Positions 1 to 64,000 of a DNA stretch of 64,000 nt are shown one piece after another. The first letter of the stretch is position 1, and each line of letters begins with the position of its first letter. The DNA comes from Candidatus Tectimicrobiota bacterium (lineage in GTDB: Bacteria; JACPUC01), in NCBI GenBank assembly GCA_016192455.1, contig JACPUC010000018.1:1-64000 (forward strand), in the 5' to 3' direction. The translations under genes and the position numbers were made by a program. The notes beneath the pieces were generated by a model. It was not told the DNA's origin, did no database searches, and was given only the letters and a program-made list of their open reading frames with translations.

Positions 1-254
1 CCGTTATCCTGGAAGACCACCGTGGGGTTGGACCTGGTGGAGTTGAAGGCGAAGTGGAAATCGACCCGCGAAGGGAAGGAACCGGAGAAGTCGCTCGCGA
101 CGACCGTGCCGGTCTCCAAGTCGAACCCCGCGCTCTCGAAAGTGAGTGTGGCGGAGGTGCTCGTCTGGGCGGGAGCCGATGCAGCGAGCAGCCCCGTAAA
201 CAGAATGCCGAGGATTGTGGGGATGACGAGGAAGCGTGCCTGTAAACGTTTCAT
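1..254 (-). CDS. Secreted hypothetical protein, N-terminal part (runs off the window)
   Basis: Not in the ORF track. ATG at 254 after GAAGGGGG; reads MKRLQARFLVIPTILGILFTGLLAASAPAQTSTSATLTFESAGFDLETG..., a Sec-type signal peptide, open to position 1. Confidence 0.75.
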   Translation of the reverse strand, partial: MKRLQARFLVIPTILGILFTGLLAASAPAQTSTSATLTFESAGFDLETGTVVASDFSGSFPSRVDFHFAFNSTRSNPTVVFQDN

Positions 255-959
255 GAGAAAACCCCCTTCATGGCTGCGCAACGGCGGAGCGGAAGACCTG
301 CGAACCTCCTCTCGCGGTCGCGTAGGCGATTCCTGACCCCTTCTCCCCGCTCGGGGCGCGCCGGCGTTCTGGGCGGGCGGTGAGCTGAGGCGCCGGTCGT
401 CCAGCTTGTCGAGGTGTTCCTGTCAAGCAGGGCCCCTCACTGCCCCTGAAGCTGCATCCCTCCTCTTGAGCGGGGCACGGCGAGACGGCCTTTGCCGGCG
501 AAGCTCGGCGTGGGAACGACGCAAAAGCCCTCGACTGCTCTCCACAGTCGAGCTGGCGGCCACTCTCGGCTTTTTTACAGACCACTCCTCTGCTAAAAGA
601 CGAACTGGAGGGCGAAACCTTCTCCTAAAATAACACAGAATTTCAACAATTACGTCATGTCAACCCCCCAAGTTCGTCGTCTGGGTTGCTCGCCGCAGCC
701 CTGTAGGAAAGTCTTTCGCTGGGTGGGGGGAGCCCTCGCTCGGTCCAGCCGGCGGGCCGCAAGCTGCTGGCGGACTGTTTTGCGGCGCGTCCTCCTGCCC
801 TTGCCGCAACAGCGCGGCGTGGGCGAGGTGGAGTTTTTGCAGCGATTTGACTACCATAGGGCGCTTGATGCGCCGCCAAAACGCTAGCAGGACGAAGAAG
901 CGGCTGGGGCCTCGTGGCGCTCCGGCGCGGGTTCGTCTGGGCTGCCGACGGCCCGACGA

Positions 960-988
960 TTGACACAGCGCCGCAGGCTTCCTACGAT
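960..988 (+). promoter_or_regulatory. sigma70-type promoter for acs
   Basis: TTGACA-N17-TACGAT, about 75 nt upstream of the acs start. Confidence 0.6.
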
Positions 989-1062
989 CACTCCACCATG
1001 CTGTACAGGGCACCCACGCACGACGGTCAAGGTGCGCAAGAAGGAAAGAAGGAGAAGGATGT

Positions 1063-3018
1063 ATGACCGACCAGCGCATGGATATCGACACGATCCTCAA
1101 GGAGGATCGGCTGTTTCCGCCTCCCGCTTCCTTCAGCGCGTCAGCCCACGTCAAGAGTATGGCGGAGTACGAGGCGCATTACAACAAGGCCAAGGATGAC
1201 CCGGAAGGATTTTGGGGAGAGATCGGCAGGGAGCTTTACTGGGACGCGCCGTGGCAGCGTGTCCTGGAGTGGGAGTCGCCCTTTGCCAAGTGGTTCGTCG
1301 GCGGCAAGACGAACCTGTCGTACAACTGCCTTGACCGGCACCTGAACACCTGGCGGCGCAACAAGGCGGCCCTCATCTGGGAGGGGGAACCGGGCGAGAC
1401 CCGCATCTTCACCTACCAGCAGCTCCACTACGAGGTCTGCCGCTTCGCCAACGCCCTGAAGCGCCTCGGCGTGAAGACGGGGGATCGCGTCGCCATCTAC
1501 ATGCCGATGATCCCCGAGCTGCCGATCGCCATGCTGGCCTGCGCCCGCATCGGCGCCCCCCACAGCATTGTCTTTGGAGGCTTCAGCTCCGAGGCCCTGG
1601 CCGATCGCGTCAATGATACCGAGGCGAAGATCATCATCACCTCCGACGGCGGCTATCGGCGAGGCCACATCGTGCCCCTGAAGGAGAACGTGGACGGCGC
1701 CCTGGAGAAGACCCCGACCATCGAACACTGCATCGTCTACCGGCGCTGCGGCAACCACATTGCCATGCGCGCCGGGCGGGACCTCTGGTGGCACGAGTTG
1801 GTCGAGGCTGAGTCCGGCTCCTGCCCTCATGTACCGCTCGATAGCGAGCACCCGCTCTACATCCTCTATACCAGCGGTTCCACCGGGCGCCCCAAGGGGG
1901 TGCTGCATACCACCGGCGGCTACTTGGTCGGCACCTACCTTACCAGCAAGTGGGTCTTCGACCTGAAGGACGAGGATACCTTCTGGTGCACGGCTGACAT
2001 CGGCTGGGTTACCGGGCACAGCTACATCGTTTACGGCATCCTCGCCAATGGCGCCACCTCATTGATGTATGAGGGGGCTCCGAATACACCCGATCCGGGA
2101 CGCTTCTGGAAGATCATCGAGAAGTACCGGGTGAACATCCTCTACACCGCCCCCACGGCAATCCGCACCTTCATCAAGTGGGGTGACGAATGGCCGAACA
2201 AGTATGACCTCAGTTCCCTGCGGCTCCTTGGCACCGTCGGCGAGCCGATCAATCCAGAGGCCTGGATCTGGTACCACAAGACCATCGGCAAGGAGCGCTG
2301 TCCCATCGTCGATACCTGGTGGCAAACGGAGACCGGCTGCATCATGATCACCCCCCTACCCGGCGCCACGCCCTTGAAGCCCGGCTCGGCCACGCGCCCC
2401 TTCCCCGGCGTGGTTGCCGACGTGGTGCGCCAGGACGGCACCTCGGTGGGCCACCAGAGTGGCGGCTTGCTGGTGATCACGCGCCCCTGGCCGGCCATGC
2501 TGCGCACCATCTACAAGGACCCGGAGCGCTACAAGACGGAGTACTGGATGCACATCCCGGGAGTCTACTTCACCGGCGATGGGGCGCGCTGCGATAAGGA
2601 CGGCTACTTTTGGATCATGGGGCGCGTCGACGACGTCATCAACATCGCCGGCCATCGTCTCGGCACCATGGAGGTGGAGAGCGCCCTGGTGAGCCACGAG
2701 AAGGTGGCCGAGGCGGCCGTGGTTGGCAAGCCGGATGAGATCAAGGGGCAGGCCCTGGAGGCGTTCGTCACCCTCGAGGGAGGGGTGGCGCCGACGGAGG
2801 CCCTCAAGGAGGCCCTCAAGGAGCATGTCGTGAAGGAGATCGGAGCCATCGCCCGGCCCGACCGCATCCGCTTCACCGAAAACCTGCCCAAGACCCGCAG
2901 CGGCAAGATCATGCGACGCCTCCTGAAGGATATCGCCGCCGGTTCCCAGACGGTGCAGGACACCTCGACGCTGGAGGACTTCTCAGTTCTGGCCCGCCTG
3001 CGGGAGGAGGAGGAGTAG
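1063..3018 (+). CDS. acs: Acetyl-CoA synthetase (AMP-forming)
   Basis: [26 protein letters not shown] and LPKTRSGK motifs; 651 aa; AAGGAG RBS. Confidence 0.97.
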
Positions 3019-3280
3019 GCTGTTGGACTGGCGAGGGTTGATGCGCTCCCGGAGGAACCAACGAAAGCTGTGGCGACGCTGGGGGCGCGGGGCAGCGGCC
3101 GCGCGGCATGCGGCCAGGGGCACGCTGCATTCCTGGACTGTTCGAAGGCGGGGGTAAGGGCGGGCGCCGGCGAGAGGGTGGCGCGTGGGCACCTCGCGAC
3201 GGAACGGCTGGGGGCGCTGGGCTGGAGCAAAGCCAGGGTGCGCCTGCATACTGGCTGGTGGAGGCAGGGCGACCACCACC

Positions 3281-4528
<1,248 letters not shown>

Positions 4529-5011
4529 CTAAAGCATCTGGTCGGGGTATCCAGGCGTCCGCAGGATGACGGTTCCCGTGGCGATGTGCATCTTCAGCGT
4601 GCGACTCCTCGTCCCGCCCACTGCTTCCGCCGCGAGCGTGAGATGATTCTGCGCCAGAAGCTGCAACAGAACGCGGTAATTCTTCGTGCCGATATCGAAG
4701 CTCTCCCCCTGGTGCAGGATTGAAGCCCCTCCGGCGACCTTGAGGACCAGGCGGTGCCGCGCCGCTCCGAGCTGAGAGGCCGTCAGCAGGAGGAGCGGCA
4801 GCCCCGAATCGCAGAAGACCGCGGGCTGACGCTTGGCGCGCTCCTGGTTCACCGCCGAGGTGGGAAGCATGAAGTGCAGCATCCCCCCGACGCGAGCAAG
4901 CGGGTCGTAGATCGTCACCCCCAGGCAGGTCCCCAAGGCATAGGTGACGAGGCACGTCTCCGGGTCCCGGGTGACGAAGTACTCTCCAACTCCGACCGTG
5001 ATCTGTTTCAT
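4529..5011 (-). CDS. cheD: Chemoreceptor glutamine deamidase CheD
   Basis: TYALGTCLGV and GGMLHFMLP motifs, KVAGGA, IGTKN; start trimmed to MKQITVG. Confidence 0.93.
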   Translation of the reverse strand: MKQITVGVGEYFVTRDPETCLVTYALGTCLGVTIYDPLARVGGMLHFMLPTSAVNQERAKRQPAVFCDSGLPLLLLTASQLGAARHRLVLKVAGGASILHQGESFDIGTKNYRVLLQLLAQNHLTLAAEAVGGTRSRTLKMHIATGTVILRTPGYPDQML

Positions 5012-5039
5012 GCAAGACAGTGCCAAGCCGTGCCCTTCT

Positions 5040-5897
5040 TCAGATACGTTGGTAGACCGCCGGCTGCCGGTAGCGCAGACGTGCGTGCAGTCCCGCCAGG
5101 CTCTCCGAATGTCCCACGAAGAGGTACCCTTTGGGGGCGAGCACGCGGCAGAAACGCTCCACCACCTCATGCTGGTCCTGGCGTGCAAAGTAGATCAAGA
5201 CGTTGCGGCAGAAGATGAGGTCGAGGGCGCGGAACGGCACCTCCTGCAGCACGTTGTGGCGCGCAAATGTCACGAGACCAGCAAGCTCAGACTTGACGCG
5301 CAGGTAGCCGGACTGCCGGCCGACGCCGCGCTGGAAGTAACGGCTCAGAATGTCCTCCGAGGCGCCTCCCAGGCGTTCCTTGGGGTAGACGCCGCGTCGT
5401 GCCAGGGTGAGAACTCTGCTGGAGATATCGGTGCCGAGCACCTTGATCCTCAGCGAGGGAACCTGGCGGGCGTACTCGGAAAGGGTGATCGCCAGCGAGT
5501 ACGCCTCCTCGCCTGTTGAGCACCCTGCGCTCCAGGCGCGCACATCGCGCGGCTGGTGCGGCTGCCTCGAGCCCAGCAGCTCCGGCAGCGCCCGTTCGGC
5601 AAGGAAGCTGAAGTGCCCCGGCTCGCGGAAGAAGCTGGTGAGGTTGGTGGAGATCGCGTCGAGAAGGTGCATGAGCTCCACCATGCCGGGGTCCGTCAGC
5701 ACCCAGCGGTAGTACTGCCGGAACGTTCGGCAACCGATGGCACGCAGGCGCGGCAGAAGGCGCGTGCGCAAGAACTCTTTCTTGTTGGGTCCCAGGTTGA
5801 TGCCGCTCTCTTTCCAGATCAACGTGCGGAAGAGATCGAACTCCTTGTCGTTGAGTTCGGCGTCGCACGCCTGGAACGTCTTTCCGCCCGCGCGCAT
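5040..5897 (-). CDS. cheR: Chemotaxis methyltransferase CheR
   Basis: TNLTSFFRE, WSAGCSTGEEAYSLA, IFCRNVLIYF and LFVGHSE motifs; start uncertain (5897, 5900 or 5933). Confidence 0.96.
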   Translation of the reverse strand: MRAGGKTFQACDAELNDKEFDLFRTLIWKESGINLGPNKKEFLRTRLLPRLRAIGCRTFRQYYRWVLTDPGMVELMHLLDAISTNLTSFFREPGHFSFLAERALPELLGSRQPHQPRDVRAWSAGCSTGEEAYSLAITLSEYARQVPSLRIKVLGTDISSRVLTLARRGVYPKERLGGASEDILSRYFQRGVGRQSGYLRVKSELAGLVTFARHNVLQEVPFRALDLIFCRNVLIYFARQDQHEVVERFCRVLAPKGYLFVGHSESLAGLHARLRYRQPAVYQRI

Positions 5898-6174
5898 CAC
5901 GCCTGCCCCCTGACGCCCGCCGTTGAGCGACACCTTGCTGCCATGATCCGAGACTAAGCGGCACCGGGAGGGTCATCCATCCTTAACGCCCGCGGCAGCC
6001 GCCAGGCTTAGTGGCTCGACTGGGCGAACGCTCCGAGCCGACACCGGCGTCGGGGACGCGCGCTCGGCTGGAGCGGCTGAGGTCTGCGGCCGCGAAGGCA
6101 CCCTCCTGCCAATGCGGTCGAAGAACGCCTCGAGGTGCGGCGCGGCGGCGGGGCCTGGCGCCGTCTGCATCTGC

Positions 6175-6669
6175 TCAACTCTGCACGAAGACGAACTCCT
6201 TTCCCCCCAGGACCTCCTCGATCTGGAGCAGCATCATGACCCGTCCCTTCACCTTGGCGATGCCCATGATGGAGGCGGCGTCGCGCTGCGCGCCGAGGGC
6301 GGGCGTCGGCTCAATATCCCGGGCGTGAATGAGGAGCACCTCGGAGACCTGATCGACCACAACGCCGATAAGGGTATGGTGGACCTCCACCACGATGATG
6401 CACGTCTCAAGGCCGGCAAGGGCCGCGGCCATGCCGAAGCGCAGGCGCAAGTCCACCACGGGAATGATCTTACCGCGCAGGTTGGTCACCCCTCTCACGT
6501 AGGGCGGCGTTTGCGGCACCGCGGTGATGGGAAGCTCGCCGATGATTTCGCGCACCTGGAGGATGTTAATGCCGTACTCCTCATCCCCGAGGCCGAAGGT
6601 GAGGTACTTCCCTTCCAAGAGCCGGATTGCTTCTGGGATCGCCTGCGCCTCTGGCAGAGCATCCATCAT
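6175..6669 (-). CDS. cheW: Chemotaxis coupling protein CheW
   Basis: KYLTFGLGDEEYG and GVTNLRGKIIPVVDLR; GGGAG RBS before ATG 6669. Confidence 0.95.
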   Translation of the reverse strand: MMDALPEAQAIPEAIRLLEGKYLTFGLGDEEYGINILQVREIIGELPITAVPQTPPYVRGVTNLRGKIIPVVDLRLRFGMAAALAGLETCIIVVEVHHTLIGVVVDQVSEVLLIHARDIEPTPALGAQRDAASIMGIAKVKGRVMMLLQIEEVLGGKEFVFVQS

Positions 6670-6748
6670 GAGGTCTCCCGATGCGGGGGCGGCATGTGCC
6701 CTTGCCGGAGCCGGGGCGACATGCCGCTCTCCATCACTATCAGCCGGC

Positions 6749-9301
6749 CTAACCGGAGTGCGCGGCAGGCCGCCCGACATGGCGCGGCGCACGGTCGCTC
6801 AACGGCGCCTCCGTTCGGCCGTTGCCCCCGGAGAGGCTGAGCGAGCCGCTGAAGCTGCTGCGCGTTGTGTGGACGTTGGCAAGCTCCATGAGGCCGGCGG
6901 GGTCGAGAATGAGGCCGACGCGCCCATCGCTCATGATCGACGCCCCCGAGATGCCTCGCAGGCCGCGGAAGCAGCGGCCCACATCCTTCACCACTACCTG
7001 GTGCTGGCCGAGCACGTCATCGACGAGCAGGCCGCAGCGGCGTTCGTCGCTCTCGATCAAGATGATCAGCCCTTCCTCATCCTCCCCGGGGAGTCCCTCC
7101 AGGTGGAAGAGGTCCGAGAGGCTGACGAGGGGGATGAGCCAGCCGCGCACGTTCGCCAAGATGGTAGTGCCGGCCACGCTGGAGAGGGGCAGGCTGCATC
7201 TCGTCATGGTCGTCAGGATCGAGACCGTCGGGATCACGTAGCGCTCGTTCCGCACCTTCACGAGCATGCCGTCGACGATCGCCATGCTCAGCGGCAGGCA
7301 CAGGGTGAAGGTGCTGCCGACGCCCTCCCGGCTGCTGATCTCAAGGGTGCCGCCCAAGCGTTCGATGCTCTTCGCCACCACGTCCAAGCCGACGCCGCGG
7401 CCGGAAATCTCGGTTGCCTGGCGATTCGTAGAGAACCCCGGCAGGAGCATGAAGCGGGTGATCTCCTGCTCGCTGTACGACACGGCGGGTTTCGCCAACC
7501 CCAGTTCCAGGGCGCGTTCGAGGAGCCGCGCCTTGTTGATCCCCTTGCCGTCGTCGGTCACCTCGACGAAGATCTTCCCCCCCTTGTTCCGGGCGCTGAG
7601 CTGGATGAGTCCCTCAACTGGCTTGCCAAGCGCCAGTCGCTCCGCCGGGGCTTCGATGCCGTGATCCACGGCGTTGCGCAGGACGTGCATGAGCGGGTCG
7701 GCCAGCTCATCAGTCAACGTCTTGTCGATCTCCGTCTCCTCGCCGCTCAGGCTCAGCCGCACCTGTTTGCCGGTTTTCTGCGCGGTATCGCGGACGATGC
7801 GCGTCATCTTTTGCAGAGTGTGACGCAGGGGGATGAGACGGGCCCGCATCACCTGGTGGTGGATCGTGCGGGTGATCTTGCCGAGGTTGGTCACCTTCTT
7901 GGCGATCTCGAGGTTTGCGTCTCCCGCCAGGTGTGGGTCGCGCGCCACCATCTCATAGCCGATCACCAGCTCGCCTACGCTCTCCATGAGCGAGTCGAGC
8001 TTCTCCGCATCCACTTTGATGGGCGCCGCCACTCGCTGGCGTTGTTGGGCGGCCAGCGATTCAACGACGTCGTGCTGCACCGCCCCCATGTCAACGAGGA
8101 TCTCGCCGATAACGCGCCCTTGTTGCGAGAGCGCTTCGGAGAGCTGCGCCGGGGTGATCTGGCCGGTGCTCAGGAGCATGGTCCCCAGGCGGTCTGCCTG
8201 GACCTGGCTCGGTGGCGCCTCGGGCGGCGCCTCGCCCTGGAGTACCAGCTCCATCTGCTGCACGGTGCGGGAGGCTCGCAGGGGGGGGATCTCCGCCGTG
8301 AACGGGAATCGTCCGTCGGCGGCGCTGGCAAGCTCGGTGAGGGCCTGGAGCCCACGGCTGCAGTAATCCACCGCTTCCAGAAGGGGGGAGACCAGGCGCG
8401 CCGAGATCGCCAGTTTCCCCTTGCGCACCTGGTCGAGGAGCGTTTCGGTCTGGTGGCACAGCCGGTTGATGGCGCGGAATCCGAGGAACCCCGAGGCCCC
8501 CTTGATGCTGTGGAAGGCACGAAAGAGCTCGTTGACAAGCTCCAGGTTGCCCGGCTGACTCTCCAGGGAGAGGATCTTCTGCTCGATGTGGTCGAGGTGC
8601 TCGCGCGACTCGTTCAGGTACTCCTGCAGCAGCGCCATGTCATCCTGGCTCTGCAGAGTGTACGCTTGGGGGGTCTCGAGGACATCCTCCGGAGTCGAGC
8701 GCTCCAGCGGCGTACTCCTCGGGGCGGGTGGCGGGGCTTCTTTGACGGGTTCGTTGTCAGACGAGGCGGGAGCGGCGGTTGGCTCGGACAACGAGGCCGC
8801 CGAGGTGGCGCCCGGCGGGTCGTCAGCCAGGCTGGGGGATGGGCCGTCGGGCCCGCTCGACGCTTCGAGGTCAGGCGAAGCCTCGGTCTCGCCACCGAGA
8901 TCGAACCACGCCACCTCGTCCTCAGGCACGGCGGGATCAGCGCGTTGCGGCTCGGCAGGGGGGACCGCGGCCTCGGCCGGGCTCGCTTCCCCGATGAGGT
9001 CACACAGGGTATCGATAACCTGGCCTAGGCGCGACAGCGCCGCGGCGCCATCCTGCACCTCGTCGAGGATCGCTTCCTGGCAGAGCGTGACGAGCTCGCC
9101 GATGATTGGCTGCGCGGCAGCGTGCGCCGACTCGCTCAACAAGGCTTGCAGGCGCTCCCCCTTCGTCAGGAGTTGCCCGAGGGTCTGCTTATCCTGGAAT
9201 CCGGCATCGAGGAGCACGGCAGCGAGGGAGATCTCCTCGATGATGGTGCTTGCCTCGGTGGCGCTGTGGGAGGGAGGGGTGTCGCCGCACGGCTCTGTCA
9301 T
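6749..9301 (-). CDS. cheA: Chemotaxis histidine kinase CheA with MshEN-like insert
   Basis: HPt FRAFHSIKGASG, dimerisation KVDAEKLDSLM, HATPase HVLRNAVDHGIE / DDGKG / SGRGVGLDVV, C-terminal CheW domain; start trimmed to MTEPCG after GGAG. Confidence 0.95.
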   Translation of the reverse strand: MTEPCGDTPPSHSATEASTIIEEISLAAVLLDAGFQDKQTLGQLLTKGERLQALLSESAHAAAQPIIGELVTLCQEAILDEVQDGAAALSRLGQVIDTLCDLIGEASPAEAAVPPAEPQRADPAVPEDEVAWFDLGGETEASPDLEASSGPDGPSPSLADDPPGATSAASLSEPTAAPASSDNEPVKEAPPPAPRSTPLERSTPEDVLETPQAYTLQSQDDMALLQEYLNESREHLDHIEQKILSLESQPGNLELVNELFRAFHSIKGASGFLGFRAINRLCHQTETLLDQVRKGKLAISARLVSPLLEAVDYCSRGLQALTELASAADGRFPFTAEIPPLRASRTVQQMELVLQGEAPPEAPPSQVQADRLGTMLLSTGQITPAQLSEALSQQGRVIGEILVDMGAVQHDVVESLAAQQRQRVAAPIKVDAEKLDSLMESVGELVIGYEMVARDPHLAGDANLEIAKKVTNLGKITRTIHHQVMRARLIPLRHTLQKMTRIVRDTAQKTGKQVRLSLSGEETEIDKTLTDELADPLMHVLRNAVDHGIEAPAERLALGKPVEGLIQLSARNKGGKIFVEVTDDGKGINKARLLERALELGLAKPAVSYSEQEITRFMLLPGFSTNRQATEISGRGVGLDVVAKSIERLGGTLEISSREGVGSTFTLCLPLSMAIVDGMLVKVRNERYVIPTVSILTTMTRCSLPLSSVAGTTILANVRGWLIPLVSLSDLFHLEGLPGEDEEGLIILIESDERRCGLLVDDVLGQHQVVVKDVGRCFRGLRGISGASIMSDGRVGLILDPAGLMELANVHTTRSSFSGSLSLSGGNGRTEAPLSDRAPRHVGRPAAHSG

Positions 9302-9470
9302 GCCTGGCTCCGGGAACGAGGCACCGCGCGCCTGGCCGGTGGGCGCCGGTTCGAGGCGAGAGGGGCGACGCCTTGTCCACTTGTTTGGTCGCTGGAGGCC
9401 CCAGTACGTGCCTCCGCCGGTGCGGCGGCGGTTTCGCGCTTGGCTCGGTCTTCTGTTCGCCGAGGTGAGC

Positions 9471-9486
9471 AGCAAAAGATGTACCA
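9471..9486 (-). promoter_or_regulatory. sigma54 (-24/-12) promoter for the che cluster
   Basis: Minus strand TGGTAC-ATCTT-TTGCT with GG-N10-GC spacing, 170 nt upstream of cheA. Confidence 0.65.
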
Positions 9487-9806
9487 GGGAGGCCGGCGAC
9501 AGGGGGAGAAGGGGGAGAAGGGCTTGGGAGTGTGCCAAGGAGCGCGGTCCGCGGTTGGCAGCGGCATCCGGCTGTTGGGAAAGCACGCGACCGAGGGCGG
9601 GGTTTTTGACGCCGCCGGTGATGCCCCGGTGGCGCGAGGGGACCGTGGCGCCGCTTTGCCCCAGGCTCGACGTCCTCCCGGCAGGCGATCGGCTGCCCAG
9701 CGCGCGGGGCAGGGTGGGCGGGGGGTATCTATACCCCCCCCAACATCTGCCTAAAAGCTCTGGTTCTCGCGCCTCGAGTTTTGCTGCCGCCTCCCCCGAG
9801 CCGCCG

Positions 9807-11192
9807 CTAGCCCTTCGGCAGGAAGTCACTCAACATGAAGCGATTGCCTCCCTTCGGGCGGGCGCGCATATAGTTCTTCCGTTCGGCTTCGCGGCTCGTG
9901 GGGGGCATGCAGGCGTTGATCATGGCCCGCCCGATCTGCCGCCGGTAGTAGGGTTTGCCGGGGATCGGCTCGGAGGAGGGGTCGAAGAAGAAGCCGGCTT
10001 GGTTGTGCTTCACATTGATATGACGCGATGGGTTCACCCGCGTGCTGAGAGCGAAGACCACGTCCTCGGCAATGTGCGGGTCGATGTCGGTATCGACGGT
10101 GATGATCATCTTGCCGGCGGGGAACTCCAGCGCCGCCTCCATGGCGCGCTCGGCATCGCCGTCCTGGTGCTGCGTCATCTGGATGACCGTGCAGATGCCG
10201 CCCCCCCAGGCGGGCCGGAAGACCTCGTGGATGTCGGTGCCGGTGCTCTTCACCACGTGATCATAGATCATCGCGTCGGTCACCAGCATGAGGGCCTGGT
10301 GATCGGTGTACATGGTGGAGTTGATGTGACGATAGATGGCATCCTCGCGCCTGGTGACGGCGGTGACTTCCAACACCGGCTGGTCACTCACCCAGGGGAT
10401 GTAGTTGTTCGAGAAGTCGCCGAAGGGGCCTTCGGGCAGGCGCACCTCGGGGGGGATAAAGCCTTCGATGACGATCTCCGCCCGCGCCGGCGCCTCGAGG
10501 TCCACCGTCTCGCAGGGGACCATCTCCACCGGCTCGCGCATGAGGGTGCTGGCGAGCTCCATCTCGCCCCACTTGGAGAGGTGGGGCCCGAGGTAGTTCA
10601 CCGCCATCTCCATGGCTGGATGGTGCCCGATGACGAGCACGCAGGGCATGCGTTCGCCACGGTCCCACCACTTCTTCAGGATGATGTTGTTGTGCGGCGA
10701 GTAGATGAACATCGGGTAGGGTTGCTGCGGCCGGATCATGGTGCGGATGAAGGAGCTGTTGGTGATCCCTGTCTCCGGATCGCGGAAGATGGTCATCCCC
10801 GCGCCGATGTATGGCTGGAGATCGATCTCCGAGTGCACGCAAACCGGCAGGAGCTGGCGCAGGTCGAGGTTGTCGCCGATGAACTTCTTCTCTTTCACCG
10901 GCCCAGTCGACACCCTGACGGTTGGCGAGCCTCCCTTCGCGAGGAGCGACGCCAGCTCGGGCACGACGCGGTCGGGCGTGGTGCCCAGCGCCACCGCCTG
11001 GGTGCTGCGGCGCACCAGAAGCATGTCGCACAGCCGCCACCCCGGATACCCCTTCAGGTTCTCCATGAGCAGGGGGCCCGGGCTCTGGGAGATCAAGGTG
11101 CCGCAGTTCGTCAGAGGATCGGTCTCCGCACGAATGGTGATGACCTCATTGGCAATCTCGGCAAGGAACGTGCGCAGGTCTTTCGGCATCAT
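9807..11192 (-). CDS. UbiD-family (prFMN-dependent) decarboxylase, divergent
   Basis: DLRTFL N-terminus, PARAEIVIEG, EGPFGDF, VDTDID...VVFALSTRVNP; GAGGAGGAG RBS. Confidence 0.9.
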   Translation of the reverse strand: MMPKDLRTFLAEIANEVITIRAETDPLTNCGTLISQSPGPLLMENLKGYPGWRLCDMLLVRRSTQAVALGTTPDRVVPELASLLAKGGSPTVRVSTGPVKEKKFIGDNLDLRQLLPVCVHSEIDLQPYIGAGMTIFRDPETGITNSSFIRTMIRPQQPYPMFIYSPHNNIILKKWWDRGERMPCVLVIGHHPAMEMAVNYLGPHLSKWGEMELASTLMREPVEMVPCETVDLEAPARAEIVIEGFIPPEVRLPEGPFGDFSNNYIPWVSDQPVLEVTAVTRREDAIYRHINSTMYTDHQALMLVTDAMIYDHVVKSTGTDIHEVFRPAWGGGICTVIQMTQHQDGDAERAMEAALEFPAGKMIITVDTDIDPHIAEDVVFALSTRVNPSRHINVKHNQAGFFFDPSSEPIPGKPYYRRQIGRAMINACMPPTSREAERKNYMRARPKGGNRFMLSDFLPKG

Positions 11193-11933
11193 CTCCTCCT
11201 CACGAGCTCACCGTCGGAGCTCGCCCGCGGGCGCAGGAATTCATTCTCGCCTCAGGGAGAGCGGCAGTGAGCAACTTCCTGCGGCTTTCCGGGGGCCGGT
11301 CTCAGCGCCACCCACAGTGCGGCAGCGGCACACCCCACGGCGCGGCGCCTGGTAGGATGCCGGCGGCGACGGACTTCGCAAACGCCTCCACGGCCCCCAG
11401 CCGCCACGAGGGGGCGGCCCGGTGCGGCGTAGAGCCTCCTCCTTCATGCGGCGCGCCGGCTAGGCCGCAAGCTCGAAGCCTTGCTTCAACGATGGCCGGC
11501 TTTCTTCACGGATGGTATAGCCGATTCTTCCCCGCTGTGCCAGCCCTGGCCTTGCATGGCCAACCCTGGGTCGCTTGTCCGCGCCTACCTCCCAGCCGAT
11601 TTTGTGCTTCCAAGGCCTGCGCTCCCGGCCTTGATCCCTCGCGATGGCGTTTCTCACGCGGGCAGGGTGGGTTGCCAGGTCGCGGCGGACTGATCATAAG
11701 GACGCCTGGAAAAGGCGAGGTGGATCAACAACATGGTCCCTCACGGAGACAAATTGTCCTGACGACAGGCGGCCTGCTGGCGTGCGGCGCCGTCCCACGG
11801 GGGAGTCAGCGACGGGGAGGTCTCCAGAAACTTTCCGGGCGGGTTTCGTATCGTATTGTAAGAGAAGCTTGTTGCCCGTCAGCGTCGGCAGGCGTCCGGA
11901 GGGCGATGCCGAACGCTGGGTGGCGCAGGCTCG

Positions 11934-11948
11934 TGGCACAACAATTGC
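11934..11948 (+). promoter_or_regulatory. sigma54 promoter for the USP operon
   Basis: TGGCAC-AACAA-TTGC, near-consensus, 50 nt upstream of ATG 11998. Confidence 0.75.
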
Positions 11949-11997
11949 CCCATTGTCGAGTGGGGGAGAAGACCGAGCTTGGAAAGGAGACAGGACC

Positions 11998-12453
11998 ATG
12001 CTTGAGATCCAACGTTTGCTCGTTCCGGTGGATTTCTCCGGCTTCTCCGATGGGACCGTCAAGTTCGCGGCGGCGGTAGCCGCAAACTTCAACGCGGAGA
12101 TGATCATCTTCCATGCCATCTCCGAGGATGAAGTGGAGAAAATTGCGGAGTCGCGCGTGCCCCGCTACCCCATCGACATGATCTATGCCGACATGGAAAC
12201 CGAGCTTGCGACCCATGTGGGCAAGCTCGTCACACCGTCCGAGCTCGAGGGGCTGAGGATACGCTACGCGGTCTCTTCCGGCACCGCGGCGCGCGAGATC
12301 GTCGAGGCGGCCAAGCTCCACAAGGTGGACCTGATCGTCATGGCCACCCATGGGCGCACGGGGCTGAGCCACGTGCTGATGGGGAGCATTGCCGAGCAGG
12401 TGATGCGGCTGGCCGGGTGCCCGGTGCTTACCATAAAGAGCCCGAGAGCGTAG
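11998..12453 (+). CDS. Universal stress protein (USP)
   Basis: LLVPVDFS and DLIVMATHGRTGLSHVLMGSIAEQVMRLAGCPVL; AAGGAG RBS. Confidence 0.95.
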   Translation: MLEIQRLLVPVDFSGFSDGTVKFAAAVAANFNAEMIIFHAISEDEVEKIAESRVPRYPIDMIYADMETELATHVGKLVTPSELEGLRIRYAVSSGTAAREIVEAAKLHKVDLIVMATHGRTGLSHVLMGSIAEQVMRLAGCPVLTIKSPRA

Positions 12454-12622
12454 GCCCGCGCCGGCTCCTGGCGAGGGCGAACCACGGGCGACTCGAAAGG
12501 GTGGGCGGCCAACGGAAGAGCCTGCACGTTCGAGGCGACGAGCGAGCGCGGCGGTGCTCCCGCGGGCCGGCAAGGCAGGGGCGGCAATGGCATGCCGCCG
12601 CGGCGCTCCAGCATGATTCGGC

Positions 12623-13246
12623 GTGGCGAACGACATGAAAGTCCATCCTTCAATGACGCTTCCTGAGTTGGAGGAGAGGCTGCGGTTCCTCCTGCGGGCC
12701 GTCCTGGCGGCGATCGGGGGGGGCGCCGAGGAGGATCCGTTGGGCAAACTCCAGGAACAGGTGAATGCCTTCGGCCATCGCGTCAAGGACGTGGTGATCG
12801 CTTCCAATCCAGCCCAGCAACGGCGCTGGGGAGGGCTCCTCGTGGCTGACTGGATGACGGCGCAGCCCGTCACCGTGGAGCGCGGCGCCTCGTTGCGCCT
12901 GGCGGCGGAGCTGATGGAGCGCGAGGAGGTCCGTCACCTGCCGGTGATGGAGGGGCAACGTCTCGTCGGCATCCTGAGCGATCGGGATGTGCGCTTGGCG
13001 TGGACCTCCAAGGCGACGACCCTGCAGCCGCGCGAACTCTCCGGCGTGCTTGAGCAGATCACCGTTGGTGAGATCATGACGCAGCCGCCGATCTCGGTGA
13101 GCCCGGCGATGCGCATCGAAGCCGCGGCAAACGTCTTGATCCAGGAGCGCATCGGCGCCTTGCCCGTCGTGGAGGAGAACGCGCTCGTCGGCATCCTCTC
13201 CTACCAGGATATCCTGGAGGCGTTCATTGGCGTGCTTCAGGACTGA
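12623..13246 (+). CDS. CBS-pair protein with N-terminal extension
   Basis: VADWMT..PVTV, RHLPVME...LVGILSDRD, IGALPVVE; about 70 extra N-terminal residues; start uncertain. Confidence 0.85.
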   Translation: MANDMKVHPSMTLPELEERLRFLLRAVLAAIGGGAEEDPLGKLQEQVNAFGHRVKDVVIASNPAQQRRWGGLLVADWMTAQPVTVERGASLRLAAELMEREEVRHLPVMEGQRLVGILSDRDVRLAWTSKATTLQPRELSGVLEQITVGEIMTQPPISVSPAMRIEAAANVLIQERIGALPVVEENALVGILSYQDILEAFIGVLQD

Positions 13247-13582
13247 GGACGGCGCGCGCCGCTTGAGAAAGGGAGGAGCGCTCAACCGGGGAAGAGCCAG
13301 GCGCCTGCCCGCATCTTGCTTGAAGCAAGGCGGCAGAGCCCCTGGATACCAAGAGGGGCAGGCTTCCTTCCTGGTGAAGAGAGGGCAGGCTACCGCCGCG
13401 GAGGGAGGGAAGAGGGGTCGCGGTGGCGCTTCCAGTCCAGCGCGGCAAGGGGGCGCCGCGAGCCGGCGCCGCCCGCTGGAGTGGAGGTTTTCGGTAGGAA
13501 CCGTAGCGAGGGCACGCGTGGCTGGGCGGCGCAGTGGTGGAGCGGCGCCGCCGCGCGCGCTACTGTTCCGGGAGGTGCAGTC

Positions 13583-14218
13583 ATGGATGTCGGCAGCCGC
13601 ATGAAGGTTCCAGTCATTACGATCGACGCTGACGAGTCAATGCGCCTTGCGGCGCAACTGCTGGAGCGCCACCATATCCGCCAGCTTCCCGTGGTGAGCA
13701 AGGGACGCCTGGTCGGCATCGTCAGCGATCGTGACATCCGGCGCCACTCCGCCTCGCGGGCCACGTCGCTTGAAGTCCATGAGCTCAACTACCTCCTCGA
13801 GCGCATCAAGGTGCGCGACATCATGACGCCGGAGCCGGTCACCGTCACCCCCACCAGCAGCATCGAGGAGGCCGCCACCCTCCTGCGCGACAGGAAGTTC
13901 GGCGCCCTGCCGGTGGTGGAGGGAGAGCGCGTGGTGGGCATCATCACGGCGACGGACATCCTCGATCTCCTCATCGAGGTGCTCGGCATGCGCCAGCCGG
14001 GCGGCCTCATCGAGCTGGTGGTCGAGGACCGGCCGGGCTCGATCTACGAGGTGGGCCGCGTGGTCCAGGAGCACGGCGCTGATATCGTCAGCATCATGAC
14101 CTCCATGAGCAGGGACGACAAGCGCGTGCTCCTCGTCAAGGTTGATACGATGGAGTTCGAGGAGATTGCCAAGGACCTCGAGGCCGTGGGGATTCACGTG
14201 CTCTCGGCCCTCGTCTAG
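13583..14218 (+). CDS. acuB: AcuB-like CBS-CBS-ACT protein
   Basis: SRATSLEVHELNYLL (typical of AcuB), two CBS domains, ACT domain VEDRPGSI; GGAGG RBS. Confidence 0.85.
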   Translation: MDVGSRMKVPVITIDADESMRLAAQLLERHHIRQLPVVSKGRLVGIVSDRDIRRHSASRATSLEVHELNYLLERIKVRDIMTPEPVTVTPTSSIEEAATLLRDRKFGALPVVEGERVVGIITATDILDLLIEVLGMRQPGGLIELVVEDRPGSIYEVGRVVQEHGADIVSIMTSMSRDDKRVLLVKVDTMEFEEIAKDLEAVGIHVLSALV

Positions 14219-14291
14219 GACCGGTGAAGGAAGGGATGGCAGGGAGGAGGGGCGCGGGGTGCTCCCTGACGGGGCGCGGAAGGGGGAGCAT

Positions 14292-16004
14292 ATGACTTCA
14301 GCAGATGTCGTGCGACGGTTTCTGCTCGACCCCAGGAGCTATCTCAAGCTGCGGGCCGCCGAGGGCCCCGCCGCCGTGATAGCGGAGGTCGAGGGACACG
14401 ACGCCGGCGCCGAGTGCGCAGGGAGCGAGCCTCTTCCACCCCTCGACGCGGTCGATCTCGTGGAGACGCACCTGTCGCTCGTGGCGCTGGTTTCCGACCG
14501 TGTCGTCAAGGTAAAGAAGCCGGTTCACTACGAGTTTGTCGACCTGCGCACCTTGGCGGCCCGCTGGCGGGTCTGCGAGGATGAGGTGCGCCTCAATCGC
14601 CGGCTGGCGCCTGGGGTCTATCTTGGCGTCGTGCCGATCACCGAGGCCCCCGGCGGCCTGGAGTTCAATGGCGCGGGTGCGGTGGCGGAGTACGCGGTGC
14701 TCATGCGCCGCTTACCCTGCGAGCGCACCCTCGAAGCGCTCCTTGGTTCCGGCGAGGTCACGCCGGCCGTCATCGAACGCCTGGGCTGCCTGCTGGCGCA
14801 GTTCCATGCCGAGACCGTCCCCGTTGATCCCGAAGAGGCCGCGGCTTGGCCGCGACGCATGGAGCGCAACTGCGCCGAGAACTTCCACGAGACGCGCCAG
14901 TTCCTGGGCGTTACCCTTGATGGAGATCTCGATGACTTCATCCAGCGGCAGACGCAGCGCTTCCTCGAAGCGGCCGAGCCCCTCTTCCGCCAGCGCATCG
15001 CTGCCCTGCGCATCCGGGAATGCCACGGCGACCTGCGCCTCGAGCACATCTACCTGACCGAGCCCATCGCCATCATCGACTGCGTGGAGTTCAGCGACCG
15101 CTTCCGCAACGTCGATACCGCGGCGGACCTCGCCTTCCTCAGCATGGAACTGGGGCTGCACGGCTACCACGACCTAAACCGACGCCTCCTCGAGTCCTAC
15201 CGCGCCGCCAGCGGCGACAAACACTTGGCGCGTCTCCTCAACTTCTACCGCAGCTACTACGCGTACGTGCGGGGCAAGGTGGTGAGTTTGCGGCTGCAGG
15301 GGAATGGTCCACAGGGAGCGGAGCGCAGCTCCCTCCTGGACCGCGCCCAACGCCTTTTCGTCCTGGCGGGGTCGTACGCCCTTGGCTTGCCGCGACCGCT
15401 CTGCGTGGTGGTCTTCGGGCTCATGGGAAGCGGCAAGAGCACCCTGGCCAGAGCGCTGGCGCAGCGCCTCTGCTGGCCGCTGCTGCAGAGCGACGCGGAG
15501 CGCAAGGCGGCGGAGCCGGGAGCGCCGCCGCCGGCCGCGGAGGCTATTCGCGCCCCCTATGCGCAAGGGGAGTACAGCAGCGCGCGCCGGAACGCGGTCT
15601 ACGATCGGCTGGCTGAACATGCCCGCGCCTACCTGGCCGCCGGGCAGTCCGTGGTGCTCGATGCCACTTACTCGCGGCGCGCCTGGCGTCGGGAGATCAC
15701 GGCGCGGGTCCGGGAAGCGAGCGGCTCCATCTGCTTTGTCGAGCGCCGGGCATCTGAGGCGACGATTCGCCGCCGCCTGCGCAAGCGCGAGCGCGAGGGG
15801 AGAAGCCTCTCCGATGGGCGTCTCGACCTGTTCGACGCGCATCGCGCCGACTACGAGCCCCCTGACGAGATCGATCCGACCATGTTGCTCCGTGTGACGA
15901 CCGAGGAGCGTGAGGAGGCGGTCCGGGAGGCGGAGAGTTTCCTGCGTCGTTCCGCCTCGGCTCGCTGGCGAGGTGACTGGCCCGAGGGGGGGCCTGCCCG
16001 CTGA
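14292..16004 (+). CDS. APH-like phosphotransferase + P-loop kinase fusion (Rv2004c-like)
   Basis: VETHLS, KVKKPV, EVRLNRRLAP, ECHGDLRLEHI, IDCVEF, then GLMGSGKST and SVVLDATY. Confidence 0.92.
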   Translation: MTSADVVRRFLLDPRSYLKLRAAEGPAAVIAEVEGHDAGAECAGSEPLPPLDAVDLVETHLSLVALVSDRVVKVKKPVHYEFVDLRTLAARWRVCEDEVRLNRRLAPGVYLGVVPITEAPGGLEFNGAGAVAEYAVLMRRLPCERTLEALLGSGEVTPAVIERLGCLLAQFHAETVPVDPEEAAAWPRRMERNCAENFHETRQFLGVTLDGDLDDFIQRQTQRFLEAAEPLFRQRIAALRIRECHGDLRLEHIYLTEPIAIIDCVEFSDRFRNVDTAADLAFLSMELGLHGYHDLNRRLLESYRAASGDKHLARLLNFYRSYYAYVRGKVVSLRLQGNGPQGAERSSLLDRAQRLFVLAGSYALGLPRPLCVVVFGLMGSGKSTLARALAQRLCWPLLQSDAERKAAEPGAPPPAAEAIRAPYAQGEYSSARRNAVYDRLAEHARAYLAAGQSVVLDATYSRRAWRREITARVREASGSICFVERRASEATIRRRLRKREREGRSLSDGRLDLFDAHRADYEPPDEIDPTMLLRVTTEEREEAVREAESFLRRSASARWRGDWPEGGPAR

Positions 16005-16016
16005 GGAGGGAGGCTC

Positions 16017-16811
16017 ATGAGGTACGCTGAACGCCGCCGCGTCCGACTCCTCCTGGCAAGTGTCGCCTTCCTTCTCACGTGCGGTTTCCTGGGGGTTGAG
16101 CTGGCCCGCGGCGAGGGGAGCGGCGCGCCTGCCGGCAGTGACCCACCAGGCATCGTCACACTGCGCACCAACGGCTCCGGCATGGTGCAGGCGGACGCCG
16201 CGAATGGTCGCCGACTCTACCTCACGTACTGCGTCGTCTGCCATGGCGCCACCGGCAAGGGGGATGGGCCTGCCGCGGCCATGCTCGACCCCAAGCCGCG
16301 CCCCTTGACGGACGATCGCCTGATGTCCACGCGCAGCGATGCCTGGCTGTTTCGGGCCGTCACCAAGGGAGGGGCAGGCATTCCCGGCGCCTCGGTGCAC
16401 ATGGGGGCATGGGAAGAGGCGCTGAGCGAGAAAGAGCGCTGGGACCTCGTGGCGCACCTGCGCGTCCTGCATCGCCCCACGCAGGACCGCGGCAATGTCG
16501 AGACAGGCCGGGCCCTCTATGGCACGTACTGCTGGAACTGTCACGGACGCGAGGGGAAAGGGAACGGACCATTCGTCCACCTCTTCGTGCCGCCGTCGCG
16601 GGACTTCACGAGCGCGGAGAGGATGGCTCGGTTGAGTGACCAGGACCTCTTCAACGCCATCAGCAGAGGCGGGGTGGCGACCCTTGTCTCGCCGTACATG
16701 CCCGCCTGGGGAGGCGTCTTCAGCGATCAGCAGCTCTGGTCGTTGGTGCGGTTCCTCCGCCTGCTGCAAGGCGGAACAGAGCAACCCACTGCAGGTCAAC
16801 CAGCCAAATGA
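16017..16811 (+). CDS. Diheme c-type cytochrome
   Basis: Signal peptide; CVVCH and CWNCH heme motifs, each followed by GxGxG-P and a MxAW distal Met; GGAGG RBS. Confidence 0.92.
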   Translation: MRYAERRRVRLLLASVAFLLTCGFLGVELARGEGSGAPAGSDPPGIVTLRTNGSGMVQADAANGRRLYLTYCVVCHGATGKGDGPAAAMLDPKPRPLTDDRLMSTRSDAWLFRAVTKGGAGIPGASVHMGAWEEALSEKERWDLVAHLRVLHRPTQDRGNVETGRALYGTYCWNCHGREGKGNGPFVHLFVPPSRDFTSAERMARLSDQDLFNAISRGGVATLVSPYMPAWGGVFSDQQLWSLVRFLRLLQGGTEQPTAGQPAK

Positions 16812-16905
16812 CCTACCCCGGGGCGCAGCCTTGGGTTGCGTTTCAACCGTGCGTCGGTGTGGAAAGGGGGCCGCGCAAGAAGAAGGGAGGTGGAGGGGCG
16901 TCGGG

Positions 16906-18585
16906 TCAGCCGTCGTCCGCGCTTGGCTCGCGCGCCGCGACGGGCAGGTGGACGGTGAAGAGGCTCCCCTTGCCCGCCGCGCTCTCGACGGTGATGCGAC
17001 CCCGGTGGTTGGCGACGATCTGCTGGGAGACCGAGAGGCCGAGGCCGCTCCCCTTGCCGAGCCCTTTCGTGGTGTAGAACGGCTCGAAGATGCGCGGCAG
17101 GTCCTCGGGCTTGATCCCTTCCCCTGAATCTTCGCAGGCCACGGTGACCTCGGCCGAGTTGGGCTGGTCCGTGGTGATCCGAATGCGCCCTCCCCCTGGC
17201 ATCGCTTGCATCGCATTCACGAGGAGGTTGACGAACACCTGCTGCAACTGATTGCCGTCGCCGCGCAGCGGTGGCAGGTCGGGATCGAACTCCGTCTCGA
17301 GGGTGATGTTCGACTTGCGGAACTGGTGCGCCAGGAACTGCAGCGTCTGCTCAACCGTGGCATTGATGGAGATTTGCGAGAAGACCCGTGGCTCTGAACG
17401 GCTGAAGTTCAGCATCCTGGTGATGATCTCGGTGATGCGGTCGATCTGGTCGATGATGATGCGCAGCCCCTTGCGCACCTGATCCTTGTTCTCCAAGTCC
17501 TGGCTGATGTACTCGGCGCGACCGGAGATGATATTGAGCGGCGTGCCGATTTCGTGCGCAAAGCTGGCGGTGAGCTTGCCGATCACGGTCAGCCGCTCCA
17601 GGTGCATGAGCTGCTGGTTCAGGCGGTTGCGCTCGGTGATATCGCGCACGAAGGCGCGCGTCATGAGGAATTCGCCCTGCGCATCGACAAGCGCGGTGGC
17701 GCTCATCTCCACATCGATGATCTCTCCGTCCCGCGTCACGAACCTCGTCTCGCAGCTATGACGGCCCTCCTGGATGACTTTCTCGACGTGCTGCACCATC
17801 AGCTCGGCGTGCTCCGGCGGCACGATGTCCTCGAGGCGCATGCGGCGCATCTCGTCGAGGCTGTATCCCAGTTTGCGCAGCTCCGTGGAGTTCACCCCCA
17901 CGAAGCGCCGCTCGCGATCGACTTGATGGATCATCTCGGGAGAGTTCTCGACCAGGTCGCGGTAGTGAGACTCGGAGGCGCGCAGGGCGCTCGTCTGCTC
18001 CTGCACGCGCTGGTCGAGCTCGCGGTTCAAGCGGCGGAGCTGCGAGTTCGCCCGCATGAGCTGGTAGCTGAAGCTTTCGATGTAGGCTTCGATGGCGTAC
18101 TGCATGTCGAAATGCATCAGCTTGCTGAGCGCCACGAGGGTGGGCACGAGCCGCTCCGGCGCGGCCGCCAGGGCGGTGGCGATGAGGGGAAAGAGAAGGC
18201 CGACGTAGTAGCCGTAGGTGCCGATGTACCAGCGCGGCTCCAGGCCGATGCGCTCATGGGTGCGCCCGATGCGCAGCCGATCCGCCACGTAATCGGCGTC
18301 GATGACGCCATCGGTGAGGCCGAGGAGGTAGTTCGCCTGGGCGCTCTTCAGGCGCTCCACGGTCGCGGGGTCGGCGAGCAGGTTCTTGGTCTCCTCGAAG
18401 TTGGTGGTCTGTTCGTAGAAGGCATCGACGATTTTTTCGGCCTGCGCGGCGACCACCGGCTGGATGGCGTTGAGCAAGCGGAGGTCGTCATCCGTCAAGC
18501 CGAGGAGCCGGCGGCGGAGCTCACGGTCGAGTTCCGAGGTGCTCGGCAGGCGGCCGGAACGCGCTGGGCGGCGGGGAGCGTCCAC
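16906..18585 (-). CDS. Globin-coupled sensor histidine kinase (sensor globin-PAS-HisKA-HATPase)
   Basis: IVDAFYE and RIGRTHERIGLEPRWYIG globin; PAS domain ending RDITE; AHEIGTPL H-box; NLLVNA, DSGEG, FYTTK and GSGLGL boxes. GTG start inferred. Confidence 0.92.
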   Translation of the reverse strand: MDAPRRPARSGRLPSTSELDRELRRRLLGLTDDDLRLLNAIQPVVAAQAEKIVDAFYEQTTNFEETKNLLADPATVERLKSAQANYLLGLTDGVIDADYVADRLRIGRTHERIGLEPRWYIGTYGYYVGLLFPLIATALAAAPERLVPTLVALSKLMHFDMQYAIEAYIESFSYQLMRANSQLRRLNRELDQRVQEQTSALRASESHYRDLVENSPEMIHQVDRERRFVGVNSTELRKLGYSLDEMRRMRLEDIVPPEHAELMVQHVEKVIQEGRHSCETRFVTRDGEIIDVEMSATALVDAQGEFLMTRAFVRDITERNRLNQQLMHLERLTVIGKLTASFAHEIGTPLNIISGRAEYISQDLENKDQVRKGLRIIIDQIDRITEIITRMLNFSRSEPRVFSQISINATVEQTLQFLAHQFRKSNITLETEFDPDLPPLRGDGNQLQQVFVNLLVNAMQAMPGGGRIRITTDQPNSAEVTVACEDSGEGIKPEDLPRIFEPFYTTKGLGKGSGLGLSVSQQIVANHRGRITVESAAGKGSLFTVHLPVAAREPSADDG

Positions 18586-18883
18586 GGTGGTTCCTACAGG
18601 GTGCGGGGGAGATCGGCAGGGGCTCGCGTCGTGAGAGGCCGGTCGGGAGTCACCGTCTGCTGGACCGGAAGCCCCCCCCTCTCGGGGTGGCGCTGGCCAC
18701 CGCAGGGTGGGGAGCGACGGCTTGCGGCGCCGGGCTCGGCTGATCGCGGCAGGCAGCGTTGCTGCCTGAGGAGCGGCAGGTCCACCATCATGCCGCTCCT
18801 CCTGGGGTGCGGCTAGGGCCTCCAGCCCACCACCACGAAGATCTCCGGGCAACCTCGTCGTGCAGGATCGTGCGCCGGATGGT

Positions 18884-21234
18884 TCAGCCGCGCCGCTCGT
18901 CGCGCTTCGTCTCCCCGTCCGGGCCGGCGCCGTCGCGCCCCTGCTGGTCGAAGCTGGCGATGCGGCGGGCCAGCTCGGCGAGGCGGTCATCCACGGCGCG
19001 GTTCACCGTTCCCTCTTCGTACGTGCCGTCCGGCCCTCGTTCCCCAGCCTTCGTCCCGGTCAGAATCTCGATCCCCTCATCGATGGTCCGCACCGGGTAG
19101 AGGTGGAAGTGGCCGGCGCGCACGGCATCCGCGACGTCTTGGCGCAGCATGAGGTCCTTCGTGTTCACGGCGGGGATTATCACCCCCTGTCGACCCGTGA
19201 GCCCTCTTGCCCGGCAGACGTCGAAGAACCCCTCGATCTTCTCGTTGACGCCGCCGATCGGCTGAATCTGCCCCCGCTGGTTGACCGAGCCGGTCACCGC
19301 GATATCCTGTCGCAGGGGTATGCCGGCGAGGGCCGAAAGGAGGGCGTAGACCTCGGCTCGATGTTGATGATGCCGGCGCGCCCCATGCTGACCGTGGCGG
19401 TGATGCGCGAAGGCTTGCCGAAGGCATAGTCCCCCAGGCTCAGCACCGCCAGCCCGTTGACCTGCCCGAGCGCCACGCCCTCCGTGTCGATGAAGAGGGT
19501 CCCCTCCTCGATGAGCTCCTGAATCTTCTCCTCGATCAAGTTGACGCGCAGGATGCGCTCCCTGATCGCCTGCTCGACGTACGGGCGGCTGACCACCGTC
19601 TGCTTCTCGCGCGCGGCCCAATAGCTCGCCTCGCGCACCACGTCGGCGACCTTGGAGAACTGCGTCGAGATCTTGCGCTGCCGCCCGGCATGGCGCACGG
19701 CGGCCTCGACCACGGTGGCGACGCCGCTGCGGTCAAAGGGGAGGAGGTGCTCCTCCTCGCCGATCTTCTTCACGAAGCAGGCATACTTGTGCAGGGTCTC
19801 GTCGTCGCGGTCGGTCACGGAGTCGAAGTCGGCTTTCACCTTGAAGATCTTCGAGAAGTCCTCCTCGAAGTTCGTGAGGAGATGGTAGAGCCGCTCATCG
19901 CCGATCATCACCACCTTGAGGTCAATGGGGATCGGCTCGGGTTTCATGGCCGAGGCTCCCAGGACGCTGAAGCCATCGAGGTTCTGGATTTCCAGGAAGC
20001 GGGTGCGCAGGGTGCGCTTCAGTGCCGGCCACACCCCCAGCTCAAGGAGGGCGTCGAGGGCGTTGATGACCAGGTAGCCGCCGTTGGCGCGCAGCAGCGC
20101 CCCGGCTTTGATATGGGTGAAATCGGTCGCCCAGGCGCCGGCGTGCTCGAAGACGCGCTCGATCGTGCCGAACAGGTTCCGGTACGACGGGTGATTCTCC
20201 ACCACCACGGGGGGACGCCTCGCCTCGGCGTTGTCCACCACCAGGTTGACCTGGAAGTCGATGAAAGGGTCGCGTGGCTGGGGCAGCATCATGCCCTGGA
20301 TCGGCACCATCTGCGGCGCCTGCCCGGCGCTGCTCTCACCGAAGCGATCGAGGCCCTTGACGATGTTCTCCAGCACCTCGTCCAGGTACTCGTGCAGCCG
20401 TTCGTTGCGGAAGGTCTCCTTGATCTCCTGAATCAACCCCGCGGCATAGGGCTTCGCGGTGCGGCTCTCGAGATCCTCGACGGAGCTCTGGAGCTGCTGC
20501 TCGAGGGCGCGCAGCTTCTTGTGGATGTTCTGCAGCTCTTCCGTGAGGGCATCGTGTTCCTTCTGCATCAACTCGAAGCGCTCGCGCGGGAACTCCCCCT
20601 TGTCGACCAGCGCTTCCACCTGGTTGAGCGGCGTGGGGTTCCCCTGCACGATGGGGAAGACGCCGGGTCGCGTCAACGGGCCCATCTGAACTTGAATGAG
20701 GGCGAAATTCTTTTCGTTCACCTTCTGCTCGAACTGCTTGATGAGGTCTTTCTCTTGCTGGCGAATCTCCTCCACGATCTCCTTCTTGCGCTGCTGGTAG
20801 GCGTCGCTCTCAAAGATCTGCGGCAGCCTCTCTTTCAGGGTGGAGATCAGCCCCTCCATTTGCTTCTTCAGACGCCGCCCCTGGCCCGCCGGCAAGCGCA
20901 GGTGGCACGGTTGATCGGGGTCTTTGAAGTTGTAGACGAAGAGGTGGTCGTCGGGAACGCGCTCATCGCCGCGCAGGCTCTCGAGGATCTGCTTGATCGT
21001 GCTCGTGCGCCCCGTGCCGACGAGACCGGTGACGAAGATGTTGTAGCCGCTGCTCTTCACCTCGAGGCCGAGCTGCAAGGCGCGCAGGGCTCGGGCCTGG
21101 CCGATCACCTCGCTGCAGGCCACAATCTCGGCGGTCGTGGTGAACGGGAAGATCTCCGTGGGACACGTCCAGCGCAGTTGATCCGGCGCGAGCTCTTTAG
21201 GTGTTTCCGCTTTGATCGTCGTTTGCTGCTCCAT
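18884..21234 (-). pseudogene. LonC-type (Lon-like) protease disrupted by an out-of-frame deletion near 19357
   Basis: IGQARA, VTGLVGTGRTS, IKAGALLRANGGYL, GQVNGLAV...GIINIE in one frame; AEVYALLSAL...TGSVNQ...IGGVNEKIEGFF in another; the catalytic-Ser segment between them is absent. Confidence 0.85.
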
Positions 21235-21398
21235 GGCCTCACCTAAAGGATAGAGGGAGGGACTGAGCGTCTCACCTCTCCCGACGCTGCGCCCTCGCGT
21301 TCTTGGCAGTGCGCCTGCCGGCGCCCAGACCACTCCGCCGCGCGTCAATTCATCTCGGCATGGCCCAGTTGAGCCGCCTGTACGCCGCACACGCAAAA

Positions 21399-21428
21399 AT
21401 ACTAGAGCATACACAGCAGGAGCGTCAA
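21399..21428 (-). promoter_or_regulatory. sigma70-type promoter for the Lon-like gene
   Basis: Minus strand TTGACG-N18-TAGTAT. Confidence 0.5.
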
Positions 21429-21516
21429 CGACTTCAATGCGGCACCTCGGTTGCGGCACCCTCCGTAGCCTGGCAGAGGAGCGACGTCCCGGCCCGGTCG
21501 CACGCCAGCCCTGCTG

Positions 21517-21546
21517 TTGACATTGTAGCGTCTGCCCCACTAAGAT
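21517..21546 (+). promoter_or_regulatory. sigma70-type promoter
   Basis: TTGACA-N18-TAAGAT upstream of 21658. Confidence 0.6.
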
Positions 21547-21657
21547 GCCCGCCGGATGGGACGCAGCCGCGGCCAGGTTGGTGGGACGCCGCAGGGCGGC
21601 GCCGTCCATGCGGCCGCGGAAGGTGGGTGCACGTCTGCTCAGGATTGGGAGCGCAGC

Positions 21658-22647
21658 ATGAGTCTCCTGCCGTTGACCCTCGCGTGTGGCGACTATGATC
21701 GCATGCGCGCCCTGCGCGATGGCAGCGTGCGCGCCGCGGGGATCGACCTGAACTACCTTGCCCTGCCGGTGGAAGAGATCTTCCTGCGCATGACCAAGTT
21801 CCAGGAGTTCGAGGTCTCGGAGATGTCCCTCTCCTCGTACCTCATCCTGCGCTCGCGCGATGCCCACCCCTTCACGGCGATCCCCGTCTTCCCCTCCCGC
21901 ATGTTCCGGCACTCCTGCATCTTCGCGCGCGCCGACCGCGGCATCAACCGCCCCGAGGACCTGAAGGGGAAGCGCGTCGGGGTGCCGGAGTACCAGATGA
22001 CGGCGGCCCTGTGGATTCGCGGCTTCCTACAGCACGACTACGGCGTGCGGCCGGAAGACCTGCAGTGGTTCCAGGGCGGGCTCATGCAAACCGGACGCGA
22101 GGAGAAGATCGAGCTCCACCTCAAGGGGATAGACCTACGGCACATCTCCGCGGAGACGACCCTGAATGCCATGCTGGAGCGCGGCGACCTCGATGCCCTC
22201 CTCACCGCCCGCATGCCGGCCTGCTTCCTGCAGAGAACGGCGCCGGTGAAGCGGCTCTTCGAGAATTCCAAGGCGGTGGAGCAGGACTACTTCAAGCGCA
22301 CCGGCATCTTCCCGATCATGCACACCCTGGTGATCCGCAACGACATCCTGGAGCGTCACCCCTGGGTGGCGGCGAACCTTTACAAGGCCTTCCAGGAGTC
22401 CAAGGCCCGCTGTCTGGAGGCGATGTACTTCAGCGGTGCCTTGCCCTACACCATCCCCTGGCTGATCCCGGCCATCGAGGAGGGCCGCCAGGTCCTGGGA
22501 GAGGACCCCTGGCCGTATGGGGTGAGGGCCAGCAGGGCGACGCTGGAGGCGCTGGTGCAGTACTCCTGCGAGCAGCAGCTCTCGGCACGCAAGATGGAGG
22601 TGGAGGAGATCTTCGTCCCCTCCACGGTGACGGAGACCACCGTGTAG
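21658..22647 (+). CDS. 4,5-dihydroxyphthalate decarboxylase family / periplasmic-binding-fold protein
   Basis: LTLACGDYDR, EMSLSSY, PVFPSRMFRHS, GVPEYQMTA, TGIFPIMH and DPWPYG motifs; no signal peptide. Confidence 0.88.
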   Translation: MSLLPLTLACGDYDRMRALRDGSVRAAGIDLNYLALPVEEIFLRMTKFQEFEVSEMSLSSYLILRSRDAHPFTAIPVFPSRMFRHSCIFARADRGINRPEDLKGKRVGVPEYQMTAALWIRGFLQHDYGVRPEDLQWFQGGLMQTGREEKIELHLKGIDLRHISAETTLNAMLERGDLDALLTARMPACFLQRTAPVKRLFENSKAVEQDYFKRTGIFPIMHTLVIRNDILERHPWVAANLYKAFQESKARCLEAMYFSGALPYTIPWLIPAIEEGRQVLGEDPWPYGVRASRATLEALVQYSCEQQLSARKMEVEEIFVPSTVTETTV

Positions 22648-22765
22648 GGCGCGCCGCCGTGTCCACGGCAGCCCGCGCCTCGGTGCGGAGTTCGGGAGCG
22701 CAGCGGGCGCGGCCTCCCAGAAGCTCTGCGCTGTCACTCCCGCTCTCTTTCCCGACGATCGAGCG

Positions 22766-23656
22766 ATGGCAGTTCGCAAAGCGATCATCCCGGCCGCCGG
22801 ATTAGGCACGCGCTTCCTCCCCGCGACCAAGGCGTCCCCCAAGGAGATCATCCCCCTCGTCGATAAGCCGGCCATCCAGTACGTCGTCGAGGAGGCCGTG
22901 GCCGCCGGCATCGAGGAGATCATCCTGGTGACGGCGCGGGGCAAGCAGGCCCTGGAGGATCACTTCGACCGAGCGCCGGAGCTCGAGGCGATCCTGGAAG
23001 CCCGCGGCAAGCGTGACGAGCTGGGGGAGGTGCGCCGCCTGGCGGAGTTCGTGACCCTCATCGCAGTGCGGCAGAAGCAAGCCCTGGGACTGGGCCACGC
23101 GGTGCTCGTTGCCAAAGACCTCGTGGGGGATGAACCGTTCGCCGTGCTGCTGGGGGATGACATCATCGACCCAGCCCCTGGCCATGCCTCGGGGCTGGGT
23201 CAGCTCATCGCGCTCTTTGAACAGCGCCGGGAGCCCATCATCGCTCTGCAGGAGGTGCCGGACGATGAGCTGCGCCACTACGGCGTCATTCGCGGCGAGC
23301 CGCTGGGCGATGACCTCTGGCGTATCCATGACTTGGTGGAGAAACCCGAACCAGCGCTGGCGCCCTCGCGCCTGGCGGTCGTCGGCCGCTATGTTCTGCC
23401 GCCGGAGATCTTCACCATCCTGGAGGAGACCCGGTTTGACGCCCACGGTGAAATCCAGCTCACGGAGGGGCTGCGCAGCCTGGCGCGCCTGCGGCCGCTG
23501 AACGGCTACTGCGTCCACGGACGCCGCTATGACACGGGGAACAAGCTCGGCTACCTCATCGCCACCGTGGAGCTTGGCTTGAAGCACCCGCAGCTTGGCG
23601 CGCCCTTCCGCGCCCACCTGGAGGCTCACCTGAAGGCTGGCGGCAAGGGGCGTTGA
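22766..23656 (+). CDS. galU: UTP-glucose-1-phosphate uridylyltransferase
   Basis: KAIIPAAGLGTRFLPATKASPKE, LGLGHAV, LVEKP and EIQLT motifs. Confidence 0.96.
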   Translation: MAVRKAIIPAAGLGTRFLPATKASPKEIIPLVDKPAIQYVVEEAVAAGIEEIILVTARGKQALEDHFDRAPELEAILEARGKRDELGEVRRLAEFVTLIAVRQKQALGLGHAVLVAKDLVGDEPFAVLLGDDIIDPAPGHASGLGQLIALFEQRREPIIALQEVPDDELRHYGVIRGEPLGDDLWRIHDLVEKPEPALAPSRLAVVGRYVLPPEIFTILEETRFDAHGEIQLTEGLRSLARLRPLNGYCVHGRRYDTGNKLGYLIATVELGLKHPQLGAPFRAHLEAHLKAGGKGR

Positions 23657-23782
23657 GCGGGCGTCGAGCGCTGGGCCGGGCGGCGGAAGGAAAGCTCCGC
23701 GGGCGCGCCGCGGGGGAAGAGCCGGGTGTCCCGCCAGGTGGCGCTGGGCGCGGCGCCGCGGCACTGGCCACGTTGGAACTCG

Positions 23783-24874
23783 ATGGAACGCGCCGGCTCG
23801 GGTGCAGAGGGGAATCGGTTCCAGCGCGAGGAGGACCTCCTGCGCCGCGTCCAATCCCTGCTGCACCGACCCGAGCCCCACGTCGTCACCGGCATCGGCG
23901 ACGATTGCGCCGTCCTTGCCCTGCCCGGGGCGGTCGATCATCTCCTCGTCAGCACCGATCTCTTGCTCGAGCACATCCATTTCGAGCTGCACCAGCAGAC
24001 CTTCCAGCAGCTCGGCTACAAGGCCCTGGCGGTGAACCTCAGCGATCTTGCCGCCATGGGAGCCGATCCCCTGGCGGTCTTCGTGAGCCTCTGCCTGCCG
24101 CGCCGCTGCGCCGCCAGCGACATCGAGGCGCTCTATACCGGCATGGAAGAGCTGGCGCGCAGCGTCGGCGCGAGCATCGTCGGGGGCGACACCTCGGCGT
24201 CCGCCGACAGCCTCATGCTCTCCCTCACCGTGCTCGGCTTGGCGCCGCCGGCGGCTGTCGTGCGGCGCAGCGGCGCGCAGCCCGGCGACCGCCTCTTCGT
24301 CACGGGGACCCTGGGGGATGCCGCGGCCGGGTTGGAGTTCCTGCAGCGGCAGGATACCGAGCCGCCTGCGTCCGCGAACCCCGCGGCTGCGGCAAGCGGC
24401 CCACCAGCGGGCTTTCCGGAGGCGGTCGTCCGCCAGCTCGCGCAGCGCTACCGCCTGCCGCGGCCTCGCCTTTCCGAGGGCCGCTGGTTGGCCCGCGGGG
24501 GCTTCGCCTCGGCTATGCTCGACCTGAGCGATGGGCTCAGCACGGACCTGCATCGCCTCTGCGAGGCTTCACGCGTGGGAGCGCGGCTCGTGCTCCAAGA
24601 CCTCCCCCGCTCCACGGCCCTCGAGGCAGCCGCGGCGTTCTTGCAACACGGCACGGAACACTATACGTTACATGGGGGGGAAGATTATGAGCTGCTCGCC
24701 GCGGTTCCCGCCGAGAGGCGAGAGACTCTCCTGGCGCAGTGGCCCTTCCGGGATACGCTCCTGATGGAGATAGGCTGGGTTGTGCCCCCACAGCAGGGGG
24801 TGAAGCTGATCACCCTTGCAGAGAGGGAGGAGGTGTTACCCCCCGGAGGTTTCGACCATTTCGCACCAGGCTAA
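23783..24874 (+). CDS. thiL: Thiamine-monophosphate kinase
   Basis: GIGDDCA, KALAVNLSDLAAMG, GGDT, DLSDGL, GGEDYEL and GFDHF motifs; start uncertain. Confidence 0.95.
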   Translation: MERAGSGAEGNRFQREEDLLRRVQSLLHRPEPHVVTGIGDDCAVLALPGAVDHLLVSTDLLLEHIHFELHQQTFQQLGYKALAVNLSDLAAMGADPLAVFVSLCLPRRCAASDIEALYTGMEELARSVGASIVGGDTSASADSLMLSLTVLGLAPPAAVVRRSGAQPGDRLFVTGTLGDAAAGLEFLQRQDTEPPASANPAAAASGPPAGFPEAVVRQLAQRYRLPRPRLSEGRWLARGGFASAMLDLSDGLSTDLHRLCEASRVGARLVLQDLPRSTALEAAAAFLQHGTEHYTLHGGEDYELLAAVPAERRETLLAQWPFRDTLLMEIGWVVPPQQGVKLITLAEREEVLPPGGFDHFAPG

Positions 24875-24994
24875 CGGCGGGGAGGGCGCGCCGGCGGCCG
24901 TTCGGACCGCGGCGTGGCGCGGCACTGAGAGCATGGCGCGGCGCCCGGACCGTCCCTGGGTGGGCGCAACCTGTGCGAGGTTGAAAAGGCAGCG

Positions 24995-26284
24995 TTGGAC
25001 CCGTCGCTCATTATTCGATTCATCCTCTTCGCGCTCCTCGTGGGCCTATTGGCCTTCTTCTCTAGTTGCGAGACCGCCCTCTTCTCCCTCAGCCGCTCCT
25101 ACCGTGAAAAGCTCGGCGAGGAGCACTCCTTCCCATCGCAGCTCATCGCCCATCTCCTGCGCGATCCCCGCCGCCTCATCATCACGCTACTGTTGGGGAA
25201 TGAACTCGCCAACATCGGCATCGGCATCACCGGCGCGTCGCTGGTGCTGCGTCTCCTCGGCGAAGGGGCGGACCTCCTGGCGATCGGGGCGTCGACCCTC
25301 ATCCTCCTCATCGTGGGGGAGATCCTTCCGAAATCACTGGCGCTGCGGCACGCGCAGACTTACGCCCGCCAGGTGGCCCTGCCGCTGGAGTTCGTGGCGC
25401 GCCTCATCTTTCCCCTCCGCTGGCTCATGCAGCGGCTGGCGGACGGCCTGTTGCGCGCCCTTGGCGGGACGCGCGGGGAGGGAGAGGAGGCGTTCAACGA
25501 GGAGGAGTTCCGCGCCATGCTGGCGGCGGGTGAGGATGCCGGCGTCCTGCACGAGAGCGAGCGGGCGATGATCCAGAAGGTCCTCGCCTTCTCCGAGACC
25601 ACCGTGTCGCAGGTGATGACGCCGCGCATCGATCTCGACGCCGTTGAGGTGCGGAGCACCCTCGAAGTGGTCATGGCGAGCGTCAAGGAGGGGCACTTCT
25701 CACGCATGCCCGTCTATGACCAGACCATCGACACCGTTGTCGGCATCCTCTATGCGAAAGACCTCTTGCGCTGGGAGACGCGGGCGAAACGAATCGACGG
25801 GGAATCGGCGCAGCCCCAGCTCAACTTGCGGGAGCTGCTGCGCGAGCCCTACTTCGTGCCGGAGGGCAAGCGCGTCAGCGATCTCTTGCGCGAGTTTCAG
25901 CAGAAGAAAGTGCACATGGCCATCGTCCTCGACGAGTACGGCGGCGTGGCGGGACTGGTCACCATGGAGGACCTCCTGGAAGAGTTGGTGGGCGAGATCA
26001 GCGACGAGTTCGATCTGCCGGAAGCCGTCGGGGCGCCTTACCAGCAGCTTACCGAGAACCGCTACCGCATCTCCGCCAAGATGCCGATGGGGGGGGTGGA
26101 GGAGCTGCTGCAGCGCCCGCTGCCGCCGGGAGACTACGAGACCCTGGCCGGGTTTGTGCTGCACCTCTTCGGGCGGCTGCCGCGCCGCGGCGAGCATGTC
26201 GCCAGCAATGGCCTGACGTTCACCATCGAGAAGATGCGCGGCACCCGCATCCTCGAGATCACCGTCGATCGGCATCCTGACTAA
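24995..26284 (+). CDS. CNNM/TlyC hemolysin-family protein (DUF21-CBS-CorC)
   Basis: [32 protein letters not shown]...[16 protein letters not shown] start. Confidence 0.92.
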
Positions 26285-27552
26285 TGGACCTGCTCATCAC
26301 CGTCATCGTCGTGGGCCTCTGCGTCCTGGCCGAGGGATTCTTCTCCGGCTCGGAGATGGCCGTGGTCTCCTCGAACAAGTACAAGCTGAACCAGCAGGCG
26401 AAGGCCGGCCGCTGGGGGGCGCGCCTGCTGGCGCGCTGGATGGAGCGGCCCGAGCAGGTGCTGAGCGTCACCCTCACCGGCGCGAATCTCTCCGAGATCA
26501 GCGCCACCGTGCTGGCCACCATGTACCTGGTGCAAACCTACGGCGAGTCGGGCGAATTGTACGCGTTCCTCGTCATGGCGCCGATCATCCTGCTGTTCGG
26601 CGAAATCTTCCCGAAGACGATCTACCAGCACTTCGCCGACCGCCTGGCGCCGCTCGTCGTCTTCCCCCTGCGGGCGTTCTCCTACCTCATCTACCCCGTG
26701 GGGCGAGGCTTGGGGCGGCTGAGCGAGAGCGTCGTGCAGACGGTGGGGACGGCGCCGAAGAACCCCTTCGTGCTGCGCGAGGAGCTGCAGACCATGGCGC
26801 GCAAGAGCGTGCTGGAGGGGCGCGGCAAGTCCACGGCGTCGCGGCTCATCCACAACATTTTCTCGTTCACCGATACGACGGTGGATGAGGTGATGGTGCC
26901 CCTCGTGGACCTGGTCGCCGTGAACAAGAATGACACACGCGAGGAGGCCATTCGGCGCGTGGAGCAGTATGGCTACTCGCGGCTGCCGGTGTACGTCGAT
27001 CGCATCTACAACATCGTCGGCATCGTGCATGCCCTCGATCTGCTGACCGCGGCGCCGAGCGCGCCGCTCGAGGATCTCACCCGTCCCGCCACCTACGTGC
27101 CGGAAACGAAGCGGGTCAGTGTGCTCCTGCGGGAGATGCAGCAAGGGCGCCACCCGATGGTGGTGGTGGTGAACGAGTACGGCGCGGCCATCGGCATCGT
27201 GACGACGGAGGACCTTGTCGAGGAGATCGTCGGAGAAATCCACGACGAGTATGATCCGGCGCGCACCATGTTCGAGCGCTGCGAGGATGGCAGCCTGCTC
27301 TGCGATGCGCGCATCGAGCTCGATGAGCTTCGCGACCAGTTCGGCATCAATTTCCCGCCGGGGCTGTACGAGACCCTGGCCGGCCTCCTGATGGAGCAGC
27401 TTGGCCGCATCCCGCAGCAGGGCGAGCGCCACCTCCTTGGCGCGCATGAGCTGCGCATCGAAGACGCCACCGAGCGCTGCGTCACCCGGGTGCGCATCAC
27501 ACGGCTGACGCCCGCAAACTCCCAGCGCCCCGCTGTCTCGCCCGCCTCCTGA
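26284..27552 (+). CDS. Second CNNM/TlyC hemolysin-family protein
   Basis: FFSGSEMA, GEIFPK, YSRLPVY, VNEYGA...TTEDLVEEIVGEI; TAATG overlap with the upstream paralog. Confidence 0.92.
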   Translation: MDLLITVIVVGLCVLAEGFFSGSEMAVVSSNKYKLNQQAKAGRWGARLLARWMERPEQVLSVTLTGANLSEISATVLATMYLVQTYGESGELYAFLVMAPIILLFGEIFPKTIYQHFADRLAPLVVFPLRAFSYLIYPVGRGLGRLSESVVQTVGTAPKNPFVLREELQTMARKSVLEGRGKSTASRLIHNIFSFTDTTVDEVMVPLVDLVAVNKNDTREEAIRRVEQYGYSRLPVYVDRIYNIVGIVHALDLLTAAPSAPLEDLTRPATYVPETKRVSVLLREMQQGRHPMVVVVNEYGAAIGIVTTEDLVEEIVGEIHDEYDPARTMFERCEDGSLLCDARIELDELRDQFGINFPPGLYETLAGLLMEQLGRIPQQGERHLLGAHELRIEDATERCVTRVRITRLTPANSQRPAVSPAS

Positions 27553-27796
27553 AATCCGCGCCTGGCGGCGCCGGCGGTAGGGTGTCGGCCCCGACCGCCG
27601 CTGCCGCACCCCTCACCCTCGGCCCCGCAGCGATGCGCGACGGCGCGGGGGACTCTCCCAGCCTTGCCCCACGTCGCGCCACGTGCGATACTGCACCGCG
27701 GTCCGTGCCCTGATTTCCCCCCCAGAGCGGCGAGGTGGTTGGTCGCAACGAGCCGCGCGTGGACAGTCGTCGAGGCACTCGGGGAAGGAGTGACGT

Positions 27797-29236
27797 ATGA
27801 CGAAGCAGAATGATCTGCGGAGCTGGATTGAGGAGGCTGACAAGCTCGGCGAGGTGCGCTACGTCGACGGCGCCCACTGGGTGCACGAGATGGGGGCCAT
27901 CACCGAGATCGCCAGCGAGATGGACCCGATGCCGGCCGTCCTCTTCAATAACATCAAAGACTACCCCAGCGGCTACCGCCTGATCACGAACACCCTGGCC
28001 TCGGTGCGCAAGGTGGCCCTCACCTTCGGCATGCCCACGAACCTCAGCAACCGCGAGTTCGTCGCCGCCTGGAGAGAGAAGGCGAAGAGCCTGCGGCCGA
28101 TCCCGCCGGTCACCGTCAAGGATGGGCCGCTGCTCGAGAACGTCATCGAGGGCAAGGACGTTGATATCCTGAAGTTTCCGACGCCGAAGTGGCACGAGCA
28201 CGACGGCGGGCGCTACATCGGCACCGGCGACATGTTCATCACCCGCGAGCCGGACGAAGGCTGGATCAACATCGGCACCTACCGGGTGATGATCCATGAC
28301 GAGAAGTCGGTCGGCGTGCACATTGCCCCGGCTCATCACGGCAGCATGCACATCCGCAAGGCGCTGGCCCGCAACGAGTCGGTGAAGGTCGCCATCTCCG
28401 TGGGGCACCATCCGGCATTCCTGAGCGTCGGCTCGATGGAGTTCCCCTACGGCTACTGCGAGTACGACTTTGTCGGCGCCTTGCAGGGGGCGCCGGTCGA
28501 GGTCCTTCAGGGTCCGTACACCGGCCTGCCGATGCCGGCGAACGCGGAGATCGTTCTCGAGGGAGAGATTGTTCCCGGCTCGGTGAAGTTTGAAGGCCCC
28601 TTCGGGGAGTGGACGGGCTACTACGCCAGCCCGCCGAAGGAAGACCCCATCGTGCACATCAAGACCGTCCTGCACCGCAACGATCCGATCATCCTCGGGG
28701 CGCCGCCGGTGCGGCCGCCGGCCGAGCACGCCGTCTATCGCGCCTTCACCCGCGCCGCCCGCATCTGGGATGCCCTCGAAGCCGCCGGCGTGCCGGGCGT
28801 GAAGGGGGTCTGGTGCCACCCGGCGGGCGGTTCGCGCATGCTCAACATCGTTGCCATCGAGCAGAAGTTCGCCGGCCACGCCAAGCAGGCGGGGCTCATC
28901 GCGGCGCAGTGCCAGGCGGCGGCGTACGCCAACCGCTACACCATCGTGGTGGACGACGACATCGACCCCACGAGCACCTTCCAGGTCCTCTGGGCCTTGT
29001 GCACCCGCACCGACCCGGCGACCACCATCGAGATCATCACCCGCGCCATGCGCACCACCGATGACCCCATGGGCCCGCCCGACGGCTCCGGCGGCTTCGC
29101 CTCGCGCGCCATCATCGAAGCCTGCCGGCCGTATGAGTGGATCGACAAGTTCCCGCGCATCAGCGGCCCCAGCCTGGAGTTGAAGCAAGAGATGCACGAG
29201 AAGTACGGGCACGTCTTCGAGATGCAGCACCGCTAA
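27797..29236 (+). CDS. UbiD-family decarboxylase
   Basis: DLRSWIE, DGGRYIGT, NIGTYR, EGPFGEWTGYY, VDDDIDP...WALCTRTDP; AAGGAG RBS. Confidence 0.95.
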   Translation: MTKQNDLRSWIEEADKLGEVRYVDGAHWVHEMGAITEIASEMDPMPAVLFNNIKDYPSGYRLITNTLASVRKVALTFGMPTNLSNREFVAAWREKAKSLRPIPPVTVKDGPLLENVIEGKDVDILKFPTPKWHEHDGGRYIGTGDMFITREPDEGWINIGTYRVMIHDEKSVGVHIAPAHHGSMHIRKALARNESVKVAISVGHHPAFLSVGSMEFPYGYCEYDFVGALQGAPVEVLQGPYTGLPMPANAEIVLEGEIVPGSVKFEGPFGEWTGYYASPPKEDPIVHIKTVLHRNDPIILGAPPVRPPAEHAVYRAFTRAARIWDALEAAGVPGVKGVWCHPAGGSRMLNIVAIEQKFAGHAKQAGLIAAQCQAAAYANRYTIVVDDDIDPTSTFQVLWALCTRTDPATTIEIITRAMRTTDDPMGPPDGSGGFASRAIIEACRPYEWIDKFPRISGPSLELKQEMHEKYGHVFEMQHR

Positions 29237-29351
29237 GGCCGAAGGAGGGGGCGAGGAGGCGGGGTGGACGTCGGCCGTCTGCGCGAGGGGGCGGAAACGC
29301 GGCCCCGCCGACGTTTCGAACAGGCTTCCCCGCAGCCCGCCGTGAGGGCGC

Positions 29352-29783
29352 ATGAGCCAGCAACGAGCTGCCCTGGAAGAGGCGAACCGCCGATTCTATC
29401 GGGCTTTCGAGAGCCTGAAGCTGGAGCGCATGGAGGGCGTGTGGAGGCGCGACGGCCAAATCTGGTGCGTGCACCCCGGTTGGCCGCTCCTCAGCGGCTG
29501 GGAGGCCGTCATGCGGAGCTGGCGGCTGATCTTCGAGGCCACCCGCTACATCGAGTTCGAACTCACGAACGTCTCGATCCATGCCCCGGCTGACGGGCGG
29601 GGCGGCCTCGGCTGGGTCCTCTGCCAGGAGAACTTCCTCAGCCACGTCGGCGGCCAGACCGTACGCAGCAACGTCCTCAGCACCAACGTCTTCGAGTGGC
29701 GCGAGGAGCGCTGGCAACTCTTGCACCACCACGGCTCGCAGATCGTCCGCGACGCCCTGCCGCCGGAGTTCGGCGGGGGGTGA
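29352..29783 (+). CDS. SnoaL/NTF2-like protein
   Basis: ANRRFYRAFE, CVHPGW..LSG..AV..SW, TNVF...WQLLHHHGS. Confidence 0.88.
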   Translation: MSQQRAALEEANRRFYRAFESLKLERMEGVWRRDGQIWCVHPGWPLLSGWEAVMRSWRLIFEATRYIEFELTNVSIHAPADGRGGLGWVLCQENFLSHVGGQTVRSNVLSTNVFEWREERWQLLHHHGSQIVRDALPPEFGGG

Positions 29784-29910
29784 GGCGACTTTTCGAGTGG
29801 CGTTCGCGCGGGAGCGAGGCACCTCTCCTCTTTAGGGTCTTTCTCGCGTTCCACGTGTAGGCCATTTCGGTGGCGTTAGTATGGGTACTCAGATGGAGGG
29901 GGATGCACCA

Positions 29911-30837
29911 ATGGCTGGTCACTGGAAAGAAGTCGTCAGGCTCCGTTTTAAGGGCAGTCGATTTCGGGACCACGCATTAGACATTGGCGCCATTACCGAA
30001 CTGAGCCGCTTTCAGAAGATGATAGCGGAGACTGCGAAGACTCTCTGGCGTGAAAGTCATCCCGAACGAGAACGGCTCCCAAAGCATTTCGAAGAACGCA
30101 CGAGCCTTTGCCTACGCAGAATCGCAGAAGGAAGTGCCGTGGCTCCCTTGGAGGTATACATCGGAGGACCTACGCAAGAAGAATTATTTGAACAGGATAC
30201 TGCCGAAACCGAAGTTGAAGAAGCGATCGAGTTAGCCCATAAGGTCTTCCATGCCGCACAAATAGATGAACCACTACCCCCGATATTCCCGAAGACATTA
30301 ATTCCAGAATACGAAAACTTTGGGCAGGGACTTGAGGATGATGAGGAAATCGAGATGATGATAGATGAGAAGGAACCAGCCCATGTAACTCCTACATCAC
30401 GCTCCCGCTTAGCTGCGTTGGTTGATGTTCCACACGAAAATCAGGTTGATGTAACAGGCGAGGTACTAGAGGCCGATGTCAGACAAGGACGGTTCCAGGT
30501 ATGGTTGGATGAGAAGACTGGCATTTCTGCGGTATTCTCTCCGGAGCAGGAAGACCATGTAACAGGTGCACTTCGGGACCACAATACATTGCGACTTCAA
30601 ATCATTGGCGAAGGGGAGTTTTCTCCACAAGGCAAACTTTTGCGTATCACAAAAACGGAAAGGTTGTTACTTAAGACTCTGGCAGATGCGGAAGATGCTT
30701 ACGATACCACCGTCAAGCCTATAGAAGATGTCCTGACCGAGTTAGCCCGAGAGGTTCCCCAGGAAGATTGGGATAAACTTCCGCCTGACCTTACAGACAA
30801 CCTCGATCACTACCTTTACGGAACACCTAAGCGATGA
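29911..30837 (+). CDS. Hypothetical protein with a C-terminal VapB-type antitoxin-like peptide
   Basis: GGAGGGGG RBS before ATG 29911 (alternative start 29881); ends LPPDLTDNLDHYLYGTPKR; ATGA overlap with the PIN gene. Confidence 0.8.
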   Translation: MAGHWKEVVRLRFKGSRFRDHALDIGAITELSRFQKMIAETAKTLWRESHPERERLPKHFEERTSLCLRRIAEGSAVAPLEVYIGGPTQEELFEQDTAETEVEEAIELAHKVFHAAQIDEPLPPIFPKTLIPEYENFGQGLEDDEEIEMMIDEKEPAHVTPTSRSRLAALVDVPHENQVDVTGEVLEADVRQGRFQVWLDEKTGISAVFSPEQEDHVTGALRDHNTLRLQIIGEGEFSPQGKLLRITKTERLLLKTLADAEDAYDTTVKPIEDVLTELAREVPQEDWDKLPPDLTDNLDHYLYGTPKR

Positions 30838-31256
30838 GAACGGTCTTTGTCGACACACTTTACTGGGTTGCTAGAGTTCGACCGTGCGACCCTTGGGGAG
30901 AAGCTGCACGGCTGGCCAAATCGTCACTTGGGGCAGTTCGCCTCTTAACTACAGACGAAGTTCTAACCGAGTTCTTAACCGCTCTCTCGAGGGGAGGTGA
31001 ACATCTGCGACGTCAAGCAGTAAGAATGGTACGAAGTATTCTTGACGATCCAAACGTTCAGGTCACTCCTCAGTCTCGAAATTCATTTCTTCGAGGCATT
31101 GAACTGTACGAACAACGTCCCGACAAAGAATACAGCTTAACCGATTGTATTTCAATGAGTACGATGAGGTCTCTATCAGTTGCTGAGGTGTTGACAAACG
31201 ATACCCATTTCAACCAAGAAGGATTTCGAGTACTAATAACCAAGCAAGAATCCTAA
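30834..31256 (+). CDS. vapC: PIN-domain (VapC-like) toxin
   Basis: VFVDT, EVLTE, SLTDCIS and LTNDTHF acidic tetrad; 140 aa. Confidence 0.9.
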   Translation: MRTVFVDTLYWVARVRPCDPWGEAARLAKSSLGAVRLLTTDEVLTEFLTALSRGGEHLRRQAVRMVRSILDDPNVQVTPQSRNSFLRGIELYEQRPDKEYSLTDCISMSTMRSLSVAEVLTNDTHFNQEGFRVLITKQES

Positions 31257-31359
31257 ACTGATAAGTGGGCACATCGAGACACGTTGCCCGGCGTGAAGCG
31301 GCTCTCTCCTTCTTGCAGCGAGGGCCACCCACCGATTTCCCCGCGCCCCACATTTCGTC

Positions 31360-31445
31360 CCCCTGTGCCCTGCCGCAATCTGCATGGCTTCGCGGGCGTG
31401 GTCAAGCATGTGCCGCAGCCGCACCGCATCATCATGCCGCGACAT
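31360..31445 (-). pseudogene. Truncated HEPN (DUF86/HepT) toxin remnant
   Basis: MSRHDDAVRLRHMLDHAREA is a typical DUF86 N-terminus overlapping the MNT stop; similarity is lost after about 28 codons and no RxxxxH motif follows. Confidence 0.75.
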
Positions 31446-31731
31446 ACAGGTCCTCCGCCTCTTCCAAAATCTCATCGCGAAAGTAAGGGCTGAGGAAGCC
31501 AGGCGTGTTGAGGTCTACCTTGCGTCCCAGAATCTCCGAGAGTTCGCGTTCGATGGCAAAGAACCGCAGACCTACCCTCGTCTGCGGCTCGAACTCGACG
31601 AGCATGTCAACATCGCTGTCGGGCCGGAAGTCCTCACGCAGGACGGAGCCGAACAATGCCAGGCGCCGGACGCGGTGCCGTTGGCAGAAATCGCGGATGG
31701 CTTCCGCCGGGATGTGAATGCGCGCGCTCAC
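31432..31731 (-). CDS. Minimal nucleotidyltransferase (MntA-type antitoxin)
   Basis: LALFGSVLREDFRPDSDVDMLVEF...LGRKVDL; 99 aa; GAGGTG RBS. Confidence 0.92.
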   Translation of the reverse strand: MSARIHIPAEAIRDFCQRHRVRRLALFGSVLREDFRPDSDVDMLVEFEPQTRVGLRFFAIERELSEILGRKVDLNTPGFLSPYFRDEILEEAEDLYVAA

Positions 31732-31961
31732 GTTCGTTCACCTCGTGGCTAGCATACCATACTGCGCCCTCCTTGGCCGCCGGAGAAAGGAGCGGCCGGT
31801 CGTGCCCGGCCGGATGCCTCGGGCGTGCAGGCCTTCCGCCGCGCATCCTGTTCTGACAGAGCAACCCCTTGCCGCGCTTGATTTTCTAACCTCTCCCTCC
31901 CATAGTGTGAACACGCGACGTCTGCGAAAAGCGGGCGGGCGCGAAGGCAGAAGGACGCGGC

Positions 31962-33266
31962 ATGGCGACGGTGCAGATCACCACCCTCGGCTGCAAGCTG
32001 AACCAGTTCGAGTCCGCCGCCATGGCGACGAGCCTCGAGCAGGCGGGGCATACCCTCGCCGACTCCGCCGAGACGGCCGACGTCTACGTCATCAACACCT
32101 GCACCGTCACCGAGCGCAGCGACGCGAAGTCGCGCAACATCGTGCGCCGGGCGCTGCGCGCCAACCCCTCCGGCTTCGTGGCGGCGGTGGGGTGCTACGC
32201 GCAGACGAAGCCGCAGGACCTTGCCGAGATTGCCGGCGTTGACCTCGTCCTCGGCAACCAGGAAAAGCTGCGTCTCGCCGCCTATCTGACGCATCTGGAG
32301 AAGCGCCGCGCGCCGCGGGTGGAGGTCGGCGCGCTGCGGCCGGGGCTGGAGTTCCAGAAGGTGACGGTGCCCGCGCCGGGGGAGCGCACGCGGGCCTACC
32401 TGAAGATTCAGGACGGCTGCAGCGAGGCCTGCGCCTTCTGCGTCACCGTCAAGGCGCGCGGTCCCAGCCGCAGCCTGCCCGGGCCCGAGGTGCTCCGCCA
32501 GGCGGCCATGCTGGCGCGGCAGGGCTATCAGGAGATCATCCTCACCGGCGTGAACCTGGGCGAGTACGGGCGCGACCTCGATCCCCCCACGCACCTCGCC
32601 GCCATCGTGCAGCGCCTGGCGACGCTCGATGGGATCGAACGCATCCGGCTCAGCTCGCTTGCCCCCTCCGAGTTCACCCCCGAGATCCTCGACCTCATCG
32701 TCTCCTGCGAGAAGGTCTGCAAGCACCTCCATATCCCCATCCAGAGCGGCGACGACGCCGTGCTCCGCAGCATGCGGCGGAGCTACACCACCGCCGAGGT
32801 GCGCGAGCTCCTCGCCACCTTGACGAGCGCCCTGCCCACCATGAGCATCGGCTCCGATGTCATTGTCGGGTTCCCCGGCGAGAGTGAGCAGCACTTCGAG
32901 AACAGCTACCGCTTCTTCGCCGAGCTGCCGCTCAACTACCTGCACGTCTTCCCGTACTCGAAGCGCGAGGGAACCGAGGCCTTCATCCTGCCCGGCCAGG
33001 TGTCGGAAGCCGTGAAGAAGCAGCGCAGCCAGCGCCTGCAGGCTCTCGGCAAGACGAAGAGCGCCGCCTTCGCGCGGCGTCTCATGGGCGGGCGGCTGCG
33101 GGTGCTCACGGAGCACCAGCGGGACGCCGAGAGTGGGCTGTTGCGGGGCGTGTCGGAGAACTACATCAAGGTGCTCTTCCCCGGCCCGGATGCGCTCTTT
33201 CGCCAACTCGCCCACGTGCAGCTCGTTGGTTGGCGGAACGGGCACGCCGTCGGCATGCTGGTGTAG
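31962..33266 (+). CDS. mtaB: tRNA ms2t6A37 methylthiotransferase
   Basis: TLGCKLNQFES, INTCTVT, KIQDGCSEACAFC and HVFPYSKREGT motifs. Confidence 0.93.
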   Translation: MATVQITTLGCKLNQFESAAMATSLEQAGHTLADSAETADVYVINTCTVTERSDAKSRNIVRRALRANPSGFVAAVGCYAQTKPQDLAEIAGVDLVLGNQEKLRLAAYLTHLEKRRAPRVEVGALRPGLEFQKVTVPAPGERTRAYLKIQDGCSEACAFCVTVKARGPSRSLPGPEVLRQAAMLARQGYQEIILTGVNLGEYGRDLDPPTHLAAIVQRLATLDGIERIRLSSLAPSEFTPEILDLIVSCEKVCKHLHIPIQSGDDAVLRSMRRSYTTAEVRELLATLTSALPTMSIGSDVIVGFPGESEQHFENSYRFFAELPLNYLHVFPYSKREGTEAFILPGQVSEAVKKQRSQRLQALGKTKSAAFARRLMGGRLRVLTEHQRDAESGLLRGVSENYIKVLFPGPDALFRQLAHVQLVGWRNGHAVGMLV

Positions 33267-33429
33267 CGCTGCCAGGCAGGCTGCCAGGGCGTCGCAGGGA
33301 GGGCCGGCGGAGCGGAAGGGGGTGCGTGTTGGGCGGCCGGACGGCGGCGGGGAGATTTGTGGTCGGCGCGGCGGCAGCGCCCGCGCGGCCACGGCTTCGC
33401 TTCTGCCGCAGTGAAGAGGCTGGACAGCC

Positions 33430-34227
33430 ATGACAAAAGTGGACTACCCGATCATCACCCTGACGACGGACTTCGGCCTCGAGGGGCCGTTCATCGCCAC
33501 CATGAAGGGTGTGATCCTGACCATCAACCCACAGGTCACGATCGTCGATGTGACGCACCAGATCCGCACCCACCGCGTGCGCGAAGCCGCCTTCCTCATC
33601 CGCAGCGTGGAACCTTACTTCCCGCGCAACAGCCTACACGTGGTGGTGGTTGATCCCGGCGTGGGAAGCGAGCGCCGGCCGCTCCTCGTGGTCACCGAAC
33701 GGAGCATGCTGGTGGGACCGGACAACGGCGTCCTCTCACCGTTCTTCAGGGACGAGGGGTGCCGGGTCTACCACATCACGGCGGAGAAGTTTTTCCTCAG
33801 CCCCGTGAGCGCCACCTTCCATGGCCGGGATATCTTCGCACCGTGCGCCGCCTGGCTCTCGACCGGGATCAAGCCGGTTGCGGTCGGCCCGGAGGTGCAC
33901 GACCCGGTGCGTCTCGACCTGCCGATCCCGCATCGCGTCGACGACGGCGCCATCCGCGGCGAAATCCTCTACATTGACCACTTCGGCAACCTCATCACCA
34001 ACATCTCCGCTGATCTCCTGCGGGAGAGCAACCTGCCCTCCCCCGTCGTCCGCCTGGCCCAGCACCGGGTGCGCGGCGGCCTGCGCTGCTACGAGGAATG
34101 CCCCCCCGGCAGCCTCGGCGCGCTCATCAATAGCTGGGGTCTCCTAGAAATCTTCGCGCCGCAGCAGAATGCGGCGAAGCTCCTCAATGTGGACGTCGGC
34201 GAGCCCGTGCGCGTTGAGGCGGCTTGA
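33430..34227 (+). CDS. SAM hydroxide adenosyltransferase (DUF62 family)
   Basis: TLTTDFG, VVDPGVGSER, GPDNG, TFHGRDIFAP and IDHFGN motifs. Confidence 0.92.
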   Translation: MTKVDYPIITLTTDFGLEGPFIATMKGVILTINPQVTIVDVTHQIRTHRVREAAFLIRSVEPYFPRNSLHVVVVDPGVGSERRPLLVVTERSMLVGPDNGVLSPFFRDEGCRVYHITAEKFFLSPVSATFHGRDIFAPCAAWLSTGIKPVAVGPEVHDPVRLDLPIPHRVDDGAIRGEILYIDHFGNLITNISADLLRESNLPSPVVRLAQHRVRGGLRCYEECPPGSLGALINSWGLLEIFAPQQNAAKLLNVDVGEPVRVEAA

Positions 34228-34399
34228 CGCCGCCATGTCGGAAGGACTCGACCCCCCCCCGGCCTCCACGCCGCCGGCGATCTGCCTCCTCCTCCCTGCT
34301 TCGATGTACGCGGCACGGCCGCCTGCCAGCCCGCCTCTCTCCCGCCGGCGGTCTGTTCCACGTCGTCTGTCGCGGGAATCCATTTCAGACCTACCCGCA

Positions 34400-37300
34400 T
34401 CAGTTGTTTTGCGGCAGGAGACGGGAGGGGAGCTGAAAGAAGCGCTTGAAGATGTTGAGAACGCCGCGGCCAAGGTGCTCGAACGGCGTCGGTGTCACCT
34501 TCGGGTTTTGCAGGGAACCTTCGACCCTGAAGTAGCTCACCAGCAGGCGCCGGTTGTCGCCGGTGAGGATGTGCCCAAGGATGGGAAGCTTGCTGATGAT
34601 CTTGTCGACCGTTTGCAACCACTGCACGCCGACGTCCAGTCGCAGGTCCAACGTGTCGAGGTTCACCGAGCCGACGGCGGTCGCCTTCGCCGCGGCGCTC
34701 TCCAAGGCGACGGTGGTCGTCTCCGCCACACCCTCCCGCAGCGTGAAGGAGCCGCCGAGGCGCTCATACGGGAGGCCACGGGCCGCCAGCGCGGGAGTCT
34801 TGCCTTCAAGGAGCTGCCAGAGGTTCAAGAGACTCAAAATCTTCCCGATCGTGGAGTAGCGCTGGATGTGGCCATTCGTGGCGGTGAGCGTCAGCTCGCC
34901 GTTCAGCGTGCGCGTGGCGCTCCCCTCGATGGTGAAACGTCCGGCCAGCTTCCCCTGGGCGGCCAGCCGTCCTTGCAGGACGTCGCCACGCATCCAGACG
35001 TCCTCCAGCAGAGCTTCACTGGAGACGTCGCTGAGGTTCAGGTCGACCTCGAACGTCTGCTCGGCACGTTTTTGGAGGTGGAGGATCGAGCTCCCCGCGA
35101 AGGTGCCGCCGTAAAACGCCGCCGTGAGGTTGGCGAGGTGCAGGTCGCCGCCGCGAACCTCGAGGGCGCCGGTGAGGTTCTGGAAGACGTAGCGCTTGAT
35201 CTCGCCCTGCTGGACCCGCAGGCTGCCCCGCAGCTTCCAGGCCTCCGGCAGGATCATCCAGTAGCTTCGTTCGAGCCGTCGGGCATGCCTTTTCACCAGG
35301 CTGATCTCCGCGCGCAGGTACTTCGACTTGGCGCGCGGCGGGGGGAGCAGCTCGTCGATGACGGCGCGCACGCGCTGGTAGTTTACCGACGGCGAGGGGG
35401 TGCGGTAACCGGGGAGGGTGCCCGACAGACGCAGCTCGGTGCCTCCCACCAGGACGTGCAGATTCGAGAGCCGCAGCTCGTTGTTAGAGAGCGTTGCCGC
35501 CAGCTCGAAGTCGATGGGGCGGGGCTCCTCGCCGGGGCGTTCTGGCTGCTGGACCAGCCGCCCGCGCGGCACCACCACGGTGCTCTCGAAGCGCAGGCTG
35601 GCATCCTGCGGCGAATGACCCGGCGGGGTGGGGAGGCTTGGAGTGCGAGGCGCTTGGTGCTGTGGCGGCGAGCGCTCGACGAGGACGGAGCCGCTCACCA
35701 TCCCGGCCGCGCGATAGGCATGCGAGCCTTGCAGAAACGGCAGCAGCTCGTCAAAGCGCCAGCCATCGGTGTGCAGCCGGAGCCGCAGCGCCAGGGGATG
35801 GAACGTCGAGATGACCCCGCTGCCACTCAGGATGCCCGACATGGTTCGGAACCTGAGCGATTTCAGGACCGCGGACTCACCGGCGGTGATCTGGCCCTCC
35901 AGCTCGAGGCGGTTCGCGACGCCGGCCTCCTTCCTCATCCAGGTGCTGAACGTATAGCCGACGTTCTTGAGATCGACCGCCGACTCCACCCGCACGGAGG
36001 TTCCCTGACCCCGCAGTTGCAACCTGAGGTCGGGACGCCCCGTCATGGTCAGCGGCGGCGCCGTGTCGCCTGGCAGGAGCGCGAGGACGTCCCCGAGGTG
36101 CAGCGGCGCCTGCAGGTACAGCTCCCAGGGTCCGGCGTAGCGTCCCCTGGCGGTGAACGCGGTGCTCCCGAACGCGCCGGTCACCCCCGTTAGGGTGAGC
36201 GCGGCGTTCGAGAACTCAAAGGCGCCGCTCAGCGTGGCGAGAGGCAGCTTGAGCCGTGGATACTTCCCACCCAGGTCGACAAACCGCCCCGTCCCGTGAA
36301 CCACCACCACCTCCTTCGGTGCCAACACCTTGCGGACCTGCAACGCCAGGGTGAGCCCTCCCGTCGCCTGGTTGATCGTGGCGGCCTCACGCCGCACGGC
36401 CGCGGGAACGTGGCGGGAGCGACTCAGACGAAGCGCGTCGGGCAGTGTCATGCTGGTGCTGAGCTGGAGATCGAACACGGACGGCCCTTCCAGCTCCTGC
36501 CGCAGGGCCAGGAACCAATCGAGCCCCGGCGCGGCAGGCGCCTGGCTCAAAGGGCTTGGCGAGGTGAGAAACTTTCCATAGCTCCCCTGCATCTCGAGTG
36601 GGATGCCTCCCAGGTGCGCTCGCAGAGCGGAGGTGGCTACGAAGTCGTTGTGGAAGCGGATCTCTCCTGAAAGATGCTCGATTGGTTGATTCAGGGTGAC
36701 CTGGAAGAGTGACGCGTTGGTGAGAGGTCCACGCCCTTCGAACACCCATGGCGTGTCCACCCCCAGCCGTTTCATGGCCTTCAGCTCAAGGATGCTGCGA
36801 CCTTTCAGGTCGCGCAGCGTCTCCACGAAGGCGCGCACCTTGGGACTCTTGTGCTTGCTGCGAAAGAGCTCGCGCAGTTCCTGGAGGTCGACGTCGGCGC
36901 GCGTGCTCAGCCGCAAGAGGGGTTTGGAGAAGAGCTGCCACACAGTTCCCTGGAGTTGCGTCAAGCGTAGGTCGCCGATCCGCGCCGTCACCTCCGCGAA
37001 CCGCAGCGTGTCGCCTTCGATGCGCAGCTCACCGGTGAGGGCGTCGACGGGCACACGCTCCTCGCCGGAGATGAGGGAGACGTTGGTGAGGCGCGCGCGC
37101 GCCTGGAACTGTTCCGGATTGCGGAGTTCCATCTTGCCGAAGAGAGCGGCGGGTTGGCCGCGCAGGTGCAACTCCTCGATGGCGACGGTGCCGGCCTTGA
37201 GGTCGTTGTCGAGGTCGTCAACAAGCTTCGCCGGCATGAGCCGCACGGGCAGGAGCTGCTTCAGTTCGGCAAGGTCCAGCGTCGGGATGCGCAGCGTGGC

Positions 37301-38629
37301 GTCCAGCCGGCGTTGGGAGCTGGCGAATTCCTCCAGGCGCGCCTTCGCCTCGATGCGGAGGTGCTGCAGGTCGAGGCGGGCATCGCTCAGGCGCAGGGTT
37401 GCGCCCTCGCGCTCCAAGCGCAGCGTCAGCGCTGCACGCGGGAAGCTGAGCGGGCCGCGGAACCAGCCGGGGTGCTGGAGGCGCAGCGGGCCAGCGGTGA
37501 CCGCGAGCGAGGAGGTGAAGCGATTGAGGGGGCGACCCGCGAATTTCGCCTGCAGGGTTACCGTTCCCGTGGCAAAGGACGACGGCAGCCCTTGTGGCAG
37601 CAGGGGTTCCCAGTAGGGCGCAAAGCGCGACAGGGAGAAGTTCCCGACCTCCAGCTCGGCGGAGAGTTCCGCCCGGGCAAGATCGAAGCGTCCCCCCAGG
37701 GCGGCGTTCAGGTCGGCCAACCAGGCCGCGGCTGGAGAGGCAGGCGGGGCGGCGTCGGGAGCGGCGCCCGCGGCGGCCTCCGGCGGGCTGGCGGGGAGGG
37801 CGCCCGGAGAAGGCGGGGGGGCGCCGGCTGGCGCGGCATTTGCGCGAGTCGGGGAGTCGCCGTCGGGACGGAGAGCCAGGTCGAGCGTGAGGGGCGAGTG
37901 CTGCGCCCCGGCCTCGAGCGTGCCGCGCAGTCTGAGTCGCGGGTGCTTCGTTCCGGACGGCGGCGACTCCCCCGGCGTGACCCCCGAGAGCGCCAACTCA
38001 AGGTCTGCGAGTCGCACGTCGCGGGGTTCGCGGGAATCCCTGCGGTCAGTGAACGTGAGATTCCCCTTGTGGACCCTCAGTTCTCCCAGGTGCAGGGCGG
38101 TGAGCCATCCTCCGAGGTTCTGGAGCACCGCCGCGGGTGCCGCGGGGGGCGGGGCGGTCCCGGTAGTCGAGGTCGGCGATTGGTCCGCCGGCGCGGCGGG
38201 CGCGGGGGAGGTCCGTTGCCCTTCCACGATCCCCGGGGGTCCCAGGCTCCATCGGCCATCTGCGAGACGCGCGAGGTGCATCTCCGGCTTCACCAGGCTG
38301 ACGCGCGTGAAGACGAACTCGCCGTGCAGCAGAGGGCGCGGTTTGATTCCGAGGCGCAGCTCGCTCATCCGCAGAAAAGGAGCCTCCGCCCCAGGCAGGC
38401 TGAGGCGCACATCCCGAAACCGCACCGCCATTCCGGTATCGTAGCTCAGGCTCACATCGCCCAGCTCAACCTTGAGGTTGAAGGACTTCTCAAGCTGCGC
38501 CACCAGGTAGCTCTTGTAGGTATTGAGATCAAGCAGCGTCGGCAGCACCACCCAGGCCGCAATGAGGCCCAGGGCCAGGACGGCGCCGAGAGCCAGGAGC
38601 ACGCGGGTGCGCGGAAAAGTCGGGGCTAT
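34400..38629 (-). CDS. AsmA/YhdP-like large envelope (lipid-bridge) protein
   Basis: N-terminal TM helix then LDLNTYK; about 1400 aa of beta-rich sequence; C-terminal SKLPILGHIL...YFRVEGSLQNPKV; start either GTG 38602 or ATA 38629. Confidence 0.85.
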   Translation of the reverse strand: MAPTFPRTRVLLALGAVLALGLIAAWVVLPTLLDLNTYKSYLVAQLEKSFNLKVELGDVSLSYDTGMAVRFRDVRLSLPGAEAPFLRMSELRLGIKPRPLLHGEFVFTRVSLVKPEMHLARLADGRWSLGPPGIVEGQRTSPAPAAPADQSPTSTTGTAPPPAAPAAVLQNLGGWLTALHLGELRVHKGNLTFTDRRDSREPRDVRLADLELALSGVTPGESPPSGTKHPRLRLRGTLEAGAQHSPLTLDLALRPDGDSPTRANAAPAGAPPPSPGALPASPPEAAAGAAPDAAPPASPAAAWLADLNAALGGRFDLARAELSAELEVGNFSLSRFAPYWEPLLPQGLPSSFATGTVTLQAKFAGRPLNRFTSSLAVTAGPLRLQHPGWFRGPLSFPRAALTLRLEREGATLRLSDARLDLQHLRIEAKARLEEFASSQRRLDATLRIPTLDLAELKQLLPVRLMPAKLVDDLDNDLKAGTVAIEELHLRGQPAALFGKMELRNPEQFQARARLTNVSLISGEERVPVDALTGELRIEGDTLRFAEVTARIGDLRLTQLQGTVWQLFSKPLLRLSTRADVDLQELRELFRSKHKSPKVRAFVETLRDLKGRSILELKAMKRLGVDTPWVFEGRGPLTNASLFQVTLNQPIEHLSGEIRFHNDFVATSALRAHLGGIPLEMQGSYGKFLTSPSPLSQAPAAPGLDWFLALRQELEGPSVFDLQLSTSMTLPDALRLSRSRHVPAAVRREAATINQATGGLTLALQVRKVLAPKEVVVVHGTGRFVDLGGKYPRLKLPLATLSGAFEFSNAALTLTGVTGAFGSTAFTARGRYAGPWELYLQAPLHLGDVLALLPGDTAPPLTMTGRPDLRLQLRGQGTSVRVESAVDLKNVGYTFSTWMRKEAGVANRLELEGQITAGESAVLKSLRFRTMSGILSGSGVISTFHPLALRLRLHTDGWRFDELLPFLQGSHAYRAAGMVSGSVLVERSPPQHQAPRTPSLPTPPGHSPQDASLRFESTVVVPRGRLVQQPERPGEEPRPIDFELAATLSNNELRLSNLHVLVGGTELRLSGTLPGYRTPSPSVNYQRVRAVIDELLPPPRAKSKYLRAEISLVKRHARRLERSYWMILPEAWKLRGSLRVQQGEIKRYVFQNLTGALEVRGGDLHLANLTAAFYGGTFAGSSILHLQKRAEQTFEVDLNLSDVSSEALLEDVWMRGDVLQGRLAAQGKLAGRFTIEGSATRTLNGELTLTATNGHIQRYSTIGKILSLLNLWQLLEGKTPALAARGLPYERLGGSFTLREGVAETTTVALESAAAKATAVGSVNLDTLDLRLDVGVQWLQTVDKIISKLPILGHILTGDNRRLLVSYFRVEGSLQNPKVTPTPFEHLGRGVLNIFKRFFQLPSRLLPQNN

Positions 38630-38952
38630 GTCATGATCCTCCGGAAGAGTCCTGCTTGCCGCGGGCTGAGCAGCGGCGATGGAGTGAACAAGGCCGGCGG
38701 GCGAGGGAGAGCCGTGCGGGGCGGTGTCCGAGCCGGCCTCTGCGCGGCGGCCGCGATGAAGCCGGTGCGGCGCCGCGTCTCCTTCGGTGCCGCGGGGTGG
38801 TCAGGTTGGCGCCTACGCTCCTCGCCGGGCCCGGAGGGAGGAGGAATGACGCGCGGGACCAGCTCTCCGTGGCGCGCGGTTGACAGGCCGCGAGATGGCG
38901 CGACCCCGGCGCGGCGGCGTACCGCGTTCCCTCCCGCGCGCGAGGTGTGGGG

Positions 38953-40152
38953 ATGAGCGGCTTGCCGCACCAGGGAGCGGTCGGGCAGGTTGTCCTCTTC
39001 CACGCCGGGGCGATCGGCGATCTCCTCCTTTCGCGCGGGGTGCTCCTGGCGCTGCGGCAGACCCTGCCGCAGGCAACCTGGGAAGCTATCGGGTATCCTG
39101 AGCGCTTGCTCCTGCTACAGGACGAGCTTCGGCTCGCTCGCGCCGCCAGCTTCGATGCGGCATGGGTGCCGCGCTACCTCCGCGATCCCGCCGCCTGCCT
39201 CGACGCGCCGGCGGCGCTGCGGCAGCCGGGAACCCTCATCGTCAGCTTCGTCGATGGCATCCCCCCGGCAGGGGTGCCCAACCCCGTGGTGCGCCTGCGC
39301 GTCACCCCCGGACCGGCGGCGCTCTCCCCGCCGCGTTCCTCAATCGAGCGAGCGTCACGGCTCCCTGCGGAGTCAAGCCGGGGAAACGAACCGCGTCCGC
39401 CGCAGCAGAGAGAAGCTCCGCAGCATGTGAGCTCGCTCCTGCGGCAGCAGCTTGCGGCCTGCGGCGTTGTTCCCAACCTCGCCGCGGCGTCGGCCGCCGG
39501 CGCTGGGCCGGCAACGCCGCCTCCCCTGCGCTTCTCGACTGGCGCGCGGCAGGCGGCTTCGGCCTGGCTGCGGCAGAGGGGGATCCCGGGGCTCGCCGCC
39601 GGTGCAATCCCCGACCGGCCCATCGTTGCCCTTCACCCCGGCAGCGGCTCGGTCCAGAAGTGTTGGCCGGTCGAGCGCTTCGCTCTCCTGGCGGGGTGGC
39701 TGCGCCGGCAGTGCGGGGCGCGCCTGATCGTCTGTCTCGGACCGGCGGAGACCGAGCGTCTGGAGCCGCGGCAGTGGAACCTCGCCGAGGCCGACATCCT
39801 GCCTGCCGTGGCTCCTCCCCTCGACGTCCTCGGAGCCCTCCTGCGCCGCTGCCACCTCTTCATCGGCAACGACTCAGGGATCGCCCACCTGGCCGCCGCC
39901 GCCGGCTGTCCCAGCGTGGTCCTCTTCGGGGTCACGGACTGGCGCATCTGGCGGCCCCTGGGATCTCATGTCCATTGTATCGCTGCCGAGGGCGAAGCGC
40001 CAACGACGGACTGGCGCGGCGTTGACCCGGCGGCGGCGAGGGTGATCATGGAGCGCATCCCCATCGATCGGGTCTGCGAGCTGGTGGCGGGGCTCGATCG
40101 ACAGCTCCTTGCCGAGTTGTGGCGGGAGCGCCTGCTGGAGGATCGCCTCTGA
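38953..40152 (+). CDS. Glycosyltransferase family 9 (heptosyltransferase-like)
   Basis: GAIGDLL, LHPGSGSVQKCWP and FIGNDSGIAHLAAA...LFG motifs. Confidence 0.88.
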   Translation: MSGLPHQGAVGQVVLFHAGAIGDLLLSRGVLLALRQTLPQATWEAIGYPERLLLLQDELRLARAASFDAAWVPRYLRDPAACLDAPAALRQPGTLIVSFVDGIPPAGVPNPVVRLRVTPGPAALSPPRSSIERASRLPAESSRGNEPRPPQQREAPQHVSSLLRQQLAACGVVPNLAAASAAGAGPATPPPLRFSTGARQAASAWLRQRGIPGLAAGAIPDRPIVALHPGSGSVQKCWPVERFALLAGWLRRQCGARLIVCLGPAETERLEPRQWNLAEADILPAVAPPLDVLGALLRRCHLFIGNDSGIAHLAAAAGCPSVVLFGVTDWRIWRPLGSHVHCIAAEGEAPTTDWRGVDPAAARVIMERIPIDRVCELVAGLDRQLLAELWRERLLEDRL

Positions 40153-40252
40153 GTGGCCGCCAGGGAGCCGAGCTGCGGACAACGCCGCGCAGACCGAACG
40201 TCGGCGGCGGCCTTAGGCGCTCGATCCTTGGGATGGCGTGCTCGGGCCTCCC

Positions 40253-41344
40253 CTAGACGTTGAACCGAATGGTGATGACATCGCCATCGGCCACCACGTA
40301 CTCCTTACCCTCCATACGCAGCAGAGCGTGCTTGCGTGCTTCCGCCAGGGAGCCGAGGCGGAGCAGCTCCGGGCAGGGCACCACCTCCGCGCGGATGAAG
40401 CCTCGTTCGAGATCGGAATGAATCGTTCCCGCCGCCTTGGTGGCCGCGGCGCCCGCCGGCAGCAGCCAGGCCTTCACCTCATCCTCGCCGACGGTATAGA
40501 AGGTGATCAGCCCGAGGGCTTCAAGCGATGCTTGGAGGAGGGCGGCGCGCGCCGTCCGGGTGATGCCGAGTTCTTCCATGAAGAGAGCTGCATCGTCCGG
40601 TTCAAGTTGCTGCAGCTCGAGTTCCAGCTTGCCGCAGAGGACACAGAGGTGATCGGGCGGCGCCAGGACCGGTTGGAGCGTGGCCGTCACCGCCCTGCCT
40701 CGATCCTCTTGCTGGAGGGCTTCAGAGATGTTCAGCACGACCACCTGCGGCTTGGCCGAGAGGAGGCCGAAGCCGCGCAGCCGCGCCTGCTGAGCTTCGG
40801 TAAACCTGTGCCGCCGCAGTGGCAGGCCGTCTCCCAGCAGCACGGCGCAGTGCTCCAAAATCTCGATTTCCTCGGCTTCGACGGCCTTATCCCCCTTGGC
40901 GCGTCTCGCCTGCAGGCGTTCCAGGCGGCGCTCGACCACCTGGAGGTCCGAGAGGACAAGTTCCGTCGTCAGATCGGCGTAATCGCGCCCCGGGTCGACG
41001 GACCCTGCCGGGTGTGGCGCCAGCTCCGACTCGAAGGCGCGCACCACGTGCACCAGGGCATCGATCCCCTGGTAGGCCGACATGAGCTGGTCACCGCGGC
41101 TCTTCACGCCGGCGCCGAAGAGCGTCCCCTCCACATCGACGAACTCAATGGCGGCATGGGTGCTCTTCTTCGGATCGTAGAGCGCGGCCAGCGCCTCCAC
41201 CTGCTCGTCGGGAACCTTCACCGTCGCCAGGTGCAGGCGCACGGCTCCCTGCTGCTGCCGTGTGGGGGAGGAGTCGGGAGGTCGGAGGGCTTCAAAGATC
41301 GTCGTTTTGCCGCTGTTCGGCAAGCCGATGAAGGCGATGCGCAT
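40253..41344 (-). CDS. ychF: YchF/Obg-family ribosome-binding ATPase
   Basis: GLPNSGKTT, VKVPD, HVVRAF, AGTIHSDLERGFIRAE and EGKEYVVADGD motifs. Confidence 0.9.
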   Translation of the reverse strand: MRIAFIGLPNSGKTTIFEALRPPDSSPTRQQQGAVRLHLATVKVPDEQVEALAALYDPKKSTHAAIEFVDVEGTLFGAGVKSRGDQLMSAYQGIDALVHVVRAFESELAPHPAGSVDPGRDYADLTTELVLSDLQVVERRLERLQARRAKGDKAVEAEEIEILEHCAVLLGDGLPLRRHRFTEAQQARLRGFGLLSAKPQVVVLNISEALQQEDRGRAVTATLQPVLAPPDHLCVLCGKLELELQQLEPDDAALFMEELGITRTARAALLQASLEALGLITFYTVGEDEVKAWLLPAGAAATKAAGTIHSDLERGFIRAEVVPCPELLRLGSLAEARKHALLRMEGKEYVVADGDVITIRFNV

Positions 41345-41592
41345 GACTCGGCCTCTCTCTTCATTGTTCTTGTCCGCGGCGCCGTGGCGCAGGGCCCGGC
41401 CTCGCGTCCACCCCAAGGGTGGCCGCCCAACCTCCGCACCTTCCCCCTTCAGCTCCCAAGCAGATTTCCCGCCAACCCTGAGGTCGGCGCGCAGCCGGCC
41501 CTGCGGCGCCTGCCGCCCTACTTCCGCCGCGCCGTAGCCCGCGCGCGCGCCATCCCCGTGCACTTGCCGGGCAGGATAAGGGCGATGGCGCC

Positions 41593-43434
41593 TCAGGAAC
41601 TCTCGATGAGCTCGGGTTGGGGAGCGCCTTCAGGAGGACGCGGCGCCAGGGTGATGGTGTCGTGCTTCTCCACCGTCACCATCCCCGGCGGCATCCCCTT
41701 GCGTTTCTTCACGTAGCGCCGACTCGTGACGATCACGTCGACGCGCGCTTGGTGGTGCGCCTTGCTGAAGTGCGCCGCCAGGCGCGCCGCCTGCTCGATG
41801 ACGGAGTCGGGGAGCTTCTCGATCTTCGTGGGGTTGCGGATGACCACGTGGGACCCGGCGCTGCCCTGGGCATGCAACCAGACGTCATGCTCACGTGCGA
41901 TCTTCGTCATCAGGTAGTCATTGCCGCGGCTGTGCGCGCCGACGAGGATGTCCCAGCCATCCCGCGTGCGATAGTGCCGGACGCCATGCTTCGGGGCCTG
42001 GCGTGCTTTGCCCGCGGGCCGCCGCCGTTGCAGCTCCGGGAGGAGGGCCTGGGTCTCGCCCGCGTCCGCAATGCTCTGCACCTCCGCCGGGGTGGCGGCC
42101 TCCCGAAGGCCCCGTTGGACCGCCGCGAGCTCCGCGAGACGCTGGCGGCTCGTGGAAAGCTGCGCCGCAAGGATCGGCAAGGCCCGCCTCACCTTGCGCT
42201 GGCGATCATAGTAGCGCTCGGCGTTCTGCACCGCGGTGAGGGAGGGATCGAGCGCAATGGCGACCTGCTGAAGCGGCGGCTCTCCCGCGGCCGGCGCGGC
42301 GCCAGACAGGTCCCACGCCGGCAGCTCGACAGCCGCCGCGCCCGCGGGGATATCGTGGAGGTGTGCCAGGAGCAGATCGCCCAGCCTGCCGCAGCCATCC
42401 TGCTCGTTGCAGCGCTCGACGTCCTCGGCAAGATGCTCCACCTTGCGGTGCTCCCGCTCCAGGGCCTGCTGGAGCATCGACAGGAGCCGCTCCTTGTCCC
42501 CCCGCAGGCGCTGCTGCGCAGCGAGCTCGCGGTAGTAGCGCTCTGCGGCGGCGCTCGGGCTGCTGTGGGTTTCCTCCTCCTCAGTCGGGGGGGCGCAAAG
42601 CGGAAAGGGGGCCAGGGCCGCCGCCGAGCCGTCGGGACGGCGGTAGATACGCGGCTGCGCAGGTCCCTCCAACGCCTGCCGCATCTCGCGCGCCGCTGCC
42701 CAGACGGCGGCAGGCTCGTCGGCGGACCAAACGGTCTGCCTCCGAGCTCGGGCGAGAAGTTCCCGTTGCATGGCCGGGCTCAAGCCCGCTATGCTTGTCT
42801 TCAGGCGCTCGGTGGGCGTGCGCTGCGGCTGAAAATTCCATGCTTGGGCCAAGGCGCCGGCATCGAGCTCGTCCAGGGTGGGGGCGCGATAGGCCGGCGG
42901 GGGGGCGTAGGTCTCGCCGCGCAGGAGCAGGCGAACGCGGCTCTGCTCGGGGGTGACGGCGCGCAGGCAGTCGAGGATGCGACCAGTCGCGGCCTCGACC
43001 AGCACGAGGTTGCTGTGCCGGCCGGTGAGCTCGGCGATGAGTTCGATTGCCTCCAGCGCGAGCCCGGAGGCGGCGGAGAGGAAGCGCAGACGGACGAGAC
43101 GCTCCCAGGGTGGCTGGCTGATCGCCTCCATCCGCGCCCCCTGGAGCGTTCGACGCAGGCTCTGGGCAAACGGCTGCTCGTGGTCGCTGTTGCGATCGGC
43201 GGCGGCAAGCGGGCCGGACGGCGCGGCCCGCCCGGCTCGCGAGGCTCCGAGGAGATAGAGGCACGAGAGGGAGGGCGCGGCGCTCAGCACCAGGTGGTGT
43301 TGCCGCCGCCGGGCCCGCAGCCCCAGCCGGAGTGTGGAGGCGTCGCCCACCGTGACCTCGGTGAGGGAGGCGCCGAGGAGATGCTCCTGCAGCTCGCGCA
43401 CGATGAGGTGGAGGTAGGCAGCATCCATCGCCAT
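41593..43434 (-). CDS. rqcH: NFACT/FbpA-family ribosome quality-control protein
   Basis: AELTGRHSNL, IALDPSLT..NAERYY and DVWLHAQGSAGSHV motifs. Confidence 0.9.
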   Translation of the reverse strand: MAMDAAYLHLIVRELQEHLLGASLTEVTVGDASTLRLGLRARRRQHHLVLSAAPSLSCLYLLGASRAGRAAPSGPLAAADRNSDHEQPFAQSLRRTLQGARMEAISQPPWERLVRLRFLSAASGLALEAIELIAELTGRHSNLVLVEAATGRILDCLRAVTPEQSRVRLLLRGETYAPPPAYRAPTLDELDAGALAQAWNFQPQRTPTERLKTSIAGLSPAMQRELLARARRQTVWSADEPAAVWAAAREMRQALEGPAQPRIYRRPDGSAAALAPFPLCAPPTEEEETHSSPSAAAERYYRELAAQQRLRGDKERLLSMLQQALEREHRKVEHLAEDVERCNEQDGCGRLGDLLLAHLHDIPAGAAAVELPAWDLSGAAPAAGEPPLQQVAIALDPSLTAVQNAERYYDRQRKVRRALPILAAQLSTSRQRLAELAAVQRGLREAATPAEVQSIADAGETQALLPELQRRRPAGKARQAPKHGVRHYRTRDGWDILVGAHSRGNDYLMTKIAREHDVWLHAQGSAGSHVVIRNPTKIEKLPDSVIEQAARLAAHFSKAHHQARVDVIVTSRRYVKKRKGMPPGMVTVEKHDTITLAPRPPEGAPQPELIESS

Positions 43435-43718
43435 TCAATCTTGCGCCGCGGTGAGAGTGGATCCACGAGGGTCGCTCACACACATCAATCTGAGCTGCAG
43501 AAGACAGGCATGCAAACGGCGGAGCTGCGGGCGCGGGCCTGAGTTCAGGAATCAGCGGTGGCGGGAACGGCCGCCGATCATCATAATAAGCGGTGCGGAA
43601 CGCTGTCAATTCCGAGCCGCGGGAGGCGGCTCGCTGTGAACCCTTTCCCTTGCTTGACAAGGGAGAGGGAAGAATCTATGAGAATGCTCTCATTATGGCA
43701 ACTCCAGATCCAGGCGGA

Positions 43719-44603
43719 ATGCAAAGCATGACCGGCTACGGCCGAGCCGAGGTTCAGATCGCGCCGTATCTCTGCAGTGTCGAGGCGCGCAGCGTCAACC
43801 ATCGCTACCTCGACGCCTCGGTCAGGGTGCCGCGCGAGCTTACGGCACTCGAGCCGGTGCTGCGGAAGATTGTCCAGGGTCGCATTGCCCGCGGTCGGGT
43901 GGAGGTGTTCATCAACCTGCGCGAGCTGCCCGAGGTGGGCGGCACGAGCACCACCGTCAGCGTGAACCGCGAGCTGGCAGCGGCATACTGCGAGGCGTTG
44001 CGGTCCCTGAAGGAATACGTGAAGGTCGATGGGCCGGTGAACCTCGAGATGCTGGCACAGCTCCGGGATGTCTTCGTCATCGAGAAGCCGGGGCCGGATG
44101 TCGAGCGCTTGGGGTCGAAAATCTGCGAAGCCCTGGCCGCGGCGCTGGATGAGCTGGTGGCCATGCGGCAGACCGAAGGGCAGACCTTGCTGGCGGATAT
44201 CCAGCAGCGTCTCGCATGCCTCCGCGAGCACGGCGATCTCGTGGCGGCGCGGCTCCCAGTGATTGTGCGGGAGTATCGCGACAAGCTGCGCCAACGGGTG
44301 GCGGCCCTGGTGAACGGGCTGGAGGTTGATCCCGAGCGCCTGGAGACGGAGGTGGTGTACGTTGCCGAGCGCCAGGACATCAGCGAGGAGCTGGTGCGCC
44401 TGCGCAGCCATTTCGACCACTTCGCGGGCCTCATGGAGCTGAGTGAGCCGATGGGCCGCAAGCTCGATTTCCTGCTGCAGGAGATGAACCGCGAAACCAA
44501 CACCATCGCCTCGAAGGTGGCGGACAGCCAGGTTGCCCAGGACGTCGTCGAGATGAAGACCCTCATCGAGCAGATTCGCGAGCAGGTGCAGAATCTGCAG
44601 TAG
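43719..44603 (+). CDS. yicC: YicC-family endoribonuclease
   Basis: SMTGYG, RSVNHRYLD, EELVRLRSH, GRKLDFLLQEMNRETNTIASK and EQVQN motifs; start 43695 or 43719. Confidence 0.95.
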   Translation: MQSMTGYGRAEVQIAPYLCSVEARSVNHRYLDASVRVPRELTALEPVLRKIVQGRIARGRVEVFINLRELPEVGGTSTTVSVNRELAAAYCEALRSLKEYVKVDGPVNLEMLAQLRDVFVIEKPGPDVERLGSKICEALAAALDELVAMRQTEGQTLLADIQQRLACLREHGDLVAARLPVIVREYRDKLRQRVAALVNGLEVDPERLETEVVYVAERQDISEELVRLRSHFDHFAGLMELSEPMGRKLDFLLQEMNRETNTIASKVADSQVAQDVVEMKTLIEQIREQVQNLQ

Positions 44604-44647
44604 GGCGAATCTCTCCTCCCCAGGACACCAACAGAGAGAAGCTGGCG

Positions 44648-45289
44648 ATGCCCCAGCGGCTGCACGTTCAACGGGGGTTGGTGTTCGTTGTCTCGGCGCC
44701 GTCCGGGGCCGGCAAAACGACGCTCTGCGGCCGCCTCGTGAAGGAGTACGGGGATTTCGACCTGTCGATCTCGACGACCACGCGGCCGCCGCGGCGGGGT
44801 GAGACGCAGGGGGTGGAGTACCGCTTCGTGAGCGTGGCGCAGTTCCGCGCCAAGATCGATGCCGGCGAGTTCGTCGAGTGGGCGGAGGTGCATGGCAACT
44901 ACTACGGCACCTCGCGGCGGTTCCTCGAGGAGCGCCTGAGCCAGGGACGGGATGTGCTCCTCGACATCGATGTGCAAGGGGGGCTGCAGCTCCGCCGTCA
45001 CCTCCAGGAGAGTATCCTCATCTTCATCATGCCGCCGAGTCTCGAAACGCTCCAGCAGCGACTGCGCCAGCGCGGCGCCGATGCCGAGGCGGAGATCAAG
45101 CGGCGGCTGGAAGGAGCCAAGAAGGAGCTGGCGTGCGTGCGACAGTATGATTATGCCATCATCAATCGGGACATCACGGAGTCGCTCGCCCAGCTCAGGT
45201 CGATCATCCTTGCGGAGCGGCAGCGCAGTTCGCGCTACTGCCCACCGCCAGACATCGCCCCCTTTGTCCCCCGCGCGGGTGGATCATGA
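44648..45289 (+). CDS. gmk: Guanylate kinase
   Basis: SAPSGAGKTT, TTRPPR, EVHGNYYGT and DIDVQG motifs. Confidence 0.96.
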   Translation: MPQRLHVQRGLVFVVSAPSGAGKTTLCGRLVKEYGDFDLSISTTTRPPRRGETQGVEYRFVSVAQFRAKIDAGEFVEWAEVHGNYYGTSRRFLEERLSQGRDVLLDIDVQGGLQLRRHLQESILIFIMPPSLETLQQRLRQRGADAEAEIKRRLEGAKKELACVRQYDYAIINRDITESLAQLRSIILAERQRSSRYCPPPDIAPFVPRAGGS

Positions 45290-46494
45290 ACCTTTCCAGC
45301 AAGCGCGTCCTCTTGGGAGTGTGCGGCGGCATCGCCGCCTACAAGGCGGTGGAGCTCCTCCGCCAGCTCAGCAAGCTGGGGGCGGAGGTGCAGGTGGTGC
45401 TGACGCGGCATGCCCAGGAGTTCGTCACCCCCCTGACGTTCCAGGCGCTCTCCGATCAGCCGCTCCTCACCGATATGTTCCGCCTCGAGCAGGAACGGGA
45501 GATCACCCATGTCGCCGCGGCGCAGCAAGCCGAGCTCTTCCTGGTGGCGCCGGCCACGGCGAACCTCATCGGCAAGTACGCCAACGGCATCGCCGATGAT
45601 TTCCTCACCACCCTGCTGCTGGCGACGACCGCCCAGGTGATGCTGGCGCCGGCGATGAACACGAAGATGTACCTGCACCCGGCGACGCAGCACAACCTCG
45701 CCACGCTGCGGGGCTGGGGGACGCTCATCGTCGAGCCGCAGGAGGGCGAGCTGGCCTGCAAGGAGATCGGCATCGGCAAGCTTGCCGCGGTCGAGACCAT
45801 CGTCGAGGCGGCCTGCGCCTACTTTCGCCGCGGCCTCGAATTCGAGGGCGTCACTCTCCTCGTTACGGCGGGCCCCACGCGCGAGCCCCTCGATGCGGTG
45901 CGCTTCCTCTCCAATGCCTCCAGCGGCAAGATGGGGTATGCCGTGGCCAGGGCCGCCCTGGCGCGCGGCGCCAAGGTCATCCTCATCAGCGGTCCCACGG
46001 CGCTGACGCCGCCGCCGGGGTGCACCTTCGTGGGGGTGGAGACGGCGCTCGAGATGTACGAGGCCGTCCTGCAGCACTTCCCGGCTGCCGACGTGGTGGT
46101 GAAGACGGCGGCGGTGTCGGACTTCCGCTTCGTGGAGCGGCATCCGTACAAGATGAAGAAGGACGAGGCGCCGCTCAGCACCCACTTCCTCCGCAACCCC
46201 GACATCCTCCTCGAGCTGGGTCGCCGCAAGGGCAGGGCAGTGCTGGTGGGGTTCGCCGCCGAGACGCACGACGTGGTTGACTACGCGCGCGGCAAGCTGG
46301 TGGAGAAGAACCTCGATCTCATCGTGGCGAACGACATCAGTGATGGGCGCATCGGCATGGGGAGCGACACCAACCGCGTCACCATCATCAGCCGCAGCGG
46401 CGCGCTCGAGCACCTGCCGGAGAACAGCAAGGAGAAGGTCGCGGGCGCAATTCTCGACCGCGTGTTGCCGCTCCTGCCGCGCCGGGGTGCCTGA
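45286..46494 (+). CDS. coaBC: Bifunctional phosphopantothenoylcysteine decarboxylase/synthetase
   Basis: GGIAAYK, APATAN, PAMN, GELAC, SSGKMG, AAVSDF and VGFAAET motifs. Confidence 0.97.
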   Translation: MNLSSKRVLLGVCGGIAAYKAVELLRQLSKLGAEVQVVLTRHAQEFVTPLTFQALSDQPLLTDMFRLEQEREITHVAAAQQAELFLVAPATANLIGKYANGIADDFLTTLLLATTAQVMLAPAMNTKMYLHPATQHNLATLRGWGTLIVEPQEGELACKEIGIGKLAAVETIVEAACAYFRRGLEFEGVTLLVTAGPTREPLDAVRFLSNASSGKMGYAVARAALARGAKVILISGPTALTPPPGCTFVGVETALEMYEAVLQHFPAADVVVKTAAVSDFRFVERHPYKMKKDEAPLSTHFLRNPDILLELGRRKGRAVLVGFAAETHDVVDYARGKLVEKNLDLIVANDISDGRIGMGSDTNRVTIISRSGALEHLPENSKEKVAGAILDRVLPLLPRRGA

Positions 46495-47219
46495 TGGAAA
46501 GGAAGATCGCGGAATCGCGCCGGCCCGCTACCCGGGCTGAGGTTCGGCGGCAACTCTTCGCGGCACTGCGCGGGGCGTTGCAGTACCAGCGGAGCCTCGG
46601 CGTGGAGTGGCTGCCGGCCAGCGCCGCGCTGGGCGCTTTTCTGGCGGCGCGTCCTGGGGCCGCGACGCCGCCGACGCTTGCGTCGATCTCCGAAACCTAC
46701 CGCGATTGCCAGCGCTGTCGCCTTGGCGCCACGCGGCAGAACCTGGTGTTCGGGGTCGGCAATCCGCATGCCAAGCTCGTCTTCGTGGGCGAGGCGCCAG
46801 GACGGGATGAGGACCTGCAAGGCGAGCCCTTCGTCGGCCGCGCCGGGCAATTGCTGACGCGCATCATCGAGGCCATGGGCCTGCGCCGCGACGAGGTGTA
46901 CATCTGCAATATCATCAAGTGCCGGCCGCCCCAGAACCGCAACCCGCGCGGCGATGAGATTGAAGCCTGTGAGCCGATTCTCCGTCAACAGCTCCGCGCC
47001 ATCCAGCCGAAGCTCATCTGCACGCTCGGCACCGTTGCCACGCAAACCCTCCTGCGCAGCCAAGCATCCATCGGTGACCTGCGGGGCCGGTTCCACACCT
47101 ACGAGGGCATTCCAGTCATGCCGACGTACCACCCAGCCTACCTGCTGCGGAATCCGGAGCAGAAGCGCGCGGTGTGGGAGGATATGAAGAAGGTCAAGGC
47201 CGAGTATGAGAAGGTTTAA
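46494..47219 (+). CDS. udg: Uracil-DNA glycosylase family 4
   Basis: [24 protein letters not shown] and TYHPAYLLR motifs. Confidence 0.95.
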
Positions 47220-47355
47220 TCACAGCCGTGGCGCCCTGGAACTCCTGGCGGCGTAAGGCGGGCCATGGCGGGGGGTGGGAAGGCAGCCGCCCCTCGAGGA
47301 GGCCGGGAGACGTTCATCCCGGCGCGCATTCATTTACTGTAGTGGTGCGGCTTCT

Positions 47356-47661
47356 ATGGCGTTCCATGTCTTTCGCGGCCATATCGTAAGTGAGCGGCAG
47401 ATTTACTACATCGGCACCTCGCTGGCGCCGAAGCCTCTCGTCATCTTTCGTTCGCTCGACGAGCTGATCAAGTACTTTCCGCCTATCGAAAGCTCCGACG
47501 AGATCAGCTTCGCGCTGCCGGTCAACCTCCAGCCGAGCTCAGGCAACAGCTACGAAGTCATGAGCGAAGAGGAGCAGCAGCTCCTCCTGCGCGCGCTCCA
47601 TCTCCTGCCCTGGGATATAGAGGCTTCGGAGGAGGGGAAGGGGAGAAGTATGCGACGCTGA
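47356..47661 (+). CDS. Hypothetical protein (101 aa)
   Basis: Protein-like composition (MAFHVFRGHIVSERQIYYIG...); no recognised motif and weak RBS. Confidence 0.6.
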   Translation: MAFHVFRGHIVSERQIYYIGTSLAPKPLVIFRSLDELIKYFPPIESSDEISFALPVNLQPSSGNSYEVMSEEEQQLLLRALHLLPWDIEASEEGKGRSMRR

Positions 47662-47887
47662 TCGCGGCGCCGCGTTCTCTGCCCCCCTCCCGGCAGCCCT
47701 GCCGGGCCGCACGGCGCTTCCTCGGCTTGCGGCGCTCATCGCCGCCGCCGGCGTTCCTCCTCTTTCTCCTCCTCGTCAGTCTCGCGGCGCGATAGCACCT
47801 GCCGCAGAGCGTCCCTCCGCGACATCCTCCCCCGCGGGAGATGCTTCCAGGTCCGGCCCGCAGGGCTGCTGATCCCTGCCGCGGTCC

Positions 47888-48958
47888 TCATGGTTTGGCC
47901 TGCGCCTGGAACTGCAGCTCCTCCTCGATGATCTTCTTCATTTCGTTGAACGAGACAGCTCCCGCGACGAGGCGACCGTTGATGTAGAAGGTGGGCGTGC
48001 TGTCGACGCCAAGCTTGCGGCCATCCTCGATGTCGTGGTCGATCTCGGCGTTGTACTTCTTGGCGGCGAAGCAGGCGTCGAACTTCCCGGCATCCAGGTT
48101 GACCTGCTTCGCATACCCTTGCAGGTCCGCGTCGCTGAGCTTCTGCTGATTTGCGAAGAGGAGATCGTGGTACTCCCAGAACTTCCCCTGCTCATTGGCG
48201 CAGTTGGCCGCCAGCGCGGCAGGGCGACCGCGCTGGTGAATCGTCTCGAGGGGGTAGTCGCGGTACACGAGACGGACCTTCTCGGCGTACGTCGAAAGGA
48301 CCTGCTTGAGGACCGGCTGCGAGCGGCTGCAGAAGGGGCACTCGAAATCGGAGAACTCGATGATGGTGATGAGCGCGTTCGCCGCGCCGGTGCTGGGGTC
48401 GTCGTCGGCGCTCACCTGCAGGCGCGGCGGCTGCAGGAACATCTCGATGCGGTACGCCCCGCGCAGCCGCTCCACGAACCGCTCGCGCTGCTCTTCGATG
48501 CGCCGTTCCCTGAGCAAGCCGTGAATGCGCTCCCGCACCTGCTCATAAGGAGCGCGGATGCGGTTCTGGTTGCGTTCAAAGAAGGCGCGCGCCTCTTGCT
48601 CGGTGACGGGCGCCACCTTCGAGACGATCTCCTCGTTGTACACCGCCTGCACGGTGCTCTGCCGCTTCGTCGCCTCGGCCTTCAGGAGGTGCTCCGTGAG
48701 CAGCGACTCCAGCCCGCGCCGGCGCAGGTCGAACATCCGGCTCTTGATCTGCATGATCTCGCGCTGCACGTTCGCATCGACCTCTTCGAGCGTGATCGGC
48801 TTGCCATCGAAGCGGGCGGCAAGCTCCGCCGCGCCGGCGGCGCCGCCGCCCGCAAACCGCGGGGGGACGCCAAGGCTGACGAGCAGCGCCAGGACGGCGA
48901 GGAGCACGGGACGGAGGAGCCGAGCGGATCGGGTCTGCCTGAGGGGTCGACTAGTCAT
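47888..48958 (-). CDS. DsbA-family thioredoxin with an N-terminal SurA-like helical domain
   Basis: Signal peptide; EFSDFECPFC; GVDSTPTFYING (cis-Pro loop). Confidence 0.92.
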   Translation of the reverse strand: MTSRPLRQTRSARLLRPVLLAVLALLVSLGVPPRFAGGGAAGAAELAARFDGKPITLEEVDANVQREIMQIKSRMFDLRRRGLESLLTEHLLKAEATKRQSTVQAVYNEEIVSKVAPVTEQEARAFFERNQNRIRAPYEQVRERIHGLLRERRIEEQRERFVERLRGAYRIEMFLQPPRLQVSADDDPSTGAANALITIIEFSDFECPFCSRSQPVLKQVLSTYAEKVRLVYRDYPLETIHQRGRPAALAANCANEQGKFWEYHDLLFANQQKLSDADLQGYAKQVNLDAGKFDACFAAKKYNAEIDHDIEDGRKLGVDSTPTFYINGRLVAGAVSFNEMKKIIEEELQFQAQAKP

Positions 48959-49130
48959 GGGAGAAGCTCCTCATCGTGAATGGGAGGAGAGGTGTGCGGG
49001 AGCGCCGGGCGCCTGCGGCGTGGGCCGGCGACCGTGCCGCGGGCAGACGCCTGTGCTAGAGTGTGGGCACCACCCAGCTCTGGATGGGATGCTCACCCAA
49101 CGATCGCCCGCGAAGCGAGAGGGGGCCGCC

Positions 49131-49286
49131 ATGCCGCGCATCTTCTGGGTCACCTGCCCTGCCTGTGAAGGACGATTCTACTGTCACTACGAAGACCTCC
49201 GCCACGCCGGCGTACCCCTCCTCTGCCCTTACTGTCAGCATCGCTTCCTGGTTGAGGAGAGCAGCGCCATCGACGATCGCGGCTGA
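49131..49286 (+). CDS. Small zinc-ribbon protein (51 aa)
   Basis: GAGGGGG RBS; MPRIFWVTCPACEGRF...LLCPYCQHRF with two CxxC motifs. Confidence 0.8.
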   Translation: MPRIFWVTCPACEGRFYCHYEDLRHAGVPLLCPYCQHRFLVEESSAIDDRG

Positions 49287-49415
49287 CGCCGAGCTCCCGC
49301 CCTTTTTCCCAGAACGCCACCTGCATCGCTGCCCGCGCGGCCGCTCTGCTCAGTCGGCCGGAGGTGCCGAGCGCGGCCCTGCTCTACCCCCTGCTCTCGG
49401 CGGCGGCGCCCGGCG

Positions 49416-50648
49416 TCACAGCGGCTTCTCGGCGGCGGTCGCCGGCAGCGCGGGGCGCAGTGCGATGGGCTTGATCACGAAGAGCGCGCTCACGGCCCCC
49501 AGCAGCAGGGAGATGCCGGCAAAGTAGAAGAGCGCCACGCCGCCGTACCGGTCGGCGAGGAAACCGGCGAAGATCGGCGTGATGGCGGCCAGGAGCTGGT
49601 TGGCGCTGAAGATCAGCCCCACGACGCTCGCCCCCGTCTCCTCGGGGGTGGCGTCAAGCGCCGCCGCGAAGATGATCGGGCGTACCGAGAAGAGGAACAT
49701 GCCGAGGAAGAAGAGGGTGATGAGGAAGGCCAGCCCTTGCCCGAGGGCGACGAGGAGCAGGCTGCAGAGGCCGGAGATGATGAAGGCGGTGAGCATGATC
49801 GTCATACGGCCGATGCGGTCGGAGAGCGCCCCCATCATCGGCCCGGCGAAGAGACTGGCGATGGAGGCGCTGCCCAGGTAGACGCCGATCATCTTGGGGC
49901 TGAGGTGCCACTCCTTGGCGAGGTAGAGGGGCAGCAGCGTGATGATGGCCTGCTGGGCGGTGGTGCGCAGCGACGACACCGCGGAGAGCCAGAGCATGAC
50001 GGGATGCTTGATGAGCTTCTTCAGTGCCATCCGGTACTCGGCCAGGTTCAGCCGTTTGCCCGGCCCGGAATCTCCCAGGCGGTCGGAGATGGTGAACCAG
50101 ACCAGCAAGGCGAGGAGAAGTCCCGGCAGGATATTGAGAGCCGCCGCCGCGCGCCAGCTCAGGAAGGTGAGGACAAGCCCGAAGACGAGGGGGGAGAGGA
50201 GATCACCGAGGCCGGCGCCGAACTCGTGGGTGGACATGGCGAAGCCGCGGCGGTCCGGCATGAGGGAGGAGAGGAGCGACATGGCAGGGGGATGCCACAA
50301 AGAGGCGCCAAAGCCAAGCAGCCCCATGGCAATCATGATGATGCCGATGCTGGGGGCCAGGCTGAGGAGGAGGTAGCCGAGGGAAGGGACGGCGAGGGCC
50401 AGCATGAGGGAGCCGGTGCGCTTGCCAAGGACGTCAACGAGCGCGCTTCCCGGCAAATTCACGCAGGCCGAGATGAAGAAACGCACCGAGCTCATCACGC
50501 CGATGTGCGCGTAGCTCAAGCCAAACTCGGCGGCGATGAACGGGCTCAGCAGCCCGAAGGCGCCGGTATTCCAATGCGTATCGAGGTGGCCCAGCGAGAT
50601 GATGGAGAGGATTGCAGTGCGGGTGCGTTTCACAGTCCTCCTTTGCAT
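49416..50648 (-). CDS. MFS transporter
   Basis: About 12 hydrophobic segments; GALSDRIGR motif; WHPPA; AGAGG RBS. Confidence 0.92.
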   Translation of the reverse strand: MQRRTVKRTRTAILSIISLGHLDTHWNTGAFGLLSPFIAAEFGLSYAHIGVMSSVRFFISACVNLPGSALVDVLGKRTGSLMLALAVPSLGYLLLSLAPSIGIIMIAMGLLGFGASLWHPPAMSLLSSLMPDRRGFAMSTHEFGAGLGDLLSPLVFGLVLTFLSWRAAAALNILPGLLLALLVWFTISDRLGDSGPGKRLNLAEYRMALKKLIKHPVMLWLSAVSSLRTTAQQAIITLLPLYLAKEWHLSPKMIGVYLGSASIASLFAGPMMGALSDRIGRMTIMLTAFIISGLCSLLLVALGQGLAFLITLFFLGMFLFSVRPIIFAAALDATPEETGASVVGLIFSANQLLAAITPIFAGFLADRYGGVALFYFAGISLLLGAVSALFVIKPIALRPALPATAAEKPL

Positions 50649-50849
50649 CGACCTCTATCTCTCAGCGCCGGCGCCCCGGCAGCCTCCGCCGCGCGTCGCC
50701 CAGCGGGGCGTGCGGCGGAGCGTTCTCGGAGCCGGCGCCAGGGACATCCGTGAGGCTTCCTGCGGCGTGCCGCGCCAAGGCGGCGCCCCAGCGGCACCGC
50801 CGCCGGGGAACAGTGACGCGGCGGTGCTCCGAGGTCCGGGCGGTGAGGG

Positions 50850-51896
50850 TTACGCCACGGTGCGCCCTAGCACGCCCCCCTCGAAGAAGAGCCAAGTGCG
50901 CCCGTCGGCGGAAGGGCGCCGGTTGAGTCGAACGAGATCGCCGGTGTGGTACTTGATGATCGGCTGGGCGAGCTGCATGTAGCTCGTGTAGACCAGCTCG
51001 CCCACCTCCCCGTCGCCGACGGGCTTCCCCGCGGCATCGAGCACCAGGCAGTGCCCGCAATCCTCCACGGCGTGTAGGCCCTCGCCTGAATGGAACCCCA
51101 CCGCCACGACGCCGGTCTCATCGTGCAGCAGGACGCGGTGGACCTGCGCCCCCCAGGTGGCCGCGAGGTCGTCGCGCAGCGTGGCGGAGCCGGTCGTGTC
51201 TGCACCGGCGATGAAGAGGTGGCGGAGGCTCGTGCCGGCCAGATCGAACCCCTCCTGGCGGGCCGCTTCGCTCAAGGCCTGCACCTCCTCCAGGGTTGCC
51301 AGCATTGCCTGGGGCCGGCGCTGCTCGATCTGGCGCAGCCGCGCCTGGTGATCCAGGCCGCCGCCCGAGAGCATCATGGCGCCGAGACGCCGGACGCCGA
51401 AGTAGGCGCTCCAGAGGCCCAACCGCAGGTCCCAGTTGAACGGCAGGTAGCAGAGGGTGTCGGCGCGCAGCCCAGCGGCCCAGAAGAGGTAGGCCCACGG
51501 CTCTCCGTGCAGGGTGGCGCCGGCGTAAGAGAGCGGAATCTCCACGGGGGCGTTGCCGTTTCCCCGCTCCTGGAAGCGGAACAGCAGGTCATCCTCGCGC
51601 AGCGCCAGGGCGTCTCCGTAGGGCGGTTTCGTTGGCTGGGCTGCGGCGAGGTCTGCCTTGCGTATGGTTGGCACCAAGCTCGCGAAGTCCTCCAGGCTGT
51701 GAACATCCTCCGGCCTGATGCCGGCGGCGGCGTAACGCTTCCGATACAGTGGGCTGTGCTCGTAAGCGTGCCGCAGGAGCGCCCGTAGCCGCCGCAGGTG
51801 CAGCGCTTCGAGCTGCGCCCGCGGCATCGTCTCCAGCAGCGGGTTCCAGAAGGTGCTGGCGGCGCTCTGTGGGTTGAGGAAGCTGCGAAACTCCAT
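50850..51896 (-). CDS. Degenerate PaaK-like (ANL) paralog lacking the P-loop and C-terminal domain
   Basis: Aligns by eye with 52558..53952 (ETMPRAQL.ALHLRR, WSAY.GVRRLGA, QPIIKY, GGVLGRT); continuous ORF; start 51896 or 51914. Confidence 0.85.
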   Translation of the reverse strand: MEFRSFLNPQSAASTFWNPLLETMPRAQLEALHLRRLRALLRHAYEHSPLYRKRYAAAGIRPEDVHSLEDFASLVPTIRKADLAAAQPTKPPYGDALALREDDLLFRFQERGNGNAPVEIPLSYAGATLHGEPWAYLFWAAGLRADTLCYLPFNWDLRLGLWSAYFGVRRLGAMMLSGGGLDHQARLRQIEQRRPQAMLATLEEVQALSEAARQEGFDLAGTSLRHLFIAGADTTGSATLRDDLAATWGAQVHRVLLHDETGVVAVGFHSGEGLHAVEDCGHCLVLDAAGKPVGDGEVGELVYTSYMQLAQPIIKYHTGDLVRLNRRPSADGRTWLFFEGGVLGRTVA

Positions 51897-52027
51897 GCCG
51901 CGTACCTTCCGCATGCAACCGTTCAGCCGAGGCTCCCTCGAACACGAATCTCCGCCCCAGGCGCCGCCGCGGTTGTTTGCGGAGCTCTCCCTGCCCGCGA
52001 GAGACCGCTTCGGGCGCGGTGCGGGTC

Positions 52028-52057
52028 ATCATAGGGCAGGTATTTTGGGGGGGTCAA
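52028..52057 (-). promoter_or_regulatory. sigma70-type promoter for the degenerate PaaK paralog
   Basis: Minus strand TTGACC-N18-TATGAT. Confidence 0.7.
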
Positions 52058-52135
52058 GCCGATTCGCTGCCCGGCGGCGTCGGGGCGCCGCCTGGACGCC
52101 GCCGCCGTGCCAACCTGCCGGGGGCGCGCCTCTTC

Positions 52136-52165
52136 TTGACACGTCACAGGGCTCTGTTCTAAGGT
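52136..52165 (+). promoter_or_regulatory. sigma70-type promoter for the small ORF and PaaK-like ligase
   Basis: TTGACA-N18-TAAGGT. Confidence 0.65.
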
Positions 52166-52272
52166 AACGGCGAATGCGGCGCGAGGCCCGGCGCTCCGTC
52201 CCCTCTGCGGCAGCGGAGGCTGACCGGGCAGGCCGGGGCGGTGATCCTGGTGTCGCTCTCGGAGGTGCAAGG

Positions 52273-52458
52273 GTGACGCGCGAAGCTCTCCTCGCACGAT
52301 TGCGGCGGATTCGCGATGAGATTGAGGCCGTGCGCCGCGAGACGGACAGCCCGGCCATCGACAGCGCCATGCGCAGCATGAGCATGTACTGCCACTTGGC
52401 GCGCTCGTACCTAGGGGATATTGACGCTATCTGCCCGGAGGTGGAGCAGGTTGACTGA
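52273..52458 (+). CDS. Small helical hypothetical protein (61 aa)
   Basis: GGAGGTG RBS at 52261 and GTG start; MTREALLARLRRIRDEIEAVRRETDSPAIDSAMRSMSMYCHLARSYLGD... Confidence 0.75.
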   Translation: MTREALLARLRRIRDEIEAVRRETDSPAIDSAMRSMSMYCHLARSYLGDIDAICPEVEQVD

Positions 52459-52557
52459 GAGCCCGGAGGGCGAGGGCGTGGCCCTGTCGTCGCAGTCCGC
52501 GGCAGGAGTTCCCGCCGCCTCTCCGGCGCCCTGCCGCTCGAACTTGGAGAGCCCACG

Positions 52558-53952
52558 ATGGTTCGACCCTTCCACAACGACCACGCAAACGCTTCCCCCT
52601 ACTGGAACCCCGGGATGGAGACGATGCCGCGGGCGCAGCTCGATGCCCTGCATCTGCGGCGCATCCAGCTCATGATCCGCTTTGCGTACGAGAATTCGCC
52701 GTTCTACCGCAAGCTTTACCGCGAAGCCGGCTTCACCCCGGATGACATCCGCAGCCTCGACGATTTCATCCGCCTCGTGCCGGTCATCGACAAGAAGGAC
52801 CTCGTGCAAGCGCAGGGTGCCGGCGCGCCCCCCTACGGCGACGCCCGGGCCCTGCCGGAGGAGTACAACCTCTACCGCTTCCAGACCTCCGGCTCCACCG
52901 GCACCCCCTTGCAGATTCCGTTCGGCTACTACAGCAGCGCGCAGTACGGCGAGCAGTGGGTCTACGGCTTCTGGGCCGTGGGCCTGCGCGCCTACCACAC
53001 ATTCTACTTCGCCTTCAACTGGGGCACCTTCGCGGGTTTCTGGAGCGCCTACTGGGGGGTGCGCCGCCTGGGCGCCACGGTGATCTCCGGCGGCGGCCTC
53101 GACACGAAGGGGCGCATCAACCACATCCTCCAGTCCAAGCCCGACGTCCTCGTCGCCACGCCCACCTACGCCTTGTACATGGCGGAAGTGGCGAAAGGGA
53201 TGGGAGTTGACCTGCGGGAGACGACGATCAAATACTTCTACAGCGCCGGGGAACCCGGACCCAGCATCCCCACAACGCGACGGGCGATCGAGGAGGCGTG
53301 GGGGGCCAAGGCGTTTGAGCTGTACGGCATTGCGGAGGTCGGCGCCATTGCGCCGGGTTGCCCCCTCCAGGGGGGCGTGCACCTGGCCGAGGATTGGGCG
53401 CACTCGCTGGTCCTTGGCGAGGACGGCAAGCCCGTGGCTGCGGGTGAGGTGGGCGAGAACGTCGTGACGAGCTACGTGCAACACGTGCAGCCGATCATCA
53501 AGTACCGCTCACATGACTTGGTGCGCCCGCGCTACGGCATCTGTGACTGCGGCCGCACCTGGACCTACTACGATGGCGGTGTGCTGGGCCGCACCGACCA
53601 CATGATCATTATCAAGGGCACGAACGTCTACCCGACGGCCGTGGAAGCCCTCCTCGGCGACGTGGCCGGGCTCTCCGAGCATTACGAGATTCACGTCGAC
53701 ACCGAGGATAAGAGCGATAGCATCACCGTGAAGGTCGAGGCGGCGCGGGGTCTGCCGAGCGAGCAGTACGAGAAGGCGGCTCAGGAGGCAGCGCGGCTGC
53801 TCTACAAGTCCATCATGGTGCGGATCGGGATCAAGGTGCTGCCGCCCGAGTCCCTGCCGCGCTACGAGTTGAAGGCCAAACGCTTCTTTGATCATCGACC
53901 GGCGGGGAAGGGGTGGGTGATGCGCGAGGGGACCGCCTCGGCGCCGCGCTAG
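52558..53952 (+). CDS. Phenylacetate-CoA ligase (PaaK)-family adenylate-forming enzyme
   Basis: QTSGSTGTP, ELYGIAE, YRSHD, GRTDHMIIIKGTNVYP and LPRYELKAKR motifs. Confidence 0.93.
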   Translation: MVRPFHNDHANASPYWNPGMETMPRAQLDALHLRRIQLMIRFAYENSPFYRKLYREAGFTPDDIRSLDDFIRLVPVIDKKDLVQAQGAGAPPYGDARALPEEYNLYRFQTSGSTGTPLQIPFGYYSSAQYGEQWVYGFWAVGLRAYHTFYFAFNWGTFAGFWSAYWGVRRLGATVISGGGLDTKGRINHILQSKPDVLVATPTYALYMAEVAKGMGVDLRETTIKYFYSAGEPGPSIPTTRRAIEEAWGAKAFELYGIAEVGAIAPGCPLQGGVHLAEDWAHSLVLGEDGKPVAAGEVGENVVTSYVQHVQPIIKYRSHDLVRPRYGICDCGRTWTYYDGGVLGRTDHMIIIKGTNVYPTAVEALLGDVAGLSEHYEIHVDTEDKSDSITVKVEAARGLPSEQYEKAAQEAARLLYKSIMVRIGIKVLPPESLPRYELKAKRFFDHRPAGKGWVMREGTASAPR

Positions 53953-53989
53953 CGCCCCTCTCGTCGCGCCCGCCCGCAAGGTTCGAAAA

Positions 53990-54475
53990 GGCTCTGGAGT
54001 CAGGGAGGCTGACTCTGTGTAAGCCACGCTGTCACTCCTTACTTTCTCTCCTTAATGTCCTGACCCTCCGCTTCCGGCAGGAGCCGCCGCGGGGGTATCT
54101 CACCTTCCGTTCTCGTTTCGCTCGTTGACGAGGAGCTTGTCGAACCTCCAGTCTGAGACCCGGTCCCGGAAGGGTTGCCGTCTGTCTGGGAGCCCGACTG
54201 GGACGTGGTCCCGTCCTGAGAGGTGGCGCCGCTGCCGGAGGCGCTCCCGCGTTCGGGTCGCTGCTTCCGCTGGCGTTCGCATCCGTGCTCTGCCCGCTGT
54301 CGTTCGCGCTCGTCTCCCCGGAGCTGGTGCTGCTGCCATCGGTCGCCGGGGCGCCGCTCTCGGCGCTGCCGGAGTTGGCGGCCGCATCGTTGGGCGTGTC
54401 GCTCTTTCCCCTTCCCTGGCGAACCGAAAAAGTGCCCATCCAAGTCCTTGACGACCCCGCTCCGGAAATCTTGCG
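53990..54475 (-). pseudogene. Frameshifted remnant of a Ser/Gly/Thr-rich protein gene and a following gene start
   Basis: Low-complexity coding signal continues across a frame switch near 54247; AAGGAG plus GTG at 54027 leads into no recognisable ORF. Confidence 0.45.
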
Positions 54476-54625
54476 AGGTGGCGGGAGGATGCGGACGGCT
54501 GCGTCGTGGGTGCCCCACGCGTGCAACGTCGGCGTCCCTCGGTTCGGCGAGAGGAGGCGGCATGTCCGGGGCGAAGCCTCGACGGTGCGGGGCGGGCTGT
54601 GGCGCGGTGGTCTTGACGAGGATCG

Positions 54626-55744
54626 TCAGGCGAAGAGCAGGGCGCGGGCGATGATGAGGCGCTGGATCTCCGATGAGCCGTCGTAGATGCGCATGATGCG
54701 CACGTCGCGGTAGTAGCGCTCGACGATGTTCTCGTGCAGGCAGGCGCCGCGTTCGAAGAGCTGAATGGCACGGTCGGCGGCGCGCCAGGCGGTCTCGGTG
54801 GCGAGGAGCTTGGCCATCGAGGCCTCGGTGGAGCAGCGCTCGCCGCGATCCATGCGGGCCGCGGTGGTATAGAGGAGGAGCCGCGCCGCCTCGCACTCGA
54901 TGGCGCAATCCGCCAGGAGATGCTGACCGTCGCCGCGGCGTGCGCGGGCCTCCGCCGCCATGCGCTCGAGGAGGCGCTGCGCCGCGCCCAGGCCGCCGGC
55001 GGCCATGCCGATCCGCCCCTTGTCGAGCGTGCGCATCGCCAACCTGAATCCCTGACCGAGCTCGCCGAGGAGGTTCGCGGCCGGGACCGTGCAGTCCGCA
55101 AGCACGAGCTCGCACGCAGCCGAGCCGCGCAACCCCATGAGCTCGTGTCGCTTGCCGATGGTGAAGCCGGGCGTGCCGCGCTCCACGAGGAAGGCGCTGA
55201 TGCCGCCGTGGGCGCCTTTGGCGGGGTCGGTGACCGCGAAGACGGTGAAGTAGTCGGCGTGCGGCCCGTTCGTGACGAAAATCTTCCTGCCGTTGAGGAC
55301 AAACGCCTCGCCGCGGCGGACGGCGCGCGTCTCGATGCGCGCGGCGTCGGAGCCGGCATTCGGCTCGGTGAGCGCAAAGGCGCTGAGGCGTTCGCCGCGG
55401 GCCAGCGGCGGCAGGTAGCAACGGCGCTGTTCTTCGCTGCCGCCATAGAGGATGCCCATGGCGCCGATGCCGATGTTTGTCGTAATGCGGGAGCGCACGC
55501 AGAGATTGGTGCGGGAGAGCTCCTCGATCGCCACCGCCTCATGGAGCAGCGGCAGCCCCAGCCCGCCGTAGTCCTTCGGGATGGCCATGCCGTAGAGCCC
55601 CAGCTCGGCGAGCCGCGCGTGAAGGCTGGCCGGGAACTCATCGTCACGGTCGAGGGTCGTCGCCAGGGGCTCGACTTCGGTGCGCACGAAGTGGCGTACA
55701 TGGTCGCGCCACCGCAGCAGATCGTCAGAGAACGAGAAGTCCAT
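54626..55744 (-). CDS. Acyl-CoA dehydrogenase family protein (atypical)
   Basis: FALTEPNAGSD, NGRKIFVTNG, GISAFLVE, TLDKGRIG and ERYYRD..IYDGSSEIQR motifs. Confidence 0.92.
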   Translation of the reverse strand: MDFSFSDDLLRWRDHVRHFVRTEVEPLATTLDRDDEFPASLHARLAELGLYGMAIPKDYGGLGLPLLHEAVAIEELSRTNLCVRSRITTNIGIGAMGILYGGSEEQRRCYLPPLARGERLSAFALTEPNAGSDAARIETRAVRRGEAFVLNGRKIFVTNGPHADYFTVFAVTDPAKGAHGGISAFLVERGTPGFTIGKRHELMGLRGSAACELVLADCTVPAANLLGELGQGFRLAMRTLDKGRIGMAAGGLGAAQRLLERMAAEARARRGDGQHLLADCAIECEAARLLLYTTAARMDRGERCSTEASMAKLLATETAWRAADRAIQLFERGACLHENIVERYYRDVRIMRIYDGSSEIQRLIIARALLFA

Positions 55745-55889
55745 CGCAGGTCGTCACCAGGGGCGAAGAGAGAGGAGGGGCGCAGCCGCCCTGCCTGCCG
55801 CCGCCGCTCCGGCCATGCTCGTCGTTCGGCTCAGGCTTGCCGCGGGGCAGCCATGACGCGGCGCGGCCGGAATCCGGCCCGAGCCGCGG

Positions 55890-56897
55890 CTAGCGCGTCC
55901 GCAGGTAGGTGAGATGCTCCTCTGCCTGGCGGCGCCATTTCGATTGCGCGGGGTTGTTCTCGCTGACGGAGAGGAACTTCTGCCATTGCTCGATCGCTTT
56001 GCCGGGATCGAGCCGCTCGTAGGCGATGGCCAGGTTGTAGTGCGCGGAGGCGTGCAGGGGGTTGATCTGCAACGCCCGCTTCCACTGCGCCGCAGCCGCC
56101 TCCAGGCGCTCACCGCGGAAGTAGAGGCGACCGAGGTTGACCAGGGCGGGCACGTACGTCGGTTCCAGGTTGAGAACCCTGTTGTACGTGGTGAGAGCAT
56201 CGTCGAGCCGGCCAGCATCTTCGTAGGCGAGAGCGAGGTTGTAGAGAACGTCGGGGTTCTGCGGCGTCTCCTTCAGGGCCTCCTCGAACTGGACGATGGC
56301 GGCCTCGAACTTTCCTTCCAGGTAGAGCTGGTTGCCGCGCGCGAAGGAATCCTCCTGCGGTGACTTCCGGGGGGGCATCAGGGGAGCGCCTGGCGTGGCG
56401 GCCGCCGAGGAGGATGCCGCAGCCCTCGGCTCCTGCGCCGGCCTGGTGAGATCGCCGTAGATCCAGCCGCCGCGCCCTCCCGAGAGCGTGATCCGATACC
56501 ACCCAGACTTCTCTTCACGGGGGGTGAACCGCTCTCCCTCTGTGACGCGCGCCACGACGGGATGACTCGTGCTCGGCCCCTCCCGCACATTGGCGAGGTT
56601 GACGCTGACCTCAATCTGGCGACCGGCCGTGGCAGGCAGGTTCATTCCCGGCGGCGACACGGCCTGCGGCGGCTTGGGGGTCTCCATCTTGCTGGCGGCG
56701 GCTTCGCCGGCGCCGCTTCCGGTCTCTGGCGACGCCTTCTCGACGGCAGGGGTTGGGCGCGGAGGTGCAACCGAGCCGGCGGGCGGCGAGGCGGGCGCTT
56801 GGGGCTGACTCTGGGGGTACCCGTTGCCTGCTCTCCCCAGCGACAGAACCGCCACCGCCAGGCCCAAGCAGAGAAGCGACCAGGTCCACTTCATCAC
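55890..56897 (-). CDS. Secreted SH3 + TPR protein
   Basis: Signal peptide, Pro/Ala linker, ANVREGPST...GWYRI...GWI SH3b domain, several YNLA/NLG TPR repeats. Confidence 0.9.
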   Translation of the reverse strand: MMKWTWSLLCLGLAVAVLSLGRAGNGYPQSQPQAPASPPAGSVAPPRPTPAVEKASPETGSGAGEAAASKMETPKPPQAVSPPGMNLPATAGRQIEVSVNLANVREGPSTSHPVVARVTEGERFTPREEKSGWYRITLSGGRGGWIYGDLTRPAQEPRAAASSSAAATPGAPLMPPRKSPQEDSFARGNQLYLEGKFEAAIVQFEEALKETPQNPDVLYNLALAYEDAGRLDDALTTYNRVLNLEPTYVPALVNLGRLYFRGERLEAAAAQWKRALQINPLHASAHYNLAIAYERLDPGKAIEQWQKFLSVSENNPAQSKWRRQAEEHLTYLRTR

Positions 56898-57573
56898 GCA
56901 CTACTCCATGCGCGGGGTGCGGAGCCTGGGGGGCCCAGGCCCTTGCGCCGCGATGCGCGCTCTCCATACGTCTAGACAGGCTGCTTCACCACGCCGAGGT
57001 AAACCGAGGAGATCCCAGCGGCGGCATTCTACCACGAATGGGATTGAATCACCGCCCAAAGATGGTTCCGGCGGCAATGATCAACCGAGGAGGGAAGCCG
57101 CTGATCCGCGCCGGCCCTGCATCGCGGTGTGGTGGTCAAGGGAGCAGCCGATGGGACGTCACCGCGTCAGTTCGCGGCCTGGCGCTGCACGTCCAGCAGC
57201 GCCGGAACGACGCCGGGCGACCTCGGGAGAGGCGCTTGGCGGAGAGAGCCGCATTCCACGATCTTCTCGACCTCTTCCACTGCGGCCAGCGCAGCCGAGG
57301 GGGGCGGCAGTCCCGCCCGGCTGGGAAACCACGGAGACCTCCGCGCCCCGCGCAGGCGCCGCCGGCGCGACCGCCCGCAGGGCCGGCTATGCCTTCAGCC
57401 AAAGGAAGAGCGTCAGAATTCCAGCATGGGCCGTGGGGCGGCTTGACGTAACTGTGGCTGCGGGCGTGTGATCTTTCCGTTTCTCATCTCCTCCTGGGTC
57501 CCGCCATCAACTCCGCATCTTGATTCAAGGACCTGGAATCGAGAGGGGGGAATTCTCGCCACGGGAGGAAGCG

Positions 57574-57589
57574 AGGCCCATATCTTGCT
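57574..57589 (+). promoter_or_regulatory. Possible sigma54 promoter for the HDOD/GGDEF operon
   Basis: AGGCCC-ATATC-TTGCT with GG-N10-GC spacing. Confidence 0.45.
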
Positions 57590-57884
57590 AGCAAACGAAG
57601 GTAGGAGCTGGGCTGCAGGATGAACCATGGGCGGACGTTGAGCTGGACGCGTCCCCCCGCCGCGTCGAGCCTGCCGGCTCCTCGTCCTTTGCCGGAACGA
57701 GGAGGCGATCTTTCCAGGCGGCGCTCGATGATCGTCTGCCGCGCCAGGAGTTTCTCCTCATCGCCCTTAGCGCAGGGGCTGCGTTGGGGAGGAGACGGGA
57801 GCTTTTCCTGCTTCCCCTCCCAGGCAGCGTTGCCGATCCCCTGCTCGAGGCCCCGTGCGCAGTAAGGAAGGGGAGCGCCAAGGC

Positions 57885-58187
57885 ATGCGTCGGATCGCCA
57901 TAACCCAGGCCGAGGTTAACCTCGTGCTCGCCAAGGCCGCCGAAGATGAAACAGGCCGCGTGCTCTGCGCCGAAGGCACCGTTCTCTCCGCCAACCTCAT
58001 CCGGCTCCTCACCAACCGGGGCGTGGTGACGCTCTACGTCGAGGGAGAGGATGAGCAGGCCAAGTCGCCCGAGCAACTGCTGCGGGAGTTGGATGAGCGC
58101 TTCTCCCTAGTGGAGACCGACCCGCTCATGGAGCAGGTGAAGGCGCTCTTCCGGCGGCGTATTGTCGAAGGCACGTTAACGCACTGA
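57885..58187 (+). CDS. Small conserved hypothetical protein preceding HDOD
   Basis: LVLAKAAEDETGRVLCAEGTVLS..LI..L...GV..LYVEG resembles HD-GYP N-terminal modules; GGGGAG RBS. Confidence 0.8.
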   Translation: MRRIAITQAEVNLVLAKAAEDETGRVLCAEGTVLSANLIRLLTNRGVVTLYVEGEDEQAKSPEQLLRELDERFSLVETDPLMEQVKALFRRRIVEGTLTH

Positions 58188-58353
58188 GGGGATTGCCTGG
58201 AGCCTGGAGGCACGGGCGGGGGGTAGCCTCCCCGTTAGGCGGCGGAGGCGGAGACAGGCGCAAGCCGGCGCGGCTTCGAGCGTTCGAGCCTTGCAGCCTT
58301 CCTGGACATAGATGGCGCAGTGCAGAAGAGCGTGCGCCCAAAGGGATTGGGAG

Positions 58354-59193
58354 ATGATCTCAGCGAGCGAGTTGCAGCGGAAGATCGAAGCCATCAAGAA
58401 CATCCCGACGGTGCCGGGGATCGTGCAGAAGATCGCCGAGATGGTCGAAAGCCCCAGCATGTCGGCGGCTGACGTGGGCAAGGTCATCGCGCAGGATCAG
58501 GTTCTCGCGGCGAAAGTGCTGCGCCTCATCAACTCCTCGTTCTATGGGTTCCCCGGCCGCATCTCCTCCCTGTCGCACGGCGTCGTGCTGCTGGGCTTCA
58601 ACGTGATCAAGGGGCTGGTCCTGAGTGCGTCGGTCTTCGACATGCTCTCCGACGAGATGGCCGGCCTCTGGGAGCACTCGGTCGGCGCCTCCGCCGTGGC
58701 CGGGGTGATCGCACGCCACCGTGGCTATGCCGAGCCCGAGGAGGTTGCCACCGCCGGCCTCCTGCATGATATCGGCAAGGTCATCCTGGCGATCGAGCTT
58801 CCCGAGGTGATGCAGCAGCTCGATGCGATCGTCGCGGCGAAGCGCGTCCCCCGCCTTCTCGCCGAGACCGAGGTGCTCGGCATCACCCACTGCCATGTGG
58901 CCCATTGGCTCTGCGCCAAGTGGAACCTGCCGGCGGCTCTGCGCGAGCCGCTCGTTTTCCACCACGCGCCGCAGCAGGCCAAGTTTGCCCCTGAGCAGAC
59001 GGCGATGGTGCACCTGGCCAACATCCTCGTCCGGGCCCGTGGCTATGGTCACGGCGGCGACCCCTTCGTCCCGAAAATCAACGACCAAGCCTGGCAGCTC
59101 CTTGGCCTGTCGATGGACGACCTCGACGCGATCGTGGCGCGCCTCGACGTGGAGCTCGAGCGGGTCAACACGCACGATCTCTTCTCGGTGTAG
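58354..59193 (+). CDS. HDOD-domain protein
   Basis: DQVLAAKVLRLINSSFYG, LWEHS, AGLLHDIGK and WNLP...HH motifs. Confidence 0.95.
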   Translation: MISASELQRKIEAIKNIPTVPGIVQKIAEMVESPSMSAADVGKVIAQDQVLAAKVLRLINSSFYGFPGRISSLSHGVVLLGFNVIKGLVLSASVFDMLSDEMAGLWEHSVGASAVAGVIARHRGYAEPEEVATAGLLHDIGKVILAIELPEVMQQLDAIVAAKRVPRLLAETEVLGITHCHVAHWLCAKWNLPAALREPLVFHHAPQQAKFAPEQTAMVHLANILVRARGYGHGGDPFVPKINDQAWQLLGLSMDDLDAIVARLDVELERVNTHDLFSV

Positions 59194-59225
59194 CAGGGAA
59201 GCAGCGTGCTGGAGGGACGCTCGGC

Positions 59226-60200
59226 ATGCTTGAACCGCAGACGAAACGGGTGCTCCTCGTCGACCCGGACAGAGCCCGCGCCCAGCGGCTGGGGGAGACC
59301 CTCAGCGCGGCCGGGTACTACGCCTACGATGTGGAAGATGAGCGCCAGGCGTTGGATCTCATCTACAACGAGCCGCCCGACCTCATCCTTATTGACTACC
59401 AGGTCCCGGAAGAGCATGGCGGCTATCTCTGCCAGTCCCTCAAGACGGACAACGTCTACAGCCACCTCCCCATCATCCTCATCCTTCCCCAGCCTCTCCA
59501 GCCCTGGAACTGGGAGAGCCTGCAGGTGGAGGATTTCCTCGTGCAGCCGTTCAGCGAGGCAGAGCTGTTGCTGCGCACCTCGCTCTGCTTCGCGCGCACC
59601 TCACGCGCCCTCGACGCCAACCCCCTCACGAGGCTGCCGGGCAACCACTCGATCATCCGCGAGATCGAGCGGCGCATCGCCGCCGGGGCGCCGTTTGCCC
59701 TCTGCTACCTCGACCTCGATCACTTCAAGGGGTACAACGACTACTACGGCTTCACACGGGGCGACGAGGTGCTGAGCATGACCGCGCGCCTCATCACCAT
59801 GGTGGTGCGCGGACTGAACTGCCCGGAAGGGTATGCCGGGCACATCGGCGGCGATGACTTCGTCTTCATCGTGCCGGCGGACAGGGCGGATGAAGCCTGC
59901 CAGCAGATCATCAGGAACTTCGACCTCATCGTCGCCAATTTCTACGATGTGAAAGACCGCCTGCGCGGCTACATCGAGGCGGTCGACCGGCAGGGCCAGT
60001 GCGGCCGGGTTCCCCTCCTGACGGTTTCCATTGCCGTGGTAACGAATGAGGGGCAGACCCTGCAGCACTACGGCGAATTCAGCAGCGTCGCCTCGGAGCT
60101 GAAGAAGTACGCCAAGAGCCAACCGGGGAGCGTCTACGTCAAGGATCGCCGGCGCGATGAGCCTGTCGGCGCCGGCCTCGCCAGCCCCGCCGCGCCGTAG
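59226..60200 (+). CDS. Response regulator with GGDEF domain (REC-GGDDF)
   Basis: PDLILID receiver; NPLTRLPGN, DLDHFKGYNDYYG..GD and HIGGDDF. Confidence 0.92.
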   Translation: MLEPQTKRVLLVDPDRARAQRLGETLSAAGYYAYDVEDERQALDLIYNEPPDLILIDYQVPEEHGGYLCQSLKTDNVYSHLPIILILPQPLQPWNWESLQVEDFLVQPFSEAELLLRTSLCFARTSRALDANPLTRLPGNHSIIREIERRIAAGAPFALCYLDLDHFKGYNDYYGFTRGDEVLSMTARLITMVVRGLNCPEGYAGHIGGDDFVFIVPADRADEACQQIIRNFDLIVANFYDVKDRLRGYIEAVDRQGQCGRVPLLTVSIAVVTNEGQTLQHYGEFSSVASELKKYAKSQPGSVYVKDRRRDEPVGAGLASPAAP

Positions 60201-60335
60201 CGGCTACCCGCCCCGCCCGCATACCTTCTTCTGCTTCCCTCCTCCTCGGCGTCGAGATTGAAGCGAGCCGCGCAGCGCGGCACCGCGGGCCGTCCTCGGC
60301 GCATCCCCCGTCCGGCCCCCTCGTACGCCCTGCTG

Positions 60336-61472
60336 TCACCCCCGCCCTAAGATCGCTCGCAGCGCGTGGCTCAAGGCGTAGACGTTGCGGGGATGAGAGT
60401 TGTACCCCATCAGGCCGATGCGCCACACCTTGCCGGCGATGGCGCCGATGCCGCCGCTGATCTCGATGTTGAACTCGTTGAGGAGCCGCTGACGCACCGC
60501 GCGGTCATCCACGCCGGTGGGGATGCGGACGGTGGTCAGCGGTGGCAGGCGCACGTCGGGGCGCGCGAAGGGCGCCAACCCCAGCCCCTCGAGCTGCTCG
60601 ACGAGAAGCGTGGAGTTGCGGGCATGGCGGGCGATGCGCGCCTCGATCCCCTCCTCGTGGAGCAGCCGCAGCGCCTCGCGCAAGGCATAGACCGTGTTGA
60701 TCGGCGCGGTGTGGTGGTAGACGCGCTCCTCCGACCAATAGCGGAACTGCTCCAGCACGTCGAAGTAGAAGCTCGGCACCCGGCTGCGACGCTTGCCGAT
60801 GGCCGCGACGGCGCGCGGGCTGAAGGTCACCGGGGCCAGCCCCGGAGGCGCGCTGAGGCATTTCTGTGAACCGGCATAGGCGGCGTCGATACCCCAGGCA
60901 TCCACGTCCAACAGGCAGCCGCCAAGGGAGACGACGCAGTCCACGATGAAGAGCGCTTCGTGTTCACGGCACATGGCGCCGATCTCGGCGAGCGGGTGGA
61001 GCACCCCGGTGGAGGCTTCAGGGTGCACGATCGCCACCGCCTTGAGGTGGCGCTCCTGGGCAAGCTTCCGGCGCACCGCGGCGGGATCGACGGCGCTGCC
61101 CCACTCCGCCTCGAGGCGCACCAGCTCGCCGCCCAGCCGTTCCACCACCTCGCACATGCGGTTGCCGAAGAAGCCATTGACGCAGACAAGAACGCGGTCG
61201 CCCGGCTCCACGAGGTTCGTGAACACCGCCTCCATGCCGCCCATGCCGGTGACCGGCAGGACGAAGGTGTGACGGTTGCTCGTCTGGAAGGCGTAGCGCA
61301 GGAGCTCCTGCACGTCATCCATGATCTCGAAGTAGAGCGCATCGAGGTGGCCGATGACGGGGCTGGCGAGGGCGCCGGCGACGCGCGGGTGGATGTTGCT
61401 CGGCCCCGGCGTGAGGAGCAGGCGGTCGGGCACCGCCAGCGCGCCGAGGGATCGCGACGGCTCATAGGCCAT
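60336..61472 (-). CDS. Alanine/serine-glyoxylate aminotransferase (class V), downstream copy
   Basis: LLTPGPSN, GSQKCLS (PLP Lys), YHHTAP and WRIGLMG motifs. Confidence 0.93.
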   Translation of the reverse strand: MAYEPSRSLGALAVPDRLLLTPGPSNIHPRVAGALASPVIGHLDALYFEIMDDVQELLRYAFQTSNRHTFVLPVTGMGGMEAVFTNLVEPGDRVLVCVNGFFGNRMCEVVERLGGELVRLEAEWGSAVDPAAVRRKLAQERHLKAVAIVHPEASTGVLHPLAEIGAMCREHEALFIVDCVVSLGGCLLDVDAWGIDAAYAGSQKCLSAPPGLAPVTFSPRAVAAIGKRRSRVPSFYFDVLEQFRYWSEERVYHHTAPINTVYALREALRLLHEEGIEARIARHARNSTLLVEQLEGLGLAPFARPDVRLPPLTTVRIPTGVDDRAVRQRLLNEFNIEISGGIGAIAGKVWRIGLMGYNSHPRNVYALSHALRAILGRG

Positions 61473-61612
61473 GACAGCGCTCCTTCTGGAAGGGAGAGGG
61501 CAGCCTTCACCTCCCGGCGCGGCCGACTGAGGCGCGCCGGTGCGGCGCGGCGGGGCAGGCTCCGCGCTCCAGCGCCTTGCCCGCCGGCACGTGCTCTCGC
61601 CTGTCGGCTCCC

Positions 61613-62743
61613 TCAGCAGAGGATGGCGCGCAGCGCATGGCAGAGGTAGTAGACGTTGCGCGGATGCGAGGTGTAGCCCATGAGACCGATGCGCCACACC
61701 TTGCCTGCGATCGGCCCGAGGCCGCCGCCGATCTCCACGTTGTAGGCGTTGAGGAGGTGCCGGCGCACCGCCGCATCCTCAACTCCCGGAGGGAGGCGCA
61801 CGGTGGTGAGCGACGGCAAGCGCACGTCGGCGCGCGCGAACGGCGCGATCCCGAGGCTGCCGAGCTGCTCGATGAGGAGCGCCGCGTTGCGCGCGTGGCG
61901 GGTGATGCGCGCCTCGAGCCCCTCCTCGTGGAGCAGCCGCAGCGCCTCGCGCAGGGCGTACATCATGCTGATCGGCCCGGTGTGGTGGTAGACGCGCGCC
62001 TCCGACCAGTACTTGAAGAGCTCCGTGAGATCGAAGTAGAAGCTCGGAATGCGGCCGCGGCGCTTGCCGATCGCCTCCACGGCGCGCGGGCTGAAGGTCA
62101 TGGGCGAGAGGCCGGGGGGGCAGCTCAGGCACTTCTGCGTGCCGCTGTAGGCGGCGTCCACCCCCCAGGCGTCGATCTGCAGCGGGCAGCCGCCGAGCGA
62201 GGTGACGCAATCAATGATGAAGAGCGCCTCGTGCTCCCGGCAGAGGGCGCCGATGGCCTCGAGCGGCTGCAAAACGCCGGTGGAGGTCTCGGCATGGACG
62301 AGCGCCACCGCCTTGATGGCTCGTTCCTGCCGGAGCTTCTGGCGCACCGCCTCGGGATCGATGCTCTGCCCCCACTCCACCTCAAGGCGCAGCGCCTCGC
62401 CCCCCAGGCGCTCGATGATGTCGCACATCCGCCCCCCGAAGAAGCCGTTGACGCAGACGAGCACGCGGTCGCCGGCCTCGACGAGATTCGTGAACACCGC
62501 CTCCATGCCGGCCATGCCGGTCGCCTGCAAGGCAAGGGTATGGCGGTTGCCCGTCTGGAAGGCGTAGCGCAGGAGGGCCTGCACGTCATCCATGATTCCC
62601 AGGTAGACCGGATCGAGGTGGCCGGGCACCGGCGTGGCCAGGGCGCCGTACACGCGCGGATGGACGTTGCTGGGACCTGGACCCATGAGCAGGCGGTCGG
62701 GAACGGGAAGGGGCGCAATCGGCTGGGCGGGTTCATAGGCCAT
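61613..62743 (-). CDS. Alanine/serine-glyoxylate aminotransferase (class V), upstream copy
   Basis: LMGPGPSN, HAETSTG, GTQKCLS, YHHTGP and WRIGLMG motifs. Confidence 0.95.
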   Translation of the reverse strand: MAYEPAQPIAPLPVPDRLLMGPGPSNVHPRVYGALATPVPGHLDPVYLGIMDDVQALLRYAFQTGNRHTLALQATGMAGMEAVFTNLVEAGDRVLVCVNGFFGGRMCDIIERLGGEALRLEVEWGQSIDPEAVRQKLRQERAIKAVALVHAETSTGVLQPLEAIGALCREHEALFIIDCVTSLGGCPLQIDAWGVDAAYSGTQKCLSCPPGLSPMTFSPRAVEAIGKRRGRIPSFYFDLTELFKYWSEARVYHHTGPISMMYALREALRLLHEEGLEARITRHARNAALLIEQLGSLGIAPFARADVRLPSLTTVRLPPGVEDAAVRRHLLNAYNVEIGGGLGPIAGKVWRIGLMGYTSHPRNVYYLCHALRAILC

Positions 62744-62872
62744 GGTCCGTCTCCTGGTGCTGCGTCGTGGATGGGCTCTTCATGGGACCGAGCCGGTTCC
62801 AAGCTTGGCGCTGCGGCTCGGCGCCGAGCCACCCGGCGGGTTGTCAGACGGACGCAGGGTCGAGGTTGGAGG

Positions 62873-64000
62873 TTAACTTCCCGCCTGCGGCGCGCCAACC
62901 GCCGAGGCTGCCTCGGCCGGCGTCTCCTTGATGAGCTCGAGGATGACCGCGTCGGCCAGGAAGAGGCCGCGCCGGGTCAGGCGGCAGCGCTCCGGCGTCA
63001 GCTCGAGGAGGCCCTGCGCCACGAGGTGCTGGAGCGGCCGGGCGTAGTGCTCCTCGAACGCCACCCCGTGGTGCTCGGGGAAGCGGCGCAGGGCGATGCC
63101 CTCCCGCAGGCGCAATCCCAGCATCACCGCCTCGGTGCGCCGCGTGTCGGCATCAAGCCGCTCGCGCCAGTGTGCCGCGCGGCCGCGCTCCCGGATCGCC
63201 GCGGCGTAGTGCTCGGGCTTGCTGTGGTTGCGGAAGCGCTGGCCGTTGAGCTTCGACACGGCGCCGGCCCCGCAGCCCACATACTCGGCGTTCTCCCAAT
63301 AGAGCTGGTTGTGACGGCTGCGGCGCCCCGGGCGGGCGAAGTTGGAGACCTCGTAGTGCTCATACCCCGCGGCCTCGGCGCTCTCCATGGCCGCCTCGTA
63401 CATGGCGAGCTGCGCCTCCTCGTCGGGGAGCGGCAGGGCGCCGCGCTCCTGGAGGCTGAAGAACGGCGTCCCTTTCTCGATCGTGAGACAGTACAGGGAG
63501 AGGTGCTCCGGCTCCAGGGCGATGGCATGGTCGAGGGAGCGGCGCCAGGTGGCGAGGTCCTGACCGGGGGCTCCGAACATGAGGTCGAGGTTGAGGTTCT
63601 CGACCCCCGCCCGGCGCGCCCGTCGCACCGCGGCGTCGATCTCGTCGGCGCGGTGGATGCGGTCGAGCTGGCGCAGGATGGTGTCGTCGAAGGACTGCGC
63701 CCCGAGGCTGAGGCGCGTGCAGCCGCTGCCCACGAGCACCGCGCAGACGGCGTCGCTGAGGCTACCCGGGTTTGCCTCGACGGTGAACTCCAACTCGGTC
63801 CCTCGCCCGGCGGGTGTGTGAGGGGCGCGTGCGCGACAGGCCACCTCGCGGGCCGTCCTCAGCACCTCCTCCAGCAAGTCCGGCCGCAGCAGCGACGGCG
63901 TGCCGCCGCCGACGAAGATCGAGGCGATGCCGCGCCCCGGGCCGATGAGCTGGGGGACGCGGCGCAGCTCTTCCAGCAGCGCCGCCACGTAGGAGACCTG
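62873..64000 (-). CDS. hemW: Radical SAM heme chaperone HemW (5' end outside the window)
   Basis: FVGGGTPS, TVEANP, RLSLGAQSF, HYEVSNFA and HNQLYW (HNxxYW); the CxxxCxxC motif would lie beyond 64000. Confidence 0.9.
   Translation of the reverse strand, partial: QVSYVAALLEELRRVPQLIGPGRGIASIFVGGGTPSLLRPDLLEEVLRTAREVACRARAPHTPAGRGTELEFTVEANPGSLSDAVCAVLVGSGCTRLSLGAQSFDDTILRQLDRIHRADEIDAAVRRARRAGVENLNLDLMFGAPGQDLATWRRSLDHAIALEPEHLSLYCLTIEKGTPFFSLQERGALPLPDEEAQLAMYEAAMESAEAAGYEHYEVSNFARPGRRSRHNQLYWENAEYVGCGAGAVSKLNGQRFRNHSKPEHYAAAIRERGRAAHWRERLDADTRRTEAVMLGLRLREGIALRRFPEHHGVAFEEHYARPLQHLVAQGLLELTPERCRLTRRGLFLADAVILELIKETPAEAASAVGAPQAGS

Follow-up and report, generated by a model that had tools for sequence, protein, structure and literature searches.

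Burkholderia cenocepacia has two paralogous phenylacetate-CoA ligases in its genome, PaaK1 and PaaK2 (2y27, 2y4n, 2y4o), and both are active and of full length. As described in the accessible parts of PMC8388817 and PMC4432964, they are two-domain proteins of the PaaK architecture whose N-terminus carries a three-helix microdomain (~70 residues), and form homodimers through a sheet of the N-domain, which sits at the dimer interface of PaaK1 (PMC4432964). Dimerisation via the N-terminal domain is given in these parts of the two sources as a property of PaaK-type ligases, in agreement with the first-pass annotation of this DNA, which had ascribed it to N-terminal elements. The protein described here, P0001, is a short PaaK-like paralog that consists of the N-terminal domain alone, and unlike PaaK1 and PaaK2 it lacks the P-loop, GEPG, YG, the hinge Asp, and the C-terminal domain. 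HCL, the 2-hydroxyisobutyryl-CoA ligase from Aquincola tertiaricarbonis (6hdw, 6he2), dimerises through a seven-stranded sheet, according to the accessible part of PMC8388817. It is the best solved sequence match of the full-length ligase next to P0001 (P0002) and the best fold match of the P0001 model. In contrast to P0001, to which it is 27-28% identical in a structural alignment, HCL is a full-length active enzyme, and the accessible account describes no dead partner.

EhpF (3hgu/3hgv), which appeared in the fold search, is a member of the adenylate-forming superfamily that comprises only the N-domain (~346 aa). It differs from P0001 in its low fold and sequence similarity (TMq 0.61-0.62, identity 13-14%). 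EhpF probably has a catalytic part in phenazine tailoring, and no full-length paralog is known to adjoin it. The DVU_1553 'AMP-dependent CoA ligase' model (NF045666, 331 positions), which NCBI curates for PaaK-related proteins, has about the length of the N-terminal domain, and P0001 aligns to its positions 157-316. With 80.4 bits, where the cut-off is 300, P0001 falls outside this family; a search of the available literature for the DVU_1553 family found nothing. Inactive paralogs of adenylate-forming or aaRS-type enzymes can be kept as subunits of the active enzyme, as is HisZ with HisG. Many genomes conserve such pairs, which have been shown biochemically. HisZ/HisG has another fold and belongs to another family, and P0001 is seen in a single lineage with a partner role that is predicted only. 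A search of the available literature found no description of a dead PaaK or adenylate-forming pseudoenzyme of this kind that lacks the C-terminal domain.

The P0001 gene lies at 50850..51914 on the minus strand of the window, i.e. the whole 64-kb stretch of DNA that was analysed. Its first ATG gives 354 codons, and translation probably begins at the ATG at 51896, which has GGAAGG 8 nt upstream and yields 348 aa. The 348-aa form is the protein database entry P0004, whose cluster holds 2 sequences on 5 contigs. The frame is intact over this length, as the first-pass annotation had stated for about 348 codons. P0002 is encoded at 52558..53952 on the plus strand. It is a full PaaK-like acyl/aryl-CoA ligase (464 aa) in which every motif is present, as is the C-terminal domain (PF14535, 78.8 bits). 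Among solved structures, the sequence nearest to it is that of 2-hydroxyisobutyryl-CoA synthetase (6hdw, 217 bits), and the PaaK entries come next. P0002 is PaaK-like and is not PaaK proper, because it scores 185 bits against 2y27 and 220 bits against the equivalog cut-off of 646; on the two PaaK equivalog models (TIGR02155 / NF041878) it reaches 220-226 bits, where the cut-offs are 646 and 700. P0001 reaches 103 bits on these models. A terminator-like hairpin is located 3' of the ligase gene (54089..54110, plus strand).

P0001 and P0002 are homologous. They share 166/344 identical residues by BLASTP (48%, 1 gap, E 5e-111), which is far above chance, and the alignment spans only residues 3-346 of P0002, that is, the N-terminal domain. 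This is the extent that had been claimed before. The ETMPRAQL.ALHLRR helix and WSAY.GVRRLG are retained in P0001, also as first described. The motifs TPTYA, GEPG, and YG are gone. In the pairwise alignment, the P-loop FQTSGSTGTP of P0002 is replaced by FQERGNGNAP in P0001, and the YG site LYGIAE by VLLHDE; both replacements had been read correctly. At the hinge, P0002 reads GRTDHMII and P0001 ends in GRTVA*, so that its stop lies 2 codons past the hinge Arg-Thr. The C-terminal domain PF14535 has no match in P0001 by Pfam, and the catalytic Lys is absent, which bears out the earlier view of a copy that stops at the hinge.

The lost motifs are strongly conserved in the enzymes, in line with the earlier claim that they are needed for adenylation. 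At columns invariant in 59 enzymes (alignment A4), P0001 has changed the P-loop Gly to N, the GEPG Glu to A, the YG Gly to L, and the hinge Asp to V; K439, the A10 Lys of the C-terminal domain, is likewise invariant in these 59. Among 79 aligned enzymes, the P-loop T and second G are conserved at 100% and the S at 99%, with TSGSTG in P0002 and ERGNGN in P0001. Motif A3, (T/S)SG(T/S)TG, is not matched by P0001, and neither is A5 (YGxxE), which reads LLHDE with Gly replaced by L263. The GEPG segment is GADT, with Glu changed to A238 and Gly to T240, while the Glu and both Gly residues are invariant or nearly so in enzymes. The Asp of A7 (YRTxD; D326) and the Arg of the A8 hinge (GRxD; R351) are present; the hinge Asp is V353, and A354 is the last residue. 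Judged on the residues that it has lost, P0001 is without what adenylation needs, and since it is homologous to an enzyme whose catalytic residues it has lost, it is a putative pseudoenzyme. Few bacterial enzymes are annotated as heavily as adenylate-forming ligases, and pipelines label proteins of this sort 'phenylacetate-CoA ligase' though they would be unable to adenylate anything. A domain HMM found no second copy or remnant of the C-terminal domain in six frames of the whole window. An inversion with its breakpoint at the hinge, leaving a C-terminal remnant between the P0001 start and the adjoining small gene, was considered and rejected on this result.

Taken with the constraint and the predicted pairing described below, these features make P0001 a probable lineage-restricted, non-catalytic paralog of the adjoining ligase and most likely its partner subunit, a reading to which we give a probability of roughly 0.5. 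The case draws on one lineage and on prediction, and its present weight is moderate. The first-pass annotation proposed a maintained pseudoenzyme that acts as a heterodimer partner. Motif loss, uneven constraint, and the complex model speak for this proposal, and the absence of the pair among 79 related loci speaks against it.

These 79 loci were obtained by a genome-contig scan. None of them (0/79) contains an ortholog of the short paralog or of the pair, and every ligase copy is of full length where the contig allows, tandem second copies included. A word-indexed search of 5.8 billion proteins scored 8000 candidates, 114 of them at E<=1e-3, and only P0001 itself was close. An exhaustive HMMER search covered 1.84 billion representatives; leaving P0001 itself aside, its top full-length match is 41% identical. 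Uniqueness to this genome had been named beforehand, jointly with neutral dN/dS, as a finding that would count against the proposal. The part on uniqueness applies here: the pair was not found in the other loci, and the two protein searches returned nothing closer to P0001 than the enzymes. P0008 (352 aa) was rejected as an ortholog of P0001; it is a chimeric fragment with TSGSTG intact. Three other PaaK N-domains that are truncated at the hinge and degenerate in their motifs (P0203, P0213, and P0228) are found among the 150 best matches of the exhaustive search, and intact enzymes match them at 50%, 42%, and 38% identity.

In the tree, P0001 falls outside the pair of P0002 and P0267 (support 100/100), which are 80% identical to each other, and a recent duplication of P0002 as its origin is not supported. 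The tree does not support a clade of P0001, P0002, and P0267, nor does the AU test reject one (p 0.514). P0001 shares 9 rare residues with P0002, no sign of a closer tie than to the related loci L004, L003, and L001, with which it shares 15, 14, and 12. The branch of P0001 has a length of 1.19-1.39, where the median branch has 0.21, and is accelerated ~4-9 times. The amino-acid composition of P0001 is flagged as deviating from that of the other family members. The restriction to one lineage, the 4-9 fold acceleration, the atypical composition, and the loss of every catalytic motif would all suit a relic, i.e. a copy that lost its C-terminal domain by deletion or rearrangement and is now decaying, with an open frame left over from earlier selection and from the low stop frequency at 67% GC. 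Long spurious ORFs are in fact abundant in the window. The age of the copy stands against such a relic, as P0001 is older than a split of 20% protein divergence.

The pattern of change within P0001 also bears on decay. By three-sequence counts on extant sequences (P0001, P0002, and an outgroup), P0001 has at least 97 unique changes and P0002 has 11 (p 1e-16). Despite these changes, the 344 aligned codons contain one in-frame gap and no stop. From the codons of P0001 itself, 97 missense changes predict 3.8-5.1 nonsense changes, and the probability of none is 0.006-0.023. Zero stops where 4-5 are expected, together with the lack of any frameshift, are not what a relic would show. The codon-position GC of P0001 (.73/.48/.88) is like that of other genes in the window, so the coding signature that a relic should lose is intact. 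Before the gene lie a promoter-like site (10/12) and a sequence that resembles a Shine-Dalgarno site, which also oppose decay, and P0001 may be expressed.

Constraint along P0001 is inverted relative to the enzymes. Unique changes number 14/57 at residues 16-105, 24/62 at 106-195, 44/67 at 196-285, and 12/43 at 286-352. The rate is 25% in the N-terminal microdomain (16-105) and 66% in the catalytic core (196-285; Fisher p 5e-6), and in orthologs residues 196-285 are the best-conserved part (0.70-0.90 identity). Uniform decay would not give 25-28% at 16-105 and 286-352 against 66% at 196-285. P0001 keeps the consensus at 47/62 columns that are at least 95% conserved and at 12/52 columns that are less than 40% conserved. 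Where P0002 equals the outgroup, changes in P0001 affect 15/62 sites in the most conserved class and 34/57 in the least conserved class (chi-square p 0.0012). The sparing of 47/62 near-invariant columns argues against a relic, whereas the loss of the other 15 counts against a kept partner. Of the 84 columns with a conservation of 90% or more, P0001 has lost 26, mostly at motif sites, with R85 alone elsewhere. The losses cluster at 116-124, 151-162, 202-215, 238-244, 263, 323/325, and 353.

Synonymous divergence limits what can be drawn from substitution rates. NG86 dS is ~0.8-0.95 between sequences with GC3 of ~0.9, and dN/dS is unusable and all omega values are rough because dS is at or near saturation. 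Read with this limit, omega by region is.41/.79/.85/.36 (16-105, 106-195, 196-285, 286-352). With the same limit, the whole-gene value is 0.60 for P0001 against 0.27 for P0002 and its L001 ortholog, which is in line with a relic. A rough additive split of the NG86 distances puts omega near 1 on the P0001 branch, and this counts against a kept partner. On balance, with its intact frame, coding GC pattern, and uneven constraint, P0001 does not look like a gene in plain or free decay, and a relic is a possible but less probable explanation than a partner subunit.

The AlphaFold model of P0001 has a pLDDT of 93.9 and a pTM of 0.91, a confidence that derives largely from the enzymes in the alignment. 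Foldseek places this model close to HCL (6he2, TMq 0.90) and PaaK1 (2y27, TMq 0.84), with a PaaK-like N-domain fold that includes the microdomain. A model of P0001 with P0002, built from our own alignments, scores 0.79 (.79/.79/.76 in the runs), where the best control scores 0.01. This mark is reached by 116/157 solved complexes and 2/215 mismatched pairs. The runs share at least 78% of their contacts, and the partner pLDDT is at least 87. The multimer prediction suggested by the first-pass annotation is thus favourable to pairing, but the score may reflect likeness alone because PaaK and HCL homodimers are solved. The predicted interface is pseudo-symmetric and comprises residues 107-115, 160-163, and 174-187 of P0001 and residues 101-107, 154-157, and 169-181 of P0002. 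Identity is 22/35 within the interface and 144/312 in the rest (p 0.074). This trend is not significant, and interface conservation was dropped as support for binding.

Under the preferred reading as a partner subunit, P0001 would have arisen by a duplication before the split of P0002 and P0267. The C-terminal domain would then have been lost at the hinge, together with every nucleotide-binding motif, and P0001 would since have been kept as a folded N-terminal domain, of which the three-helix microdomain (~16-105) and the last beta-region (286-352) are the best-preserved parts. In PaaK-type ligases, the N-domains must dimerise so that the P-loop is buttressed. The predicted pairing of P0001 with P0002 uses the same sheet, and the resulting dimer would have a single active site. 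A true partner subunit would be a bacterial example of pseudoenzyme regulation within the ANL superfamily, and would offer a natural case for probing the need of PaaK-type enzymes to dimerise.

An MFS_1 transporter of 410 aa (PF07690, 166 bits) is encoded at 49416..50648 on the minus strand, and its NCBIfam matches are all far under their cut-offs. Its gene is co-oriented with that of P0001 and lies 201 bp downstream, with no terminator-like site in the gap. This arrangement would fit a role of P0001 apart from the ligase, either as an acid binder or sensor that works with or regulates the transporter, or in a new chemistry that dispenses with the P-loop and the C-terminal domain. ANL proteins that lack the C-terminal domain do exist, namely EhpF and the DVU_1553 family with its 331 positions, and the most-changed region 196-285 lines the active site, where the changes could be re-tuning instead of loss. 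However, P0001 is distant from both (80 bits against the DVU_1553 cut-off of 300, and 13-14% identity to EhpF), and its conservation is highest in the microdomain and the sheet, not in the pocket region. An MFS homolog above 60 bits occurs in 0/79 related loci, so the transporter was rejected as a conserved partner of the ligase clade, whose relatives adjoin ABC uptake systems instead. A stand-alone role is improbable, and the roles as ligand sensor or as substrate chaperone for the MFS, which the first-pass annotation had placed within an acid uptake and activation system, are hypothetical.

The 643-bp space between the two copies, which had been taken as intergenic, is not empty. It contains an overlooked gene at 52273..52458 on the plus strand for a conserved helical-hairpin protein of 61 aa, with a GTG start and GGAGG 7 nt before it; the gene lies 100 bp upstream of the ligase. 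The protein has no Pfam or NCBIfam match, and its Atlas clusters are only 'hypothetical'. Across several phyla, its family (~58-61 aa) is found beside the ligase in the majority of related loci, and homologs lie directly downstream of the ligase in 59/70 related loci with room for one. The small conserved gene belongs to the ligase module. It is a separate lead that is easier to test than the dead copy. It is rather unlikely, though conceivable, that the active ligase, the helical-hairpin protein, and, in this lineage, a dead N-domain paralog in place of one dimer subunit form an undescribed three-part ligase system. Such a system would be an asymmetric enzyme with one active site, in which the dead subunit tunes the activity or the coupling to uptake, and P0203, P0213, and P0228 would be independent inventions in other PaaK clades.

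The promoter scan found 3 sites in the region, with a mean of 0.4 in shuffles. One of them is the promoter-like site of the short paralog (TTGACC-18-TATGAT, 10/12) at 52057-52028 on the minus strand. A possible plus-strand promoter at 52136..52165 was seen by eye and lies below the scan threshold; it has TTGACA (52136-52141), an 18-nt spacer, and a weak -10 (TAAGGT, 3/6). The earlier picture of back-to-back promoters is supported on the side of the short gene and doubtful on the other. The plus-strand candidate would serve the small gene and the ligase together, because the 61-aa gene occupies the space. No Rfam model matches at its gathering score within the window, where long leaders were searched for structured RNA.

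An acyl-CoA dehydrogenase gene with three ACAD domains lies at 54626..55744 on the minus strand, convergent with the ligase. ACAD homologs above 150 bits are present in 5/79 related loci (L067, L066, L054, L079, and L063), and the enzyme is a possible pathway neighbour of the ligase.

The full-length PaaK-like acyl/aryl-CoA ligase P0002 (464-codon ORF, 52558-53952, + strand) and its short paralog P0001 (354-codon ORF, 50850-51914, - strand) lie in a window of about 67% GC. P0002 is a complete PaaK-like ligase with the C-terminal domain PF14535 (78.8 bits). Against the PaaK equivalog models it reaches 220-226 bits, well under their cut-offs of 646-700. Among solved structures its sequence is closest to 2-hydroxyisobutyryl-CoA synthetase at 217 bits (6hdw), with 212 bits for a Bacteroides PaaK-like ligase (4r1l) and 185 bits for PaaK1 (2y27). 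Translation of P0001 probably begins at the ATG at 51896, which follows GGAAGG by 8 nt; the product is then 348 aa long, as in its database form P0004.

Judged from its sequence, P0001 is a probable pseudoenzyme paralog within the ANL superfamily (PaaK branch), found in one sampled lineage. The claimed N-terminal-domain homology of both copies is confirmed by BLASTP, with 166/344 identities to P0002 residues 3-346 and a single one-codon gap. The claimed loss of motifs and stop at the hinge also hold in an alignment with nine relatives, where P0001 has ERGNGN for TSGSTG, ATLEEVQ for ATPTYAL, AGADT for AGEPG, and LLHDE for YGIAE, and its terminus is GRTVA where the enzymes have GRTDxM. In 59/59 enzymes of protein alignment A4, no variation occurs at two P-loop Gly, Lys439, the Glu of GEPG, the Gly of YG, the Asp of A7, or the Arg and Asp of the hinge; of these, P0001 retains only the first P-loop Gly, the Asp of A7, and the Arg of the hinge. 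It lacks the defining features of an active ANL ligase, namely the P-loop, A5, GEPG, hinge Asp, and C-domain Lys. The P-loop is invariant in 79 aligned enzymes, and when its Thr or Gly is replaced in a related ligase, activity falls 1000-2000-fold in the tabulated mutants of PMC8388817. Taken with the lost motifs, these tabulated values indicate that P0001 cannot carry out adenylation of the usual kind. Across the whole window no frame contains a remnant of the C-terminal domain, and the 201 bp from the P0001 stop to the start of the MFS_1 transporter gene (49416-50648, - strand; ORF and Pfam) are too short for one. P0001 is under the PaaK equivalog cut-offs, and its 80 bits on the DVU_1553 family model, against a cut-off of 300, place it outside that family. 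Pseudoenzyme paralogs are already known as a kind, and what would be new here is the PaaK branch; the literature searched did not describe any dead paralog of PaaK.

The favored reading, to which we give a probability of about 50%, is that P0001 is a non-catalytic partner subunit of the ligase dimer, in which it would occupy one place. The AlphaFold model of P0001 has a pLDDT of 93.9 and a pTM of 0.91, a confidence that owes largely to the enzymes in its alignment, and it matches the N-domains of HCL (TMq 0.90) and PaaK1 (TMq 0.84). PaaK-type ligases pair up through the N-terminal domain (PMC8388817, PMC4432964), and in PaaK1 a sheet is formed where the two subunits meet (PMC4432964). The multimer prediction proposed in the first-pass annotation, run on P0001 and P0002 with alignments A4 and A3, scores 0.79 (runs.79/.79/.76), the best control scoring 0.01. 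This passes a mark that 116/157 solved complexes and 2/215 mismatched pairs reach. Contact agreement between runs is at least 78%, with a partner pLDDT of 87 or higher. The predicted interface is of the pseudo-two-fold PaaK type and joins P0001 residues 107-115 (the strand before the dead P-loop) and 174-187 (the GVRRLG...SGGG segment) to the equivalent parts of P0002; interface residues are identical in 22/35 cases versus 144/312 elsewhere (p 0.074). Because similar homodimers are already solved, the pass speaks for likeness and not for binding: in the model P0001 has kept the appearance of a PaaK N-domain that dimerises, and the binding itself is predicted.

A relic in decay is the second reading, and we regard it as rather unlikely. 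In its favor, a crude additive distance split gives the P0001 branch an omega near 1, a figure that counts against maintenance and that we distrust. Frame, composition, site classes, and regions are four lines that argue against uniform neutral decay. The alignment with P0002 has one in-frame gap and 0 stops, as the first-pass annotation had stated for frameshifts and internal stops, and for 97 missense changes 3.8-5.1 nonsense changes are expected from the codons of these genes (P(none) 0.006-0.023). Judging from bacterial pseudogenes in general, indels would probably strengthen this argument. The codon-position GC of P0001 (.73/.48/.88) matches that of other genes of the window. P0001 agrees with the family consensus at 47/62 columns of at least 95% conservation, at 38/64 columns at 80-95%, 32/88 at 60-80%, 19/79 at 40-60%, and 12/52 below 40%. 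Among sites where P0002 equals the outgroup, P0001 differs at 15/62 in the most conserved class and at 34/57 in the least conserved class (p 0.0012).

By region, changes unique to P0001 affect 14/57 sites of the three-helix microdomain (residues 16-105), 24/62 of residues 106-195, 44/67 of the catalytic core (196-285), and 12/43 of the terminal beta-region (286-352), the first and third differing at p 5e-6. In true orthologs, residues 196-285 are the most conserved stretch (identity 0.70-0.90). The pattern of substitutions indicates that the catalytic core of P0001 is freed of constraint and that the microdomain and terminal beta-region evolve at a near-normal rate. NG86 omega is 0.41, 0.79, 0.85, and 0.36 in these regions and 0.60 for the whole gene, versus 0.27 for P0002 and L001 (a groundwater MAG locus); all are rough, since dS is about 0.8-0.95 at a GC3 of about 0.9 and thus close to saturation. 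The paralog-pair dS is 0.54 in codons 106-195 versus 0.87-0.95 elsewhere, a difference that may be noise or a trace of earlier gene conversion.

P0001 is older than a split that amounts to 20% protein divergence, and its evolution has been 4-9 times as fast as that of P0002. This follows from its position outside the pair of P0002 and its relative P0267 (support 100/100), and from Tajima-type counts of unique changes, which are 97 in P0001 versus 11 in P0002 with locus L006 as outgroup (p 1e-16) and 77-99 versus 15-29 with other outgroups. Trees of 46 and 30 sequences place P0001 in a poorly resolved subclade with P0002, L001, and Rokubacteria sequences, with a P0001 terminal branch of 1.39 or 1.19 versus a median of 0.21. 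The data neither support nor reject a clade of P0001, P0002, and P0267 (AU p 0.514).

Neither the protein searches nor 79 related loci yielded an ortholog of P0001. A word-indexed search scored 8000 candidates and gave 114 matches, of which the sole close one is P0004, P0001 itself (2 member sequences, 5 contigs); the others are full-length enzymes of at most 48% identity, except one chimeric fragment. Exhaustive HMMER over 1.84 billion representatives gave 7485 matches at E<=1e-3, the best full-length non-self one being 41% identical. The 79 loci, from a genome scan of 185,579 species, are all at most 48% identical to P0001, and tblastn with P0002 finds a full-length copy in each where the contig permits; eight loci carry two copies, and in these the second one is likewise full length or truncated by the contig end. 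This absence is weak evidence because the lineage is thinly sampled, P0002's nearest relative P0267 being 80% identical on a 1869-bp contig and the next ones 68%. The first-pass case for a maintained pseudoenzyme stands in its observation of motif loss and truncation, and its interpretation stands in part, the pair being confined to this genome in these searches.

Among the best 150 of the 7485 matches, P0203 (337 aa), P0213 (343 aa), and P0228 (321 aa) combine truncation at the hinge with degenerate P-loop, TPTYA, and GEPG motifs. Relatives of P0203 are ordinary full-length enzymes with QTSGTTG (50% identity), and the nearest enzymes among the sequences compared are 42% identical for P0213 and 38% for P0228. 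The three may be pseudogene fragments or more cases of the P0001 device. Their existence suggests that the PaaK-like family may give rise to inactive, shortened copies more than once. Two tandem full-length ligase copies with intact P-loops occur in L034, L035, L036, L038, L045, and L046, mostly Alphaproteobacteria, and tandem copies cut by contig ends occur in L060 and L041.

An independent role for P0001, for example as an acid binder for the MFS transporter or in new chemistry, is improbable. N-domain-only ANL proteins exist, and one of these, the atypical ANL member EhpF, matches the P0001 model in a fold search at TMq 0.61. The proposed link to the MFS transporter as a shared system does not recur, as MFS homologs above 60 bits are present in 0/79 related loci. 

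Relatives of P0002 are flanked by uptake systems (Liv-type and NMT1-type ABC transporters) and by TetR, amidohydrolase, CoA-transferase, UbiD, and M20 peptidase genes, a context that fits 'acid uptake and activation'.

P0001 and P0002 are divergent as described, but the 643-bp gap between them holds a small gene (52273-52458, + strand; 61 aa) with a GTG start and GGAGG 7 nt upstream. Its family, found by jackhmmer in all ORFs of the related loci, lies directly downstream of the ligase, mostly 40-90 bp off, in 59 of the 70 loci with at least 300 bp beyond a complete ligase; the window reverses this order, the small gene preceding P0002. Members of about 58-61 aa include L053:11389-11562, L003:11362-11535, and L006:2370-2540. 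The family spans several phyla, and its motif is roughly P-x-I-E...A-D...L-H-x-A-L-W-N-L-G-E...P-E. Pfam and NCBIfam gave 0 families for the 61-aa protein, and the Atlas places it in 'hypothetical' clusters of 394 and 136 members, modelled as a helical hairpin. Possibly it serves PaaK-like ligases as a subunit or regulator so far unrecognised, and it is a lead in its own right, separate from P0001. Tandem loci have one small-protein gene after the second copy, directly in L034, L035, and L045 and 0.5-2.9 kb off in L038 and L036.

Of the back-to-back promoters proposed earlier, the P0001 site (TTGACC-18-TATGAT, 10/12) is the sole one assigned to a gene by the promoter scan; the plus-strand site, read by eye, has a perfect -35 but a weak -10. 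Leaders of the divergent transcripts, estimated from these promoter-like sites, are about 100-125 nt each, and 0 Rfam families matched 51915-52272 and 52459-52557 at gathering score. Downstream of P0002, a convergent acyl-CoA dehydrogenase gene (54626-55744, - strand; ORF and domain matches) has homologs above 150 bits in 5/79 related loci. The 670 bp between them (53953-54625) contain just Arg/Ser/Pro-rich ORFs of doubtful reality, and a terminator-like hairpin at 54089-54110. Elsewhere, a patch of low GC (29881-31749; 0.54 versus about 0.67) contains two ORFs overlapping at stop and start, the first of 318 aa with no Pfam match and the second of 140 aa with a PIN domain; the two may be an acquired toxin-antitoxin-like pair.
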